A DNA stretch of 64,000 nucleotides from Gemmataceae bacterium (GCA_041694635.1 JBDNHI010000103.1:50829-114828); one strand, 5' to 3'. Positions 1 to 64,000 are shown, counted from the stretch's first letter. Numbers and translations are program-made. Notes: a model not told the origin generated them from the letters alone.

Positions 1-247
1 TATAATTTTTGCAGATTTATTTTCTTAACCTGTGACAAAGTGAAACTGATTTAGGGGGATAAAGCTTTGGAAGATTGGTCTACCATTTAATAATGCGAAA
101 ATGAGTGTTAAACCTCAACTCATAAATATTTCAGAAATATTTGTTTTAAAACTTTATCTTAATCATTTCTTAAGGTTACTTCTGTTAAATTAATAAAAGT
201 AAAAGTTTTTATTATCTGTCGGTGTACCGTTTAAAAGGAAAATAACG

Positions 248-1621
248 ATGCAGAAATTCCTTGCTGGAATCGCTAGCCTAGGTTTGGTGGGAATTTTGGT
301 TTTAAGTGTCTGGTCACAACCCCAAGATGGAAAAGGCGGAGCAGGAAAAGGTGGCGTAGGTAAAGAGGGTGATAAAAAAGGTGGTGGCTTTGATAAAAAA
401 GGACCTCCAATGCCATTTGAAATAGGAAAGGTTTTACCCCTACACCTTTACGACATGCTTGAACTAACCCAAGATCAGAAAGCTCAGATTGCGGATCTTG
501 AAAAAGAAGTAAAATCTAAATTGACTAAGATTCTTAAAGAAGACCAAGTTAAGAAAATTGAAGCTTATAAAGATAAAGGTAAGATGGATGGAAAAGATAA
601 AGGAAAAGGAAAAGATGATGGAAAAGATGGTAAAGATAAAGATGGCACAACTGAGAAAAAAGCTGGCCAACCCAGACCCGATATGGATTCTAACCTCAAA
701 AAACCATCCCAAATTCAATGGTTTGCTTCCCTTGATCGCGGATTGATAGAAGCTCAAAAATCTGGTCTTCCTATTTTATTCCTTTCGGCTGCACCCCATT
801 GTGCTGGCGTCTCTGGAACTTGGTGACCGGGTAAATCCGAGATGGATAAGAGTTTCTTGTCTAATCCCGAAGTCATTGCTCAATCTAGAAATTTTGTCTG
901 CATTAGGCTTCTTAGCTACGAAGACAAGGAAGAAGCTGAGTTCTTGAAAAGTTTTAATGTAGGTCGTTCTGGTGATGCGGAGAATACGGTTTTTTGCATT
1001 CTTTCCTCTGATGGGAAAAACCGTTTGGTTAGGCCAGCCCGGGGGACGGGGCAGGTGTATTCTTCCGCAAAAGCAATGGCAGAATCTATGGGTAAGATTG
1101 CTCTTCAAAACCCAATAAATTCTGCTGCAACGACTAAGCTTGCGATTCCTTATGTTGCTAACTTGCGGCTTGCTCTTAATGTCGCAAGTTGTGATAAATT
1201 GCCTTTGGTAGTGGTTTTTAAAACGACAAAAAATCCAACAAATGATTTAGAAGAAAAGATCAGTAAAGTTGCTTGGTCGCCCGAATTTATTGGGAAGTTT
1301 ATCTATGTAAGCATTTCAAATAAAAAAGACTTAGAGCTACTTCAAGGCGCAGAAGATGAATCGAAAGTTTTAGTGGTTCAACCTGATAATTTTGGTTTAA
1401 AAGGTGAGGTTTTGTTTCAGACTTCTGAAGTTTCGGAATTGAAACTTGGGGCGGTTTTTAGTGAAGGTATTTTGAAGGGCCAGTGGCCTGCCCTTACCTT
1501 TTGGAATCATGTACAGCAAGGCCATCAAAAAGGAGTTTTTTGGGAAACAAAATTACCTGTTACAGATAAGCAAGAACTCAGTGCCCGTGAACGATTTCGC
1601 TCGAAAAGTAGTTCAAAATAG
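248..1621 (+). CDS. Secreted LTXXQ-motif + thioredoxin-fold protein. Its single reading frame is interrupted by one in-frame TGA (824-826), so it is either a candidate selenoprotein or a freshly inactivated gene
   Basis: Track ORFs 248-826 and 842-1621 share one frame (842-824=18) and are separated only by TGA plus 5 sense codons. There is a signal peptide (MQKFLAGIASLGLVGILVLSVWS), a G/K-rich low-complexity region, and an LTXXQ motif (LELTQDQKAQIADLEKE). A thioredoxin-fold signature follows: WFASLDRGLIEAQKSGLPILFL...TW[TGA]PGKSEMDKSFLSNPEV...NFVCIRL. Confidence 0.6.
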
Positions 1622-1643
1622 TTTTGTATGAAACTGGAATGTT

Positions 1644-2297
1644 ATGCGTATTCTAGTGGTAGAAGATGAGCCAGATCTACTTAGCACCATTGCTAGGGCC
1701 TTGCGCGAACAAGGGTATGCGGTAGACGAAGCTTGCGATGGAAAAAATGCCTTCTTCAATGCTTTTTCAAATTCCTATGACGCCATCGTGCTTGATTTGA
1801 TGCTACCCGAAATGGGGGGCATCGAATTTATCAAAAAGGTTCGAAAATCGAAAGCAACTCCTATTCTAATTCTTAGCGCTTTAGATACGGTTGGGGATAG
1901 AGTCGAGGGGCTAAATATCGGGGCAGATGATTACTTAGTTAAACCATTTTCAATGGTGGAACTATTTGCAAGGCTTCAAGCTTTGATTCGAAGAGCAGCC
2001 GGTGTCACCGCAAATATTATAAGTGTAGGGGAGTTAACAATAGACCTTGGCACGAAGATTGCCGGGTATGCAGGCCGTAAGATAGACCTGACTCCAAAAG
2101 AATTTTCGCTGCTTGAATTAATGGTGTTAAATCGAAATAAAGTGGTGAGTCGAACCGCAATTTATGAACATATTTATGACTCCGATGATGATACTATGAG
2201 CAATTTAGTCGATGTACATATTTTTAATTTAAGAAAAAAGCTGGAAAAAGATATCATCGAAACAAGACGAGGGTTGGGATACATTATTTGTGATTAA
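1644..2297 (+). CDS. OmpR/PhoB-family response regulator
   Basis: The receiver domain is MRILVVEDEPDL...AIVLDLMLPEMGG...LILSA. The C-terminal winged helix is LTPKEFSLLELMVLNRNKVVSR...VDVHIFNLRKKL. It starts 22 nt after the upstream gene and its stop overlaps the kinase start. Confidence 0.92.
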   Translation: MRILVVEDEPDLLSTIARALREQGYAVDEACDGKNAFFNAFSNSYDAIVLDLMLPEMGGIEFIKKVRKSKATPILILSALDTVGDRVEGLNIGADDYLVKPFSMVELFARLQALIRRAAGVTANIISVGELTIDLGTKIAGYAGRKIDLTPKEFSLLELMVLNRNKVVSRTAIYEHIYDSDDDTMSNLVDVHIFNLRKKLEKDIIETRRGLGYIICD

Positions 2298-3768
2298 ATC
2301 GCTGCGCTGGAAATTAGAGTTTTTTTATGCAGGCTTACTGGCATTCCTTATTGTTTCAATAGGCTCGCTTTTGTATTTTCAGGTTTGGCACGCCGTTTAC
2401 GATGAGTTTGATCAAAGGTTAATAGCAGCAGCGTTGTATTTAGATTTAGCTTTGCGACCAATGCCCGCTGAACCAGGCAGAGTAATGGCTCCGCCACCTA
2501 GGCCAGATGGAAGCCGGCCTCCGCCCCCTAGGACCCAAGAGCAATTTTTAAAAGGAATAAAGTTGCCTGAGGAACTGAATTTATACCAACAGTCATCACC
2601 TTTGTCGATGCCTGTACCTGATCTTAAAATCTCTAAACATTACTTTTTAATTTATTCGAATCAGGGTGAATTGTTAAAGCAGGAAAACCTTCCAGAGGGT
2701 TATTTGGTTCAGGAGGTTGGAGATGAGATTTTTACAGAACGGCCGACTTTAAAAACGGTTTTCAATAATAAGCGGGAAACCTATATGCGAGGTCCAAGGA
2801 ACACCAGAATAATTGTTGGAAAATCTCTGATTTATATAAAAGAAAGATTGGGTACATTTGCTTTTCGGATTATTTTGGTAGGTTCCTTTTTCATGGCGGT
2901 TGGTATCTTTTTTTCTTTCGCTATCGCAAGCCGAATCTCTAAACCACTTGCCCAGATGTCTGCAGCAGCAGAACAAATCTCAGAAAAAAATCTGAGTACA
3001 CCTTTGGATATCACCCAGGTCAATTCCGAGCTTTCTGGCCTCGTTAAGGTGCTTAATAATTTGTTCGCCCGACTTGACGCATCCCTTAACAGACAAAAAC
3101 AGTTTACTGCGGATGCCTCTCATGAACTTCGTACACCCCTTGCGGTTATTCGTTCTATCTCGGAATTAACTTTATCTCAAACGCGCACTCCGAAAGAATA
3201 TCAAGAAGCAATTGAAATTTCGCTTAAAGCGGTACATCGGATGACTAAATTGGTAAACGGTTTGCTTGCACTTGCCAGAGTGGATTCCTACAGTGAAGAG
3301 TTTACAGTGCAAGAAATTGAATTTGATTGTCTGGTTTTAGAATCTTTTTTACTTTTAACTCCGATGGCTACAGAAAAACAAATCAGTATTACGCACGATT
3401 TAAACCCCGTTAAAATAAACGGGCATTAGGCGAGTTTGACCCAAGTTCTGGATAACCTCATTACCAACGCAATTATTTATAATAAGGTTGGCGGTGAAAT
3501 TAATCTGAAGCTTATTTATGAGAAAGGAATTGCAATTTTGGAAATAACCGATACCGGAATCGGAATTTCACAAGACCAATTAACACACCTTTTTGAACGT
3601 TTTTACAGGGTTGATAAGGCTAGATCAAGGCTAACTGGGGGCAGTGGCTTGGGCCTTTCTATTTGTAAAGCTCTTGTGGAAAAGCATCAAGGGGTGATCA
3701 AAGTAAATAGTATTATAGAAACCGGTACCACTTTTAGAATCGAATTTCCACTTCAATTAAAAGTTTAA
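2290..3768 (+). pseudogene. Sensor histidine kinase (TM-sensor-HAMP-HisKA-HATPase_c) interrupted by an in-frame TAG at 3427-3429
   Basis: ORFs 2290-3429 and 3436-3768 are in the same frame. The first part carries the H-box FTADASHELRTPLAVIRS. Right after the stop come the N-box LTQVLDNLITNAIIYN, G1 DTGIGI and G2 GGSGLGLSICK. The junction reads VKINGH*ASLTQVLDNL, which matches the usual GDxxxLxQVLxNL spacing. Confidence 0.75.
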
Positions 3769-3793
3769 CTAAACGCTTTTTAACCTGTAACTC

Positions 3794-4723
3794 TTAGTAT
3801 TGGCTGCCATCAATCACATTTCCATCCATACGATTAGCAAGGTTTGCGTAGGTAGTTCCTTGGATTGAATTGTTAATAGCTTTTACCGCTCCATCGCAGA
3901 AGACAAAAAGAACCACACCCGAATGACTACTGCCAAAACACCCTGTTCTTGTATCGGTAGGCCCTTTGGCCGGCAGGTTGGTAGCAGAAGCGCCAAAAAA
4001 GCTACTTCCCTTGTCTCCATTATATGCCGCACCATCTCGAGCATTGACATCACCATAAAGGGTGTTGGGAATATGTTTTTCGCCAATCATTAGGGTGTTA
4101 CTTAAACCATCAGTGATATCAGCAATTCTGTAGCCATTTCTATATCCAGTACCGCCGGTATTCCAATCGTTGGCGAGTGGAAAAACGCCATTGGTTGGAG
4201 TATTTGCCACTGTTCCGCCAGCGGTGATACCGTCCCACCAGTAATCACTGCCCGTTGTTCCCACATTCGCAGCGTAGTCTGCTAAGGCACCTGGGTACCG
4301 GGTGCTAGTAGCGGCAGAACCATCTGCCTGATCTCCATTATTAGCATCTTGCTTTGAAGCTGCTCTTCTTGCGGGGCAAAACAAACCTTTAATCGTCGTT
4401 TGCTGAACTTGGGCACTTTGATTGTAATAATTCGTACTAAAATTCCATTGGTTTCTTAATGCACCTTGCTCCAAGTAATCAAAGAGCTGAACCATCCAAG
4501 TGTAATCAGCATCTCGCCTGCTATTGGTAAAGCAGGAAAAAGTGGACTGATAGTTATGCATTGCAAGGCCTAACTGCTTTAGGTTGTTACTGCAACTCAT
4601 ACGACTGGCTGCTTCTCGGACTTTCTGCACTGCAGGAAGTAGAAGCCCGATTAATATTGCAATAATTGCAATGACTACAAGCAGTTCGATTAGAGTAAAA
4701 CCCTGTTTTTGATGGTGTTTCAT
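3794..4723 (-). CDS. DUF1559 / H-X9-DG protein with prepilin-type N-terminal cleavage-methylation domain
   Basis: The N-terminus is [51 protein letters not shown]. The C-terminal [12 protein letters not shown] is an exact H-X9-DG motif. Confidence 0.9.
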
Positions 4724-4838
4724 TGGTTAAACAGTCTTCATTTTTGGATCCTTAAAAAATAGAGCTAAACTCATTGTAGATTTTGGAAAGTTGAAAGTAA
4801 ATATTGAACTTGCATTAAAGTTTTAAAACAGGGTAAAA

Positions 4839-6083
4839 GTGAGCATTAATTCAAAGCTTGGGGTCAATATGAAAGTTCTTGTTAATTATCTTCCTGCACT
4901 GAAACAGCGCAGCGGAATAGGTCATTACACTGCAGAACTTTGTGCTGCGCTAAGTGGCTCGAATTATCCACTCGAGTTAGATTTATTTCCCGATCCTCAG
5001 TGGGCCCCTTGGATAAAGAGTATCGAATCAAGGTTTAAAGAAGTGGTGCCGAAGGTTAGTAGCGAAAATGCATCTCAGGCAGTTTCGATTTCATCCATTG
5101 TTAAAAAGAATTTAAAAAGCCTGGCGAGGAATGGATTGAATTATCTGTTTGCAGATCGGGCTCGGAAAAGTGGTTGTGATTTGCATCACGAGCCCAATTT
5201 TTTGCCCTTCGATCTTGACCTCCCTACTATTGCTACCATTCACGATCTCTCCGTCATTCGTTATCCACAATGGCATCCAGTTGATCGCGTCATTGAATTT
5301 GAAAAGCGATTTGAAAAAACGATACGAAACGGCTCTCACTTTCTTACCGATTCAGAATTTGTCAAACAGGAACTCGTTAAAGAATTTAACCTTCCTGCCG
5401 ATAAAATCACTGCAACACTTTTGGGCATCCGAAATGGCTTGTCTCCTATTGCAATGCCCGAAGCTAGGGCCGTCCTTCGTGAATTGAATCTTCCGCAAAA
5501 GTATTTCTTACACCTAGGCACCATCGAACCTAGAAAAAATCTATTGTTCCTTATGCAAGTTTATTGCAGCCTTCCTTTAAAAATCCGTGAGCAATACCCT
5601 TTGTTATTGGTGGGCGGATGGGGTTGGAGGGCCGAGGCAGAATATCGTTATTACGAAGAAACCGCAAAGCATAATCAGGTGATCCTGTCGGGCTACATTC
5701 CAGATGATAAAATTTCTGCGGTTTATAATGGGGCCCGTGCTTTGCTTGCTCCTTCCCATTACGAGGGATTTGGTTTGCCTCCCGCTGAAATGATGGCTTG
5801 TGGCGGGGCCGTGATTGCTTCCAGAATTGGAACTCATCAAGAGGTTTGTGGTTCTTCTGCTGCTTTTTGTCACCCCGATGATAAGGATTCTTGGCGCGAT
5901 GCACTGATGCAAATTGCTTGGGACGATGAATGGCATAGAAGTTTACGCAGAGGTGCAGTGGAAGCCGCTTCCAAATTTTCTTGGCATCATTGTGCGCTTA
6001 AAACATTCTTGGCTTATGAAAAAGTTTTAAATATTGCTCGCCCTCAAATTATTCAAACAAACCATTTAAAGCTAGCTGGATAA
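4839..6083 (+). CDS. Glycosyltransferase family 4 (GT-B fold)
   Basis: C-terminal motif EGFGLPPAEMMACGGAVIASRIGTHQEV. The true start is probably ATG 4869 (MKVLVNYLP...). Confidence 0.85.
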   Translation: MSINSKLGVNMKVLVNYLPALKQRSGIGHYTAELCAALSGSNYPLELDLFPDPQWAPWIKSIESRFKEVVPKVSSENASQAVSISSIVKKNLKSLARNGLNYLFADRARKSGCDLHHEPNFLPFDLDLPTIATIHDLSVIRYPQWHPVDRVIEFEKRFEKTIRNGSHFLTDSEFVKQELVKEFNLPADKITATLLGIRNGLSPIAMPEARAVLRELNLPQKYFLHLGTIEPRKNLLFLMQVYCSLPLKIREQYPLLLVGGWGWRAEAEYRYYEETAKHNQVILSGYIPDDKISAVYNGARALLAPSHYEGFGLPPAEMMACGGAVIASRIGTHQEVCGSSAAFCHPDDKDSWRDALMQIAWDDEWHRSLRRGAVEAASKFSWHHCALKTFLAYEKVLNIARPQIIQTNHLKLAG

Positions 6084-6114
6084 TTTGATTAACAATTATG
6101 CACTCTTAGCACTT

Positions 6115-7365
6115 CTACCGTGGTTGTATTTGGTACACTGTCATTACATAGGCCCGCATATCGCTTCGATACGACGAAGGACCAGACACTTCAACCCTTT
6201 GATTTAAAAATAGATCTAGATTCTGGCCAGGCGCTGGAATTAAATAAATCAAAGGTCTTCCTTGCTGTGATTCAATGTAGTAAGAAGGATCTTGACTTTG
6301 AGGCCTTCCACCTTTTCGAAGGTAACCCGGCCCTACCCCCGTGCCTGAACCCGAATTGATCGGCTTCACCGGCGCAGGCGTTGGGCCACTTACCACCGCT
6401 TGATAATTGTTTTGTGGCACAGTATTCGGACTCGGGCTTGGTGCTTCTTGCATATTATTGCTTACGGGATTATTAACCGTACTGTTTATTGGTGCATTGG
6501 ATATCGCTTGCACTAATGGCTTGTTGATTAGCTTGGGTTGACCAGGCGCACATGCCAATACTGTATTCGTTTTTCCTCGTGCAGTGCAATCTCTTAGCCA
6601 AGCTGCCCTGCTATAGCATTGATTCGAAAACATAGGCTGGCTGCAAGCAAAATCTTGACTTATTTGTGTATACTGGCGAATCGCCTCGGTTGTCTGACCG
6701 GCAGTCTCTGCGGCTACCGCCTGATTCCATCTCAAATTAGGATCACAATTTGGTACGCTTGCATTTGCGTTTATCACGCTGCTCGTTGTCCCTACTGGAT
6801 TGCTTACCGAGGTTACGGGCACTTGATTTACTGGCAATGCAGGTTTTACTTGCGCCGATTGTTTCCCTATCGCTTCGCATCGAATATATCGCAATTCGTT
6901 TTCGGGAGGCACGATCGGAATCCAAGTCTCTTGGTTATCAACTTGGGGCGATCCAAGGGCTTTCACCTGCGTTCCCCTTGCAAGCTTTGCACTTTCTACC
7001 GTTGGTTTGGTATTTAATAAGGCACTACCAATATACACAGGCACTTTATTTCCATCATTGATTTGAACTAAATAATTGGGCTGGTTTGCAACAATGCGTT
7101 GCAAGTATTTGCTTTGAACCCAAGAGAAAGAACCTTCGGGCGGGCGAATCGCAAGCCATCCGTCGTTGCGTTCTTGAATCACGGTGATTAGGTCGCCTGC
7201 TTTTAGATTATTGGTGCCATACAATTTCGAATCGGAACCGGGGCCAGATCTTACTTCGGCATTGGGTAGAGTAATTCGTGCAGTATAGGGTGAAGTTGCA
7301 GGGGTAATAGTTCCCATTGCTGTTTGATTTGAGAGCAGAAAAACTAGGGTAATAAGTCCATTCAT
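6115..7365 (-). CDS. Secreted protein with bacterial SH3-like repeats and an Asn/Pro/Cys-rich linker
   Basis: It has an N-terminal hydrophobic signal. An SH3b-like segment reads AEVRSGPGSDSKLYGTNNLKAGDLITVIQERNDGWLAIRPPEGSFSWVQSKYL, followed by a second similar unit. The ORF is long with no competing frame. Confidence 0.7.
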   Translation of the reverse strand: MNGLITLVFLLSNQTAMGTITPATSPYTARITLPNAEVRSGPGSDSKLYGTNNLKAGDLITVIQERNDGWLAIRPPEGSFSWVQSKYLQRIVANQPNYLVQINDGNKVPVYIGSALLNTKPTVESAKLARGTQVKALGSPQVDNQETWIPIVPPENELRYIRCEAIGKQSAQVKPALPVNQVPVTSVSNPVGTTSSVINANASVPNCDPNLRWNQAVAAETAGQTTEAIRQYTQISQDFACSQPMFSNQCYSRAAWLRDCTARGKTNTVLACAPGQPKLINKPLVQAISNAPINSTVNNPVSNNMQEAPSPSPNTVPQNNYQAVVSGPTPAPVKPINSGSGTGVGPGYLRKGGRPQSQDPSYYIESQQGRPLIYLIPAPGQNLDLFLNQRVEVSGPSSYRSDMRAYVMTVYQIQPR

Positions 7366-7734
7366 AAGAATTCTCGGTCGAGGAACAAAACCTCACACTT
7401 CTTGTTATCGAAATTTGAGAGGTGAATCTGAAACGAGAAAGGGAAAAATGCGTAGAAATAAAGGATTTGCAAGTTAAATAAGCAAGCTAAGTACTTTTTA
7501 AAGCTTAAAGACAAGAAAGCTTCTTGCCTATTTATCCTAAACTATCTTTTGTTGAAATGGTTGATATTTGTTTTCCATCGGAACTTTTGCCCCTTTTCTT
7601 ATCGTTTTCCTAACTCTCACCAATTGCGAAAATTTGATGTTCTTCTATTTTTGTGTTTTTTTCCTCCTCGAAAACTTTATACTCCCTTTACAGTTTTCTA
7701 TTTAATTTGAAAGTCCCATTCTGAAAGAAGATAG

Positions 7735-9387
<1,653 letters not shown>

Positions 9388-9409
9388 TCGATAGTCCTTT
9401 GGATTTAGC

Positions 9410-11227
9410 TTGGGGGTTTTTGTGCTTGGACCAATTTTTGATCGTGAATGGTATATTTTACCCCGTCGGCCAAGGCACATTCCCACTCGAATTGCCTACC
9501 TTGGCATTCTTTGGGTCATTGCTGTCACCGCTTGGCTTTCTACGGGGCTGTGGCAAAAACCTGCCACTCTAGGCGAAACTGCTAGGCTAGGCCCTCTTCT
9601 TTTTCAGATTATTTCCATTGTTCAACTTACCTTCCTACTCTTTTTTAGTGCCCTTTCTTCTGCGAGTGCGGTTGCCCTCGAAAAAGATCGACGCACTTTT
9701 ATTCTTCTCCTCATTACCGACCTACGAGACCGCGAAATCGTTCTAGGCAAAATTTTTGGCAGCCTCCTTCCCATCGTTTTTCTCCTTGCGGGCTCTGCTC
9801 CTATTCTTGCTTCGCTTTTACTCCTTGGTGGTATTGCACCTTTTCAAGTTCTTCAATCTCTCGTTATTCTTGCCGCCACCTCTCTTGTTTCTGGCTCAAT
9901 AGGTGGCCTTGTTGCACTTTGGCGCGAGAAAACTTTTCAGGCCCTTGCCCTTACTACACTTATCCTTGTCCTCTACCTTGGTTTGATTCGGGTCATTGCT
10001 TTTCTCCCAGGTTTAAATTCAGATGCTGCTATCTTCCTCCAAGAAAGGCTTGATCCTTTTCTTGCGCTTGGTACCGTACTAGATCCTCTTTCCTCTTCTC
10101 AATCTTCGCTTTCTGCTCCTTATGCTTACGCTATTCTTATGGTTATCTTTTCCCTTTTTATAAATACTTATGGAATGTTTAAACTCCGCATTTGGAATCC
10201 GAGTGGCGAGCCTATTATGCAATGCGAAGCACCCGATAACGCTTCCCTCGAAGAATCGGACCGCGCTCAAGCTCACGCCGCCCCAGGCCACACCCGTAGG
10301 GTACAAGGGAACCCTATCTTTTGGCGCGAAGTCTTTACTCGGGCCTATGGCAGAAAACCTATCCTTATTAAACTTGCCTATGCTTTTGCCCTATCTCTTA
10401 TTTGCTTCGCTGCCCTTAGGCCTTTGTTCCTCGATCAGGAAAAAGCTGTTTTCTTTGCCGCTTATGGCTTAATTCCAGTTACCGTTCTTAGTCTTTTGCT
10501 AATCGCTGCTCAGGCTGCTACCTCGATTACTTCCGAACGCGATACAGGCGCTTTAGATTTACTCTTGGTTACCGATCTTTCCCCCCAAGAGTTTATCTTT
10601 GGCAAACTTGGTGGCATTCTTTGGAATACCAAAGAATATATCGTTCCACCTTTTCTGCTTGCTGCTCTTTATGGCTACTATGGTTTCCTTGCTACACCAC
10701 CGGCGAACCAACAACAACTTGCACCTATGATGAACCTTACTTCTTTTATTTGTTTAATTGCTGGCTTTGCTGTATTGCAATCCTTTGCGATGGTGCTGGG
10801 TATTCATGTTGCCCTTCGTAATCAAAACAGTAGGCTTGCAATATTAAACACCTTGGGAACTATTTTTTTCCTGACTGCTGGCACGCTTATTACTATTTCC
10901 TTGATCTTGATTAATGGCAAGTTCGAATATCAGTGGGCTAGTTTTATCTTTTTCCTTGCGGCTGGCATCGGCGGTCTTTGGTGGGTTTTGAATGGCGACC
11001 GGCCTTCCCCTGCACTTACTCTTGCTAGTTGGTTAAGCCCTTTAAGTGTTTTTTATGGAATCGCAAATGCATTGGTTGCCAAGCCTGGTTCTCAGGAATC
11101 TGCGGATCCTGTTTTATCTTTTATGGTTTTAGGTGGGGCCTTTGCCTTTACGATTGCTGCTATGTTAGTCCCTTTATTAAGCGAATTTGATATCGCTTTG
11201 GGGCGGACAAGTGGCGGGGCGGATTAG
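9410..11227 (+). CDS. Polytopic ABC-2/NosY-like permease (two fused halves)
   Basis: 605 aa and highly hydrophobic, with about 12 predicted TM stretches in two similar halves. The N-terminus GPIFDREWYILPRRPRH is typical of this family. No adjacent ATPase gene. Confidence 0.65.
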   Translation: MGVFVLGPIFDREWYILPRRPRHIPTRIAYLGILWVIAVTAWLSTGLWQKPATLGETARLGPLLFQIISIVQLTFLLFFSALSSASAVALEKDRRTFILLLITDLRDREIVLGKIFGSLLPIVFLLAGSAPILASLLLLGGIAPFQVLQSLVILAATSLVSGSIGGLVALWREKTFQALALTTLILVLYLGLIRVIAFLPGLNSDAAIFLQERLDPFLALGTVLDPLSSSQSSLSAPYAYAILMVIFSLFINTYGMFKLRIWNPSGEPIMQCEAPDNASLEESDRAQAHAAPGHTRRVQGNPIFWREVFTRAYGRKPILIKLAYAFALSLICFAALRPLFLDQEKAVFFAAYGLIPVTVLSLLLIAAQAATSITSERDTGALDLLLVTDLSPQEFIFGKLGGILWNTKEYIVPPFLLAALYGYYGFLATPPANQQQLAPMMNLTSFICLIAGFAVLQSFAMVLGIHVALRNQNSRLAILNTLGTIFFLTAGTLITISLILINGKFEYQWASFIFFLAAGIGGLWWVLNGDRPSPALTLASWLSPLSVFYGIANALVAKPGSQESADPVLSFMVLGGAFAFTIAAMLVPLLSEFDIALGRTSGGAD

Positions 11228-11375
11228 TGCTTTGGCGTTGTGGCTAATGCGAATGGCAGTTCTTGCCGATAAAACATAAATACTTCTTTTATTTTCTTGG
11301 AAAGAAAGTTCTTTCCTATTCCTTGCTTTTTGCCATTGGCTGGGGTTAAGGGATAAGAAGAAAGTAAGAGAATTG

Positions 11376-11448
11376 GCCCCGGTAGCTCAGTCGGTAGAGC
11401 AGCTGACTCTTAATCAGCTTGTCGTAGGTTCGATCCCTACTCGGGGCA
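11376..11448 (+). tRNA. tRNA-Lys (anticodon CUU)
   Basis: Hand-folded cloverleaf. Acceptor is gccccgg/tcggggc, D stem gctc/gagc, anticodon stem gctga/tcagc with loop ctCTTaa, and T arm gtagg-ttcgatc-cctac. Discriminator is A and CCA is not encoded. Confidence 0.9.
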
Positions 11449-11552
11449 TTCGTTGTTTCTGCAATTCCTCGACAATTCCCGCTAAAACCTCAATATTACC
11501 CTCAATTTCAATCAATTCTTGAACTTCTGCGAACATTTCTGAACCGCCCCGA

Positions 11553-11608
11553 TGCGTCGGATTTTGCGTTGTTTTTACATCGTGTGCGTCGGATTTTGCG
11601 TTGTTTTT
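11553..11608. repeat. Two copies of a 24-bp direct repeat (tgcgtcggattttgcgttgttttt) separated by 8 bp
   Basis: Copies at 11553-11576 and 11585-11608 were read directly from the sequence. They lie between tRNA-Lys and the integrase remnant. Confidence 0.85.
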
Positions 11609-11665
11609 TTTAACCCCTAATGAGTCGATATCGGGTTTATTAATAAGGTTAGGTGTACAAGTAAC

Positions 11666-11749
11666 CCCAACTGCCTTGGCAAAGTGAGTATCTGTAACTT
11701 GGAGGTAATGCCCAATAGCTATGGCGGGGGTGTTGCCTACCCAAACCAA
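11666..11749 (-). pseudogene. Remnant of the C-terminal end of a tyrosine-type integrase
   Basis: The translation VWVGNTPAIAIGHYLQVTDTHFAKAVG resembles the C-terminal (W)LG(H/N)s..va..HY motif, including the catalytic Tyr, of tyrosine recombinases. No catalytic domain lies upstream, and the track ORF then runs through non-coding DNA into the tRNA. Confidence 0.35.
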
Positions 11750-12024
11750 ATGCGATTTAATCTAAAAATGGAAACGGTGGCAAATACTATTGGCCGCACA
11801 TTATTGAGTCTGGATTGAGTCTGGTCGGCGAAGTACCGGTGCTAAAAAGCGAATTCAACTGGGCTTGATGATTACCTGATTGGCGAAATTAAATTTGCCA
11901 ACCAAGGAGATTGGCGCTCCTAAGATTAGACACCTGGTGTTCACAGATGACAAAAAGTGCCAGATTGAATAGCTAAGGCAGGCCCCGTTTTGGCCAACTG
12001 CGTAAGTCCTAAATGATTGTACTA

Positions 12025-12534
12025 TCAACTTTTCAGCAGTTCTAAATATGAAGCTGAAACTAATTGATCTGGCAAAAGCTTTAATCTATCTAAAAGGTTT
12101 TGAGCAATAGTTTCGCCCAAGGCTGCCGTTTCATTTTCACCTAGCACGACTTCGATTTCAAGGAAGTCCCCTAATCCCTCTACCTGATCTAAATGAATTC
12201 GAGTTTGCCCAGAAAGATAAAGAGTTCGCTTCTTAATAACGGTGCCAAGAATGCCAAAGGCAGAGTCAAGAACCAGCTTAAGAGAATCGGGATTCGGAGT
12301 AGGAGAGATATTATAGTTGGAAAGTTTGGGGCCAGCAAGGCTAGGCCTTTGATAGTAAATTAATTCACCCTTTGATTGCGAAAAAGTACGAAGTTTAAGA
12401 AAACCAGTGGTGCAATTAAAGAAGGTATCTTGCTGAAAGAGTAGGAAAGGGCCGGAATCTGCAAGGGCTGCAACTTGAATAGCAAGGTCATTGAAATTTG
12501 ATATTCGTGCTTTAATCTCGATGTTTCTAGCCAT
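12025..12534 (-). CDS. CYTH-domain protein (class IV adenylate cyclase / CyaB-like)
   Basis: MARNIEIKARISNFNDL... has the EIK signature at the N-terminus, and LEIEVVL lies near the C-terminus. The size is about 170 aa. ATG 12534 is preferred over the TTG at 12579. Confidence 0.75.
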   Translation of the reverse strand: MARNIEIKARISNFNDLAIQVAALADSGPFLLFQQDTFFNCTTGFLKLRTFSQSKGELIYYQRPSLAGPKLSNYNISPTPNPDSLKLVLDSAFGILGTVIKKRTLYLSGQTRIHLDQVEGLGDFLEIEVVLGENETAALGETIAQNLLDRLKLLPDQLVSASYLELLKS

Positions 12535-12768
12535 TTTAGTTACCAAAAGCGCCGTTAAATCAAAAGGTATTTTTATCAAGGTTGTGATGTTAAGCTATAA
12601 AAGAATTGGGGGATTAAGATTAATTTAAAGATTAAGTTAGGAACTGAGAAAGGTTTTATTTGCCTTTGCCTAGGACCACCTATAGGATATTAATAAGGTT
12701 CTTTCTACTCTCCCAAAGCACAATAAGGAAGGCATTCAGCCGCCAACCTTAATTGGAGTTTTATACCC

Positions 12769-14181
12769 GTGACTCCCCGCGAGATCTTAGCTCACATCCG
12801 TGAAAAAGAAGTGAGAGCAATAGATCTAAGATTTATGGACTTCCCCGGTCTTTGGAAGCATTTTACCATCCCAGCAACTGCTCTATGCGAATCGACTTTC
12901 GAAGAAGGTCTTGGGTTCGATGGTGCAAGTATGCGAGGTTGGCAAACCATTAATGAATCCGACATGGTTGTAATGCCTGTACCCGAGACAGCGTTTCTTG
13001 ATCCATTTGCAAAGGAAAAGACGCTGACAATGATATGCAATATTCAAGACCCGTTAACCCGAGAAGATTACACCAGGGATCCGCGAAATGTCGCAAGGAA
13101 AGCGACGAATTATATGAAGGCATCGGGGATTTGTGATACCGCCTACTTTGGTCCGAAAATTGAATTCTTCGTCTTTGATGAAATCCGCTACAACCAAAAC
13201 GAACATAGTGGCTACTACTTTATAGAAAGTGCAGAGGGCGCTTGGAACACGGGTAGGAAAGAAGAGCCAAATTTGGGTCATAAAATTCGCTATAAGGAAG
13301 GTTATCTGAATTGCCCGCCTTCTGATTCTAACCACGATTTACGCAGCGAAATGATGCTTACGATGCTAGATTGCGGAATTGAAATTGAATCGCATCATCA
13401 CGAAGGATCGACTGCGGGGCAGGGTGAAATTGATATTCGGTTTTCGACCTTGGTTGAAATGGCAGACAGTGTGCTTAAGTATAAGTACATTGTTAAAAAT
13501 GTTGCTCGAAAGCATAATAAATCTGCGACCTTTATGCCTAAGCCTTTGTTTCAAGATCACGGAAGTGGTATGCACATTCATTGTTCCTTATGGAAGGGTG
13601 GTAAAAACCTCTTTGCAGGAACAGGCTACGCTGGGCTTAGCGATACCGCAATGTATGCGATAGGTGGATTATTAAAGCACGCGCCATCTTTATGCGCTAT
13701 CACTAATCCAACCACGAACAGTTATAAACGATTGGTACCTGGCTATGATGCGCCAACACGGTTGGCGTATAGCAGTAGGAACCGCTCTGCTGCAATTAGA
13801 ATACCGGTGCATTCGCACAAGGCGAATTCCAAGCGCATTGAATACCGCTGCCCAGATGGATCGAGCAACCCTTATCTGGCGTTTGCAGGAATGTTGATGG
13901 CAATGCTGGATGGCATTAAGAATAAGATTCATCCGGGCGACCCGATGGATAGAAACATCTATGATCTAGGGCCAGAAGAACGCTTAAAGTTGCCGGGAAC
14001 GCCTAGTTCACTTGAAGAATCGTTAAATAATTTAGAGCAAGATCACGAATTTCTTTTACAAGGCGATGTTTTTACGGAAGATGTAATCCGTACTTGGATT
14101 CAATATAAGCGTGAGAACGAGGTAGAGGCAATTAGAATGAGGCCTCACCCTTACGAATTTGCGCTTTATTATGATTTATAA
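12769..14181 (+). CDS. glnA: Glutamine synthetase type I
   Basis: 470 aa with motifs FDGASMRGW, MPKPLFQDHGSGMHIH and NPYLAFAGMLMA. NIYDLGPEE retains the Tyr at the adenylylation position. GTG start. Confidence 0.95.
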   Translation: MTPREILAHIREKEVRAIDLRFMDFPGLWKHFTIPATALCESTFEEGLGFDGASMRGWQTINESDMVVMPVPETAFLDPFAKEKTLTMICNIQDPLTREDYTRDPRNVARKATNYMKASGICDTAYFGPKIEFFVFDEIRYNQNEHSGYYFIESAEGAWNTGRKEEPNLGHKIRYKEGYLNCPPSDSNHDLRSEMMLTMLDCGIEIESHHHEGSTAGQGEIDIRFSTLVEMADSVLKYKYIVKNVARKHNKSATFMPKPLFQDHGSGMHIHCSLWKGGKNLFAGTGYAGLSDTAMYAIGGLLKHAPSLCAITNPTTNSYKRLVPGYDAPTRLAYSSRNRSAAIRIPVHSHKANSKRIEYRCPDGSSNPYLAFAGMLMAMLDGIKNKIHPGDPMDRNIYDLGPEERLKLPGTPSSLEESLNNLEQDHEFLLQGDVFTEDVIRTWIQYKRENEVEAIRMRPHPYEFALYYDL

Positions 14182-14290
14182 TGTGACTCTCTAGTACGAG
14201 TCGGCAAGAGAAGGAGTGCGCGGCCTTCACAATGCCTATGACTGGTGCGAATTCCCGCGTTACTTTATTTAGCTTTAGAGGATTTTTAAT

Positions 14291-16477
14291 ATGAATTCAC
14301 CCAACTCTCGTTCCCAAGCTGTTCAGGCTATTGCCAACGCTAAGCATCTACTAGAAAGAGTAGACTTTCAATCAAAACAATTGAAAGAGCTTTTTGGATG
14401 TAATGTGTTTAATGAAAATGTGCAGCGAGAACGCTTGCCAAAATCTGTTTTCAAAGCATTACAAAAGACAATTAAGCAGGGTGCCCCTCTTGACCCCGAT
14501 ATAGCAGAAAGCGTCGCAAGTGCGATGAAGGATTGGGCTATAGAAAAAGGCGCAACTCATTACACTCATATTTTCCAGCCAATGACCGGCCTAACTGCTG
14601 AAAAGCACGATAGCTTTTTACAAGTAGATAGTTCAGGTCGAGCTTTAGTAGAATTCAGCGGCAAGGAACTTGTCAAAGGCGAACCCGATGCCAGTTCTTT
14701 CCCTTCGGGTGGTATTCGAGCTACTTTTGAAGCTCGTGGTTATACAGGTTGGGATCCAACAAGCCCTGCTTATATCCTTGAAAACCCCAATGGAACTACT
14801 CTGGTTATTCCAACTGTTTTCCTTAGCTGGACAGGCGATATTCTCGATAAGAAAACTCCGCTACTTAAATCTATGGAAGTTCTTTCTCATCAGGCGCTTC
14901 GAATTGTTCGGCTTTTTGGCAACAAAGATGCCAAGAAAGTCTTTACGACTGTTGGCCCCGAGCAGGAATATTTTTTAATCGACCGCAGCTTTTATTTAGC
15001 CCGCCCTGATCTGCTTCATACAGGCAGAACGCTTATGGGTGCTGCTTCTCCCAAGGGGCAGGAACTAGAAGACCAATACTTCGGCCATATCCCCGACCGT
15101 GTGATTGCCTATATGGCAGATTGCGAAGCGCAATTGTTCAAACTAGGTGTGCCTGTCAAAACTAGGCACAATGAAGTTGCTCCTAGTCAGTACGAAATCG
15201 CTCCTATTTTTGAAGATTCAAATCTTGCGACCGATCATCAAAATCTGTTGATGGAAATCCTGCGTAAGACAGCGCCTAATTACGGCATGGCGTGTTTGTT
15301 CCACGAAAAACCTTTTGCAGGTATCAATGGATCTGGTAAGCACAACAACTGGTCAATGTCTACTGACTCTGGCGAAAACCTGCTTAACCCAGGCGATACT
15401 CCCCACGAAAACGCTCAGTTCCTTGTATTCTGTGTTGCAGTTATTCGAGCTGTTGCAAAGTATCCAGAACTTCTTCGCGTTGTGGTAAGTGGCGCAGCGA
15501 ATGATCACCGACTTGGCGCAAATGAAGCTCCCCCTGCAATTATGTCGATTTTCTTGGGCGACCAGCTCCAAGATATTATGGATCAAATTGAAGCGGGTGG
15601 TGCAAAGAGTACCAAGCAAGGTGGGGAAATGGCAATTGGTGCAACCGTATTGCCAAAACTTCCACGCGATGCAGGCGACCGCAACCGAACCAGTCCTTTT
15701 GCCTTCACAGGTAATAAGTTCGAGTTCCGAGCTGTGGGATCTTCCCAATCAGTTTCTGGGCCAAACTCGGTTCTTAACACCATCGTTGCTGAATCGCTTG
15801 ACTACATCGCAACCGACCTTGAAAAAGCTGTGAAGGGTGGAAAAGACCTTCATAAAGCTATCCAAGATTTACTTCCAGGAATCCTCAAGGAAAGCAAAAA
15901 GGTTCTGTTCAATGGCGATGGCTATTCGGAAGAATGGCATAAAGAAGCCGAGAAGCGTGGGTTGCCAAACCTTCGTACCACCACCGAGGCACTACCAGTA
16001 ATCATCCGAAAAGATAGCATTGATCTTTTCACCAAGTACAAGGTCTACACCGAGAAAGAACTTCATAGCCGATTTGTCATCCTCTGCGAAAACTATGTTA
16101 AAACCATCAAAATCGAAGGTAAAACAGGGTTGTTTATGGCAAAAGGTATGATTCTTCCCGCTGCGATTCGCTTCCAAGGTGAAGTTGCGATTTCGGTAAA
16201 TGCCACCAAAGCTGCAGGGGTTGAAAACGGCGCTCAACTTGAGTTCTTAAAATCCCTCACCGCATTAATCACCGAATTCCAGAAAGCTATTGCCCATTTA
16301 GAAAAGGTGCTTGGCGAACACGCAATGGGCGATGACCTTGCACACGCAGTTCATGCTCGTGACCATATTTTAATCAGCCTTGTCAAACTGCGAACCGTTG
16401 CAGATAAACTTGAAACCATCGTTGCTGATGATCATTGGCCATTACCAACCTACCGCGAAATGCTCTTTATCAAGTAA
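14291..16477 (+). CDS. glnN: Glutamine synthetase type III
   Basis: 728 aa, the length typical of type III. Motifs are [25 protein letters not shown] and [21 protein letters not shown]. Confidence 0.9.
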
Positions 16478-16490
16478 GAGTAGAAAGCAA

Positions 16491-16529
16491 AAAAGAACCC
16501 CAAGGTATAGCTACCTTGGGGTTCTTTTT
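16491..16529. terminator. Bidirectional intrinsic terminator between convergent glnN and the DUF1080 gene
   Basis: Perfect 17-bp stem aaaagaaccccaaggta / taccttggggttctttt with loop tagc, flanked by an A-run and a T-run. Confidence 0.8.
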
Positions 16530-16542
16530 ATTTAACAATTAC

Positions 16543-17352
16543 TTACTTAGAGTCTTTGATTTTATTTAGCTCTTTAAGTTTATTTGCGACGCTTGCTTTT
16601 TCTGGTGAAAGCAGTTCTTTGAATTCTCTGACCCAGATATTACGGAACTTGACTGGGTTGCCGTGAAACTGGATATCGATGGGAAGCTTCTCGGGGTGAG
16701 CTTTGAATTCTGGTGGCCGATCGTACATAGTGCCGCCTTGAAGTTCGGAATGGTTTTGCACGAGTACGCCGTTATGAAGTACGGTAAAGTTCCCAGGTTT
16801 TAAGACTTTGCCCTCTTTATCAAATCTTGGGGTATTAAAGATAATATCGTAAGTTTGCCAATCGCCAGGTTTATTGGAAGCATTAACAAGGGGTGGATAC
16901 TGCTTGTAGATGGAAGCAGCTTGGCCATCGAAGTAGGTTTTATTTTGGAAGGAATCGAGGATTTGGATTTCGTATTTGCCCATAAAGTAAACGCCGCTGT
17001 TGCCACGCCCTTGGCCATTACCTTCAACTTTTTCAGGAGAGGCCCATTCGAGGTGTAATTGGACATCGCCAAAGGCTTGTTTAGTAGAGATGCCTGATTT
17101 GAAAGCAGTGGCTATGCCGTCGCTGATTTTCCAATTTTCGCCGTTCTTCCAGCTAGAAAGGTCTTTGCCATCGAAAAGAATAATAGCATCGGAAGGAGGT
17201 CCGCCCGCTACCCCAGGTGTAACCACTTTCGGTTCGGGCCATTCAATACCACTTTTAAATTCTTTTTGAGCCAAGGCAGAAGCACCTGAAAGCAACAATG
17301 CGACCAGGGAAGCAGCAAAAGGTTTGCGTAAGGAAACAGGAAAAAGATTCAT
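16543..17352 (-). CDS. Secreted DUF1080 (3-keto-disaccharide hydrolase-like, concanavalin-fold) protein
   Basis: Signal peptide followed by DGKDLSSWK...GNSGVYFMGKYEIQILDS...GDWQTYDIIF...TVLHNGVLVQNHSEL...IQFHGNPVKFRNIWVRE. Confidence 0.85.
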   Translation of the reverse strand: MNLFPVSLRKPFAASLVALLLSGASALAQKEFKSGIEWPEPKVVTPGVAGGPPSDAIILFDGKDLSSWKNGENWKISDGIATAFKSGISTKQAFGDVQLHLEWASPEKVEGNGQGRGNSGVYFMGKYEIQILDSFQNKTYFDGQAASIYKQYPPLVNASNKPGDWQTYDIIFNTPRFDKEGKVLKPGNFTVLHNGVLVQNHSELQGGTMYDRPPEFKAHPEKLPIDIQFHGNPVKFRNIWVREFKELLSPEKASVANKLKELNKIKDSK

Positions 17353-17433
17353 GAAAGATACTCCGAGATGAGGAATGTTAAAGGGCCAGAAGAGAGATTC
17401 TATTATGAAATGGAAGTGAATCCAAAAGATTTA

Positions 17434-18594
17434 TTAGCGGATAGTAAACTTGTTTCCGGGTAGTCGTTTGATCAGGCGCTTCATTTCCATACCTATCAAT
17501 TTGCCTGCAATAACAGAGGCACTTTGACTGGTTTGCCTAATGATTTCATCCATGTAAATTTCATTAACTACAAGTAAGTGCCAAATTTTGGATTCAATAT
17601 CGTCGAGTCCGGTGGGTAAAATAGCCAAGGTATTAGTTTCCGCTTTATTGGGTTTTTCTTTAGGTGCATCTGTAATTCCGGGTAAAAGCTTTTGACTAAA
17701 AGAAGGTGCCCAATCCCTTAGTTCGTCGAGTATATCATCAACAGAGCGAACTAAAATTGCCCCTTTCCGAATCAGAGCATTGGTGCCACCACTTGCGGAA
17801 GATTCAATACTACCCGGAACAGCCAAAACAGGTTTACCTTGTTCTGAAGCATGAACAGCAGAAATAAGAGCGCCACTTTTCTCGGCTGCTTCTATAATAA
17901 TAACGGCTTTGCTTAAGCCGCTGATGATACGATTTCGTGCAGGAAACATTCCAGGCAGAGGATCTTGCATCATCGGGGCTTCTACAATAAGTGCACCTGC
18001 TTGTGCCACTTCCTGCGCAAGCTTTAGATGTTCGGGTGGATAAATTTTGGATAACCCGCCCGCAAGGACTGCAATGGTTCTTCCCCCCGCTTCTAATGCT
18101 CCAAGATGAGCTTCTGCATCTATCCCACGGGCCAAGCCGCTTACAATAGTGTACCCTGCCTGAGCCAACCCCTTGGCGAATTTTCTTGCAATTCGTTTCC
18201 CATACTCGGTGCAAGCTCTGGATCCTACAATGGCAACGGCCTTAGAATCGGTGGGGAGAATCGTTCCTTTATAATAAAGCACCCGAGGCGGGTCATAAAT
18301 ATTAGCAAGCGATTCGGGGTAATCGGGCTTATCTTTAAGCAGCGCTTTCACACCGTGCAGGCGCATGTTGGAAAGTTCAATTTCCGCATCGTATTTCCTA
18401 AAAGAATCGTAAAGTTTTAGTGCGATATTATGGCCAAGATGAGGCACGCTTGCTAAGGCTTCAGGCTTAGCAAGCAAGATGGCCTCGGGTGTTTTAAACT
18501 TATCAACGAGTGCCTGAGTCAGCCTTGGTCCAAGGCCGGGAACTAGATTTAAAAGTAACCAAGGCTTTAATTCTTCGTCTGATGGTTCATACAT
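17434..18594 (-). CDS. dprA: DNA-processing protein DprA
   Basis: VAIVGSRACTEYGKRIARKFAKGLAQAGYTIVSGLARGIDAEAH and GSIESSASGGTNALIRKGA. It lies 15 nt downstream of aroB on the same strand. Confidence 0.9.
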   Translation of the reverse strand: MYEPSDEELKPWLLLNLVPGLGPRLTQALVDKFKTPEAILLAKPEALASVPHLGHNIALKLYDSFRKYDAEIELSNMRLHGVKALLKDKPDYPESLANIYDPPRVLYYKGTILPTDSKAVAIVGSRACTEYGKRIARKFAKGLAQAGYTIVSGLARGIDAEAHLGALEAGGRTIAVLAGGLSKIYPPEHLKLAQEVAQAGALIVEAPMMQDPLPGMFPARNRIISGLSKAVIIIEAAEKSGALISAVHASEQGKPVLAVPGSIESSASGGTNALIRKGAILVRSVDDILDELRDWAPSFSQKLLPGITDAPKEKPNKAETNTLAILPTGLDDIESKIWHLLVVNEIYMDEIIRQTSQSASVIAGKLIGMEMKRLIKRLPGNKFTIR

Positions 18595-18609
18595 GGGCGT
18601 TGGAACTAC

Positions 18610-19722
18610 TCAGGTTTGGGGTGACAAAACTCCTTTAACATCATCTTCCGAGACATCATCAAAAAGAGAAACCTCGCCCAGTTTGGTGGGTAGAATGAAT
18701 CTCAGTTTGCCATTCACCGACTTCTTATCATTTCGCATCACATCGATCAAAGCTTTAGAAGAAAGTAAAGGAGGCTTCGTTGGTAGCTTAAATACATTGA
18801 GTAAATCCACCAATCTACGATCAAGATTTGCATCAATCATACCTCGCTTAAGAGCAAGTTTATTAGCACAAACCATGCCTGCAGCCACTGCTTCGCCATG
18901 CAACCATGTGCCGTAACCGCCTATGGTTTCAAAAGCATGAGCAAAAGTATGGCCAAAATTTAATACAGCCCTCAACCCTGTTTCTTCCCTCTCATCTTGT
19001 GAAACAACGAAAGCTTTCAGCTCGCAAGATCGCTTGATAATTTGCCTGAGGGTATGGGGTTGCCTGTCGAGAATAGCTTGGGCATTGGTTTCTAGGAAAG
19101 AAAAGAACTCGGGGTCAAGGATCATGCCATACTTTACAATCTCAGCAAGTCCGCTGTGAAATTCACGCTCAGGAAGGGTATTTAACATGTTGATATCGAT
19201 AGCAACTCCAGAGGGTTGATGAAATGCGCCTATCAGGTTTTTGCCTTTTGGGTGATTGATGCCAACTTTTCCACCAACAGAACTATCCACCATGGAAAGC
19301 AAGGTGGTAGGTATCATAAAAAGTGGAATTCCACGATTAAAAGTTGCAGCGACAAACCCTGCTAGGTCTCCCACCACACCGCCTCCCATAGCAACCACCA
19401 TGGCTTTACGGTCGGCCCGAACTTTTACTAGTTCATCATAAAGCTTGGCAGTGGATTCGAGGCATTTCTGATTTTCACCAGAAGGCAAAACCACTTTCGT
19501 TATTATTCTATTTGAATCTTGCAGCCCTTTAATAAGTTCAGAGGCAGCAGGTTCAACCTTTTGGTCACAAACGACAAAAAGAGAATTGGCGTTTGATATC
19601 GCCAAATTTAGAGAGGAAATATGAGGGAGAAAACCTTCGCCTATAATAATGTCATAACTTCTTGGGCCCAGTTCAACACGGACTTTGTCAGGTTGTTGGT
19701 TACTATTTGATTTCAAGTTCAT
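18610..19722 (-). CDS. aroB: 3-dehydroquinate synthase
   Basis: GGGVVGDLAGFVAATFNRGIPLFMIPTTLLSMVDSSVGGKVGINHPKGKNLIGAFHQP and HGEAVAAGM. ATG 19722 (MNLKSNS...) is preferred over the upstream alternative start at 19821. Confidence 0.9.
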   Translation of the reverse strand: MNLKSNSNQQPDKVRVELGPRSYDIIIGEGFLPHISSLNLAISNANSLFVVCDQKVEPAASELIKGLQDSNRIITKVVLPSGENQKCLESTAKLYDELVKVRADRKAMVVAMGGGVVGDLAGFVAATFNRGIPLFMIPTTLLSMVDSSVGGKVGINHPKGKNLIGAFHQPSGVAIDINMLNTLPEREFHSGLAEIVKYGMILDPEFFSFLETNAQAILDRQPHTLRQIIKRSCELKAFVVSQDEREETGLRAVLNFGHTFAHAFETIGGYGTWLHGEAVAAGMVCANKLALKRGMIDANLDRRLVDLLNVFKLPTKPPLLSSKALIDVMRNDKKSVNGKLRFILPTKLGEVSLFDDVSEDDVKGVLSPQT

Positions 19723-19888
19723 CTCACCTTGAGAAGCGCAAACGATTCTATTTAGCCACTGTGCCAAACGGATGGCACTCAAAGCTTTATTATAATTTAC
19801 AAATTTGAGTAAACACAACAACTTATTTAAACTCTGATAAGCAGATTCAAGCTAGAATAAGGGAATAAACTTTTTCCTAGGTGCCACT

Positions 19889-22072
19889 ATGTTGCGAGAA
19901 GAGCAAATAGATTTAAGAAGATTGCGGGCGAGTCAATCCGATTTTCGCATTGAAAATCAGGGAAGAAACAAGGTATTTAGTGATTATCGGGTGTTTAATA
20001 AACAACGAAACTCCAGTTATAGGGTCAGCATTCGAGGTTTCCACCCGGGCAATAATTTCTGCGAATGCCCGGACTTCAAAACAAATACTCTGGGAACCTG
20101 CAAACATATTGAAGCTGTGCTTGAAACACTTCAGAAAGCCAGTCAGGGATTACCTAAACGAAAGCATGCGCAAATCACTAGGCCCGAAATTGTCCTGCGC
20201 TACGATACTAAATTAAGGCTTGGTATTCTCTTGCCCCCCAGACCTTCCCCCACCTTAGAAAGCCTAGCCCTTGCGTTTTTTGATCAAAATGCTGATCTAA
20301 AGCAGGATGCAAACCTCGAAGAGTTGATGAAGCAAATTGAAAAAACCCCCGAGGAAGTTACAGTCTATTCAGATGCTCTAGATTTTATCAATGATGAACT
20401 TGAATCGAAAAAAATGGCTCTTCGAGAGAATGAACTTCGAACCCTTTACGCCAACGAACAATGGTTTCCCAACCTTTTGAAAACCGAACTTCTTCCCTAT
20501 CAGGTTGAAGGGGCATTATTCCTAGCTTTCCGGTCTCGGTGTATTCTTGCTGATGATATGGGGCTTGGAAAAACCATTCAAGCCCTTGCTGCGGTAGAAT
20601 TGATGGCAGCCGAACGCAACTTAGAACGCGTTTTAATCGTTACCCCTGCTTCGCTCAAATTCCAATGGCTTGAAGAAATTTGTAAATTTACCGACAGACA
20701 AGTGCAAGTCATTGAAGGGTCTGAAACTGAAAGAGAAAAACTTTACGCAACCCCTACTTTTTATCGCATTGTCAATTATGACCTTGTCCGATCCGATCTG
20801 ATGAAAATTAATGCTTGGGAACCCGATTTGGTAATCCTTGATGAGGCCCAGCGAATTAAGAACTGGGAAGCCGAAACCACAAGAGAGGTTAAAAAATTAA
20901 AAAGCAAATTTGCCTTCGTTTTAACAGGAACTCCGCTAGAAAATCGACTAGAAGAACTTTATAGCATTGTGCAATTTGTCGATGCAAGAAGGCTTGGCCC
21001 AGCGTTTCAATTTCTCAATGATCATCGGAAAACCAATGCTGCAGGAAAAACTATCGGGTACCATAACCTAGATCAGATTCGAGAAAAATTAAAACCAATT
21101 TTACTGCGCAGGTCAACCGATAAAATCCAGGCAGAGCTACCCCCAAAAATAGATGTCCCTATTAGGCTAGAGTTATCTCCAAATCAACAAAAACTGCATT
21201 CCGAACTTATGGAGCAACTCGCAAAAGTCGTTTCAAAAAAAACTCTTACCGATGTCGACCGCAATCGATTGCTTAAGATTTTGTCTCGACTAAGGCTTGT
21301 TTGCAACTGCGCCTCTTTGGTGGATGAAAAAATTAGCCCTGATGATTCCCCAAAAATTATTGAACTGATTATTAGGATTAAAGACCTAATAGCATCGGGC
21401 ACAAAAAAAATCGTCATCTTTTGCGAATCAAAAGACTTCCTGAATCAACTTCAAGTTAAATTAAACCTTCATTCCATTGGCCATGTCTTTTTGCATGGCC
21501 AACTTTCAGGCACCAACAGGGCCAATATTGTTAAACAATTTCGCGACGATCCCGCTTTCATGATCTTCCTCAGTACCGATGCAGGCAGTACCGGGTTGAA
21601 TTTACAATTTGCAAATACACTCATCAACTTAGATACGCCTTGGAACCCAGCAGTGTTGGCGCAGCGCCTTGCTCGAGTTCTTCGTATGGGGCAGAAGAAA
21701 ACCGTTCAGGCTTTTCATTTTATCATGGGGGGAAGCATCGAAGAAAAAGTGCTGCAATCCCAGGAGAAGAAAAAACAACTATTCGAGAATCTTTTTGGAA
21801 AAGCGGAAGATCCGTTGGAATGGGAATCGAGTCAGGGGCAGGAATTTCTGGAGCAGGCTAAAAACTGGGTGCAACCCAAGGAACCACTTGGTTTCTCTGG
21901 GGCTCCAAGCATCCAAGAATTAATAGAAACAGCGGTACCCTTTTTTGAGGCACTACTTCATTGCTTGGAAGGGGATAAAACCAAGCTAGAGCTATCGGAA
22001 TTGCCCGAAGCCTTAAAAATTCGATTTTTAGACCTTTGCAAAAGACTCTCAAATCAAAATAAAATTCCGTAA
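19889..22072 (+). CDS. SNF2-family helicase with N-terminal SWIM zinc finger
   Basis: SWIM motif is CECPDFKTNTLGTCKHIEAV. The SNF2 ATPase carries LADDMGLGKTIQA and DEAQRIKN. Helicase-C carries STDAGSTGLNLQFANTLINLDTPWNPAVLAQRLARV. Confidence 0.88.
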   Translation: MLREEQIDLRRLRASQSDFRIENQGRNKVFSDYRVFNKQRNSSYRVSIRGFHPGNNFCECPDFKTNTLGTCKHIEAVLETLQKASQGLPKRKHAQITRPEIVLRYDTKLRLGILLPPRPSPTLESLALAFFDQNADLKQDANLEELMKQIEKTPEEVTVYSDALDFINDELESKKMALRENELRTLYANEQWFPNLLKTELLPYQVEGALFLAFRSRCILADDMGLGKTIQALAAVELMAAERNLERVLIVTPASLKFQWLEEICKFTDRQVQVIEGSETEREKLYATPTFYRIVNYDLVRSDLMKINAWEPDLVILDEAQRIKNWEAETTREVKKLKSKFAFVLTGTPLENRLEELYSIVQFVDARRLGPAFQFLNDHRKTNAAGKTIGYHNLDQIREKLKPILLRRSTDKIQAELPPKIDVPIRLELSPNQQKLHSELMEQLAKVVSKKTLTDVDRNRLLKILSRLRLVCNCASLVDEKISPDDSPKIIELIIRIKDLIASGTKKIVIFCESKDFLNQLQVKLNLHSIGHVFLHGQLSGTNRANIVKQFRDDPAFMIFLSTDAGSTGLNLQFANTLINLDTPWNPAVLAQRLARVLRMGQKKTVQAFHFIMGGSIEEKVLQSQEKKKQLFENLFGKAEDPLEWESSQGQEFLEQAKNWVQPKEPLGFSGAPSIQELIETAVPFFEALLHCLEGDKTKLELSELPEALKIRFLDLCKRLSNQNKIP

Positions 22073-22232
22073 GTGTATGATATAAAACAACTTGAATAGA
22101 ATACTTTAGTTTTAATAATAATTAAAAATATTTTAATAAATGCGAAACATTGAGAACGAAATCGTGTTCAGTACTTAAGTGATAGGTGTGTATACCTGCT
22201 TAAATACCAACGCTTGCCTCAGGAAATCAATC

Positions 22233-23885
22233 ATGCAAATTTCATGGAAAACAATCGGATCTAAGGTTGCAATTATTGCCTTGGTGTTTGCAATTATTGA
22301 AATCGCAGATGCAGCACCACCCGAAGTCAAGGATACAGTCCCTGCAAAAACCAAGGAAGAAAAGAAGTTATCTAAAACTTCTGCAAAACCTATTATTGCA
22401 AAGCCACTCATGTTGGTTAAGGCTTTATCTCGGCTTATTGATGTCGAGATTTTGAAAAAGCTTAAAGAAGAAAAAGTTAACCCATCTGCGAAAAGCACCG
22501 ACTCCGAATTTCATCGCAGGGCTTACCTCGATATCATAGGTCGAATTCCCACCTCAGATGAAACCAAGGCTTTCCTTGAAAATACCGTAGCAAACAAAAG
22601 AGAAAAGCTGATCGATGATTTGCTTGCAAATGATGGATTTGGCAAGCATATGGCTGATATTTGGCAGGCCCTGCTTTTGCCCAAAATTTCTGACAATCGT
22701 CGGGTAAATTCTGAGCCTCTTGTCGTTTGGCTCGAAAAGCATTTCAACGCCAACACCGGCTGGGATCAGGTTACTAAAGAACTTCTAACTTCTACAGGCA
22801 GTCAGGATGAAAACGGCTCGATCACTTATTTTGTCTCTAATAATTCAGTCGATAAAATAACCGACTCTGTTACCAAGCTTTTCTTGGGAGTTCAACTTCA
22901 GTGTGCTCAATGCCATGACCATCCATTTGTTGAATGGAAGCAGAAGGATTACTGGGGCGTTGCAGCATTCTTTATGAAAGTTCAGGCCGCACCACCAAGA
23001 AATAAAGATATGTCTTCCCCTACCGTAACGGAAGGTAAGGTAATCAACAAGAAAAAGAACAACCTTCCCGAAGCTGCAAAGTTTGTAAATGCAAAATTCC
23101 TCGCTTCCGAAGAACCAAAACTAAATAACGAAGAACCTTTCCGGCCTGTTCTTGCAAACTGGCTTACTTCGAAGTCTAACCCATTCTTTAGCAATGCGAT
23201 GGCAAACAGGCTTTGGGCCCAGTATTTTGGCAAAGGCCTTGTAGACCCGCTGGATGATATGCACGATGGAAATCCTGCTACGCATCCCGAACTTCTTGCG
23301 AGCCTTGCAAGTCAATTTTCCGCATCGAATTTTGATATTAAGTTTTTCATCAGGGCCATCTGCAATAGTGAAACCTACCAAAGAAGCAGCAAGCCTAATG
23401 CTTCTAATAAAGAAACTAATATTGCACTTCTTTCGCATATGCCAATTAAGAATATGAGCCCCGAACAACTGTTCGACAGTTTAACCATCGTGCTAGGTTC
23501 CCCTAGCAGAGGTAATCAAAAACAACCTGCAAACAAACCACAAAAGAACCAACCCAAGGGAGCTAGGGCTCAATTTGTAACCTTCTTTCAAGCTGAAGAG
23601 GGTGCCTCTGCACTTAGCTATGAAACGGGTATTCCTCAAGTCCTTCGCCTGATGAATTCACCGCAAATGAATGCTGAAGCCGGGGTTTTTAGGATCATTG
23701 ATAAAACCGCTGATGCAAAAACATCTATCGAAAAAATATATCTTTCTGTTCTCAATCGAAAACCTACAGATGAGGAATTAGCCCGCATGGTTAACTTCCT
23801 TGCAAAGGCTTCCGATCAAAAGAAAGGTTTTGCAGACATGCTTTGGGTTTTACTAAACACTAGTGAATTCACCTTGAACCACTAA
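22233..23885 (+). CDS. DUF1549 + DUF1553 domain protein (short PSCyt/PSD-type planctomycete protein)
   Basis: Signal peptide is present. DUF1549 signature is FHRRAYLDIIGRIPTSDETKAFLEN...KREKLIDDLL. DUF1553 signature is CAQCHDHPFVEWKQKDYWGVAAFF. The C-terminus is WVLLNTSEFTLNH. Confidence 0.85.
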   Translation: MQISWKTIGSKVAIIALVFAIIEIADAAPPEVKDTVPAKTKEEKKLSKTSAKPIIAKPLMLVKALSRLIDVEILKKLKEEKVNPSAKSTDSEFHRRAYLDIIGRIPTSDETKAFLENTVANKREKLIDDLLANDGFGKHMADIWQALLLPKISDNRRVNSEPLVVWLEKHFNANTGWDQVTKELLTSTGSQDENGSITYFVSNNSVDKITDSVTKLFLGVQLQCAQCHDHPFVEWKQKDYWGVAAFFMKVQAAPPRNKDMSSPTVTEGKVINKKKNNLPEAAKFVNAKFLASEEPKLNNEEPFRPVLANWLTSKSNPFFSNAMANRLWAQYFGKGLVDPLDDMHDGNPATHPELLASLASQFSASNFDIKFFIRAICNSETYQRSSKPNASNKETNIALLSHMPIKNMSPEQLFDSLTIVLGSPSRGNQKQPANKPQKNQPKGARAQFVTFFQAEEGASALSYETGIPQVLRLMNSPQMNAEAGVFRIIDKTADAKTSIEKIYLSVLNRKPTDEELARMVNFLAKASDQKKGFADMLWVLLNTSEFTLNH

Positions 23886-23926
23886 ACTAACTTTTTTCAC
23901 ACTAACTATTTTAAGGAACAATTGCT

Positions 23927-25207
23927 ATGAATACGGAAATGATAGGCGGATTATATCGCAGAGACCTTATGAAATTGGGCGCCTTGGGCGTTGGAGGAGT
24001 CTCTGCTTCGGGCTGGATGAATGTTCTTGCAGGTCACTCTGCCGAAATTCAAGCAAAACATAAATCGTGCATCCTTTTGTATATGAGCGGGGGCCCAAGC
24101 CATAAAGACACATTCGATCTAAAACCTGATTCTGAGGGCGCAGGAGAATTTAAACCTATTTCCACTAGTGCCCCTGGTATTCAAATCAGCGAGCACTTTC
24201 CTAAGCTTGCCAAATGGATGCACAAATCTGCGCTGCTTCGCGGTATGAGCACGGGAGAAGGCGCTCATGCCAGAGCATCCTATTTTCTTCATACAGGCTA
24301 CAAAGAAGGCCAAGGGGGCTTAACCTACCCGAGTCTGGGGGCAATTGCTTCCATGGAAACAGGCAATCCAGCATTGCCCATCCCTAATTTTGTTACCATC
24401 AACGGCGGCAGATCTTACGGGTCTGGATACCTTGGTTCAAAATACCAGCCTCTGAATATTGCAGATGCAAAATCAGGTGTCGCCAACCTGAGTGCCCTCG
24501 TTTCTGATAACCAGTTTAATTCCAGAGTCTCCCTCTTGAATGAAATGGAAAAAGCCTTCCACAAGGATTATTCTTCCGATGCAGGGGTTTCCCATCAGAC
24601 CACCTACCAACGGGCCGTAACCATGATGAAGTCAGCCCAGGCCAAGGCTTTCGACATCAGCGGTGAACCCTCAAATCTTCGTTCCGAATACGGTTCCGGT
24701 AAGTTTGGCGAGGGCTGCATTCTTGCACGAAGATTGGTTGAAACTGGTGTCCGCTTCGTAGAAGTCAATTTGGGAGGCTGGGACACCCATCAAGACAACT
24801 TCGATAAAGTCAAGGGCCTTTCTGCACAAGTTGATGCCGGCATGTCTACTCTTATCAGCGATCTTAGCCAGCGCGGTTTGCTCGATAGCACACTTATCGT
24901 TTGGATGGGTGATTTTGGGAGAACACCTAAAATTAACCAACGCGGGCCAAAGCCAGGCCGTGATCATTACCCAAAAGCTTGGACTAGCGTTATGGTTGGC
25001 GGTGGGATTAAGGGGGGTCAAGTCATTGGCAAGACCGACAAACAAGGCGCAACGGTTGAAGAACGCCCAATCAATGCTATCGATTTTATGTCGACTGCTT
25101 GTTCAATACTTGGAATTGATTACACCAAGTCGATTCAAACTCCAATTGGCAGGCCAATTCGCTTGGTCGAAAAGGGTGCTAAACCTATCACCGAGCTACT
25201 TGCTTAA
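23927..25207 (+). CDS. DUF1501 domain protein (sulfatase-fold), Tat-type signal
   Basis: YRRDLMKLGALGVGG, LLYMSGGPSHKDTFDLKP, GGWDTHQDNF and GDFGRTPKIN...GRDHYP. It starts 41 nt after its DUF1549/1553 partner. Confidence 0.9.
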   Translation: MNTEMIGGLYRRDLMKLGALGVGGVSASGWMNVLAGHSAEIQAKHKSCILLYMSGGPSHKDTFDLKPDSEGAGEFKPISTSAPGIQISEHFPKLAKWMHKSALLRGMSTGEGAHARASYFLHTGYKEGQGGLTYPSLGAIASMETGNPALPIPNFVTINGGRSYGSGYLGSKYQPLNIADAKSGVANLSALVSDNQFNSRVSLLNEMEKAFHKDYSSDAGVSHQTTYQRAVTMMKSAQAKAFDISGEPSNLRSEYGSGKFGEGCILARRLVETGVRFVEVNLGGWDTHQDNFDKVKGLSAQVDAGMSTLISDLSQRGLLDSTLIVWMGDFGRTPKINQRGPKPGRDHYPKAWTSVMVGGGIKGGQVIGKTDKQGATVEERPINAIDFMSTACSILGIDYTKSIQTPIGRPIRLVEKGAKPITELLA

Positions 25208-25222
25208 TAGAAAGTTTAATCT

Positions 25223-25255
25223 AAAAAGGGAAGGCTTAATGCCTTCCCTTTTTTA
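25223..25255. terminator. Bidirectional intrinsic terminator between convergent DUF1501 and MFS genes
   Basis: Stem agggaaggc / gccttccct, loop ttaat, with an A-run upstream and a T-run downstream. Confidence 0.7.
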
Positions 25256-25261
25256 TTGGTT

Positions 25262-26497
25262 CTAGGTTGCCTTCTTTCCAAACACGGGGCGAAAACAAAA
25301 ATAAAAGATTACGCAAAGTAACCCGTTGATGATTGCTGCTACTTGAAATGCATACTCTAACTCTTCCCTCATATTCGATGCATTGGGGTTACTTGACCTT
25401 AATACCCCAACCATAATGTGACCAAATACTAATCCAATTCCTTGAACAAAAGTAAGTAAAGATTGCACACTTGCCTTCAAATCTCCTTTAGCTTGCCTAT
25501 TAACATAGACTTGCCCGGTTATTAAAAAACCTGTAACACTAAGACCGTTCAAGGCTAAGGAAGGCACAACCAAACTTGCGGGTTCACCAATTGAAAGAAT
25601 ACAAAGGGCCCCAGTCCAACAAATTAAACCAAATAACATACTTCCCTTAAGGCCAAGCCTTAATAAAAACATAGGCAGAAGAAAAAGAGAAATGACTTCA
25701 GCTAGTTGGGAAATGGTTAGTGTTGGGCTAAGCCAAGGCTGAACAATTCCCAAATGTTCTAAAAGTAAGGGCGTTGCTTGCGTAGTAAATGGCATAGTAA
25801 TACAAAGGCCAAGTGTACAAAGGCAATAGATTGCAAAGGGCCAACCTTTCATCAATTTTAATGCACCTAAAGGCGCAAAACTATCAACCTTACTTGGGCT
25901 TGGAGGAGTCGTAGGCAGTGTAAAGCAATAAAGGGTAACAATAACGCCAAAAAAAGCACCTATAAGAAATTGATCGCTGGCAGCAGCTTCCCAATTTGTA
26001 TTTGGGAATATCAAAGTTATTAAAAGAAGAATCCAGCCCGGAAGCATCCAACCTAAGGTTCCAGAAAGTCGAACTATGCCAAATTCCTTTTCTGGGTCTT
26101 TCAAATGAATAAAGCAAATGGTACTACAAAGCACCATCATAGGAACGATCAACAACCAAAAAAACAAAGTAAGAATACAAATTAGGAATAAGTTTTCAGC
26201 AAAAGCCAGTGCGACTAAAAAACCACTTCCAAGCAAGCTAAAAACTGCAACACATTTTTCCGCTGCAAAATAACGGTCTGCAAGTTGTGCACCTAAAGGC
26301 GCAAGCAAGGCACCAACGCCGTGCGTAGCACAGCAAAAAGCCATTTCCATAGGCGTAAAGCCCAGTTCCTTAAGGCGCAAACTGTAAAGGGGAAGCAGTG
26401 CACCAGGCACAGCGAATTGCAAAAACATCAGTACAGATAATCTTAGTTGCACAAGTACCCTTTCCTGGGTATTTACCTTTGAAGGTAGAAGAAGCAT
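25262..26497 (-). CDS. MFS transporter (nucleoside:H+ symporter-like)
   Basis: 411 aa with about 12 hydrophobic helices in 6+6 organisation. The N-terminus is LRLSVLMFLQFAVPGALLPLYSLRLKELGF. Confidence 0.7.
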   Translation of the reverse strand: MLLLPSKVNTQERVLVQLRLSVLMFLQFAVPGALLPLYSLRLKELGFTPMEMAFCCATHGVGALLAPLGAQLADRYFAAEKCVAVFSLLGSGFLVALAFAENLFLICILTLFFWLLIVPMMVLCSTICFIHLKDPEKEFGIVRLSGTLGWMLPGWILLLITLIFPNTNWEAAASDQFLIGAFFGVIVTLYCFTLPTTPPSPSKVDSFAPLGALKLMKGWPFAIYCLCTLGLCITMPFTTQATPLLLEHLGIVQPWLSPTLTISQLAEVISLFLLPMFLLRLGLKGSMLFGLICWTGALCILSIGEPASLVVPSLALNGLSVTGFLITGQVYVNRQAKGDLKASVQSLLTFVQGIGLVFGHIMVGVLRSSNPNASNMREELEYAFQVAAIINGLLCVIFYFCFRPVFGKKAT

Positions 26498-26522
26498 CCT
26501 GATGCCAAGCTAAACAGAAATC

Positions 26523-27170
26523 TTAACCGTTTAAAACAAAATCCGCAGGTTCTGGGGCTTCAGGCGGAACCAGATTGATTCGTATTGCCTTCCAGCAATA
26601 ATTCTCAAGTACAAGTTCATTGATACCTACATTAGGTATGACGCCAAATTTATCCCAATCTTCTATTTGCCATTCTTGTAAAATTGAAAGTAGAAGCACT
26701 TTAATCACTGCACCATGAGCCACGATGACGATATTTTCGCCTGCATATTTTTTGGTTATAGTTTCCCAAATAGGAAGAATTCTAGCAAGAATTTGGTCAA
26801 AGGATTCCGATCCTTCGGGGGCATAATCTGTTTCTCCTTTTAACCAACGAGATAAAATCTGTCTCCACGGTCCCTCAGGCAAATTATTCACCGTGCCAGA
26901 TAAGGTACCTACTTTTCGTTCGTGTAATTGGAGGATTGGTTCAACATCCAGATTACAGGCGGATGATATTTCCTTCGCAGTCTGCAAGGCACGAAGCATA
27001 CCCGAAGAAATAAGCCGATCAGGTTTTAACTTTTGCAAATACTTTGCGGCTGCTTTGGCCTGAAGGAAACCGCGGTCGCTAAGGCCGATATCAGATTCCG
27101 CCCCGTGAAAAACACCAGGGGCACTGGTTTCAGCGTGCCTCATTAAATAAACCCGAGTCACTGTACTCAT
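26523..27170 (-). CDS. Histidine phosphatase family protein (phosphoglycerate mutase-like)
   Basis: The N-terminal RVYLMRHAETS is the RHG catalytic motif. IVIVAHGAV carries the second His. Confidence 0.85.
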   Translation of the reverse strand: MSTVTRVYLMRHAETSAPGVFHGAESDIGLSDRGFLQAKAAAKYLQKLKPDRLISSGMLRALQTAKEISSACNLDVEPILQLHERKVGTLSGTVNNLPEGPWRQILSRWLKGETDYAPEGSESFDQILARILPIWETITKKYAGENIVIVAHGAVIKVLLLSILQEWQIEDWDKFGVIPNVGINELVLENYCWKAIRINLVPPEAPEPADFVLNG

Positions 27171-27252
27171 TTTTCTTATGGTTCCCTTACTTCAATCTTA
27201 TTTCAAACTTTTATTTTACTAAAAAACATAAGTTCGGGAACCAAAGCAGAGG

Positions 27253-29136
27253 TTATAATCCCTGAATCATTGCTGCTTGAACTCGTTTCATAAATCCCCC
27301 AAGGTCGTGAACCTTCGATCCCTCTGCGATAAGTGCAAGGTCGAACAGAGTTTCAACACCTTCTTGAAGTTTTGGTGAATCTGAATTTTGTTCGTGCAAG
27401 TCGCGTAGTTTTTCTACAAGTGGATGGGTAGGATTAATTTCCAATACTTTTTTAGAAGCCATTCCGTCATCTGCCCTTCCAATTTTCCTCAGAAATCTTT
27501 CTTGGCTAGAAGAAAATCCACCTTCGCCACTAACCAACACCACGGGGCTTTCATTCAATCGGGTGGTAAGTTTTACATCTGACAAGTCATTCAATTTTGA
27601 TTTTAAATACTCCAAGAAGGAGGCAAACCTGCTTTTTGTTTCTTCGAGAATATCTTTATCGGCATCTGGATTCGTACTATCGACCCGATCGATACCCTTT
27701 AATTTTTTTCCTTTGTATTCTTCGAGATAAGGCAAAGAAAATTCATCGATTGGATCAAGGAAGAACAAGACATCTTGCTGTTTTACTTTAAAGGATTCGA
27801 GCAAAGGGGAAGAATCTAGCTGTGCTCTAGTTTCGCCTGCGAGGTAGAAAATCGCCTCTTGTTCGGGTGGCATAGCAGCAACATATTCTTCGAGAGCAAT
27901 GGTTTTTTCGGGGCTAGTTTTGAATGAACTAAAGAGAACAAGGTCGGCTATTTTTTCGCGGTTCTCGGGGTCCATACGCAATCCTTCCTTTAAGATCGCA
28001 CCCATTTCTCCGAAAAACTTTTTGTATTTCTCAAACTCCGCATTTTTCATTTTCTTTAGGGCTTTCAATATTTCCCCTACGATATTTTTTTTGATCCTTT
28101 CAAGCACCGGGTTCTGCTGCAATATTTCTCGAGATATATTTAAAGGCAAATCTGCACAATCAACCACACCTTTGACAAATCTTAAATACGGGGGCAACAG
28201 TTGCTCACAGTTTTCCATAATTAATACCCGCTGGATGTATAACATCAATCCAGTCTTTGCTTCCCCAAACTGAAACTCCATAGGCAAACCTTGGGGAACG
28301 AATAGCAACACTTTAAATTCAGTATTACCCTCTGCGGAATAATGAATAATATCTGCAGGTTCTTGATAATCGCGGCTAATTTGTTTATAAAAAGTGCTGT
28401 ACTCTTCTGGGGTGACTTCGCTTTTGCTACGCAGCCAAAGAGCTTTTTGGGAATTAAGGATATTTTCTTTTTCTTCGGGCTTTTTTTCTTCACCCACAAC
28501 ATCAAGAACAATTGGATGTTCAACAAAGTCTGAAAATTTTCGGATAATAGAACGAATGCGGAAGGGTTCAAGAAATTCTTTTTCTTCAGGCTTAAGATGA
28601 AGAATCACCTCGGTGCCTCGATCGGTTTTATTTTTTTGTTCGATGGTAAATTCGCCTTGGCCGTCTGAAATCCAACAAATACCATCTTCAGAATTTCCTG
28701 CCATCCTTGATAAGACTTCGACTTTATCGGCGACCATAAAGGCTGAATAAAATCCCACGCCAAACTGTCCGATTAATTCCGGCTTGGTTTTACCTTCTTG
28801 GCTTTTAATTCTTTCGAGAAAGTTTTTGGTTCCAGACCGAGCAATCGTTCCCAGATTTTCTATGACCGATTGACGAGACATCCCTATGCCGTTATCTGAA
28901 ATCGTTAAAGTATTAGCTTCTTTATTGATACTTATTTTTATTTTCCAATCTTTATTTTCTTCAAGAACCTCTTGCTGATCGAGCGAGTCAAACCGAATTT
29001 TATTAATTGCATCGCCGCAATTACTTATCAATTCTCTTAAAAAAATCTCTTTATTCGAGTAGAGAGAATGAGTGATGAGATGAAGAAGTTGCTTTAATTC
29101 TGTTTTGAATTCCATTTTTTCTGTCGAAACCGTCAT
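27253..29136 (-). CDS. htpG: Molecular chaperone HtpG (Hsp90)
   Basis: FKTELKQLLHLITHSLYSNKEIFLRELISNCGDA, GQFGVGFYSAFMVADKV and LNISREILQ. ATG 29136 is preferred over the 13-codon upstream extension. Confidence 0.95.
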   Translation of the reverse strand: MTVSTEKMEFKTELKQLLHLITHSLYSNKEIFLRELISNCGDAINKIRFDSLDQQEVLEENKDWKIKISINKEANTLTISDNGIGMSRQSVIENLGTIARSGTKNFLERIKSQEGKTKPELIGQFGVGFYSAFMVADKVEVLSRMAGNSEDGICWISDGQGEFTIEQKNKTDRGTEVILHLKPEEKEFLEPFRIRSIIRKFSDFVEHPIVLDVVGEEKKPEEKENILNSQKALWLRSKSEVTPEEYSTFYKQISRDYQEPADIIHYSAEGNTEFKVLLFVPQGLPMEFQFGEAKTGLMLYIQRVLIMENCEQLLPPYLRFVKGVVDCADLPLNISREILQQNPVLERIKKNIVGEILKALKKMKNAEFEKYKKFFGEMGAILKEGLRMDPENREKIADLVLFSSFKTSPEKTIALEEYVAAMPPEQEAIFYLAGETRAQLDSSPLLESFKVKQQDVLFFLDPIDEFSLPYLEEYKGKKLKGIDRVDSTNPDADKDILEETKSRFASFLEYLKSKLNDLSDVKLTTRLNESPVVLVSGEGGFSSSQERFLRKIGRADDGMASKKVLEINPTHPLVEKLRDLHEQNSDSPKLQEGVETLFDLALIAEGSKVHDLGGFMKRVQAAMIQGL

Positions 29137-29246
29137 TTTAAAATCCTCAAATAGAGACTCGTGTAAATACAACATTTCCTTAACAATTACTTACCTTCAT
29201 AGATTAATATGAAAAAAAATAAGTAAACGAACAGGGGTAACAAGAT

Positions 29247-29936
29247 ATGTGTGGCAGATTTGCATTATACACTGAAAAAACCAGATTGGAACAATTTTTA
29301 GGACTCTGTTCTTTAACAGATTTTTTACCCAGATTTAACATCGCACCAACACAAAAAACCTTGTTTGCTCGAATGAACACCTCGGGAAATTTTTCTCTCG
29401 ACCATCTCTTTTGGGGCCTTCTTCCTGCTTGGGCTAAAGATAAATCCCTTGCAGGGAAAATGATTAATGCTAGGTCTGAAACCATTTCCGAAAAACCCTC
29501 CTTTAAGCAAGCTTTTATAAAAAGACGCGGGCTCGTTCCTGCAAATGGTTTTTTTGAATGGAAAACTATTGGAAAATCCAAATCACCTTTCTTTATTTCC
29601 TCTTCCGAACACCCTTTAATTGCTTTTGCGGCTGTATGGGAATCAAACACCCAAATCCAAACCCAACCGATTGATACTTTTTCTATCCTCACCACCGAGG
29701 CAAATTCTGATATGGAACCAATCCATCATCGGATGCCCGTAATCCTACTAAAAGAATCGTGGGGAATTTGGCTAAATCATAACTTAAAAGAAACCGACCA
29801 ACTATTAGAACTGCTTAAACCAATTCCAAGTGGATATTTACAACTACGCGAAGTAAACGCCTGGGTAAACAAAGTTTCCAATGATTCACCCGAATGTTTA
29901 AATGCGCCAATAAAAGATCTTTTCTCGAATCTTTAA
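29247..29936 (+). CDS. SOS-response-associated peptidase (SRAP/YedK family, abasic-site sensor)
   Basis: MCGRFALY N-terminus with catalytic Cys2. Other motifs are RFNIAPTQ, MINARSETI, PANGFFEW and HHRMPVIL. Confidence 0.9.
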   Translation: MCGRFALYTEKTRLEQFLGLCSLTDFLPRFNIAPTQKTLFARMNTSGNFSLDHLFWGLLPAWAKDKSLAGKMINARSETISEKPSFKQAFIKRRGLVPANGFFEWKTIGKSKSPFFISSSEHPLIAFAAVWESNTQIQTQPIDTFSILTTEANSDMEPIHHRMPVILLKESWGIWLNHNLKETDQLLELLKPIPSGYLQLREVNAWVNKVSNDSPECLNAPIKDLFSNL

Positions 29937-29939
29937 GGA

Positions 29940-32678
29940 TTATTTTTTGGGTAATACTTTGCCTGTTTCATCGATAGCACCAACCGCAAGGAGAAACAGT
30001 TTATCTGGGTTAATATGTTTTTTCGCTACGGCTTGGATATCTTCTCTAGTAACCGCTGCAACCTCTTTACTAAACTTATCGAGGTAATCTAGACCAAGCC
30101 CCAGCCGTTCGGTCATCACCAATTGCCCTGCAATGAGAGAGAAACTAGTAAAGCGGAATGCGAGGTTTCCAAGGAGGTAGTTTTTTGCATCAGCTAGTTC
30201 TTCCACCTCGGGTAAAGTGGTACGAATTTTATCAAGTTCCTCGAGAAATTCTTTTTTAACACGCTCAAAATTTGCTCCATCGGTTCCTATGTAACAAGAG
30301 AAAACCCCAGGTTCGATATCGGCACTGGTAGTTATGTTGGCATTAACTGTGTAGGCAAGCCCTTCTCGGTCGCGTAATCTTGCAGATAGCCTATCGGTAA
30401 AGCCGGGCCCCGTACCCAAAATATAATCCATAACTAATAGTTTGAAGTAATCGGGATCGTTTCTGCGAATGCCAAGGTGCCCCAAATAAAATTGCATCTG
30501 AACCGCATCTGGAGTTGTAATAATTTTCTGTTTAAACTTTTCGGGCATCTCAACTTTAGGAAAATTTATCTTGGCAGGTTCCGTTGCAACCCAGCCTTTA
30601 AATAATTCTTTTACTTGCTCTTCCACGGCATTGCTATCGAAGTCTCCTACCACCGACACAATAATATTCGCTGGATTATAACAAGCTTTATGAAAAGTTA
30701 GGCAATCTTCTAAGGTAAGTTCTTTAACGCTTTTAAGCGAACCTACGGAAGACCTTCCACGGGGGTGGTCACCATAAATTTCCTTTAAGAATTCCCTTTT
30801 AGCAAGGAAGTCGGGCTGAGATTCAAGGTCTTGCAGAGAAGATAAAGTTTGCTCTTTCTTGCGTTCAAAAGCTTCCTTAGGAAAAGTAGGAGACTTCATA
30901 CAAGTTAAAAGAATTTCGATGCCCATTTTTCTATGATGTGAAAGAACTTTTAATACGCCTCCACTTTCATCAAATCCAAGTTCACCACCCACACCTTCTA
31001 TTTTTAAAGCAAGTTGTTGGCCATCAATCCCTGGAATTCCTTCATCAAGAAGGGAACCGGTAAGAGAAGCAATACCCTGCTTTGCAGAAGACTCGTAACC
31101 TTTGCTATCTCGAATTGCAACTCGAGCGACCAAGACAGGCACCTTGGGGTCGGGCAAGAGCAAAAGAACAGCGCCACCTGGGATTTCAATTTTTTTAGCT
31201 TTAGTCAGAGAAAAACTGGAAGGAGTTTTATCTTCTTTTTGTCGGGCAAGTGTTTTTCTCTTTGAAGGCTTGGTAAGCGATGCCCCTTTAGCATTTTTTT
31301 CAGGAACTGACCAAAGCACCACCGATTGTTCCTTTTTAAGATATTTTTGAGCCACTTGCTGAAGGTCGGCTGGAGTTACTGCAAGGAGGTTGGAAAGATA
31401 GGATTTCAAATAATCTAAATCAGCAACGACAACGGTACGGGCAATAGCATCCGCCAACCCGTGAACGCTTTCACGGGAGAAAATAGCACTGGCCAGAATT
31501 TTCTGCCTAACTCTATCTAATTCTTCCAAAGAAACAGGAACTTTGGCAAGTTTATCTAATTCTTCAAAGATTGATTTTTCAAGCTTTTCTTTATCTTTTC
31601 CCTGAATCATTTCCATTTGAATTCCAAACCAACCTGGGTAGCGACCCGTAGTACTTTCTGCCCCTGCCACGGAAACAAGTTGTTCCCCTTCAATAAATTT
31701 ACGATAAAATCTGCTGATTTTTCCATCAGAAAGAATAGCTTCTAACACCGTAAGTGCTGGTGCATCTGGATGGGCAGTTTCCACCGTATTAAAACCAATC
31801 AAAAGTCGTGATACTTCAAACTTAGACTTCATCTCAATGCGAGCCTGACCTTCTCGCTTAAAAAGCAAATTAACTTTTCGTGGAGGTAAGTTCCCTGCGG
31901 GAATATTACCAAACAACTCCTTAATGCGTGCCATTGCTCGGTCGGGTTCAAACCCGCCACAAATAATCAGCGATGCGTTTGAAGGGTGGTACCAGAGGTC
32001 ATAATGAGCTTTAATAACTTTAGCAGAGGCGGCTTTAACATGGTCTGCCTCACCGATAACAGGATGGCCGTAGGGTGCATTAGAGCCAAAAAGTTTGGGA
32101 AGAATAGCTTTATATTCTAAATCCCAGGGGCCATCTTCATTTCGTTTAAGCTCTTCAATAACAGCGCCTTTTTCCTGTTGAAACTCGTGTTTTTCATCAA
32201 TTTGCAAGTTCCTCATCCTATCCGCTTCAATGGCAAGGGCCTGTTCCCATCGATCCGCAGAAAAATCAAAATGATAAACCGTGCAATCTTCAGAGGTGTA
32301 AGCATTATTAGATCCGCCATTTCGCAGCGTAACCCGATCGATATCACCGGGCATCAATTTTTCTGTTCCCTTGAACATCAGGTGTTCAAGATAATGAGAA
32401 AGCCCAGTCTGATCTAAGTTTTCATCTGCAGCACCAACTTTATAGGCTACCATTGTGGTAACCACGGGGGCATTAGGAACTGGTTTCAGATAAATTTGTA
32501 AACCATTAGGAAGTTTTTCATACCTAATGTTTTGAAAAATAGCGTTGGCAGCCTTTAAAGTTTCCAAATCTTTAGATTTTTTTGGAATCTCTTGGGCATA
32601 AGTAAACGGGGTTCCAATCAACAAGTAAAAAAAGGTAAGTGTTTTTAATATAAACGCTTGATGCATTTTATTTTTCAT
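29940..32678 (-). CDS. Secreted M16 (pitrilysin/insulinase) family peptidase, double unit
   Basis: The first unit has the HxxEH zinc motif GLSHYLEHLMFKG. The second M16-like half lacks the motif. A signal peptide begins at ATG 32678. Confidence 0.85.
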   Translation of the reverse strand: MKNKMHQAFILKTLTFFYLLIGTPFTYAQEIPKKSKDLETLKAANAIFQNIRYEKLPNGLQIYLKPVPNAPVVTTMVAYKVGAADENLDQTGLSHYLEHLMFKGTEKLMPGDIDRVTLRNGGSNNAYTSEDCTVYHFDFSADRWEQALAIEADRMRNLQIDEKHEFQQEKGAVIEELKRNEDGPWDLEYKAILPKLFGSNAPYGHPVIGEADHVKAASAKVIKAHYDLWYHPSNASLIICGGFEPDRAMARIKELFGNIPAGNLPPRKVNLLFKREGQARIEMKSKFEVSRLLIGFNTVETAHPDAPALTVLEAILSDGKISRFYRKFIEGEQLVSVAGAESTTGRYPGWFGIQMEMIQGKDKEKLEKSIFEELDKLAKVPVSLEELDRVRQKILASAIFSRESVHGLADAIARTVVVADLDYLKSYLSNLLAVTPADLQQVAQKYLKKEQSVVLWSVPEKNAKGASLTKPSKRKTLARQKEDKTPSSFSLTKAKKIEIPGGAVLLLLPDPKVPVLVARVAIRDSKGYESSAKQGIASLTGSLLDEGIPGIDGQQLALKIEGVGGELGFDESGGVLKVLSHHRKMGIEILLTCMKSPTFPKEAFERKKEQTLSSLQDLESQPDFLAKREFLKEIYGDHPRGRSSVGSLKSVKELTLEDCLTFHKACYNPANIIVSVVGDFDSNAVEEQVKELFKGWVATEPAKINFPKVEMPEKFKQKIITTPDAVQMQFYLGHLGIRRNDPDYFKLLVMDYILGTGPGFTDRLSARLRDREGLAYTVNANITTSADIEPGVFSCYIGTDGANFERVKKEFLEELDKIRTTLPEVEELADAKNYLLGNLAFRFTSFSLIAGQLVMTERLGLGLDYLDKFSKEVAAVTREDIQAVAKKHINPDKLFLLAVGAIDETGKVLPKK

Positions 32679-32774
32679 TGCTTTGGTTCCGAAATAATTG
32701 GTAGCAGTAAAAGATCCCTTCACTCAAGTAACTATCCGAAAAGTAAAGGAAATCAGCAAGCCAGAAGTTAAAAT

Positions 32775-33032
32775 TTATTTAGATGGAATCGGATTGTTAG
32801 GCTGAATTTGATTACCGATCGACCGGCGCAAAGATTCGACTTGGGAATCCATCTCGTTTTTCTTTTTAAACCCATCTGATATTGTGGTGAAATAAAAAAC
32901 AAATGCCATTACAACAATAAAAACAGTTTCTAACCCAAAATACCAATAAACAATTCCAATATCATTAGATTTTAGGTCTACCTTACGATAGTACCTAGGA
33001 ACCCAACTCCAGTGGATTATACTTTTGGTCAT
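32775..33032 (-). CDS. Small hypothetical membrane protein
   Basis: 85-aa ORF with one clear TM helix (GLETVFIVVMAFVFYFTTI). No recognisable family. Called only from ORF length and position. Confidence 0.4.
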   Translation of the reverse strand: MTKSIIHWSWVPRYYRKVDLKSNDIGIVYWYFGLETVFIVVMAFVFYFTTISDGFKKKNEMDSQVESLRRSIGNQIQPNNPIPSK

Positions 33033-33074
33033 AAATTCTAATCAAATCATAAAAACTAATAAATCTTAACTAAA

Positions 33075-33145
33075 TTACCCGGCTAGGACTCGAACCTAGA
33101 CAAAGAAAACCAAAATTTCTTGTGCTACCATTACACTACCGGGTA
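33075..33145 (-). tRNA. tRNA-Gln (anticodon UUG)
   Basis: Hand-folded on the minus strand. Acceptor is tacccgg/ccgggta (U1-A72), anticodon stem agaaa/tttct with loop ttTTGgt, and T arm ctagg-ttcgagt-cctag. Discriminator is A. Confidence 0.85.
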
Positions 33146-33260
33146 GTGGATGGGTTAAATCACCCATTGGTAGAATAGCGTTTGACGGATAAAGTTCCAA
33201 TAGTTTATTTAACAATCATCCAGAGAATTTATAGTCTCTCAAATTATTCAAGGCAAGTAG

Positions 33261-33575
33261 ATGAAACAATTAACCGTAGTCGTCCGACCTTTTTGCGCAG
33301 AAGCTGTCCTTGAAGCTTTGCAAAAAATGTCATTAAATTCTATCATTGTTCGCGAAGCCAAGGGATTTAGCAGGCAAAAGGGATACCTCGACCGCTACCA
33401 AGGAAGTGAATACAGTATGGCATTCATTCCAAAAGTTGAAATTACCGTTACGGTGGAAGACGAAAATGTTGCAGAAGTAGCAGAAAGAATTTCCAAAGTT
33501 GCAAGAACTGGAAGAATTGGCGATGGGAAAATATTTCAAATCGATTTAGCTCAAACCGAATCTATCGAATTTTAA
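33261..33575 (+). CDS. P-II family nitrogen-regulatory protein (short, 104 aa)
   Basis: MKQLTVVVRPF...IIVREAKGFSRQKGYLDRYQGSEYSMAFIPKVEITV is T-loop-like with a conserved Tyr. RTGRIGDGKIFQ is also present. Confidence 0.8.
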   Translation: MKQLTVVVRPFCAEAVLEALQKMSLNSIIVREAKGFSRQKGYLDRYQGSEYSMAFIPKVEITVTVEDENVAEVAERISKVARTGRIGDGKIFQIDLAQTESIEF

Positions 33576-33578
33576 ATC

Positions 33579-34313
33579 TCAACCAATCTTTAACCCTGAG
33601 CCAAATACACTTTGTAGTTTTTCTTTGGCTAACACTTCCGATGGTATCCCCTGTTCCGCAATAATGCCTCGGTGCAGGCACCAGACCTGATCTGCATAGG
33701 AAGTAACCAAGTTTAGGTCGTGGGAGACAAGTAATATTGTAACCCCCGTTTTTGTATTCAAATTTTTCAATAAGCCATAAAACTTATCGAGGTCTTGAAA
33801 ATCAATTCCCGCAGCGGGTTCATCCAGCAGCAAAAGTTCTGGGTTAGGTTGCATTGCCAGTGCTAATAAAAGGCGTTGCAATTCACCTCCGGAAAGTTTA
33901 TCTACAGGCCGGCCTAACATTTCAGGGGTTGAACCAACTTGTTCAAGCATCGCAATCATTTTTAGTTCGAGGCTTTTTTTTATCCCTAAAAAAATCGGGT
34001 TTTCCTGCATTGCTAATCCCAGAAAGTCTTTTACTGTCAAAGGCAACCCACCTTCCAATCTCAACTTCTGTGGCACATAACCAATATGCTGAGGGTCGGG
34101 TTTTTGATGAGCGTGCCCACAATAAAAATTTATTTCTCCAGTAAAAGGAATCTCTTTTACGATAGCCCTAAGAAGCGTGCTTTTACCTGCACCATTCAGC
34201 CCTATTAGGGAAGTAATCTTCCCTTTAAGTAACGAAGCATTAAGATTTTTTAGAACCTCGAAATTGCCTTGTTCTACAGAAAGGTTTTTTAAAGACAAAA
34301 GTGCTTGGTTCAT
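33579..34313 (-). CDS. Metal (Zn/Mn-type) ABC transporter ATP-binding protein
   Basis: Walker A GLNGAGKSTL, signature LSGGELQR and Walker B LLLLDEP. Its start overlaps the stop of the upstream binding-protein gene as ATGA. Confidence 0.85.
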   Translation of the reverse strand: MNQALLSLKNLSVEQGNFEVLKNLNASLLKGKITSLIGLNGAGKSTLLRAIVKEIPFTGEINFYCGHAHQKPDPQHIGYVPQKLRLEGGLPLTVKDFLGLAMQENPIFLGIKKSLELKMIAMLEQVGSTPEMLGRPVDKLSGGELQRLLLALAMQPNPELLLLDEPAAGIDFQDLDKFYGLLKNLNTKTGVTILLVSHDLNLVTSYADQVWCLHRGIIAEQGIPSEVLAKEKLQSVFGSGLKIG

Positions 34314-35275
34314 TGGAAATTCTTTGTCAAAGCTTCAAGGTTTTGCTTGTACTTTTTTTCAAACCATCCCGCAGCAAGTTCATTTGGAATGCAAGTTTCC
34401 AAAGGGTCTATTTCAACTAAAGGTATTTCTAAACCTTTTTTCTTAAGTTCTTCCTGAAGCAATTTTGCAGATGAGCTTCGTGGGTATTGCGGTTCTACTG
34501 CAATAAACGAGGGCCTTTTATCTAAGCATAATTTAACGATGGCAGCTAACTCTGGAGAGTTTGGTTCACCTCCGGGGGCTTTTTGTATAACACCCGCAAT
34601 TTCAATCCCAAATGAAGATGCCATATAGCTAAGGGATTCGTGAAAAGTCACCATCACTTTATTCTTTTTGTTTTCCAATGCACTTTTTCCATCTTTCTGA
34701 ATTTGTTCAACCTCTGCATAAAGGTTTGCAGCACTAAGTTTATAAGCTTCGGCCCCTTCAGGATCAATACTACTAAGCTCATCTCGAATAGCATTGATCA
34801 TTAAAAGAACTTGAGTCATTCCCAGCCAAAGGTGGGGGTCAAAACTGCCGTGATTATGACCAGCATGTGGGCCCGTTTTAATTTCCTTAGTTTCTATTCG
34901 CTGCGATTTAGGGATTTTATTACTTAATCTGCAAAACTGAAGTTTAGGGTTTGATGCATCTTTAGAAAGCCTTTCGACAAAAAGATTATCGAGATCTAAA
35001 CCGTTATAAAAAAACAGGTCTGCTTTGCGTAACAAGATGGTATCTTGAGCATTAAAGGTATAATCGTGTGGCCCGGTGGTGGTGCAGATAGAAATCACCG
35101 CAGCACGGTCGCCAGCAATAGACTTGACCAAGCTATAAATAGGGGGAAAACTAACGAGGACTTTGATTTTTCCAGGAAGGCCCTGCCAAGGATCGGGCAT
35201 AAAAGAACAGCCAGAAAGCAACAAAAAGATTGGTAAAACTGTAAGAATTAGCGTATTTTTTACAAACTGCAACAT
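34310..35275 (-). CDS. Metal ABC transporter substrate-binding lipoprotein (ZnuA/TroA family)
   Basis: Lipobox LLSGC. His-rich loop GPHAGHNHGSFDPHLW. FHESLSYMASSFG is present. Confidence 0.85.
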   Translation of the reverse strand: MLQFVKNTLILTVLPIFLLLSGCSFMPDPWQGLPGKIKVLVSFPPIYSLVKSIAGDRAAVISICTTTGPHDYTFNAQDTILLRKADLFFYNGLDLDNLFVERLSKDASNPKLQFCRLSNKIPKSQRIETKEIKTGPHAGHNHGSFDPHLWLGMTQVLLMINAIRDELSSIDPEGAEAYKLSAANLYAEVEQIQKDGKSALENKKNKVMVTFHESLSYMASSFGIEIAGVIQKAPGGEPNSPELAAIVKLCLDKRPSFIAVEPQYPRSSSAKLLQEELKKKGLEIPLVEIDPLETCIPNELAAGWFEKKYKQNLEALTKNFQ

Positions 35276-35405
35276 AGTAAAGCCCACTAGAAATACATTG
35301 TAATACCATCAGTATACTACCAATTTATTTCTATTTCAATTATTCAATCCTTATTTACCAAACTTCATCAGAATCAAATTCCTTTTGTTGGTTTTTATTT
35401 AATAT

Positions 35406-37064
35406 TCACTGCGTGTCTTTTGATAACATTGATTTTATCTTTTCATACCCTTCTTTTTTAAAAAGGGTTTTTACTGAACCATCCGCAAAAGCAATCACGA
35501 TTCCATTCAAAAACCCTTTTAGCAGATCATCGCCCTGCAAATTAAAATCAACTTCCCAATCTTCGGGTTTAGTCCAGACAACTGCCTTATCGCTGGGAAC
35601 TTGTAAAAGCAAAATAGTTTTCGACACCTCATTTTTAATTTGTTTCAGGCTTGTAGTTTGGCCATTGGGTGGAAAGAGGGTAGTCTCCGCAACTGGGACA
35701 AGGAAAGTAGTTATACCTTTTTCTTGATCACTGGAAGAATCTCTAAAAACAGGGGGAATTCTGCGAATCAATTTTTTGTTGTGATCGCTATCCCACTGTT
35801 CATTCTGTCTGAATTGTTTGTAAAGAATATTATGGCCAAGAAAAGGAAGAATTTGGACGCGCCAGCTAAGGAGTGGTTTGCTTTCTTTGGAATGAATTGC
35901 AGAAGGGGGAAACTTTCCTTTTTCTTTATGATATAGCAATAAGGCATTGGCAATGGTTTTGGCTTGATTCATTGAAAATGCAGTTTTTGCAATGGCCTGT
36001 TGCTGCTCAGCAATTTTGGCCGCTATTTCAAAATAAGGTTCAAAATCCTCAATCAAAATATGGATTTTATCATCTTCTAAAGTCACCGATTTAACTAGGG
36101 CAGCTATCGCTTTAAACGCTGGATCTTTGCCTACTTCTTCTAAGGAATTTTTCATTAGGTCGGGCACCATCTGAACCATTTTTAAAATTTCATTAAAAAG
36201 ATCTTTTGCAATCGATTTTTCTTTGGTTTGAATCATCATCTGCATTTTCCAAGGATCCAGATGGGTTCCAAATGTTATTAATTTAATTCCATTTGCAAGC
36301 TGGCTAGGTGTTTGCTTGAAAGTTTCATTCTTTTTTAGAGAAGGGAAAATTTTTAGTAGGTCAAATTGATTTTCTTTAGAAGAAAAAAGCATCACACTTA
36401 GAGGTAAATTTCCGAGATCATCAAAAACCTTGGCTATTTCTCTTTGAGAGTAAATTTCTCTTTGAGAGTAAATTTCTCTTTGAGAGTAAATTTCTTTTTG
36501 AGGGAAAATTTCTTTTTGAGTAAATTTATCCCCCGGCTTTGACCTATTTAAAGGTTCCAACAGATAGAACCCATTTTCTTCCTTAATCAACAAGGAAACA
36601 GTAAAAAGTGAATCGGGCACCCTTTTAATTTGCTGTCCACCCAAGGTTTTCAAATTGAAGGGTAAAGGTATTAATTTAAGTAGGTTGAGCAAATCTTCGG
36701 TTTTTACATTGGGTTTTGTTTTGATGATAATTGAAGGAAAGAAATAAGTTGTAATATTTTGGTGACCTGACACCAGCCAAATTTCTTGAACAACTTGATC
36801 GATGCTAGCTTTTTGAAAATTAAGCAAAAGTCCGTAGGTAAAAGCTTCTGCAGGGGAAATAACTTTTTTTTGAACTAGGACAGTTAAGATTTTAGAAACA
36901 TTAATTTTGCTTGGGAGAATTCGGGCTAGCATAAAACTTTGATCATCAAGGAAAGGTAGAACTTTTGCTGTAGGCGATTGCGCTAACAAGCCAGTTAAAG
37001 GCAAAAGTAAAAGTAAATAAGCAGAGAAGAATTTTAACATAGCCAACCTTTTATTAAACTTCAT
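35406..37064 (-). CDS. Secreted protein with a C-terminal DUF1559-like region and an internal hexapeptide repeat
   Basis: Sec-type signal from ATG 37064 (MKFNKRLAMLKFFSAYLLLLLPLTGLLA). The C-terminus has LLSWRVQILPFLGHNILYKQFRQNEQWDSDHNKKL and FADGSVKTL, as in DUF1559. There is no prepilin N-terminus. Confidence 0.7.
   Translation of the reverse strand: MKFNKRLAMLKFFSAYLLLLLPLTGLLAQSPTAKVLPFLDDQSFMLARILPSKINVSKILTVLVQKKVISPAEAFTYGLLLNFQKASIDQVVQEIWLVSGHQNITTYFFPSIIIKTKPNVKTEDLLNLLKLIPLPFNLKTLGGQQIKRVPDSLFTVSLLIKEENGFYLLEPLNRSKPGDKFTQKEIFPQKEIYSQREIYSQREIYSQREIAKVFDDLGNLPLSVMLFSSKENQFDLLKIFPSLKKNETFKQTPSQLANGIKLITFGTHLDPWKMQMMIQTKEKSIAKDLFNEILKMVQMVPDLMKNSLEEVGKDPAFKAIAALVKSVTLEDDKIHILIEDFEPYFEIAAKIAEQQQAIAKTAFSMNQAKTIANALLLYHKEKGKFPPSAIHSKESKPLLSWRVQILPFLGHNILYKQFRQNEQWDSDHNKKLIRRIPPVFRDSSSDQEKGITTFLVPVAETTLFPPNGQTTSLKQIKNEVSKTILLLQVPSDKAVVWTKPEDWEVDFNLQGDDLLKGFLNGIVIAFADGSVKTLFKKEGYEKIKSMLSKDTQ
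36436..36523. repeat. 18-bp tandem repeat (3 perfect + 2 degenerate units) inside the 35406-37064 gene
   Basis: atttctctttgagagtaa occurs at 36436-36453, 36454-36471 and 36472-36489, then two variants. On the coding strand it encodes (KEIFPQ)(KEIYSQ)(REIYSQ)x2 followed by REI. Confidence 0.9.
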
Positions 37065-38124
37065 TGGAAGTAGGCACGGGAAGAACGACTTTATATTTGA
37101 GAGCCAATTCCTGAATTTGTTGCCAAGTTCCATCATCAAGGAACAAGCCAGATTTAAGCCTTTTAGTTTTTTCGGCAGCTTCTAGCTGGCCTGGTAAAAT
37201 AATATCGTGGGTTACTCCGTCCGCCTTAGGGCAATCTTGAACATTTGCACTAAGGCTAGTTGTTTCATTTAAAAAATGAGTAATTCCAGCAAACTTCTCG
37301 GGGTTTAAAAGTAAGAAGAAAACAGCATTGGCAGATTTGCTTTCTACACCAGGGGTACTACAAGGCGCACCCGAAAGCCCGCCCGCAAACATATCTAAAA
37401 GCAAGCCCAAGCCAAAACCTTTGTAGGATTGCTGGGCACCTAGAGGTAAAATCGTTCCCTTTGGGTCGTGGTATAAAACCCCTGGGTCGTTGGTAGGCTT
37501 GCCTTCAGAATCAAGCAACCAGCCATCCGGGACAGGAATTTTTTTATTATAGTTCACTCGAACTTTTCCTTCAGCACAGACACTGGTACCAATATCAAGA
37601 ACGACGGGGTTATGAAGAGTTGGCGCACCTATACAGATTGGATTCGTAGAGATTCTTCCAACTTTTCCCCCAGGCGGCGCTACAGCCCTGCCAAAACCGT
37701 GGTTGTTAACGGTGGCCAAGAATGCCATTTTATGCCAAGCAGCTTCCTCGGCATATTCGCCCAATCTGCCGATATGACCACAATTCTTAAGCGATCCAGC
37801 AGCAACCCCTGTAATGGTTGCCTTTGCGATAAGTTTTTCGAGTAATCGGTAAGCTTGAACTTGTCCTAGGTTCCAACTCCCATCAGCAGAAATTGCACTA
37901 ATGGTTTCGGTAAGAACTAAAAAAGGAGCCCCTGGTTTAAGAATTCCGGCTTCAATTGCTTTGATATATTGAATCACCCGGATCACGCCGTGCGAATCGT
38001 GACCACAAAGATTGGCATCCACCAAGCTACTTGCCACCCTTAGAGCTTCCTCTGGTGGAACTTTTGCGGCCTTAAACATTTCCTTAGCAAATTCAAGCAA
38101 TTTATCACAATCAAACCTTGGCAT
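37054..38124 (-). CDS. Ldh_2 family oxidoreductase (malate/L-lactate dehydrogenase family 2)
   Basis: NLCGHDSHGVIRV, NCGHIGRLGEY and ISTNPICIGAP are typical Ldh_2 motifs. Confidence 0.85.
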   Translation of the reverse strand: MPRFDCDKLLEFAKEMFKAAKVPPEEALRVASSLVDANLCGHDSHGVIRVIQYIKAIEAGILKPGAPFLVLTETISAISADGSWNLGQVQAYRLLEKLIAKATITGVAAGSLKNCGHIGRLGEYAEEAAWHKMAFLATVNNHGFGRAVAPPGGKVGRISTNPICIGAPTLHNPVVLDIGTSVCAEGKVRVNYNKKIPVPDGWLLDSEGKPTNDPGVLYHDPKGTILPLGAQQSYKGFGLGLLLDMFAGGLSGAPCSTPGVESKSANAVFFLLLNPEKFAGITHFLNETTSLSANVQDCPKADGVTHDIILPGQLEAAEKTKRLKSGLFLDDGTWQQIQELALKYKVVLPVPTSNEV

Positions 38125-38214
38125 AATGTTTTTTCCTTGATTCTCTGCATTTCCTGATGGATTAACTTCCTAAGGTTCTAACATAAATAGATTACCGTAA
38201 CCGAGGATAAAAAA

Positions 38215-39240
38215 ATGCCATTTAAAATTACAACTGTAAAGCGACAAGATGTTACTTCACGAGACGGCACCCTCATTACCTTACATAGCCCCAAGGGTGC
38301 TAGTGCGACCATTTATCCAGCATTAGGATTTAACTGCTATTCTTGGATCGTACCTTCTTCAGAAGGCAACCTCGATATTCTCTACCAAGACTCAGAATTA
38401 TTTCCCAATGGACGGCCCACCCGCAGTGGTATCCCTGTGCTTTTCCCTTACCCCAACCGTATCCGCGATGCCCAATTTAATTGGGAAGGCAAATCTTATT
38501 CTCTACCACGCAACGACAATATTAAAAAACATAACATTCACGGCTTTGCGGTGCGAAGTCCTTGGCGAATTATAGAACAAGGAGCCGATGAACAATCTGC
38601 TTTGGTTTGCGGTGAATTTCAAATTTCAAAAGATGCACCGGAATCTGTTTCTTGCTGGCCCACCGATGCAATCTTACGCCTAACCTACCGACTTAAAGAA
38701 TCCTCACTTTCCATCGATGCCGAAGTTTTTAATCCTGACACTAAAACTCTCCCTTTTGGATTAGGTTATCACCCTTATTTTAATTTACCTTTTATACCTG
38801 GCATTGCTTCTGACGATTGTGCATTACAGTGTGGCGCAAAATCGTACTGGCATCTGGATGAATGTTTACCCGATGGCAGAAAAATTCCAGTCGATGCTTC
38901 TCGTGACCTTAACCAACTTCGTAAGATGAAGGGTTTTCAGGTTGATGATGTTCTTACCGATCTGCCAAATTACAAGGCAGGGCCAAACGGATTAATGGAA
39001 AGAGGCCGCATTCTAGCTGCAAAAAACCACGCCTTGGTTTTGTATTGTGATAACACTTGGCGCGATATGGTTGTTTTCACTCCTGGCCCTCGAACCAGCG
39101 TTTGCATCGAGCCCTACACTTGTGTTACCGATGCGATTAATTTACATCAAAATGGGGTTGAAACTGGACTTATCACACTTCCCCCATCAGGCAAACATAA
39201 ATCACTTGTCGAATTGCATATCGAATCAGTAGGTTCATAG
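38215..39240 (+). CDS. Aldose 1-epimerase family protein
   Basis: GIPVLFPYPNRI, HGFAVRSPW, FGLGYHPYF and CIEPYT. Confidence 0.8.
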   Translation: MPFKITTVKRQDVTSRDGTLITLHSPKGASATIYPALGFNCYSWIVPSSEGNLDILYQDSELFPNGRPTRSGIPVLFPYPNRIRDAQFNWEGKSYSLPRNDNIKKHNIHGFAVRSPWRIIEQGADEQSALVCGEFQISKDAPESVSCWPTDAILRLTYRLKESSLSIDAEVFNPDTKTLPFGLGYHPYFNLPFIPGIASDDCALQCGAKSYWHLDECLPDGRKIPVDASRDLNQLRKMKGFQVDDVLTDLPNYKAGPNGLMERGRILAAKNHALVLYCDNTWRDMVVFTPGPRTSVCIEPYTCVTDAINLHQNGVETGLITLPPSGKHKSLVELHIESVGS

Positions 39241-39254
39241 AAAAGAGCATAGCC

Positions 39255-40388
39255 ATGGCGAAGAAAAAAAAACTTGTGTCTTTGAGTAAAATTTATCCTC
39301 CAAAATCTTTATTGCAGAGGATTAAACCTCCCTTTGCAATTATTTTAGGCTCTCCATCGGATGTGGTTAACCTGTTACAGTCAAGCCCTCACAAGGAAGC
39401 TGTCTGCTATCAGATGGACTTATTTCAAGCCGCAAGGCTCGAACATATGTTGCAGGAAGCGAACCTACCTGCAACGGTTCGTGTAGAACCCGACCTTTGG
39501 AATATAGGAAACGATTTTGCCTCTGCGGTTTATCTTCCAGCAAGATCAGGCGAGCGGGAATTAAAAATTGATATGGTCGAACAGGGGTTCCATATTTTAA
39601 AAGACTCCGGATTATTTCTTATTTGGTCCGCACAACCGAATGAAAGTCTGTTTCCCCCGGTACTAAAAAAAATCTACAAGAAAGTGCACATTCATCAGGA
39701 AGGCGACACCACCTTTTTATGGTGCCAAAAATCAGGGGAACGACCCAGAAGAAGGCACGAGGTCACATTCCAATGCAGAGTGAGCCAAGGCGAATCGATG
39801 AGATTTCTTTCGCGACCTGGCACTTTTTCCTACGGAAAATTTGATGCGGGATCTCGGGCACTTTGTGAAGTTATGAGCCTTCGAACTGGGCAAAATATCG
39901 TGGATTTAGGCTGTGGCTGTGGAACTAATGGCATCTTTGCATCCAAAAAAGTTGGCCCAGATGCTAAAATTACTTTCGTCGATAGCAATCTTCGTGCTCT
40001 TGAACTTGCTAAGATTAATGCCGAAGCCAATGGGCTTACCAATTTCGAAATCGTTGCCACAGCTTCGGTCACGGGGCCATCTCTTACTTTAAATTCATTC
40101 GATATCGCCCTTGCGAACCCTCCCTATTTTGCGAACCATTCCATCGCGCTTTTATTCATTCAGCGCTCCTACGAATTACTGAAACGCTCGGGCAGTTTCT
40201 TTATGGTCACTAAGCAACCTAATGAAATGGTGCAACTTATGACCGATGCTAATTATGAAGTAGAAGGTGCAGAAACGCGGGGTTATACCGTTTTAATGCA
40301 CCGTGGCCCAGCTGCCCGCGAAGATATGGAAGCTATTTCATTTGCCCAAGAATACAGCGATGATAATGATGAGGAACCATCTCAATAA
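39255..40388 (+). CDS. Class I SAM-dependent methyltransferase (RsmC/RlmG-like two-domain rRNA methyltransferase)
   Basis: The C-terminal domain has VDLGCGCGTNG (SAM motif I) and ALANPPYF (NPPY-type motif IV). The N-terminal domain is non-catalytic but MTase-like. Confidence 0.75.
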   Translation: MAKKKKLVSLSKIYPPKSLLQRIKPPFAIILGSPSDVVNLLQSSPHKEAVCYQMDLFQAARLEHMLQEANLPATVRVEPDLWNIGNDFASAVYLPARSGERELKIDMVEQGFHILKDSGLFLIWSAQPNESLFPPVLKKIYKKVHIHQEGDTTFLWCQKSGERPRRRHEVTFQCRVSQGESMRFLSRPGTFSYGKFDAGSRALCEVMSLRTGQNIVDLGCGCGTNGIFASKKVGPDAKITFVDSNLRALELAKINAEANGLTNFEIVATASVTGPSLTLNSFDIALANPPYFANHSIALLFIQRSYELLKRSGSFFMVTKQPNEMVQLMTDANYEVEGAETRGYTVLMHRGPAAREDMEAISFAQEYSDDNDEEPSQ

Positions 40389-42205
40389 TATTCAAATCCA
40401 ATTTGAAAAATTATTCTACCATCTGAAAGCTTTTGAATATGTGTGATATGCAAGGGCCACCCACCTTGCTTAACGGGGGTGCTAGAAGGAATGGTAGCAG
40501 GCGTAAAATTTTGGTTTGATTTACTAGGATAAGGCACCAATTCTAGAAATCTACCTGGCCCCGCAGGACCAGATATCCCGTGCGATTCTTCCAAACTTGG
40601 TTTTCCATCCACCACTCGCCAAATAAGCAAGCCTTCCCCAGGAAGATTTTTGTCGAAGTTTTTTCGACTTCGATTTTCAAGCAAGAAATATTCAGTCCCA
40701 TCTGGCCTTACTGGAATCTTGATGCATTCCGAATTATTTCCCTCGATTGGCGAAAGTATTAATTTCTGTGCAACCCTAGGATCAATCAGAGTTGGAGTCA
40801 GCCACTCCATTTGCTCCTTGCACCAAGCGCTAAAATGAACAGGCCGTCCTTCTTGCCCTGCGCCATTAGCCATACTACACCAAAGGCCAAGGCCCTCCAT
40901 ATCGGGAACTTCGGGGCGTGCATAAAGATCAGGAAGGCCAAGCATATGGCCAAATTCGTGACAAATTACGCTTATGGTTGACATTCGATCGCCACCCTCG
41001 GGGGAAATGAAATAGGAATATCTTTTGCCTTTATAAAAATGAGTAGCCCGATGAGGCCAAAGAATATTACCGCGAGAAACTGGAGCGCGAGCCCCCGCAT
41101 ATAAAAGAAAAACCCCGTCAAAGTCTTGCAATGCTTTCTCACCATCTCGGGTCAAAATTGCGGATAAGGCATAATCAAGGATTGCAGTTCGGGGAGACCC
41201 CGCTGCATATTCCATTCGCTTTTTCTCAACCGAAATAGGGGCAAAAACCTTTCCCTCAATTTTGCACTTGCCTTCAGATATCTCTGCATAAAAATCATTC
41301 ATACTGCCATACACTTTTTGCCCAGTTGCATTCTTATCATTAAAAGAATTCGAGCTAAAAATAGCAGATTCCCAGTCTGAAGCTTTAATCTTTTCATTCA
41401 ACTTCTGATCGGGAAATTCAACTAACACTATCGCCAATTTATAAGCAGGCTTTTTAAACAATTTCCGGTCTCGGTCATTCCAACTTTTACCAGCTTCATC
41501 GCCTAGATCAACATCTAAGCGAACTTCTAAGCTAAGAGGTTTATTTTCCCGCTGTACGGTCATACGAAGAATATCGCCCGCCTTTTTTACTTCGACCAAA
41601 TTGCTTAAAGAGGTGTTGGATGTTAATTTTTTCCCATTAACTGCTATTACGATATCGCCTGTTTTAACCCCTGCTTTTTCCGCAGGGCTTCCCGGAATAA
41701 TACTTTTAACTTCCAACCGGGTTTGATTCTTATCGGGTTGAAGAGAAATTCCCAATCTGGTCTTGGGTTGGTTGGTTAAAGGGTTACTCCAAGCGATTGC
41801 CAAGAGTTCAAATTCCTTCTCCGCAGTATCTCTCTTAACTAAAACTTTAACTTTATCGTTTTCGCGAATTTCCATTAAGAAAAGGCGTAGGGTTTCGATA
41901 TCGGTAATTTTTTTACCCAAGATACTAAGTAAGATGTCGCCTTTTTTGATTCCTGCTTTACTTGCAGCGGATTCAATTTCAGTTTCTAATACGACCGGCC
42001 CTAACTCTTTTTTCCATTCAAATCTTATTCCAAGCCTACCTGAATTTTTACCCAACCGATTGAGGTCTGATTTTTCAAACTTAAACTTCTCTGCTTTGGA
42101 GATCGGCTTATATCCTTCAAGATTTGGTTCTTCTGCGGGTAGAAATTCTGCACACAAAACCATCCCCAGACAAATTATTAACAAAACCGCAAATGTGTTT
42201 TTCAT
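40382..42205 (-). CDS. Secreted M6-like (immune inhibitor A-type) metalloprotease with two N-terminal PDZ domains
   Basis: Signal peptide plus two PDZ-like units (SKAGIKKGDILLSILGKKI and SPAEKAGVKTGDIVIAVNGKKL). The zinc motif is HEFGHMLGLPDLY. The 3' end overlaps the convergent methyltransferase gene by 7 nt. Confidence 0.85.
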   Translation of the reverse strand: MKNTFAVLLIICLGMVLCAEFLPAEEPNLEGYKPISKAEKFKFEKSDLNRLGKNSGRLGIRFEWKKELGPVVLETEIESAASKAGIKKGDILLSILGKKITDIETLRLFLMEIRENDKVKVLVKRDTAEKEFELLAIAWSNPLTNQPKTRLGISLQPDKNQTRLEVKSIIPGSPAEKAGVKTGDIVIAVNGKKLTSNTSLSNLVEVKKAGDILRMTVQRENKPLSLEVRLDVDLGDEAGKSWNDRDRKLFKKPAYKLAIVLVEFPDQKLNEKIKASDWESAIFSSNSFNDKNATGQKVYGSMNDFYAEISEGKCKIEGKVFAPISVEKKRMEYAAGSPRTAILDYALSAILTRDGEKALQDFDGVFLLYAGARAPVSRGNILWPHRATHFYKGKRYSYFISPEGGDRMSTISVICHEFGHMLGLPDLYARPEVPDMEGLGLWCSMANGAGQEGRPVHFSAWCKEQMEWLTPTLIDPRVAQKLILSPIEGNNSECIKIPVRPDGTEYFLLENRSRKNFDKNLPGEGLLIWRVVDGKPSLEESHGISGPAGPGRFLELVPYPSKSNQNFTPATIPSSTPVKQGGWPLHITHIQKLSDGRIIFQIGFEYY

Positions 42206-42337
42206 CTTAAATTTTCCCTTATATCGAAAAGTAACTTAATTTAGCTTATTAATAATTCATTTTCTCATAAAATAACAACTACAGGCAAGCAATTTGCACC
42301 CTGTTCTCACTTAGTTTTAATCTCTGAAAGTATTACT

Positions 42338-43036
42338 TTGGTTAATAGCTGGGACTTAAATATCTTACTGGAAGACAACCACCTGCTTGTTTTGGGGAAA
42401 CCTCCATCACTTCCAACCGCACACGGGCAGATTCAAGGTGACTCCTTATTCGATTTTGCAAAATCATACTTAAAGACTCGCTACGCTAAACCAGGCAATG
42501 TTTTTCTTGGCGTTGTTCATCGACTCGATCAACCTGTTTCAGGCATTGTCATTTTTGCAAAAACTAGCAAAGCTGCTGCAAGGCTATCTGAGCAATTTCG
42601 CGATTCACTTGTCGAAAAAACTTACCTCGCTGTTACCGAAGGGATTCCCAACGAATCCTCAGGCACCTTCCATCATTTTCTGACACACGATGATGAAGAA
42701 CGAATGGCACTAATTTCCAATGGCAACAATCCCCTTGCGAAAGAAGCCATCACGCATTTTTCCGTTCGAGGCACTAACGAAAACCACGCCTTCCTTATCT
42801 TAAACCCCAAGACAGGCCGTAAGCACCAAATCCGTATTCAACTTGCTTCTAGAGGCCACCCGGTGGTGGGCGACCGGAAATATGGTTCTACGATGAACTT
42901 CACGCGGGGCATCGCTTTGCACGCCTATGGCATCAAGTTCAAGCATCCTGTAAAAGACGAATTACTTAACCTAAAACTTGACTTGCCTAAAATCTGGTTC
43001 AATCATTTTGGCAATTGGATCAAGCCTCCCGTATGA
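42338..43036 (+). CDS. RluA-family pseudouridine synthase
   Basis: LVLGKPPSLPT, and the catalytic motif VHRLDQPVSGIVIFAKT. KHQIRIQLA is present. TTG start. Confidence 0.85.
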   Translation: MVNSWDLNILLEDNHLLVLGKPPSLPTAHGQIQGDSLFDFAKSYLKTRYAKPGNVFLGVVHRLDQPVSGIVIFAKTSKAAARLSEQFRDSLVEKTYLAVTEGIPNESSGTFHHFLTHDDEERMALISNGNNPLAKEAITHFSVRGTNENHAFLILNPKTGRKHQIRIQLASRGHPVVGDRKYGSTMNFTRGIALHAYGIKFKHPVKDELLNLKLDLPKIWFNHFGNWIKPPV

Positions 43037-44049
43037 AAACTTCTCTTGAAAAAATCTTGCTAATCATTCAGCAAGATCCAGGAAATAGAGGCTTGGGCAG
43101 GCTGCCGGATAATCTTTTCAATCACTCTCCGCAAGGGTTTCAATCCGCTTGTAAATCGCTTGCTAATTCACCGCATTTGGGTGTGGTTATTTTTACTGGG
43201 TTCACTATTCCTAATGCGACCCCACCCGCCCCCGAAACCGATGGCCCACCTGGGGCTCTTTTTCTTGCAATAACTCTTTCCTCTCTTGGGCATAGGGTTG
43301 CGATTGCCTGTGAAAATAACTGCCTTCCAGCATTTGAAGCAGCCCTAAACAGCTTAAATCTTCAAACAAAAATTAACCTTATTGAATCTCCTTTAGAGTT
43401 AACGGGTGATTACGCAAGTGCATTGCTCACCCAAATAGAAAAAAAAATCGGTTTTTGTTCTCACTTTATCGCAATCGAAAAATGCGGCCCCTCCTATTCT
43501 CTCGAGACTAACCAACAGCAAACTTCAACCTCTAAGGAACAAGCGGATTCTTTTCTAAGTTCGGATAAATTTTCCTTTGCTGGGAAAATTCTTACTATGA
43601 GTTGCAAAGATATAACCCATCTAACTTCTCCTGTTTATCTCTGTTTTGACCCTTTGTTTTGTGCTTCAAAAAATATCACCCGCATAGGCATCGGCGATGG
43701 CGGTAATGAAATCGGAATGGGAAATATCCCCAGACAGATTATCGCTGCCAACATCAACAACGGCGCTCTTATCGCCTGCTCTACCACCGTCGATTTTCTC
43801 ATTACCGCTGGCGTTAGTAACTGGGGCGCTTATGCTCTGGGCGCGGGGGTTTTAATCCTTTCCAACCAATCCTCCATTTCTACACTCGATCACCTCATCG
43901 AAAAAAATGTCTTGCACCTCATGGTCGAAAAAGGGAATCTTGTTGATGGCAGGTTCGGGCAACCTATTGCTTCCATTGATGGCATCGACTGGAATATCCA
44001 TGCAGATGTGATTCAATCCATCGTAGAAATACTCAAGGAAACATCATGA
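43033..44049 (+). CDS. DUF4392 domain protein (D-glutamate cyclase-like C-terminal domain family)
   Basis: ETDGPPGA and GIGDGGNEIGMGN motifs. ATG 43033 overlaps the rluA-like stop as ATGA. Confidence 0.78.
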   Translation: MKTSLEKILLIIQQDPGNRGLGRLPDNLFNHSPQGFQSACKSLANSPHLGVVIFTGFTIPNATPPAPETDGPPGALFLAITLSSLGHRVAIACENNCLPAFEAALNSLNLQTKINLIESPLELTGDYASALLTQIEKKIGFCSHFIAIEKCGPSYSLETNQQQTSTSKEQADSFLSSDKFSFAGKILTMSCKDITHLTSPVYLCFDPLFCASKNITRIGIGDGGNEIGMGNIPRQIIAANINNGALIACSTTVDFLITAGVSNWGAYALGAGVLILSNQSSISTLDHLIEKNVLHLMVEKGNLVDGRFGQPIASIDGIDWNIHADVIQSIVEILKETS

Positions 44050-44840
44050 ACACAAAAACGGGGAAACAAGTTCGCGATTTATCTAGGGAAGGAACTTTAA
44101 CTAATCCGACAGCAGGCCTTGCTTCTGGTTTTGTTCAAGCTAATCTTGTTATCGTTCCCGAACAATTCGCCTTTGATTTCTTGCTCTTTTGCACACGAAA
44201 CCCAAAACCCTGCCCCGTCTTAGAAGTTCTCGAAAAAGGAAATCCGCTTACTTCTTTAACTGCTAAAAATGCTGATTTACGCACCGATTTACCACGCTAC
44301 AGGGTTTATCAAAACGAAAAACTCTTGGATGAACCAACCGACATTTTAAAGTATTGGCGTGCTGACTTCGTATCCTTTTTACTAGGTTGTTCATTCACCT
44401 TTGATCGGGCCCTTCGAGAAGGAGGCGTGCCTGTTAGACACGAAGAAGAAGGCAAAAATGTGCCTATGTATAAAACCAATATTGCTTGTAAAAGTGCTGG
44501 AGTTTTTCAAGGCCCACTCGTTGTCTCGATGCGGCCTATGACTACAGATTTAGCACTCAAGGCAACTTGTATTACTAGTCGTTTCCCTAGGGCCCATGGG
44601 TCTCCTGTTCATCTGGGCGATCCTTTACAAATTGGTATTCCTAATATTTCAAAACCAGATTTTGGTGAAAGTGTTTCTATTCACTCGGATGAAATTCCAG
44701 TTTTCTGGGCTTGTGGCGTAACCCCCCAAGCTGTTGCAATTGCCTCTAAAATCCCTTTCTTAATCACCCATAGCCCTGGCCATATGTTTGTTTCCGACTG
44801 GACTGATCAGCAACTTGAAGGCGAAGAAAGGGTTCGTTGA
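44046..44840 (+). CDS. DUF1445 / UPF0317 putative hydro-lyase (D-glutamate cyclase family)
   Basis: GFVQANLVIVP, FLLFCTRNPKPCPVLEV, DLRTDLPRYRVY, FLLGCSFTFD, VPMYKTNI, VVSMRPM, HGSPVHLGDP, VFWACGVTPQ and ITHSPGHMFVSD. Its start overlaps the upstream stop as ATGA. Confidence 0.88.
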   Translation: MNTKTGKQVRDLSREGTLTNPTAGLASGFVQANLVIVPEQFAFDFLLFCTRNPKPCPVLEVLEKGNPLTSLTAKNADLRTDLPRYRVYQNEKLLDEPTDILKYWRADFVSFLLGCSFTFDRALREGGVPVRHEEEGKNVPMYKTNIACKSAGVFQGPLVVSMRPMTTDLALKATCITSRFPRAHGSPVHLGDPLQIGIPNISKPDFGESVSIHSDEIPVFWACGVTPQAVAIASKIPFLITHSPGHMFVSDWTDQQLEGEERVR

Positions 44841-44894
44841 AAAATAGACTTTTCGTTTCTACCCCCCCTGTTCATTTTTAAAAAGGAATTTCGG

Positions 44895-46124
44895 ATGAAA
44901 ATTTTATATCTTATTTTGAGTCAAACTTTTCTTCTTCTTCTTGCATTCTTTTTATCATCGGTTTCAACTTCTCTTGCAGAAGATTTTTTAGTCCAAAATC
45001 TTACTGAGAAAAATTCCTTTGGCGTTAATATTCAACTTCGTGGAAATCTTGATAATTCTCGTGTCATTTTCGAGAAAACTAAAAAAGGTAATGTCGCTTT
45101 TATCGGCGGATCCATAACAGAGATGAATGGCTTCCGGCCTATGGTTTCTGAAATCTTAAAAAAACGATTCCCTCAAACGGATTTCGCTTTCACTAACGCT
45201 GGCATTTCCTCCACCTGTTCTACCACAGGGGCCTTCCGACTTAATTCCGAAGTTTTAAATAAACAAGTCGATCTTTTCTTCATTGAATTTGCCGTCAATG
45301 ATGATCAAGATGCGACCCATTCTCGTATAAATTGCATCCGTGGCTTAGAAGGAATTATCCGACAAGCGTTTAAAACTAATCCTAAAATGGATATCGTTAT
45401 CACCTACTTCGTTAACGAGGGAATGATTAAAACCCTTCAGCAAGGGAAAATTCCTTTAACCATCGAATCGCACGAAACCGTTGCAAAGCATTATCAAGTT
45501 TCAAGCATTAACCTTGCTAAAGAAGTTGCAGAAGAAATGACTGCGGGCACCCTCACTTGGAAGCAATATGGTGGTGTGCACCCAGCGCCTTTTGGAAATA
45601 ACATTTGCGCAAAAATGATCGATGAATTATTCACAAAGGCTTGGAAAACAACAAACGATAAAACCGAGCTAACACCTTGTAAACTTCCACTACCCATTGA
45701 CCCGCTTAATTATTCTTCAGGCAGATTCCTCGATCTTAAACAGGCTGTTCTTAAATCCGGTTGGACACTTGGCATTCCCGATTGGAAATCTTTGCCCGGC
45801 AGTAAACGCGACCGCTTCACTTCCGTTCCTGTTCTTTACTCTTCCAAACCTGATTCCACTCTTACCTTAGAATTCGAAGGCACTGCTATCGGGGCTTTTA
45901 TCGTTGCTGGGCCCGATGCTGGCATTGCTCTTGCTAGTATCGATGGGGGTACTCCAAACACTGTTAATCTTTTTCACAACTTTAGCAAAGGGTTGCATTA
46001 CCCACGCACCGTGATGCTAGGTACAGATCTTAAACCTGGAATGCATACCCTTTCTCTGGTTATTTCACCGGAATCAAAAAGTGCGGGGCACGCAATGCGT
46101 ATTATGAATTTCTGTGCAAATTAA
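44895..46124 (+). CDS. Secreted SGNH/GDSL-type hydrolase with extra C-terminal domain
   Basis: Block I is FIGGSITE, block II TNAGISS, block III EFAVNDD, and block V GGVHP. Confidence 0.75.
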   Translation: MKILYLILSQTFLLLLAFFLSSVSTSLAEDFLVQNLTEKNSFGVNIQLRGNLDNSRVIFEKTKKGNVAFIGGSITEMNGFRPMVSEILKKRFPQTDFAFTNAGISSTCSTTGAFRLNSEVLNKQVDLFFIEFAVNDDQDATHSRINCIRGLEGIIRQAFKTNPKMDIVITYFVNEGMIKTLQQGKIPLTIESHETVAKHYQVSSINLAKEVAEEMTAGTLTWKQYGGVHPAPFGNNICAKMIDELFTKAWKTTNDKTELTPCKLPLPIDPLNYSSGRFLDLKQAVLKSGWTLGIPDWKSLPGSKRDRFTSVPVLYSSKPDSTLTLEFEGTAIGAFIVAGPDAGIALASIDGGTPNTVNLFHNFSKGLHYPRTVMLGTDLKPGMHTLSLVISPESKSAGHAMRIMNFCAN

Positions 46125-46132
46125 CTGTAAAT

Positions 46133-46162
46133 AAAAAGAGTTTGGAAAACCAAACTCTTTCT
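46133..46162. terminator. Bidirectional intrinsic terminator between convergent SGNH and TPR genes
   Basis: Stem aaagagtttgg / ccaaactcttt with loop aaaa, in an A/T-rich flank. Confidence 0.6.
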
Positions 46163-46188
46163 CTTTACTCTTACTTTTTTATTTAACT

Positions 46189-46968
46189 CTACTTAACCCT
46201 TCTTTTGTTCTCTTTCCACTTTGCACGATTTGCGTGTGGCGTAGGTAACGACTCTGGGCCATCTTGTCTTCCTTGCTTTGGGGCTGTCTTTTTTTTCTTA
46301 ACAACTTTTAAGAATGGCAATATAACTTGCCGCTGATCCTGATTTGATTGATTGGAACTATGTTGAAGTAAACGGGCTTCGTGGAATAAAAAGCTGTTCC
46401 AAAAGCAGATAAATTTTGGATTGTTTTTATTAAGGAAAAGTGCCCGAGTAATACAGGCCCTAGCTTGATCTTGCAAATTTTGTTCCTGCAAATGTTTTAC
46501 CAGTAGTTTTAGCACCTCGAGGTTTTTAGGCATCAACTTGCTGGCTCGCATTAAATAAACAATTCCAAGGCTTCCTTTGTTCTGATGAATTAAAGACACA
46601 CCCAAGAAGCGCAAAGCCCGAGTATGCTTTGGTTCAATTTTAAGGCAAGCGCGAAATGAAATCGAAGCTAGTTTCAGGTTGCCATTGCCCCCCGCAGCAA
46701 TCGCTTTACCTAACAGAAAATGATAGTTTGCATTCGCCTCATTGTATGTGAGACAAATGGAAAAATGTCGGGTTGCTTTTTTGAACCTGCGTTGCTTGAT
46801 TGCTATTTCGCCTAGATGAAGCTGGGTTAGTTCCGCTAGCCCTTTAGGTAGATCTTCAAATCGGGTAAGCGATTGAAAAATATTAGCGGCTTCGATGTCT
46901 CTACCTAAAGAGCGATATCTAACAGCGGCTAAAAAAGATTGTTCAACGATGGGGAAAATAATGGCCAT
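46189..46968 (-). CDS. TPR-repeat protein with basic C-terminal tail
   Basis: Several TPR-like 34-residue units (e.g. ANANYHFLLGKAIAAGGNGNLKLASISFRACLKIEP). The tail is Lys/Arg-rich. No specific family recognised. Confidence 0.6.
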   Translation of the reverse strand: MAIIFPIVEQSFLAAVRYRSLGRDIEAANIFQSLTRFEDLPKGLAELTQLHLGEIAIKQRRFKKATRHFSICLTYNEANANYHFLLGKAIAAGGNGNLKLASISFRACLKIEPKHTRALRFLGVSLIHQNKGSLGIVYLMRASKLMPKNLEVLKLLVKHLQEQNLQDQARACITRALFLNKNNPKFICFWNSFLFHEARLLQHSSNQSNQDQRQVILPFLKVVKKKKTAPKQGRQDGPESLPTPHANRAKWKENKRRVK

Positions 46969-47582
46969 AATAAAACTGCCTCCGTGCAGTAATCAAGAAA
47001 CGAAACATCCCTGCCAAGGCGGTATCATAACTTTGATTCAGCTGGAAGCAATAGTAAAGAGACATTTACAGCTGAATTATAGGGTAGGAAGCGTTATTAC
47101 CTTCTCGCCCTAAACGACTTATTTTAAATTATTTTTTTTTCGATTCGTTTCTTTGTTTTGAAATGATTACTTGTAATAAACCTATGATTCATAGGGTTTG
47201 CTTAATTAAGAACTACTTTCATTTAAAATAAATTTTCATTCATAAAATTGTTAATTGCTTCATTTCAGTTGTAAAAAATAATTTGATAACTTTTTCTTGC
47301 ATTCCTTTAATAATACCATTTTTTGCAAATCTAGGTGCTTTAGGCAGTATGGCAATGCTCTCGTAGGCCTCTCTTTTTTACTTGACATACCCCCAGATTC
47401 ACAGAAAATCTTCTAAACTGAACTTCCAACAAACTAATTTAATTCTTAAATCACTTAAGCTTTAATGAAATGCATCAAGGTTCATTCGTGGTATAAATTG
47501 TGAGCCCATTGATAACAAATTTTGGTCTCTTGATGCTTTTTTTATTAAACTTTTTATTTTGCTAAACAGCGGATGCCTTCTA

Positions 47583-48755
47583 ATGAAAAGATTTATTTTT
47601 TTATCTACCTCCTTACCTTTATTTTTCACGCTTTGCTTAACCCTAGTGAATGTGATTCATTCTGATGAACCCTTGCCTTGGTGGACTAAATCGATCGAGA
47701 AAAAATTAGTAGAGTCAAAAAGTAACCGTAAAGAATTAGAAAAGGCTCTTAACAATATTCCGAAAGAACAACGGGCAGGTATGGTTTTTTTGCTTGAAAA
47801 TATGCCTATTTCTGACTTAGAAAACATCAGTGCAAAATTCCTTATCACTAACCATTTACTGGCCTACAAGGCAAAACAAGAAGTTCCTTGGGGAGACCAG
47901 ATCCCCGATGAACTCTTTTTTAACAATGTTTTGGCTTATGCCAATTTAGATGAAAAACGAGACCCTTGGAGGCAGGAATTTTATGACCTTTGTATGCCAT
48001 TGATTAAATCTTGTAAGACCCCTTCTGAAGTTGCAGGAAAATTAAATGCAGAACTATTTAAAACACTCAAATTAAAATATGCACCACAACGCCGACCCCC
48101 GAACTTAAGCCCCAGCGAATCCATCCTTCAAGGCAATGCTTCCTGCACTGGTTTATCGATTGTACTTAGTGATGCCTGCAGATCGGTTTGCGTACCTGCT
48201 CGCCTTGCCGGAACCCCAAACTGGTTTGACAAAAGGGGCAACCACACCTGGGTCGAAATTTGGGATAAAGATTGGCATTTCACCGGTGCTTGTGAACCCG
48301 ACCCAAAAGGCCTAGACCGAGGTTGGTTCGTTGGTGATGCGGCAAAGGCACAGAAAGATTCCCCCGAGCACGCTATCTATGCTGCTAGTTTTCGCAAAAC
48401 CGAAATTCATTTCCCTTTAGTCTGGAACCGAGAAAGCAAACGCGTTTTTGGCGAAAATGTCACCGACCGTTATGCCAAACCTGACCAAAAAAAATCTGAT
48501 ACTTTTCAACTCAACATTAAAATCTTAGACAGCCTAAAGAAACGAATTGCAGTTCAGGTCGAGGTTGCCGATTCCTCCGATATGAAACTTAAATTCAACG
48601 GAGTATCTCGTTCTGAATCTGCTGACTTAAACGACTTCCTTAGCTTTCAACTTAAACCCCTGCACCAATATAAAATTAAATGGGGGACAATCGAAAAACA
48701 AATTACAACGGGAAATTCAGGCACACAGCAACTCTTGGAATTCTTTTCTAACTAA
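47583..48755 (+). CDS. Secreted transglutaminase-like (papain-fold) protein
   Basis: The Cys-His-Asp core is GNASCTGLSIVLSDACRSVCVPARLAG...GNHTWVEIWDKDWHF. A signal peptide starts at ATG 47583. Confidence 0.75.
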   Translation: MKRFIFLSTSLPLFFTLCLTLVNVIHSDEPLPWWTKSIEKKLVESKSNRKELEKALNNIPKEQRAGMVFLLENMPISDLENISAKFLITNHLLAYKAKQEVPWGDQIPDELFFNNVLAYANLDEKRDPWRQEFYDLCMPLIKSCKTPSEVAGKLNAELFKTLKLKYAPQRRPPNLSPSESILQGNASCTGLSIVLSDACRSVCVPARLAGTPNWFDKRGNHTWVEIWDKDWHFTGACEPDPKGLDRGWFVGDAAKAQKDSPEHAIYAASFRKTEIHFPLVWNRESKRVFGENVTDRYAKPDQKKSDTFQLNIKILDSLKKRIAVQVEVADSSDMKLKFNGVSRSESADLNDFLSFQLKPLHQYKIKWGTIEKQITTGNSGTQQLLEFFSN

Positions 48756-48792
48756 CCTTAACCAATAAGCTTATTATTCTTGGGAGATTCTT

Positions 48793-50034
48793 ATGTGGGC
48801 TTTTTTCATTCTTCTTTTTTCTATCTCTTTTTATTTTGCTGCTTCACCCGAACCAGCAAAATCTTCTTCGGCTATTACCTCCTTAAAAACTTTTCTTGAC
48901 ACAAATCCAAAATCACTTACGGCTTTAAAAGATAAAGACTTCACAACCTTACCTCTTTCAAAATCAGATGCCGTGACCGCTCGAAAACTACTTTGGAATG
49001 CTCATGCTTCTATCATCAAATCCGATAGGCAAAAAGAAATCAAAGATCGACTCCTTAAAGAAAATAATCTCGAAATGCCTTTCGATTTTAAAACCTTTGG
49101 CAAGAAACCCGACAAGGGTTGGAGCCTTTGGATTTCTCTTCACGGCGGGGGCGGCGCACCCAAGCAAGTTAACGATTCCCAATGGAATAACCAAAAAAAA
49201 CTTTATTCCCTTGATGAAGGTATCTACCTTTCTCCTCGAGCACCTACCAACACTTGGAACCTTTGGCATGAACCTCATATCGACCGGTTTTTCAACCGCC
49301 TTATTGAAGACCTAATTGTTCTTGAAGAGGTCAATCCCGAACGCGTTTACATCCTAGGTTATTCCGCTGGAGGCGATGGGGTTTATCAACTTGCCCCTCG
49401 AATGGCTGATCATTGGGCTGCTGCTGCTATGATGGCAGGGCACCCAAACGGTGTTTCATTGCTTTCATTACGAAACCTACCCTTTGCCTTACAAGTTGGC
49501 GAAAACGATTCTGCATACAACCGAAATAAGGTTGGTGCCGAATATGCTGATCAGCTTAAACAACTTCACAAATTAGACAGAAACGGTTATCAAAACTTTT
49601 CAAAAATTCATCCGGGCAAAGGCCACTGGATGAACCTCGAAGATAAAGAAGCTCTTCCTTGGATGGCTAAATTCTCAAGAAATTCTCTGCCAGATAAAAT
49701 TGTTTGGAAACAATCTGGACCTCCAAACGATCGCTTCTACTGGCTGGCTTGCCCCATCCAAAATGTAAACAATGGCTCACTTGTTACCGCAAGCCGAAAC
49801 AAACAACAAATTAATATTGACTCCACTGAAAAAATCTCCAAACTTATCGTCCGACTCGATGACCGAATGTTAGATCTCGACTCCCCCGTCATTATCAATT
49901 ATTTAGGTAAGGAAATTTACAAAAGTATTCCCCCTAGAACCATCACGACTATGCTAAATTCCCTTCTTGGCAGAGGCGACCCTACTTTAATATTTGATGC
50001 TGAGGTCAGCCTTGATATTCCTACTGCGAAGTGA
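48793..50034 (+). CDS. Secreted alpha/beta-hydrolase (esterase/depolymerase-like)
   Basis: WISLHGGGG is oxyanion-like. The nucleophile elbow is ILGYSAGGDG. AAAMMAGHPNG is also present. Confidence 0.75.
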   Translation: MWAFFILLFSISFYFAASPEPAKSSSAITSLKTFLDTNPKSLTALKDKDFTTLPLSKSDAVTARKLLWNAHASIIKSDRQKEIKDRLLKENNLEMPFDFKTFGKKPDKGWSLWISLHGGGGAPKQVNDSQWNNQKKLYSLDEGIYLSPRAPTNTWNLWHEPHIDRFFNRLIEDLIVLEEVNPERVYILGYSAGGDGVYQLAPRMADHWAAAAMMAGHPNGVSLLSLRNLPFALQVGENDSAYNRNKVGAEYADQLKQLHKLDRNGYQNFSKIHPGKGHWMNLEDKEALPWMAKFSRNSLPDKIVWKQSGPPNDRFYWLACPIQNVNNGSLVTASRNKQQINIDSTEKISKLIVRLDDRMLDLDSPVIINYLGKEIYKSIPPRTITTMLNSLLGRGDPTLIFDAEVSLDIPTAK

Positions 50035-50083
50035 TGTTCCTACTGCGAAGTACATTTAACTTCCTACTCAATTGAAAGTTATT

Positions 50084-51151
50084 ATGAAAAAGTTAATTCT
50101 GATTATTTGTATTCTTTTGGCCCCTCTTGCGATGATACCCCTTAGCGATGCCAATGGACCAACGGACGCCATTCCCCACCCTCGTGGTTATGTTTGCTTT
50201 AAAACAAACACAGCACCAAAAATTGATGGAAAGCTTGATGACCCGGCTTGGAAGGCTGCACCTTGGAGCCAAGATTTTGTCGATATCGAAGGTAATTCCA
50301 AACCTTTGCCTACGCATCGCACCCGAATGAAAATGCTTTGGGATGACAAAGGACTTTATATCGCTTCCGAAATCCAAGAACCACACATCTGGGCCACTCT
50401 CACAGAACACGATTCCGTTATTTTCCACGATCCAGATTTCGAAGTCTTTATCGACCCTGATGGCGACAATCATCTTTATGCCGAACTAGAATTAAACGCC
50501 CTTAATACCACCTGGGATTTATTGCTCTCTAAACCTTATAAAGATGGGGGCAGGGCCCTTAATGGCTGGGAAGCCATCGGGCTTAAAGCTGCGGTTCATA
50601 TCAATGGCACAATCAATAACCCAAACGACACCGATACCCGTTGGACTGTGGAAATATTTTGGCCTTGGGTTGGGCTCAAGGAACTTTCTCAACAACCCAT
50701 CCCACCAAAGGATGGCAACCGATGGCGCATTAATTTCTCTCGGGTCGAGTGGGACACCACTATTGAGCAAGGCCGGTATATCAAAGTCAAAGGTAAACCC
50801 GAATACAACTGGGTCTGGTCTCCTCAAGGCGTTATCGATATGCACCGGCCCGAGCGCTGGGGATACTTACAATTTAGCACTCAAACTGAGGGTAATGTTG
50901 ATTACAAGCCCGACCCTGAACAAGGGGTGAAAGATTTATTACACGAAGTCTATTACTCGCAGCGCAACTATCACAAGAAGTTTGGCAAGTTCACTCAAAA
51001 TTTCGCCGACTTACAACTTAATAAAAACAATAATGGCATACCAAATATCAGTCTTACGCCATATGGTTTTGAAGCGATCATTGCCCTTCGTGAAAATTCT
51101 TTGCACAAGCAATGGGGCATCAACAGCGAGAGTTTTTTGTGGAGCAAGTAA
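50084..51151 (+). CDS. Secreted carbohydrate-binding family 9-like (DOMON-like) protein
   Basis: IDGKLDDPAWKAAPWSQDFVDIEG...DPDFEVFIDPDGDNHLYAELELNALNTTWDLLL...RWRINFSRVEW. This pattern is typical of CBM9-like domains. Confidence 0.7.
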   Translation: MKKLILIICILLAPLAMIPLSDANGPTDAIPHPRGYVCFKTNTAPKIDGKLDDPAWKAAPWSQDFVDIEGNSKPLPTHRTRMKMLWDDKGLYIASEIQEPHIWATLTEHDSVIFHDPDFEVFIDPDGDNHLYAELELNALNTTWDLLLSKPYKDGGRALNGWEAIGLKAAVHINGTINNPNDTDTRWTVEIFWPWVGLKELSQQPIPPKDGNRWRINFSRVEWDTTIEQGRYIKVKGKPEYNWVWSPQGVIDMHRPERWGYLQFSTQTEGNVDYKPDPEQGVKDLLHEVYYSQRNYHKKFGKFTQNFADLQLNKNNNGIPNISLTPYGFEAIIALRENSLHKQWGINSESFLWSK

Positions 51152-51212
51152 CGAGTTGTTTTGAAAAAAGATTGATTGTGAAATTCTTGAAATTGTTGTG
51201 GCATTGAGAATT

Positions 51213-51247
51213 AAAAAAGGGGCCTAGCATAGCTAGACCCCTTTTTC
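51213..51247. terminator. Bidirectional intrinsic terminator shared by the CBM9-like gene (+) and ssrA (-)
   Basis: Stem ggggcctagc / gctagacccc (one mismatch) with a 3-nt loop. A-run on the left and T-run on the right. Confidence 0.65.
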
Positions 51248-51250
51248 TAG

Positions 51251-51641
51251 TGGAGGCGCGGGGAATTGAACCCCGGTCCCGAAGCCCTTCCATACCGGCG
51301 TCTACGTGCGTAGCAAATCGATTCAGCAGTCTTTCTCTGCTATGTTCACTTTAATGGATTCGATGAGCAAAGCCACTTCAAGCTAACCAAGTGTGAAATC
51401 TTGCAGGTGTCTCCCTCGGTATCAGCCACTTGCGTGACTTCCGACCCCCGCGATCCAGATTTAACTAGCGCGCTAAAACCTCTCTGGCTAAGCTTCTAGA
51501 CACGCGACCGCCATATTATTAGGCAGCCATTGAGAACTGCGGTTCTGCAGTTAAGTTTGATCAGATATTTACGTGGCCATCTGATCACCCACGGCACGCG
51601 ACCTGTATTTCCGTAAGCCCGGTCGAAACCGGATCGCCCCC
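51251..51641 (-). ncRNA. ssrA: tmRNA (transfer-messenger RNA)
   Basis: The minus-strand 5' end is GGGGGCGAUCCGGUUUCGACCGGG. The 3' end is GGACCGGGGUUCAAUUCCCCGCGCCUCCA, i.e. T-arm plus acceptor. The acceptor helix contains the G3:U wobble required for Ala charging. An internal tag frame reads GCA GAA CCG CAG UUC UCA AUG GCU GCC UAA UAA. Confidence 0.92.
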
Positions 51642-51757
51642 GAAAACAAAAAGTCCTAACACTTTCAATTATATGTCTCGAATTCCTTCTCGACATAGTA
51701 TATTTTCGTTCTCAGCAGATAATTATTGCAACTATTTTCTATTTTTAAGGAAAAATC

Positions 51758-52627
51758 ATGATATCAATGTCCACCTTCTTAACTTTTGCCCTCGTTTCTT
51801 TCGCTGCGGAACCTCAAACCTCACTGCTTTGGCCCAATGGCGCACCTGGCGCTTTAGGAACCGAAGACAAAGATAAACCTTCCCTTACTGTTTATCTTCC
51901 CCCCAAAGATACAGCCAATGGTGCTGCCGTTGTCGTTTGCCCGGGCGGTGGCTACGGCGGACTTGCAATCGGCCACGAAGGTAAGGACATTGCAGAATTC
52001 CTGAACAAAAATGGCATAACCGCGTTTGTCTTAAAATACAGGCTTGGAACTAAATACCATCACCCCGTACCTTTAATGGATGCGCAACGGGCCATTCGAA
52101 CAGCACGGGCAAAGTCTGCTGATTATGGGGTTGATTCAAAAAAGATTGGCATCTGGGGGTTTTCTGCAGGTGGGCACCTTGCTTCCACCGCTGCGACACA
52201 GTTTGATTTAGGCAAATCTGAAGCAGAAGATGCAATTGAAAAAGTAAGTTGCAGGCCCGATTTCTTGATACTTTGCTATCCGGTAATAACCTTCGAGCCA
52301 CCCTTTGCTCATATGGGGTCGCGCAATAACTTGCTGGGTAAAGATGCGGATGCTAAATTGGTAGAGAGTTTATGTAACCAGAATAGAGTGACAGCGCAAA
52401 CTCCACCAACTTTTTTGTTTCACACCGATGAAGATTCGGGTGTGCCACCAGAAAACAGCATTTTGTTCTACCTTGCATTAAAAAAACACAAAGTGCCTGC
52501 AGAGCTACACATTTATGAAAAAGGCAAACACGGAGTAGGACTAGCTCCGAATATGGGGGAAACAGGAACTTGGCCCGACCGCTTAATCGGCTGGTTAAAA
52601 GTAAGGCAATTAATTCCTGTGAAGTAA
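51758..52627 (+). CDS. Secreted alpha/beta-hydrolase (esterase/lipase, carbohydrate-esterase-like)
   Basis: Signal peptide is present. VVVCPGGGYGG is the oxyanion region. The nucleophile elbow is GIWGFSAGGHLA. FLFHTDEDSGVP and HIYEKGKHG provide the acid and His. Confidence 0.85.
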   Translation: MISMSTFLTFALVSFAAEPQTSLLWPNGAPGALGTEDKDKPSLTVYLPPKDTANGAAVVVCPGGGYGGLAIGHEGKDIAEFLNKNGITAFVLKYRLGTKYHHPVPLMDAQRAIRTARAKSADYGVDSKKIGIWGFSAGGHLASTAATQFDLGKSEAEDAIEKVSCRPDFLILCYPVITFEPPFAHMGSRNNLLGKDADAKLVESLCNQNRVTAQTPPTFLFHTDEDSGVPPENSILFYLALKKHKVPAELHIYEKGKHGVGLAPNMGETGTWPDRLIGWLKVRQLIPVK

Positions 52628-52816
52628 GCCTTCAGTAAGGGAATTTGGCATCCTCTCTTGACGGCTTTGCGTAATTTGAACTAAACTTTAAAGAGTTAAG
52701 GTAATTTGGGTGGGCAATTTGCAGGGTGCTTTTCTGCAAAGATTAAAAGTGTTTGCCAAGCTTACCTTTAAAGCTGGGATTAGAGATAGCATCAAGGATG
52801 AAAGCGGCTCTGCGTT

Positions 52817-53710
52817 ATGCATAGGGTTACCACCGCAGGTTGGTTGCAAATATGGGCTAATGCCAAGCTTAATTTCTATCTAGAAATACTGGGCAAAAGG
52901 CCAGATGGATACCACGAATTAAGTACATTTATGGTGCCTGTGGGGTTGCAAGATGTATTGGAATTTCGAAAAGAAGAGTCAGATAAAATCGAGCTTTGGT
53001 GCGATTCGAAAGAGTTATCGACGGGGCCAGAAAACTTAATAATTCGAGCAGCAAGGATGATGCAAGAAGAAAGTAAAAAAGCTGTAGGAGCAAAAATCCG
53101 GTTGTTTAAACGGATACCGATGGCTGCAGGCTTAGGCGGTGGTTCTTCAAATGCAGCTGCCACTTTGATCGCCCTTAACCAGCTTTGGAACTTAAATCTT
53201 TCTCTCCAACAACTTTTAATTATAGCTGCTCAGCTTGGCAGCGATGTGCCTTTTTTTCTTTACGATAGCCCAGCTTGGTGCTTGGGCAGGGGAGAAAAAA
53301 TTTCGCCCTCTTCTTTCTTTACTAACTTTAGCATTTTGATTGTAAAACCTTATTTTGGGCTCTCCACTCCTAAGGTTTATTCTCAATTGAAAATCCCTTC
53401 CTCGCCTATGGATCAAACCAAAGTTGAAGCTCTCCTTTCAACTTCGTTAAATTTGCAAAAGGCTTTGTTTAACCGATTGCAGGAACCAGCAATTCAGCTT
53501 GAGCCTGCTCTACAACTTTTGCTAGATTCGCTTTCTAGCAACGGGGCGAAAAACCCAATGCTAAGCGGCAGCGGATCTGCTATCTTTGTTCTTTTTGAAA
53601 ACGATGGGCAAGCTCTCCTTGCGTTAAAAAAATTGCTCAACGGCCCTGCGAAAAACATTATTCAACATACTTTTATCACAAGGCAGGCTTTTAATTCCTG
53701 CGTTAATTAA
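52817..53710 (+). CDS. ispE: 4-(cytidine 5'-diphospho)-2-C-methyl-D-erythritol kinase
   Basis: AKLNFYLEILGKRPDGYHEL and the GHMP kinase motif IPMAAGLGGGSSNAAATL. GSGSAIFVLF is present. Confidence 0.9.
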   Translation: MHRVTTAGWLQIWANAKLNFYLEILGKRPDGYHELSTFMVPVGLQDVLEFRKEESDKIELWCDSKELSTGPENLIIRAARMMQEESKKAVGAKIRLFKRIPMAAGLGGGSSNAAATLIALNQLWNLNLSLQQLLIIAAQLGSDVPFFLYDSPAWCLGRGEKISPSSFFTNFSILIVKPYFGLSTPKVYSQLKIPSSPMDQTKVEALLSTSLNLQKALFNRLQEPAIQLEPALQLLLDSLSSNGAKNPMLSGSGSAIFVLFENDGQALLALKKLLNGPAKNIIQHTFITRQAFNSCVN

Positions 53711-53728
53711 TCATCAAGGAGAGGCGTT

Positions 53729-54220
53729 ATGGTCATTACAGAAGTTCGCATCAAACTAATGGAAAGTAACAACGATAACGAAAAGCTTCAGGCTTTTTGC
53801 TCGATCACATTTGATCATTCGTTTGTCATTCGGGATTTAAAAATCATTGAAGGAAATAGGGGCTGGTTTGTGGCTATGCCTAGTAGAAAATTGATGGATC
53901 GTTGCCCTGATTGTTCATTTAAAAACCAACTTAAAGCCCGGTTTTGTAATCAATGTGGTTACAAACTTGGAGAGTTCAAAGGGATTGGACGGGACTCGAG
54001 CGGGAAACAGAAAATGCACGCAGATATTGCACATCCGATTAACCCTAGTTGCAGAGATAATATCCAACAAGTTGTGATCAAAGCCTTTCAATCAGAAAAG
54101 GAAAAAGCGAAGTTGCCTGGGTATATCTGCAGCTACGAGGAACTAGATTATGAGACACCGAGTTATGCAGAAAACCAAAGTGATGAAAAGGTGGGTTATA
54201 AAACTCCTACCCAAGATTAA
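53729..54220 (+). CDS. spoVG: SpoVG-family protein with an internal zinc-ribbon insertion and acidic tail
   Basis: ITEVRIKL...LQAFCSITFDHSFVIRDLKIIEGNRGWFVAMPSRK and ADIAHPINPSCRDNIQQVVIKAF match the SpoVG core. It lies directly downstream of ispE, as in many bacteria. Confidence 0.85.
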   Translation: MVITEVRIKLMESNNDNEKLQAFCSITFDHSFVIRDLKIIEGNRGWFVAMPSRKLMDRCPDCSFKNQLKARFCNQCGYKLGEFKGIGRDSSGKQKMHADIAHPINPSCRDNIQQVVIKAFQSEKEKAKLPGYICSYEELDYETPSYAENQSDEKVGYKTPTQD

Positions 54221-54677
54221 GATTTTCTTTATAACAGCGGCAACGCATCTATAAAAATTTGATCTTAAAGGTGGCTTAAAGCATCTTCTTTTATAGCTAT
54301 ACAACCCATTTTTTCTATCTTCACTTCGAGTTTGAAAATATTTACCCGTTCAGTAAGTCGTACAGTAGAAATTAGTTTCAATGTTTGATTCATTAAACTT
54401 ACCTTTGCACAAAGATGCAAGGAGAGGTTTGGGGGTGTAGCCCAATAAAGGCCCAAGGCGTTATCAAGGAAAGGTTACAAAAGTCTGGGTCAGACAAGGC
54501 TTATAAATACTGGGGTTTTTGTATTTATAACTCCTCTGCTAAGGGAGAGACCTTGTTAAGTAGATAGGCCTAGCCTAGCAAGATAAGGCGTTATTTTAAA
54601 AATAAACATAAGTATGATCGCCTTCGGAAAATCAAGCTGGGCAAGGTATGAGAAAAGCTGGGAACTTTTCTAATTAT

Positions 54678-54730
54678 CCCGATTATTCGCCTGCGAAAAC
54701 CCATTCGCTTGCGAATAAGCGGGTTTTTTT
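54678..54730 (+). terminator. Intrinsic terminator-like hairpin plus U-run in the long spoVG-downstream spacer
   Basis: cccgattattcgc (54678-54690) pairs with gcgaataagcggg (54711-54723) with one mismatch. It encloses a small inner hairpin gcgaa/ttcgc and is followed by ttttttt (54724-54730). Confidence 0.55.
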
Positions 54731-54827
54731 ATGCAAGTTCTTTCGATAATTTCGCTTTTATATTGCCTAGCACTATTAAAGGTGAAATAATTAATATTAT
54801 ACGGTCCTTACCCCCAAGGTATTAAAT

Positions 54828-56078
54828 ATGAAAAACATCTCATTTAAGACCGGCGCTTTAGCACTAGTTTTAAGTTTATTTGTCACTCTTGCAATTCCCT
54901 CCTCTGCCAAAGCAGAAGCTATGGATGTAAACTTTAAGACTTACGATGGAGTAATCTTATCGGGGAAGTTTTACCCAAGTGCAAAGCCTAAGGAAGGCGC
55001 AACTGTAATTCTTCTGCACGAATTTGCAATTCGTAAGGGGGGCGATAGTTCTCAAGATGGTTGGGAAAAACTTGCGCTTGATCTTCAAGCTAAAGGCCAA
55101 ACGGTATTAAGTTTTGATTTTCGAGGTCATGGTAAAAGCGTGAACATTGATCCAAAGTTTTGGCTAAACCTTCATAATAGAACCCTTCCTGGTGCTGCTT
55201 CTGCAAAACAGACTAAAATCAATTTCTCTGAATTTCCCGCCGCTTACTATCCTCACCTTGTGAACGATATAACTGCTGCTAAGGCATTTCTTGATATTAG
55301 AAATGATGATGGCGAAGCTAACACCTCCAATCTCGTTGTTATTGGTGCAGGTGAGGGTGCTACCCTTGGCGCCCTTTGGATGGCAAGTGAATGGCGCAGA
55401 GTACAATGTGAATCTGTTGATATTACTCCGGGTAGTGGAGTTTTAAACCTTAGGCCTGCACAGGCGAAAAAATTTATTCTTAAGCCTATGACCGCAGTCG
55501 ACCCCGAAGGGACCGCACAATTGGCCGCTGTTTGGATTTCAATTAGCCCAACCCTAGGTGGCAAAAATGTTGCTACTCAACTTTCGGGCTGGCTTAGAGA
55601 CATCAATATGCCCAGGCCTAGGCGAGTTCAAACCGTCTTCTTTACCGGAACTAAAGATAAAGCCCTTGATGATTTTTCTCTCGCACAACTAAAAAAGATT
55701 AAGCTAGGCTTTATCAGAGATAAGAAAGAGGGCGATCCCAAAACCAAATCGACTGGCAAGGAAGACCAAAAATGGACTGGCGAATTCAAATATGATTCTA
55801 ATAAAGTTGGTAGCAAATTACTTGCCGAAGCTAACGATGATCTTGTTAATAATTATATGGCAGGCATTACTAAAAAAGGTGAGATCAGCCTACGAACCTT
55901 TAGCAAAAAGAAATCGGATGATGAAAAATCTGCTTTCTCTTGGATTAATGGCCTTCTGGATAAAACAGGAAATCCAGTTCCCCAATTAAACCTTTCTAAC
56001 CTTATCTATGCCAAGACCCCAGGCGATGTACTCGGAATTCAGCCCCTACCAATCCGGATGATGGGCTTTACCAACTAA
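54828..56078 (+). CDS. Secreted alpha/beta-hydrolase-fold protein lacking an obvious nucleophile
   Basis: Signal peptide is present. ATVILLHEF...GQTVLSFDFRGHGKS is an alpha/beta-hydrolase N-terminal pattern. The elbow position reads VVIGAGEGATLG, with no Ser. Confidence 0.65.
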   Translation: MKNISFKTGALALVLSLFVTLAIPSSAKAEAMDVNFKTYDGVILSGKFYPSAKPKEGATVILLHEFAIRKGGDSSQDGWEKLALDLQAKGQTVLSFDFRGHGKSVNIDPKFWLNLHNRTLPGAASAKQTKINFSEFPAAYYPHLVNDITAAKAFLDIRNDDGEANTSNLVVIGAGEGATLGALWMASEWRRVQCESVDITPGSGVLNLRPAQAKKFILKPMTAVDPEGTAQLAAVWISISPTLGGKNVATQLSGWLRDINMPRPRRVQTVFFTGTKDKALDDFSLAQLKKIKLGFIRDKKEGDPKTKSTGKEDQKWTGEFKYDSNKVGSKLLAEANDDLVNNYMAGITKKGEISLRTFSKKKSDDEKSAFSWINGLLDKTGNPVPQLNLSNLIYAKTPGDVLGIQPLPIRMMGFTN

Positions 56079-56100
56079 TTTCTCTAGTGTCAATGCTAGT

Positions 56101-56140
56101 GGCTTCCCTGAAATCAACTTTCAGGGAAGCCTTCTTTATT
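56101..56140. terminator. Bidirectional intrinsic terminator between convergent genes
   Basis: Perfect 13-bp stem ggcttccctgaaa / tttcagggaagcc with loop tcaac, followed by a T-rich tract. Confidence 0.7.
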
Positions 56141-56154
56141 TATTTAGGCTCTTT

Positions 56155-57066
56155 TTATAACGATGAGGATAACTCCGTTCTCACTGTTTCCAACAATTTC
56201 TTTGTAGCTTTAATACCATCGGTTTCACTTAACTTGCTACCTTCATATTCAATTCCAACATAACCATCGAACTTAGCGGCAAGAACGATTTTCATCATCT
56301 TGCGATAATCGGTTTTAGTTTCGTTACCTTTAGCATCGAAGTCGTGAGTTTTCGCACTAACGCCCTTAGCAAAAGGCATAAGTTCTTGAACGCCTTTATA
56401 GCGGTCATATTCTTCATCTTTGCTAACGCGGAAATTGCCGAAGTCTGGCAAAGTGCCACAAGTGGGAATACCGACTTTTTTGATGGTTGCAGCAAGCCAA
56501 GCGCCATTGCTGGATAAGCCGCCATGGTTTTCAACAATCACATTAATCTGCATTTTGCCCGCCCATTCAGAAAGCATGCGCAAGCCATCGGAAGCCCTAT
56601 TCATTTGCTCTTCGTAAGAACCGCTGCTGCCCGCATTAACACGGATGGAATGGCAACCAAGGATTTTGGCCCATTCAACCCAGCGGTAATGATTCTCGAC
56701 TGCGAGTGTACGCTTCTTTTCATCTGCATCACCCAACTGGCCTTCGCCATCGCACATAATCAAAACGCTTTTCACATTAAGGTCATCACATTTTTTGCGA
56801 AGTTCTTTGACATACCCATCATCTTTTTTCTTGTCTTTATAAAACTGGTTGACATATTCGACAGCGTTGATGCCAAATTCTTCTTTCGAGATTTTAGGGA
56901 AATCTCCAGCATCGATTTTCTTGCCAAAAATAGCCTTATGCAAGGACCATTGGGCAAGGGAAATATCAAATAGAAGTTTCACAGGCGCAGCCAACACCAA
57001 CCCCGAACCAAAGCTAGAACTTAAACCAGTGGCAGTTAAGCAAGAAACAAATTCTCTACGATTCAT
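56155..57066 (-). CDS. Xylose isomerase-like TIM-barrel protein (sugar phosphate isomerase/epimerase family) with Tat signal
   Basis: [17 protein letters not shown]...LVLA is a twin-arginine signal. Motifs [14 protein letters not shown] and YVGIEYEG are present. Confidence 0.85.
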
Positions 57067-57163
57067 CGTGGTTTCCTTTAAAAAAATCAGATAATCTAAA
57101 CTGTTGAAATTATAAAGTAGAATCTGATAGATGTAACCAACAAAAACTTAGGAGTATTTAAAT

Positions 57164-57619
57164 ATGGCTTCGTCATTACTAGAAGAGTCGTGTATGAATG
57201 AAGCAATTCTTGAAGCAAAGAAAGGCTTAGAAGAAGGGGGAATTCCAATTGGTTCGGTTATTGAATACCAAGGGAAGATTATAGGCCGCGGCCACAATCG
57301 CAGGGTTCAAAAATCTAGTGCTATTCTTCACGGTGAAATGGACGCTCTTGAAAATGCGGGCAGATTACCCGCACATATTTACCGCAAGTGTACGCTTTTT
57401 ACCACCCTTTCACCTTGTCCTATGTGTTCAGGTGCCATCCTTCTTTACCAAATTCCCAAAGTCATTATCGGAGAAAATAAAACCTTTATGGGTGAAGAAC
57501 AACTTCTCCAAAGTAAAAAAGTGCAGATTATTGTAAAACAAGATCTTCGCTGTATCGAAATGATGCAGCAATTTATTTCTTCGTGCCCAAGTCTTTGGAA
57601 TGAAGATATCGGAAAATAA
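57164..57619 (+). CDS. CDA-fold cytosine deaminase (yeast FCY1-like)
   Basis: GRGHNRRVQKSSAILHGEMDALENAGRL, TLFTTLSPCPMCSGAILLYQIPKVIIGEN and the C-terminal MQQFISSCPSLWNEDIGK. From memory these are nearly collinear with FCY1 (HGEISTLEN...SPCDMCTGA...WFEDIGE). Confidence 0.8.
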   Translation: MASSLLEESCMNEAILEAKKGLEEGGIPIGSVIEYQGKIIGRGHNRRVQKSSAILHGEMDALENAGRLPAHIYRKCTLFTTLSPCPMCSGAILLYQIPKVIIGENKTFMGEEQLLQSKKVQIIVKQDLRCIEMMQQFISSCPSLWNEDIGK

Positions 57620-57640
57620 GAACCAAGCAAAAGTCATCCA

Positions 57641-58687
57641 TTACTTTTCTGCTTTAAGTAACATTTCTTTCACTTGAACCTTAGCACCATTAAGGCGCTT
57701 GCTTTGATGTGCGGCTTCCATAAAAGCAAAAATTTCGAGAGTTTCCTCTGCACTTACTGGAACCGGGGCGCCTTTAAAAAACTTCGCCATCTCTATTGCT
57801 ATACCTTCGTAGCCCATGTATTTATCGTTTGTAGGAACCAACCCTTTAACCGGTACACCGTGCCCGTAGACTCCAGAAACGGAAACTCCTTTTTCGCCAA
57901 AAACAGTGGCACTGTATTTAATCGCCCCTGTTTTAATTCCACGGTAAGTTCCTATTCTGCCATCTGACCAAGTACCGGTTACCGATTCCGTAATTGGAGT
58001 CGAAGTGCAAGAAACTGCAACACAACCCTTACCCATAATTGCATAAAGTGCTTCAATGCTATGAAGTGCGTGCCAGTAAAGCTCTGCGTGATGAGAAATA
58101 GTAGGGCAACCGCCATAAATATCACAGCCCAAAACAGAACCAACTTCAGGATGATTTTTCATTCCAATAAAACCTGGGCTGAATCGATGTTGGGAACTTG
58201 TCCAGCAGGGGGTTTTGGTTTGTTCTGCTAAACGAAGTATTGCTACAGCATCCGAAAATGAAGCTGCAAGAGGTCGACCGATATAAACGCGTTTGCCAGC
58301 TTTCAACACTGCACTTGCTTGTTGCAAATGCTTGCGACCATCAAGGCTCATCACCATCACCACATCACAACTCGCAAGCAAATCTTCTATCGAATCAACC
58401 ATTTTAACATCATACTTCAAGAGTTGTTCTTTCCATTTAGGTAGGCTAGAAACACTTTCGGGTATGTCACTGCTTGCTTTATCGGGAAAAGCAGCGACTA
58501 CTTTTAAGCCGGCTAAATTTCCCATTGCATTGGGATCATTAAATAATTGCGTGTATGCAACCGCTTGGTAATTGTCGATACCCAGAACCCCAACACGAAC
58601 AACTTTGGGTACTTGTGCCCAAAGAGTCGCACAGGGAATTGCAAGAAGAACTAAGGAAAGAAATCGCGTGAGAAAAAACTGGATCAT
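57641..58687 (-). CDS. Secreted Gfo/Idh/MocA-family oxidoreductase
   Basis: A signal peptide is followed by the Rossmann start VRVGVLGIDNYQAVAY. The overall length and pattern fit the family. Confidence 0.78.
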   Translation of the reverse strand: MIQFFLTRFLSLVLLAIPCATLWAQVPKVVRVGVLGIDNYQAVAYTQLFNDPNAMGNLAGLKVVAAFPDKASSDIPESVSSLPKWKEQLLKYDVKMVDSIEDLLASCDVVMVMSLDGRKHLQQASAVLKAGKRVYIGRPLAASFSDAVAILRLAEQTKTPCWTSSQHRFSPGFIGMKNHPEVGSVLGCDIYGGCPTISHHAELYWHALHSIEALYAIMGKGCVAVSCTSTPITESVTGTWSDGRIGTYRGIKTGAIKYSATVFGEKGVSVSGVYGHGVPVKGLVPTNDKYMGYEGIAIEMAKFFKGAPVPVSAEETLEIFAFMEAAHQSKRLNGAKVQVKEMLLKAEK

Positions 58688-58986
58688 AGGTCACAACTTT
58701 CAAAAAAGGTGTAGGTAGGAATATTAAAGCTAAACCCCTAGACCAAGAAAATAAAGCCAAAACTAGAAAGAAGGCCCAAATTAGGTAGAAATATTTTCTG
58801 CAAACTTCGCTATTATTAGTACAAACATTCTGGTTCCCCGCACATTCTCTAAAAAATCTCTGTTTTTACAATAATTTGGATTCTATTGCGTATCAAAATA
58901 CGATAATTTATAATGTGATATACTTCGTGAGTAAGTTTTTTAACCCGCCTAATCGAATTATCCTGCCTTTATCTGGAGACCTAAAG

Positions 58987-60345
58987 ATGGTTCAAACTCA
59001 AGCAAGGCGCGATTTATCACGCAGAAACTTTCTCAAGATCGGTGCGTTTGGGGCTGGTGGATTTACTCTTCCAGAATTGCTCAAGGCTGAAGCCGCAGCA
59101 GGTATCAAATCATCCCAAAAATCTGTCATCCTCATTTACCTGGTCGGTGGCCCTCCCCACCAAGATATGTTCGACCTCAAGCCAGATGCACCAAAGGAAA
59201 TCGCTGGGCCGTGGAAGCCAATCGCAACCAATGTCAATGGCATTCAAATTTGCGAAGCCTTTCCTCTTCTTGCTAGTATGATGGATAAAATTACGATCAT
59301 CCGATCCATCGTAGATAATCAGGCAGGGCACGATGCGATTCAAGTATTCAATGGCCACAACCCCAAGAAGTTAACCCCAGCGGGGGGATGGCCTCAGTTT
59401 GGTTCAACCATTGCCAAGATTCAAGGCCCTGTAGATAAAGCAACGCCACCGTTCATCAGTTTATGTTACACTTGCACTCACGGGCCTTATAACGAGCCAG
59501 GCCCAGGGTTTTTAGGTGCCTCTAATTCTCCATTCAAGCCAATGGGGCCTTCTCGTAAAGATATGATTCTTCAAGGCATTACCGTCAATCAATTAGGAGA
59601 AAGAAAAAATCTCCTTCAAAGTTTTGATAATATGCGACGCGATGCCGATGCCAAAGGTACCCTCAAAGGAATGGACACCTTCAACGAACAAGCATTTGGG
59701 TTACTGACCTCATCTCGGTTAGCAGATGCCCTTGATTTATCGAAAGAGCACCCCCGCACGGTTGAACGCTATGGTACAGGCGACCCAACAAAAATGATTG
59801 ATGGAAATGGTGCCCCGCGTGTTCCCCAAAGTATGCTCGTAGCAAGACGACTTATTGAAGCAGGGGCCCGTGTAGTTACCCTTAATTACAGTAAATGGGA
59901 TTGGCACGGAGGAATGAAAGCCGAGGGCCGTGATAATAATTCTATCTTCGTTCGCGAGAAAGAAGACTTCCCTGTTTTTGATAAATGCGTCAGCGCTTTA
60001 ATAGAAGACCTTCACCTTCGAGGCCTAGATAAAGATTGCAGTGTAGTAATAATGGGAGAATTTGGCCGTACTCCTAAGATTAGCAATATTACAGGCCGGG
60101 ACCATTGGCCCCAAGTAAACTGTGCCCTAATTGCAGGGGGCGGAATGAAAATGGGACAAGTCATTGGCGCAACCGACCGCATTGCAGGCGATGCTACGCA
60201 ACGACCCGTTCGTTTCGGAGAAATTTACTCCACCCTCTATCACAACCTTGGTATTAACACCAACGAGATTACTTTGACCGACCTAAACGGCAGGCCACAG
60301 TTCTTGGTTGAAGATAATGCCCAACCGATTCAAGAGTTAGTTTAA
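58987..60345 (+). CDS. DUF1501 domain protein (sulfatase-fold), Tat signal
   Basis: ARRDLSRRNFLKIGAFGAGG, VILIYLVGGPPHQDMFDLKP, WDWHG and GEFGRTPKI...GRDHWP. ATG 58987 is preferred over the upstream extension at 58876. Confidence 0.9.
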   Translation: MVQTQARRDLSRRNFLKIGAFGAGGFTLPELLKAEAAAGIKSSQKSVILIYLVGGPPHQDMFDLKPDAPKEIAGPWKPIATNVNGIQICEAFPLLASMMDKITIIRSIVDNQAGHDAIQVFNGHNPKKLTPAGGWPQFGSTIAKIQGPVDKATPPFISLCYTCTHGPYNEPGPGFLGASNSPFKPMGPSRKDMILQGITVNQLGERKNLLQSFDNMRRDADAKGTLKGMDTFNEQAFGLLTSSRLADALDLSKEHPRTVERYGTGDPTKMIDGNGAPRVPQSMLVARRLIEAGARVVTLNYSKWDWHGGMKAEGRDNNSIFVREKEDFPVFDKCVSALIEDLHLRGLDKDCSVVIMGEFGRTPKISNITGRDHWPQVNCALIAGGGMKMGQVIGATDRIAGDATQRPVRFGEIYSTLYHNLGINTNEITLTDLNGRPQFLVEDNAQPIQELV

Positions 60346-60383
60346 TATCTCAAAAATTACATCGCTCGTCCTCTCGGCTTGGA

Positions 60384-63300
60384 TTAATCTCCTAGCCGGT
60401 GGATTGAGTTATGAATTACCCCTTGCACATCAGCGCCATCAGCAGACTTAACCGTATATTTAATTTCCATACACCAAGTTGGTTCCATGCCATCTATATC
60501 TAAGGTAATGGACTTGCCATTAGCAGAAAGCCTAGCAGCAGTAACTTTAAGAAACTTTTCATCTAGGTGCTTAGATCCATATTTTTCACTTCGTTTTAAA
60601 GCCCAAGTTTTCACACTGTAGTTGCTGATTGAGGTAGCAGATTTCTCTTCAATCAAACCACTAAAACCGATATTCATTCCACCTTTTCGGGCGTGAAGAG
60701 TTACGGGAAGTTCAACAGGTTTGCCCGTATATCGAATGCGATAAAAACCACCCGGGGCAGTCTGATTTCCAGCCCAAGCAAACATACCACAGCAATAAAG
60801 CTGCCCATCTTGTGGATGAAATCGACCTCTGGAAACACCCGTTGGGAATTGTGGAATAGGTAAGGCACACATTCCTCCCTGCCATTCTCCGCCAATTAGT
60901 TCGTGAGGAACCACATAAACTTTTCCATACCCATAGGAAAAATTTAATAACGAACCTTTGAGAGGTCCCCAAACATCACTGGTAACCCAAAGTAATTCGG
61001 AAGGCGACCTATCGAATTCATTAGTGATCCAACAAACTGGGTTCTTCATTGCAGAATCGGAAGAGTCGGTAATATCGTGATAGCCCCAAAAATTACCGTG
61101 GTAACTACCTTTTTCAACACGATTAATACGATTTTTAGGCATCCAGAAACCTTCCTGATCGGTCAAGAAAAAGCTCCCATCTGGGTTTAAACAAACACCG
61201 TTGGCAGCACGAAAACCCGTTGCTAATATTTCGGTATTACTACCATCTTTACTTACCTTCAAAAGTGTGCCGTGATGTGGCACCAAAGCTTTAAGTGCGT
61301 GCCTTGCAGATTTTGCATAGTAAAAATTCCCCTCTGCATCAACCTGTAACCCCATCGCAAATTCGTGAAAATGATCTGTCACCTGATGATCATTATTAAA
61401 ACACTCATAAAAATCAGTCTCACCATCACCATTTAAATCTCTTAGAATCACAAGCTGATCTCTACAAGTAAGATGTACAATGTTATTAATAATCTTAAGG
61501 CCCAAAGGTTGAAACAATCCAGAAGCAATTCGCTTCCAAGTTAAACCTTTTTCAAGCGATGCCAAACCTTCAACAAGCCAAACATCTCCATCCCAAGTGC
61601 AAACTGCAGCACTCTTGCCATCCGCATAAAAATCTAAGCCAGTAAGCCTCATCTGACAGTTCCAAGGGTTACTTGTTGGATGGGTAAGCACATCAATCTC
61701 GAATGCTTTTTTATCTTGCCCTAAAATCGGCTGAGTTTTTAACACATCGGGCCAGCGCTTTGGCCCACCACTTATAAAAGGCTCTAGGCTAAAAGCTGCT
61801 GTCGCTGTTTTTGCAAATGCTTGCAGTTGATTTAATTCACAATCCGATTGCAATACTTTGATAAGCTTTGATGATTCAGATGCTGGTATTTTCAAAAGTT
61901 GAAAGCCATCTTGGATCATTAAAGAGGCTTGAGAACCAACAACGCTACAACTTGTACCAACCGGGGCTACTCGCAGAATTAAATCTCGACTTGATTTTCC
62001 TACATTCAAATTACGAATGTAAACGACTTTCCCCTCAGGAGTTATCTCATACGCGGGCATCTCTAAAACATTGGTATCCCCGACGGTGTAAGCAATAATT
62101 GCTTGGTTGCCATAATGATACATTCCAAGATACTTTGCCCAAGTTTTAGGTAATGGGCCGTAAAGTTTACCATCCCGCCCTTTAAACCTAGGATCTTCGA
62201 AGGATCCGGTTTCAGGGTTAGCCCAACCCGGCCCGACTGGGTTAGAAAACCTTACATTACCCGAAACCCTTGGATGAATTCCGTGTCTGCCATTAAAATT
62301 AATTCCGTTATAATCGATGAAACTTTCACCGTCCCAAGCTGCCGCCATACGCATTGTGTCGTGATCAAAAAGCGTCCACTGCTTGCCTCTAGTGATCCCG
62401 CCTGCACCGCTATCAAGCCTGACGGCAATTCCTTTGTAAGCAAAGTTTCCTTTATCGCCGACTTCTATGGTTGCCATCATTGTTGGTCCATAATTCATAA
62501 CAACCCAAGGTTCAATATTAGAAGGCTTGGGGCCTCTGGTGCTGCCTTTAGGTAAGGTTTCTAAGTAGGCTAAATCCATTGCAGAATATTGCGAAGGGTT
62601 AAAAGGCTTAAGAAAAGCTTCTCTAATATAATGAATAACATCATATTTTTGCTCGGGAACCATCCAGGTTTGGGGAGTCATAATTGCATAACCGTGGGTC
62701 AGAGTCTGGTACATTTTAAAAGGGTCTGCACCATTTTTGAACTTACCTTCAGCAAAACGAAGCGAGGTAGGTAAGGAGCCAACCATTTCTTTTGTACCGT
62801 GGCAATTAGCACAAACCCTTACATAAATTGCCTCGCCCCTTTTAAAACTTTTGGCATCGAGGGTGTTTAGCATCCCCGCGTGATCGATCTCTTTTTCATA
62901 TTCAGGCACTGGCAAGGTTGCAAAGAAGGAAGAAGCTGGCCTCATTTGCTTCGCATATTCTGGGCCTTTTTCGGCCATCTCGATTACAAACCTTGCCAAG
63001 TCTAAAAACTCTTGCCTTCCAGATAAAACATTGATCAATCCATCAGGCATCATCGATGCACCTTTATTATTTTTTTCTTCAATATCTTTTTTCAAAATAG
63101 TGATTAGCTTCCCATCTAGGGAACCATCACGAATAGAAATAAAATCTGTTTTTTCTTCGGCTATTAGCCCCGTTAAAGTTTTTCCCGCTTTAGTCGTAAT
63201 TATAAGTGTTTCAAAACCTTTCTTTATCACCTTTGATGGAAGCAACATCGATTCCACAAGGTAGGCATCATTCGTTTCAGGATAAGATTTAGCTAATTCG

Positions 63301-63539
63301 GGACCATATTTGTTCGTACTATCGCCTGAGGCGTGGCAACGAATACAAGCCATATCTTGCCTGAAGAAAACCAGCGCACCCCTACTGGCATTCCCAAGGC
63401 TTCGAACATCTTTAACCAGCCCAGTGAGATCTTCTTTATTAAGCTTTTGTTGCAGAGTAAGCATTGGTTCAGCAGAAAAAACAGTTGAAGCAAGAATTGT
63501 TAAAGATAAAAAGCTTATGGTATGCGAAAGACAATGCAT
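60384..63539 (-). CDS. Large secreted heme-binding protein: two cytochrome c (CxxCH) modules plus beta-propeller/dehydrogenase-like C-terminal region (PVC-type)
   Basis: Signal peptide plus CIRCH and CANCH motifs in the N-terminal third. The C-terminal part has LTGLDFYADGKSAAVCTWDGDVWLVEG and NGVCLNPDGSFFLTDQEG, as in planctomycete membrane-bound-dehydrogenase-domain proteins. Confidence 0.78.
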   Translation of the reverse strand: MHCLSHTISFLSLTILASTVFSAEPMLTLQQKLNKEDLTGLVKDVRSLGNASRGALVFFRQDMACIRCHASGDSTNKYGPELAKSYPETNDAYLVESMLLPSKVIKKGFETLIITTKAGKTLTGLIAEEKTDFISIRDGSLDGKLITILKKDIEEKNNKGASMMPDGLINVLSGRQEFLDLARFVIEMAEKGPEYAKQMRPASSFFATLPVPEYEKEIDHAGMLNTLDAKSFKRGEAIYVRVCANCHGTKEMVGSLPTSLRFAEGKFKNGADPFKMYQTLTHGYAIMTPQTWMVPEQKYDVIHYIREAFLKPFNPSQYSAMDLAYLETLPKGSTRGPKPSNIEPWVVMNYGPTMMATIEVGDKGNFAYKGIAVRLDSGAGGITRGKQWTLFDHDTMRMAAAWDGESFIDYNGINFNGRHGIHPRVSGNVRFSNPVGPGWANPETGSFEDPRFKGRDGKLYGPLPKTWAKYLGMYHYGNQAIIAYTVGDTNVLEMPAYEITPEGKVVYIRNLNVGKSSRDLILRVAPVGTSCSVVGSQASLMIQDGFQLLKIPASESSKLIKVLQSDCELNQLQAFAKTATAAFSLEPFISGGPKRWPDVLKTQPILGQDKKAFEIDVLTHPTSNPWNCQMRLTGLDFYADGKSAAVCTWDGDVWLVEGLASLEKGLTWKRIASGLFQPLGLKIINNIVHLTCRDQLVILRDLNGDGETDFYECFNNDHQVTDHFHEFAMGLQVDAEGNFYYAKSARHALKALVPHHGTLLKVSKDGSNTEILATGFRAANGVCLNPDGSFFLTDQEGFWMPKNRINRVEKGSYHGNFWGYHDITDSSDSAMKNPVCWITNEFDRSPSELLWVTSDVWGPLKGSLLNFSYGYGKVYVVPHELIGGEWQGGMCALPIPQFPTGVSRGRFHPQDGQLYCCGMFAWAGNQTAPGGFYRIRYTGKPVELPVTLHARKGGMNIGFSGLIEEKSATSISNYSVKTWALKRSEKYGSKHLDEKFLKVTAARLSANGKSITLDIDGMEPTWCMEIKYTVKSADGADVQGVIHNSIHRLGD

Positions 63540-63641
63540 TTATAATTTTCCTAATAGTAGTTTAAAACATTGAACTAAGTGTACAGCAGTATAACTATTA
63601 TTAGGCTTTAGTTGAATAAAAAAGAAACAGATTAGTCATAA

Positions 63642-64000
63642 TCAAGGTTTTAAAAGCAACTTTTTCGACGATCGAAAGAATACCCCTGAACCACCATTTT
63701 GCTTCGCATCGGTATCATAAAAAATAGTACCTAAAGTAGCATTATCCAATTCCACAGAACGAGGGCAGGCACGCCCTCCAATAGGCCGACCTGGATTGTA
63801 AAATACAATTGGCTGATCCATCTTCCAAGATTTTCCATCATCGTTGGAAACAATAAAGTTTATAACCTCGCCCCCAACGCCTGGCCCAAGTATTTGCGAA
63901 GCTAGAAGAGTCCCATCTTTTAATACAATCATCTGCTGACGCCACCCCTGCGAAGAAACATCGGGAAAAGGTTTTACATCTTCCCAAGTTTTTCCCTGAT
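63642..64000 (-). CDS. BNR/sialidase-fold protein, C-terminal part (gene continues beyond the window)
   Basis: BNR (SxDxGxxW) motifs are SNDDGKSW and, upstream of the track Met, GKTWEDV. The frame stays open to the window edge. Confidence 0.7.
   Translation of the reverse strand, partial: QGKTWEDVKPFPDVSSQGWRQQMIVLKDGTLLASQILGPGVGGEVINFIVSNDDGKSWKMDQPIVFYNPGRPIGGRACPRSVELDNATLGTIFYDTDAKQNGGSGVFFRSSKKLLLKP

Follow-up and report, generated by a model that had tools for sequence, protein, structure and literature searches.

Organization of the locus

The window, by which we mean the whole 64,000-nucleotide stretch of Gemmataceae DNA analysed here, contains at 248-1621 two open reading frames in one frame that are currently annotated as genes for proteins of 192 and 259 residues, and all annotation pipelines call them as two. 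The first (248-826) stops at a TGA at 824-826, the frame then stays open to a stop at 1619-1621, and between the TGA and the ATG at 842 lie only the five sense codons CCG GGT AAA TCC GAG (PGKSE). This arrangement was reported in a preliminary description of the sequence, along with the peptide expected from reading through the junction; we recovered the same coordinates, and the peptide agrees exactly with the DNA. The two annotated genes are almost certainly one, with the features listed here, all on the + strand.

248..1621 (+): proposed single selenoprotein gene of 457 codons including UGA-193, followed by a TAG stop
248..316 (+): predicted Sec-type signal peptide (MQKFLAGIASLGLVGILVLSVWS), its n-region and hydrophobic core read from the sequence; homologues end the region in AxA-Q-PP
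410..580 (+): hairpin of helices carrying a pair of LTxxQ-type motifs (CpxP/Spy-like), then a Lys/Gly/Asp-rich low-complexity linker (sub-threshold Pfam match, hhalign, AF2 helices in homologue P0017)
713..1141 (+): catalytic thioredoxin-fold ('a') domain of DsbD-gamma/Thioredoxin_7 type spanning the TGA, with beta-1 upstream and helix 1 downstream (AF2, Foldseek, weak PF13899 match)
800..802 (+): TGT codon of Cys185, candidate resolving residue, invariant in 57 sequences and in the distant P0245, L062 and L063
824..826 (+): UGA-193, which would encode selenocysteine at the helix 1 N-cap; TGA in 42/57 sequences, TGY in 15/57, TAA or TAG in none
827..841 (+): PGKSE codons between the TGA and the first ATG, translated; P, G and K invariant with four, four and two synonymous codons
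843..863 (+): bacterial SECIS-like hairpin UGGAUAAGA-GUU-UCUUGUCUA, with 9 bp, a GUU loop, a UGA-loop spacing of 25 nt and -7.7 kcal/mol
1142..1618 (+): a further thioredoxin fold, lacking Cys (b/b'-like), and C-terminal helices (AF2 of the window sequence, pLDDT 90.1)
1644..2297 (+): OmpR-family response regulator, immediately downstream (Pfam Response_reg and Trans_reg_C)
2290..3768 (+): HAMP/HisKA/HATPase_c histidine kinase, broken by a TAG at 3427-3429 in the NCBI MAG (Pfam and assembly comparison)

Same-frame adjacency carries little weight by itself, since four further pairs of same-frame ORFs joined by a TGA are present in the window, and the case for a single gene therefore rests on cross-species comparison. 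Both long pairs were rejected as read-through genes: AroB/DprA consists of two complete, unrelated genes with the same 15-nt gap before the ATG, and D-Glu cyclase/GDSL lipase likewise of two complete, unrelated, ordinary genes. The two short pairs lie at 50496-51164 and 57662-58231.

Conservation of the in-frame UGA codon

An orthologue scan of one genome per GTDB species, using the core alignment as query, yielded 56 loci, mostly in Planctomycetota MAGs (labelled Gemmataceae, Fimbriiglobus and Pirellula) with some in Armatimonadota. Many of the MAGs carrying the family derive from lake and river samples. With the window included (n = 57), the codon corresponding to 824-826 is TGA in 42 sequences, TGT in eight and TGC in seven. 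The TGA is thus kept in 41 other species-level genomes, down to ~30% protein identity, and is found in both Planctomycetota and Armatimonadota, with Cys codons in a sister clade; this is the comparison of orthologues that the preliminary description had proposed as a check, and its outcome is the one expected of a selenocysteine codon. TGA also occupies the column in L062, L063 and L064. Sec forms outnumber Cys forms by 41 to 15 species-level loci, and since the Cys forms make up a single clade in a midpoint-rooted NJ tree, one switch between Sec and Cys suffices to explain the distribution.

Immediately past the TGA, every TGA form encodes Pro-Gly-Lys with codons that cover the complete CCN and GGN sets and both AAR triplets; positions 1 and 2 are invariant and third positions vary, and the flanks on both sides show coding-type conservation. 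These codons offer no possible start, so the spacer can be translated only by read-through of the UGA. Full-length Cys homologues (P0015, P0017, P0027 and others) cross the corresponding junction. A protein search returned 11 full-length homologues, ten of which read ...PHCAGVSGMW-C-PGK... and one of which (P0014) has Leu at the column. We do not regard the latter as a genuine Leu form, as its codon is TTA with the hairpin described below intact, indicating a recent derivative or an error; similarly, an apparent start at the Sec column in P0128 results from an indel at a homopolymer in a long-read contig of 1x depth.

The same search found about 100 homologues of 255-270 aa that cover the C-terminal ORF only and start at a Met six codons past the TGA, and three N-terminal-only database entries that stop exactly at ...GVSG[TI]W. 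The NCBI annotation of one member, P0088, is a 265-aa hypothetical protein. When 1.84 billion cluster representatives were searched with a profile, 295 relatives (50%-identity cluster representatives) were identified at E <= 1e-30. Of the best 150, 109 begin at the Met that follows the TGA, and only three reach across the Sec/Cys column. By these proportions among the best 150, the family is stored in public databases almost wholly as truncated fragments, with the Sec form dominant.

A hairpin specific to the TGA forms

A stem begins 17 nt past the UGA (family core stem 844-862), in a region where the TGA forms alone have the nucleotide block AUGGACAGGAGUUUCCUGUCC in common. RNAalifold predicts for the TGA forms a 7-bp stem with an AGUUU loop (or, with the A-U pair closed, 8 bp and a GUU loop) and no structure for the Cys forms. 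Under this structure 97.1% of the alignment cells are paired in the TGA forms versus 59.2% in the Cys forms, in which one stem pair is never formed, and sliding the partner column leaves 23-59% pairing in the TGA forms. Compensatory changes are seen at two pairs, one being G-C in 26 sequences and A-U in 11 (the window among the latter), and the other changing from C-G to U-A in L062; the covariation amounts to these two pairs and few independent events, and measures based on pairs or types are no different from shuffles. Hairpin conservation overlaps in part with that of the amino acids MDRSFLS, and there is codon constraint beyond the amino acid in the TGA forms only, with Ser encoded by AGT in 39/39 and Phe by TTC in 37/37.

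In the published bSECIS model the stem has 4-16 bp and the loop 3-9 nt with a G in its first two positions, at 16-37 nt from the UGA and with an MFE <= -7.5 kcal/mol (PMC13188914 Fig. 2). Counting ungapped hairpins only, 36 of the 42 TGA forms, including the window, fall within this model and none of the 15 Cys forms does; among the six remaining TGA forms, L046 and L047 retain the stem with one mismatch when inspected by eye. The window hairpin is borderline at -7.7 kcal/mol, and single-sequence folding of the 86-nt region 815-900 is no better than shuffles (z = 0.11), so that the signal is a comparative one. Rfam at gathering thresholds detects a tmRNA and two tRNAs and nothing else. The search for a downstream hairpin suggested in the preliminary description thus ends in a stem that shows compensatory changes, is confined to the TGA forms and fits the published model.

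Domain structure and active site

The full-length protein is predicted to be exported, as judged from its N-terminal residues. In the N-terminal helical segment Pfam LTXXQ (PF07813) matches six of seven homologous segments below threshold (best E 5.5e-4), the window's segment being the one without a match, and hhalign aligns the segment to Spy with a probability of 69% over 21 columns. This module is missing from the Armatimonadota members, from a clade that groups with them, and from the Cys forms of the GTDB loci.

An AF2 model of the Cys-form homologue P0017, built from a 110-row alignment, has a mean pLDDT of 82.7 and exceeds 90 across most of the conserved core. In this model beta-1 (172-176) is followed by a loop containing Cys181, and Cys189, which corresponds to the Sec column, lies directly before the helix at 190-200. 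The model thereby puts the column at the helix 1 N-cap and in the place of the usual thioredoxin nucleophile, to which the preliminary description had assigned the UGA. The best single-domain Foldseek matches (1uc7, 2fwg, 2ju5, 3ira and 3f9u with TMt 0.56-0.66, 1sen and 9i3u with TMt about 0.6, all at probability 1.0) are to DsbD-gamma, DsbH, ERp19, AGR2 and other Thioredoxin_7-type domains. The assignment to a Thioredoxin_7/DsbD-gamma type, made previously from the sequence, accordingly holds at the level of structure and not at that of the Pfam score, as Thioredoxin_7 (PF13899) reaches 14.2 bits (E 0.049) on the window protein, below the gathering cut-off of 27 bits. Homologue P0042 carries a precomputed PF13899 match, and a PDB sequence search with the protein found no relative.

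BLASTP against E. coli DsbD-gamma (an approximate sequence) places W-[U] on W-C and Lys on the second Cys, and proceeds from the Trp without gaps over the next ~48 residues, reproducing the gapless alignment to a thioredoxin-like consensus noted earlier. Two further observations of the preliminary description, a Lys at the second-Cys position and a Cys eight residues upstream of the UGA within an insertion, extend to the whole family: no CxxC dyad is present, the column reading U/C-P-G-K with the Lys invariant, and Cys185, eight residues upstream of UGA-193 and within an 8-residue insertion relative to DsbD-gamma, is conserved in every sequence seen. The active site is therefore C-x7-U-P-G-K and not CxxC, and Cys185 is the likely partner of Sec193 in a selenenylsulfide.

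For the C-terminal domain of the window protein the top Foldseek match is the PDI b' domain 2djk, followed by AGR3/AGR2 and thioredoxins, and the AF2 model has no Cys at the active-site position. Over the whole length the best matches are PDI, ERp44 and Mpd1p with a TMq of about 0.19 and an rmsd of about 17 Å, a likeness that covers domain order and not arrangement.

Gene neighbourhood

Downstream of the gene, the OmpR-type response regulator and HAMP kinase are found at about 16 Sec loci and are a conserved neighbour in the window's major clade only. At L013, L014, L019, L025, L062 and L064 the next gene downstream of the proposed selenoprotein gene is one of the animal-haem-peroxidase family, which in L013, L019 and L025 separates the selenoprotein gene from the two-component genes. 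These are the only recurrent neighbours. Two seemingly family-wide neighbour clusters were set aside as probable antisense shadow ORFs, since both map to the opposite strand with an offset of approximately zero.

Decoding of the UGA codon

Taken together, the conserved TGA/Cys column, the hairpin restricted to TGA forms, the agreement of independent assemblies and the modelled nucleophile position bear out the UGA as a candidate selenocysteine codon, and we put at roughly 0.88 the probability that 248-1621 is a single gene whose product is an exported thioredoxin-fold protein containing selenocysteine. Decoding would proceed as follows. When the ribosome arrives at UGA-193, the hairpin at 843-863, whose apical loop begins with G-U, would recruit a SelB-type factor bearing Sec-tRNA(Sec), selenocysteine would be inserted, and translation would run on to 1621. 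The predicted product is a 457-residue precursor with a signal peptide, an LTXXQ-type helical hairpin, a low-complexity linker, a catalytic thioredoxin-fold domain and a redox-inactive PDI-b'-like domain. Sec193 at the N-terminus of helix 1 would take the place of the CxxC nucleophile, with the invariant Lys in place of the second Cys, and would pair as a selenenylsulfide with the Cys of the family-specific loop insertion eight residues upstream.

The comparison shows conservation of the UGA, translation across it, the Sec/Cys pair, and the hairpin with its co-occurrence with TGA, and the models show the fold; that the residue at position 193 is selenocysteine and not another is what we infer. 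Because the sequences establish that the UGA is translated and not which residue enters, it could be argued that a near-cognate tRNA inserts Trp, Cys or Arg, the hairpin being a generic stimulator of read-through and not a SelB-binding SECIS. The searches for Sec-insertion machinery are compatible with such a reading: ARAGORN found no tRNA-Sec in the window or the 56 loci, NCBIfam found no selA, selB or selD among ten window ORFs of SelA/B/D size, and tblastn with approximate E. coli SelA/B/D sequences had no match in 644 kb. However, sel genes usually lie elsewhere, so their absence from the window and the 644 kb is uninformative, and complete selA/B/C/D sets, and with them Sec decoding, are reported for Gemmata obscuriglobus, the sets also for Isosphaera pallida (PMC4807772, Table S8). 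Moreover, the sister clade consistently has Cys at this column, which lies at the thioredoxin nucleophile, so that the two make a classic Sec/Cys pair, and the hairpin agrees with the SelB-type model in its G-U loop, spacing and size. We consider insertion of a standard amino acid improbable.

Still less probable is that the UGA is a true stop and that the ORF starting at ATG 842 is made separately by translational coupling, giving two polypeptides. Apart from the two-gene calls of the annotation pipelines, this view draws on the codon at +6 after the TGA, which is Met in each of the 42 TGA forms from the genome set and Ile in every Cys form. However, L063 has CTG (Leu) at +6 with the hairpin intact and the stem G kept; a second gene would find no ATG there to begin at, so no restart codon is needed, and we rejected the Met as one. 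The preference for Met or Leu is accounted for by the G of this codon, which is the first paired base of the stem. In addition, the Pro-Gly-Lys spacer evolves as coding sequence without a possible start codon, one thioredoxin fold is modelled as crossing the junction, and the predicted signal peptide belongs to the upstream piece only, which would leave the two halves in different compartments.

The earlier caveat that the TGA might be a mutated Cys codon or a base-call error, making this a pseudogene or an artefact, does not hold. A single base change from TGT or TGC would be enough, and the same MAG does have a sporadic nonsense codon in the adjoining kinase gene, but the TGA context is identical in four independent assemblies, namely the NCBI MAG (GCA_041688315.1, contig JBDNII010000054.1), a JGI metagenome contig and two Logan SRA assemblies, and purifying selection is evident on both sides of the TGA, which the 41 other genomes share. 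In contrast, the kinase TAG at 3427-3429 is private to the NCBI MAG, the JGI and Logan assemblies having AAG; it shows the pattern expected of a sporadic nonsense change and serves as an internal control for the TGA at 824-826. With these data the pseudogene or error reading is refuted and retains almost no probability.

A genome-wide reassignment of UGA (code 4 or 25-like) has nothing in its favour except the in-frame UGA itself and is refuted to the same degree, given that the 43 long ORFs of the window end in TAA (26), UGA (9) or TAG (8), that the standard code gives 85% coding density, and that no other gene within the 64 kb requires UGA read-through.

Relation to known selenoproteins

Thioredoxin-fold selenoproteins with UxxC or CxxU motifs include Sec-thioredoxin (PF00085), thiol:disulfide interchange protein (PF13098), and DsbG-like and DsbA-like proteins (PMC13188914 Table 1). 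The family described here resembles them in having Sec for the nucleophilic Cys at the helix 1 N-cap, a bSECIS hairpin directly downstream inside the coding sequence, and Cys homologues, and several of the known proteins are likewise predicted to be periplasmic; it differs in its C-x7-U-P-G-K site without a CxxC-type dyad, its two-domain a-b core, the excess of Sec over Cys forms, and the absence of an HMM match to those families. The Trx7/PDZ (seleno)protein NF041199 is also a known selenoprotein family on a Thioredoxin_7-type domain, but has a CxxU motif and a PDZ partner domain; it was in the library searched, where it matched the PDZ part of another window protein and gave no match to the selenoprotein.

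DsbD-gamma, Thioredoxin_7 and DsbH domains provide the best single-domain structural matches, with an ungapped local alignment W-C...SDPQV, but DsbD-gamma contains a CxxC and is attached to a membrane domain for electron transfer, whereas the window family has Sec, no second Cys and an 8-residue insertion with the partner Cys, in what is predicted to be a soluble exported protein. The succession of a catalytic and a non-catalytic thioredoxin domain, and a presumed single-nucleophile chemistry, recall in the models the a-b arrangement of PDI-family members (ERp44 with CRFS, AGR2/AGR3 with CxxS), which are eukaryotic ER proteins with no sequence relationship to the family. The predicted export, the N-terminal helical hairpin with two LTxxQ motifs and, in the window's clade, the adjacent OmpR regulator and HAMP kinase are reminiscent of CpxP/Spy/ZraP, periplasmic LTXXQ proteins whose genes adjoin those of their two-component systems. 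The LTXXQ match stays below threshold, however, the module here is joined to a Sec-thioredoxin core, and a functional link would be hypothetical.

A search of NCBIfam with the full-length protein (U replaced by C) returned no family at E <= 1. Of the NCBIfam selenoprotein families, which include NF041199, NF041374 (GOS_B), NF045500 (GOS_C), NF041383 (VPGUxxT) and NF047660 (HUIPC), at least NF041199 was in the library searched. None of the 119 families and subfamilies in a 2026 review has a C-x7-U-P-G-K motif or an a-b' architecture, BSepDB re-searches reported families only, and a literal search for the motif strings found no occurrence in a searchable literature of 8 million papers. The family belongs to no catalogued selenoprotein family that we found, and is a new family working like known thioredoxin-fold selenoproteins with a coding-region bSECIS.

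Implications

We regard the family as of moderate interest and not as a new principle; its unusual attributes are the C-x7-U-P-G-K site, the a-b' core, the predominance of Sec, and a possible signalling or peroxidase context. The protein would be a periplasmic thiol/selenol oxidoreductase whose partner may be held by the b'-like domain, and in the window's clade it probably takes part in envelope oxidative-stress handling together with the adjacent OmpR/HAMP two-component system; a sister clade has a haem peroxidase gene interposed between the two. A more specific proposal, which we think unlikely, is that it is a selenium-dependent periplasmic redox sensor or accessory that reports envelope oxidant load (e.g. 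products of the neighbouring haem peroxidase) to the OmpR/HAMP system through its CpxP/Spy-like module, with Sec possibly being the ancestral and dominant state and Cys a single later reversion. If the sensor proposal were true, this would be a selenoprotein serving as a signalling accessory and not as a housekeeping oxidoreductase.

The family, with its 295 representatives, makes a large addition to the prokaryotic selenoproteome from hardly represented Gemmataceae-type Planctomycetota and Armatimonadota MAGs, and its conserved hairpin provides a SECIS example for these two phyla. It also exposes a systematic annotation error, as nearly all entries are C-terminal fragments without the signal peptide and active site. 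The C-x7-U-P-G-K site departs from the UxxC/CxxU rule by which redox selenoproteins are recognised, and the predominance of Sec over Cys is the opposite of the usual situation. Finally, its association with two-component and haem peroxidase genes offers testable hypotheses on the role of selenium in envelope redox biology.

A same-frame TGA as a negative control

On the minus strand of the window (17434-19821), the aroB gene for 3-dehydroquinate synthase ends in TGA and the ATG of dprA lies 15 nt further on in the same frame. This is the same arrangement as that of the selenoprotein ORF pair, yet aroB and dprA are two complete, unrelated genes, and the pair is a useful negative control for the same-frame TGA layout.

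Apparent variants at the Sec column

At the alignment column of UGA-193 (the Sec column), the homologous protein P0014 (locus L061, 4442-5701; JGI 3300076763) has TTA (Leu), a single base away from TGA, and the SECIS-type hairpin of this locus is completely intact. The TTA is either a very recent TGA to TTA change or an assembly variant, and P0014, with Leu at this position, is probably inactive. At locus L064 (559-575; protein P0128, ENA ERZ25072999) there is a GGG to GG homopolymer deletion immediately 3′ of the TGA, and the start of P0128 is therefore called at a GTG overlapping TGG-TGA. We rejected this start as a true variant, as it is an artefact of the homopolymer deletion in a 1x long-read contig.

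Family variation and paralogues

The N-terminal extension of the family is variable and contains calcium-binding EF-hand domains (PF13405, PF13499, PF00036) in P0114, P0116, P0117, and P0062, located either before the LTxxQ module or in place of it. A single genome (JBAXUS01, MAG ELA667) contains two TGA-form paralogues, at loci L029 and L048; in the tree, L048 sits within the second major clade, and L029 is too truncated for placement. Four contigs with the Gemmataceae-type gene (L001, L008, L024, L032) bear the labels 'Candidatus Kuenenia' or 'Alcaligenaceae', probably reflecting mislabelled MAG taxonomy or mis-binning.

RNA genes

The window contains a tmRNA gene, with the predicted tag peptide AEPQFSMAA, and two tRNA genes:

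51248-51641, minus strand, tmRNA (Rfam, 146.5 bits)
11376-11448, tRNA-Lys(ctt)
33075-33145, tRNA-Gln(ttg)

In nine of the 11 closest relatives (L001-L006, L009-L011) the selenoprotein gene is preceded by a tRNA-Arg(tct) gene, ~700 nt before the Sec column; the equivalent position in the source contig would be at the window start or just to the left of it.

Downstream genes

In this MAG the histidine kinase gene (2290-3768) contains a TAG codon at 3427-3429, which separates a HAMP+HisKA piece (379 aa) from a HATPase_c piece (110 aa). Assemblies of this population from JGI and Logan read AAG at this codon and encode a whole kinase of 492 aa; the TAG is either a nonsense change specific to the strain or a mistake in assembly. 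The kinase is followed by:

3794-4723, minus strand, protein with a prepilin-type N-terminal methylation motif and DUF1559 (SBP_bac_10)

Proteins of this type are common in Planctomycetota, and this one adjoins the kinase in eight related loci with 76–79% identity (37% in L015).

In one Gemmataceae subclade, a gene of the animal haem peroxidase family (PF03098) lies immediately 3′ of the selenoprotein gene:

L013, 8310-8828, PF03098 peroxidase gene
L014, 2516-3730, PF03098 peroxidase gene
L019, 7126-8268, PF03098 peroxidase gene
L025, 7225-8403, PF03098 peroxidase gene
L062, 2580-3762, PF03098 peroxidase gene
L064, 1408-2553, PF03098 peroxidase gene

In L013, L019, and L025 the peroxidase gene is followed by the response regulator and histidine kinase pair, and the selenoprotein, peroxidase, and two-gene regulator set may form a functional module.
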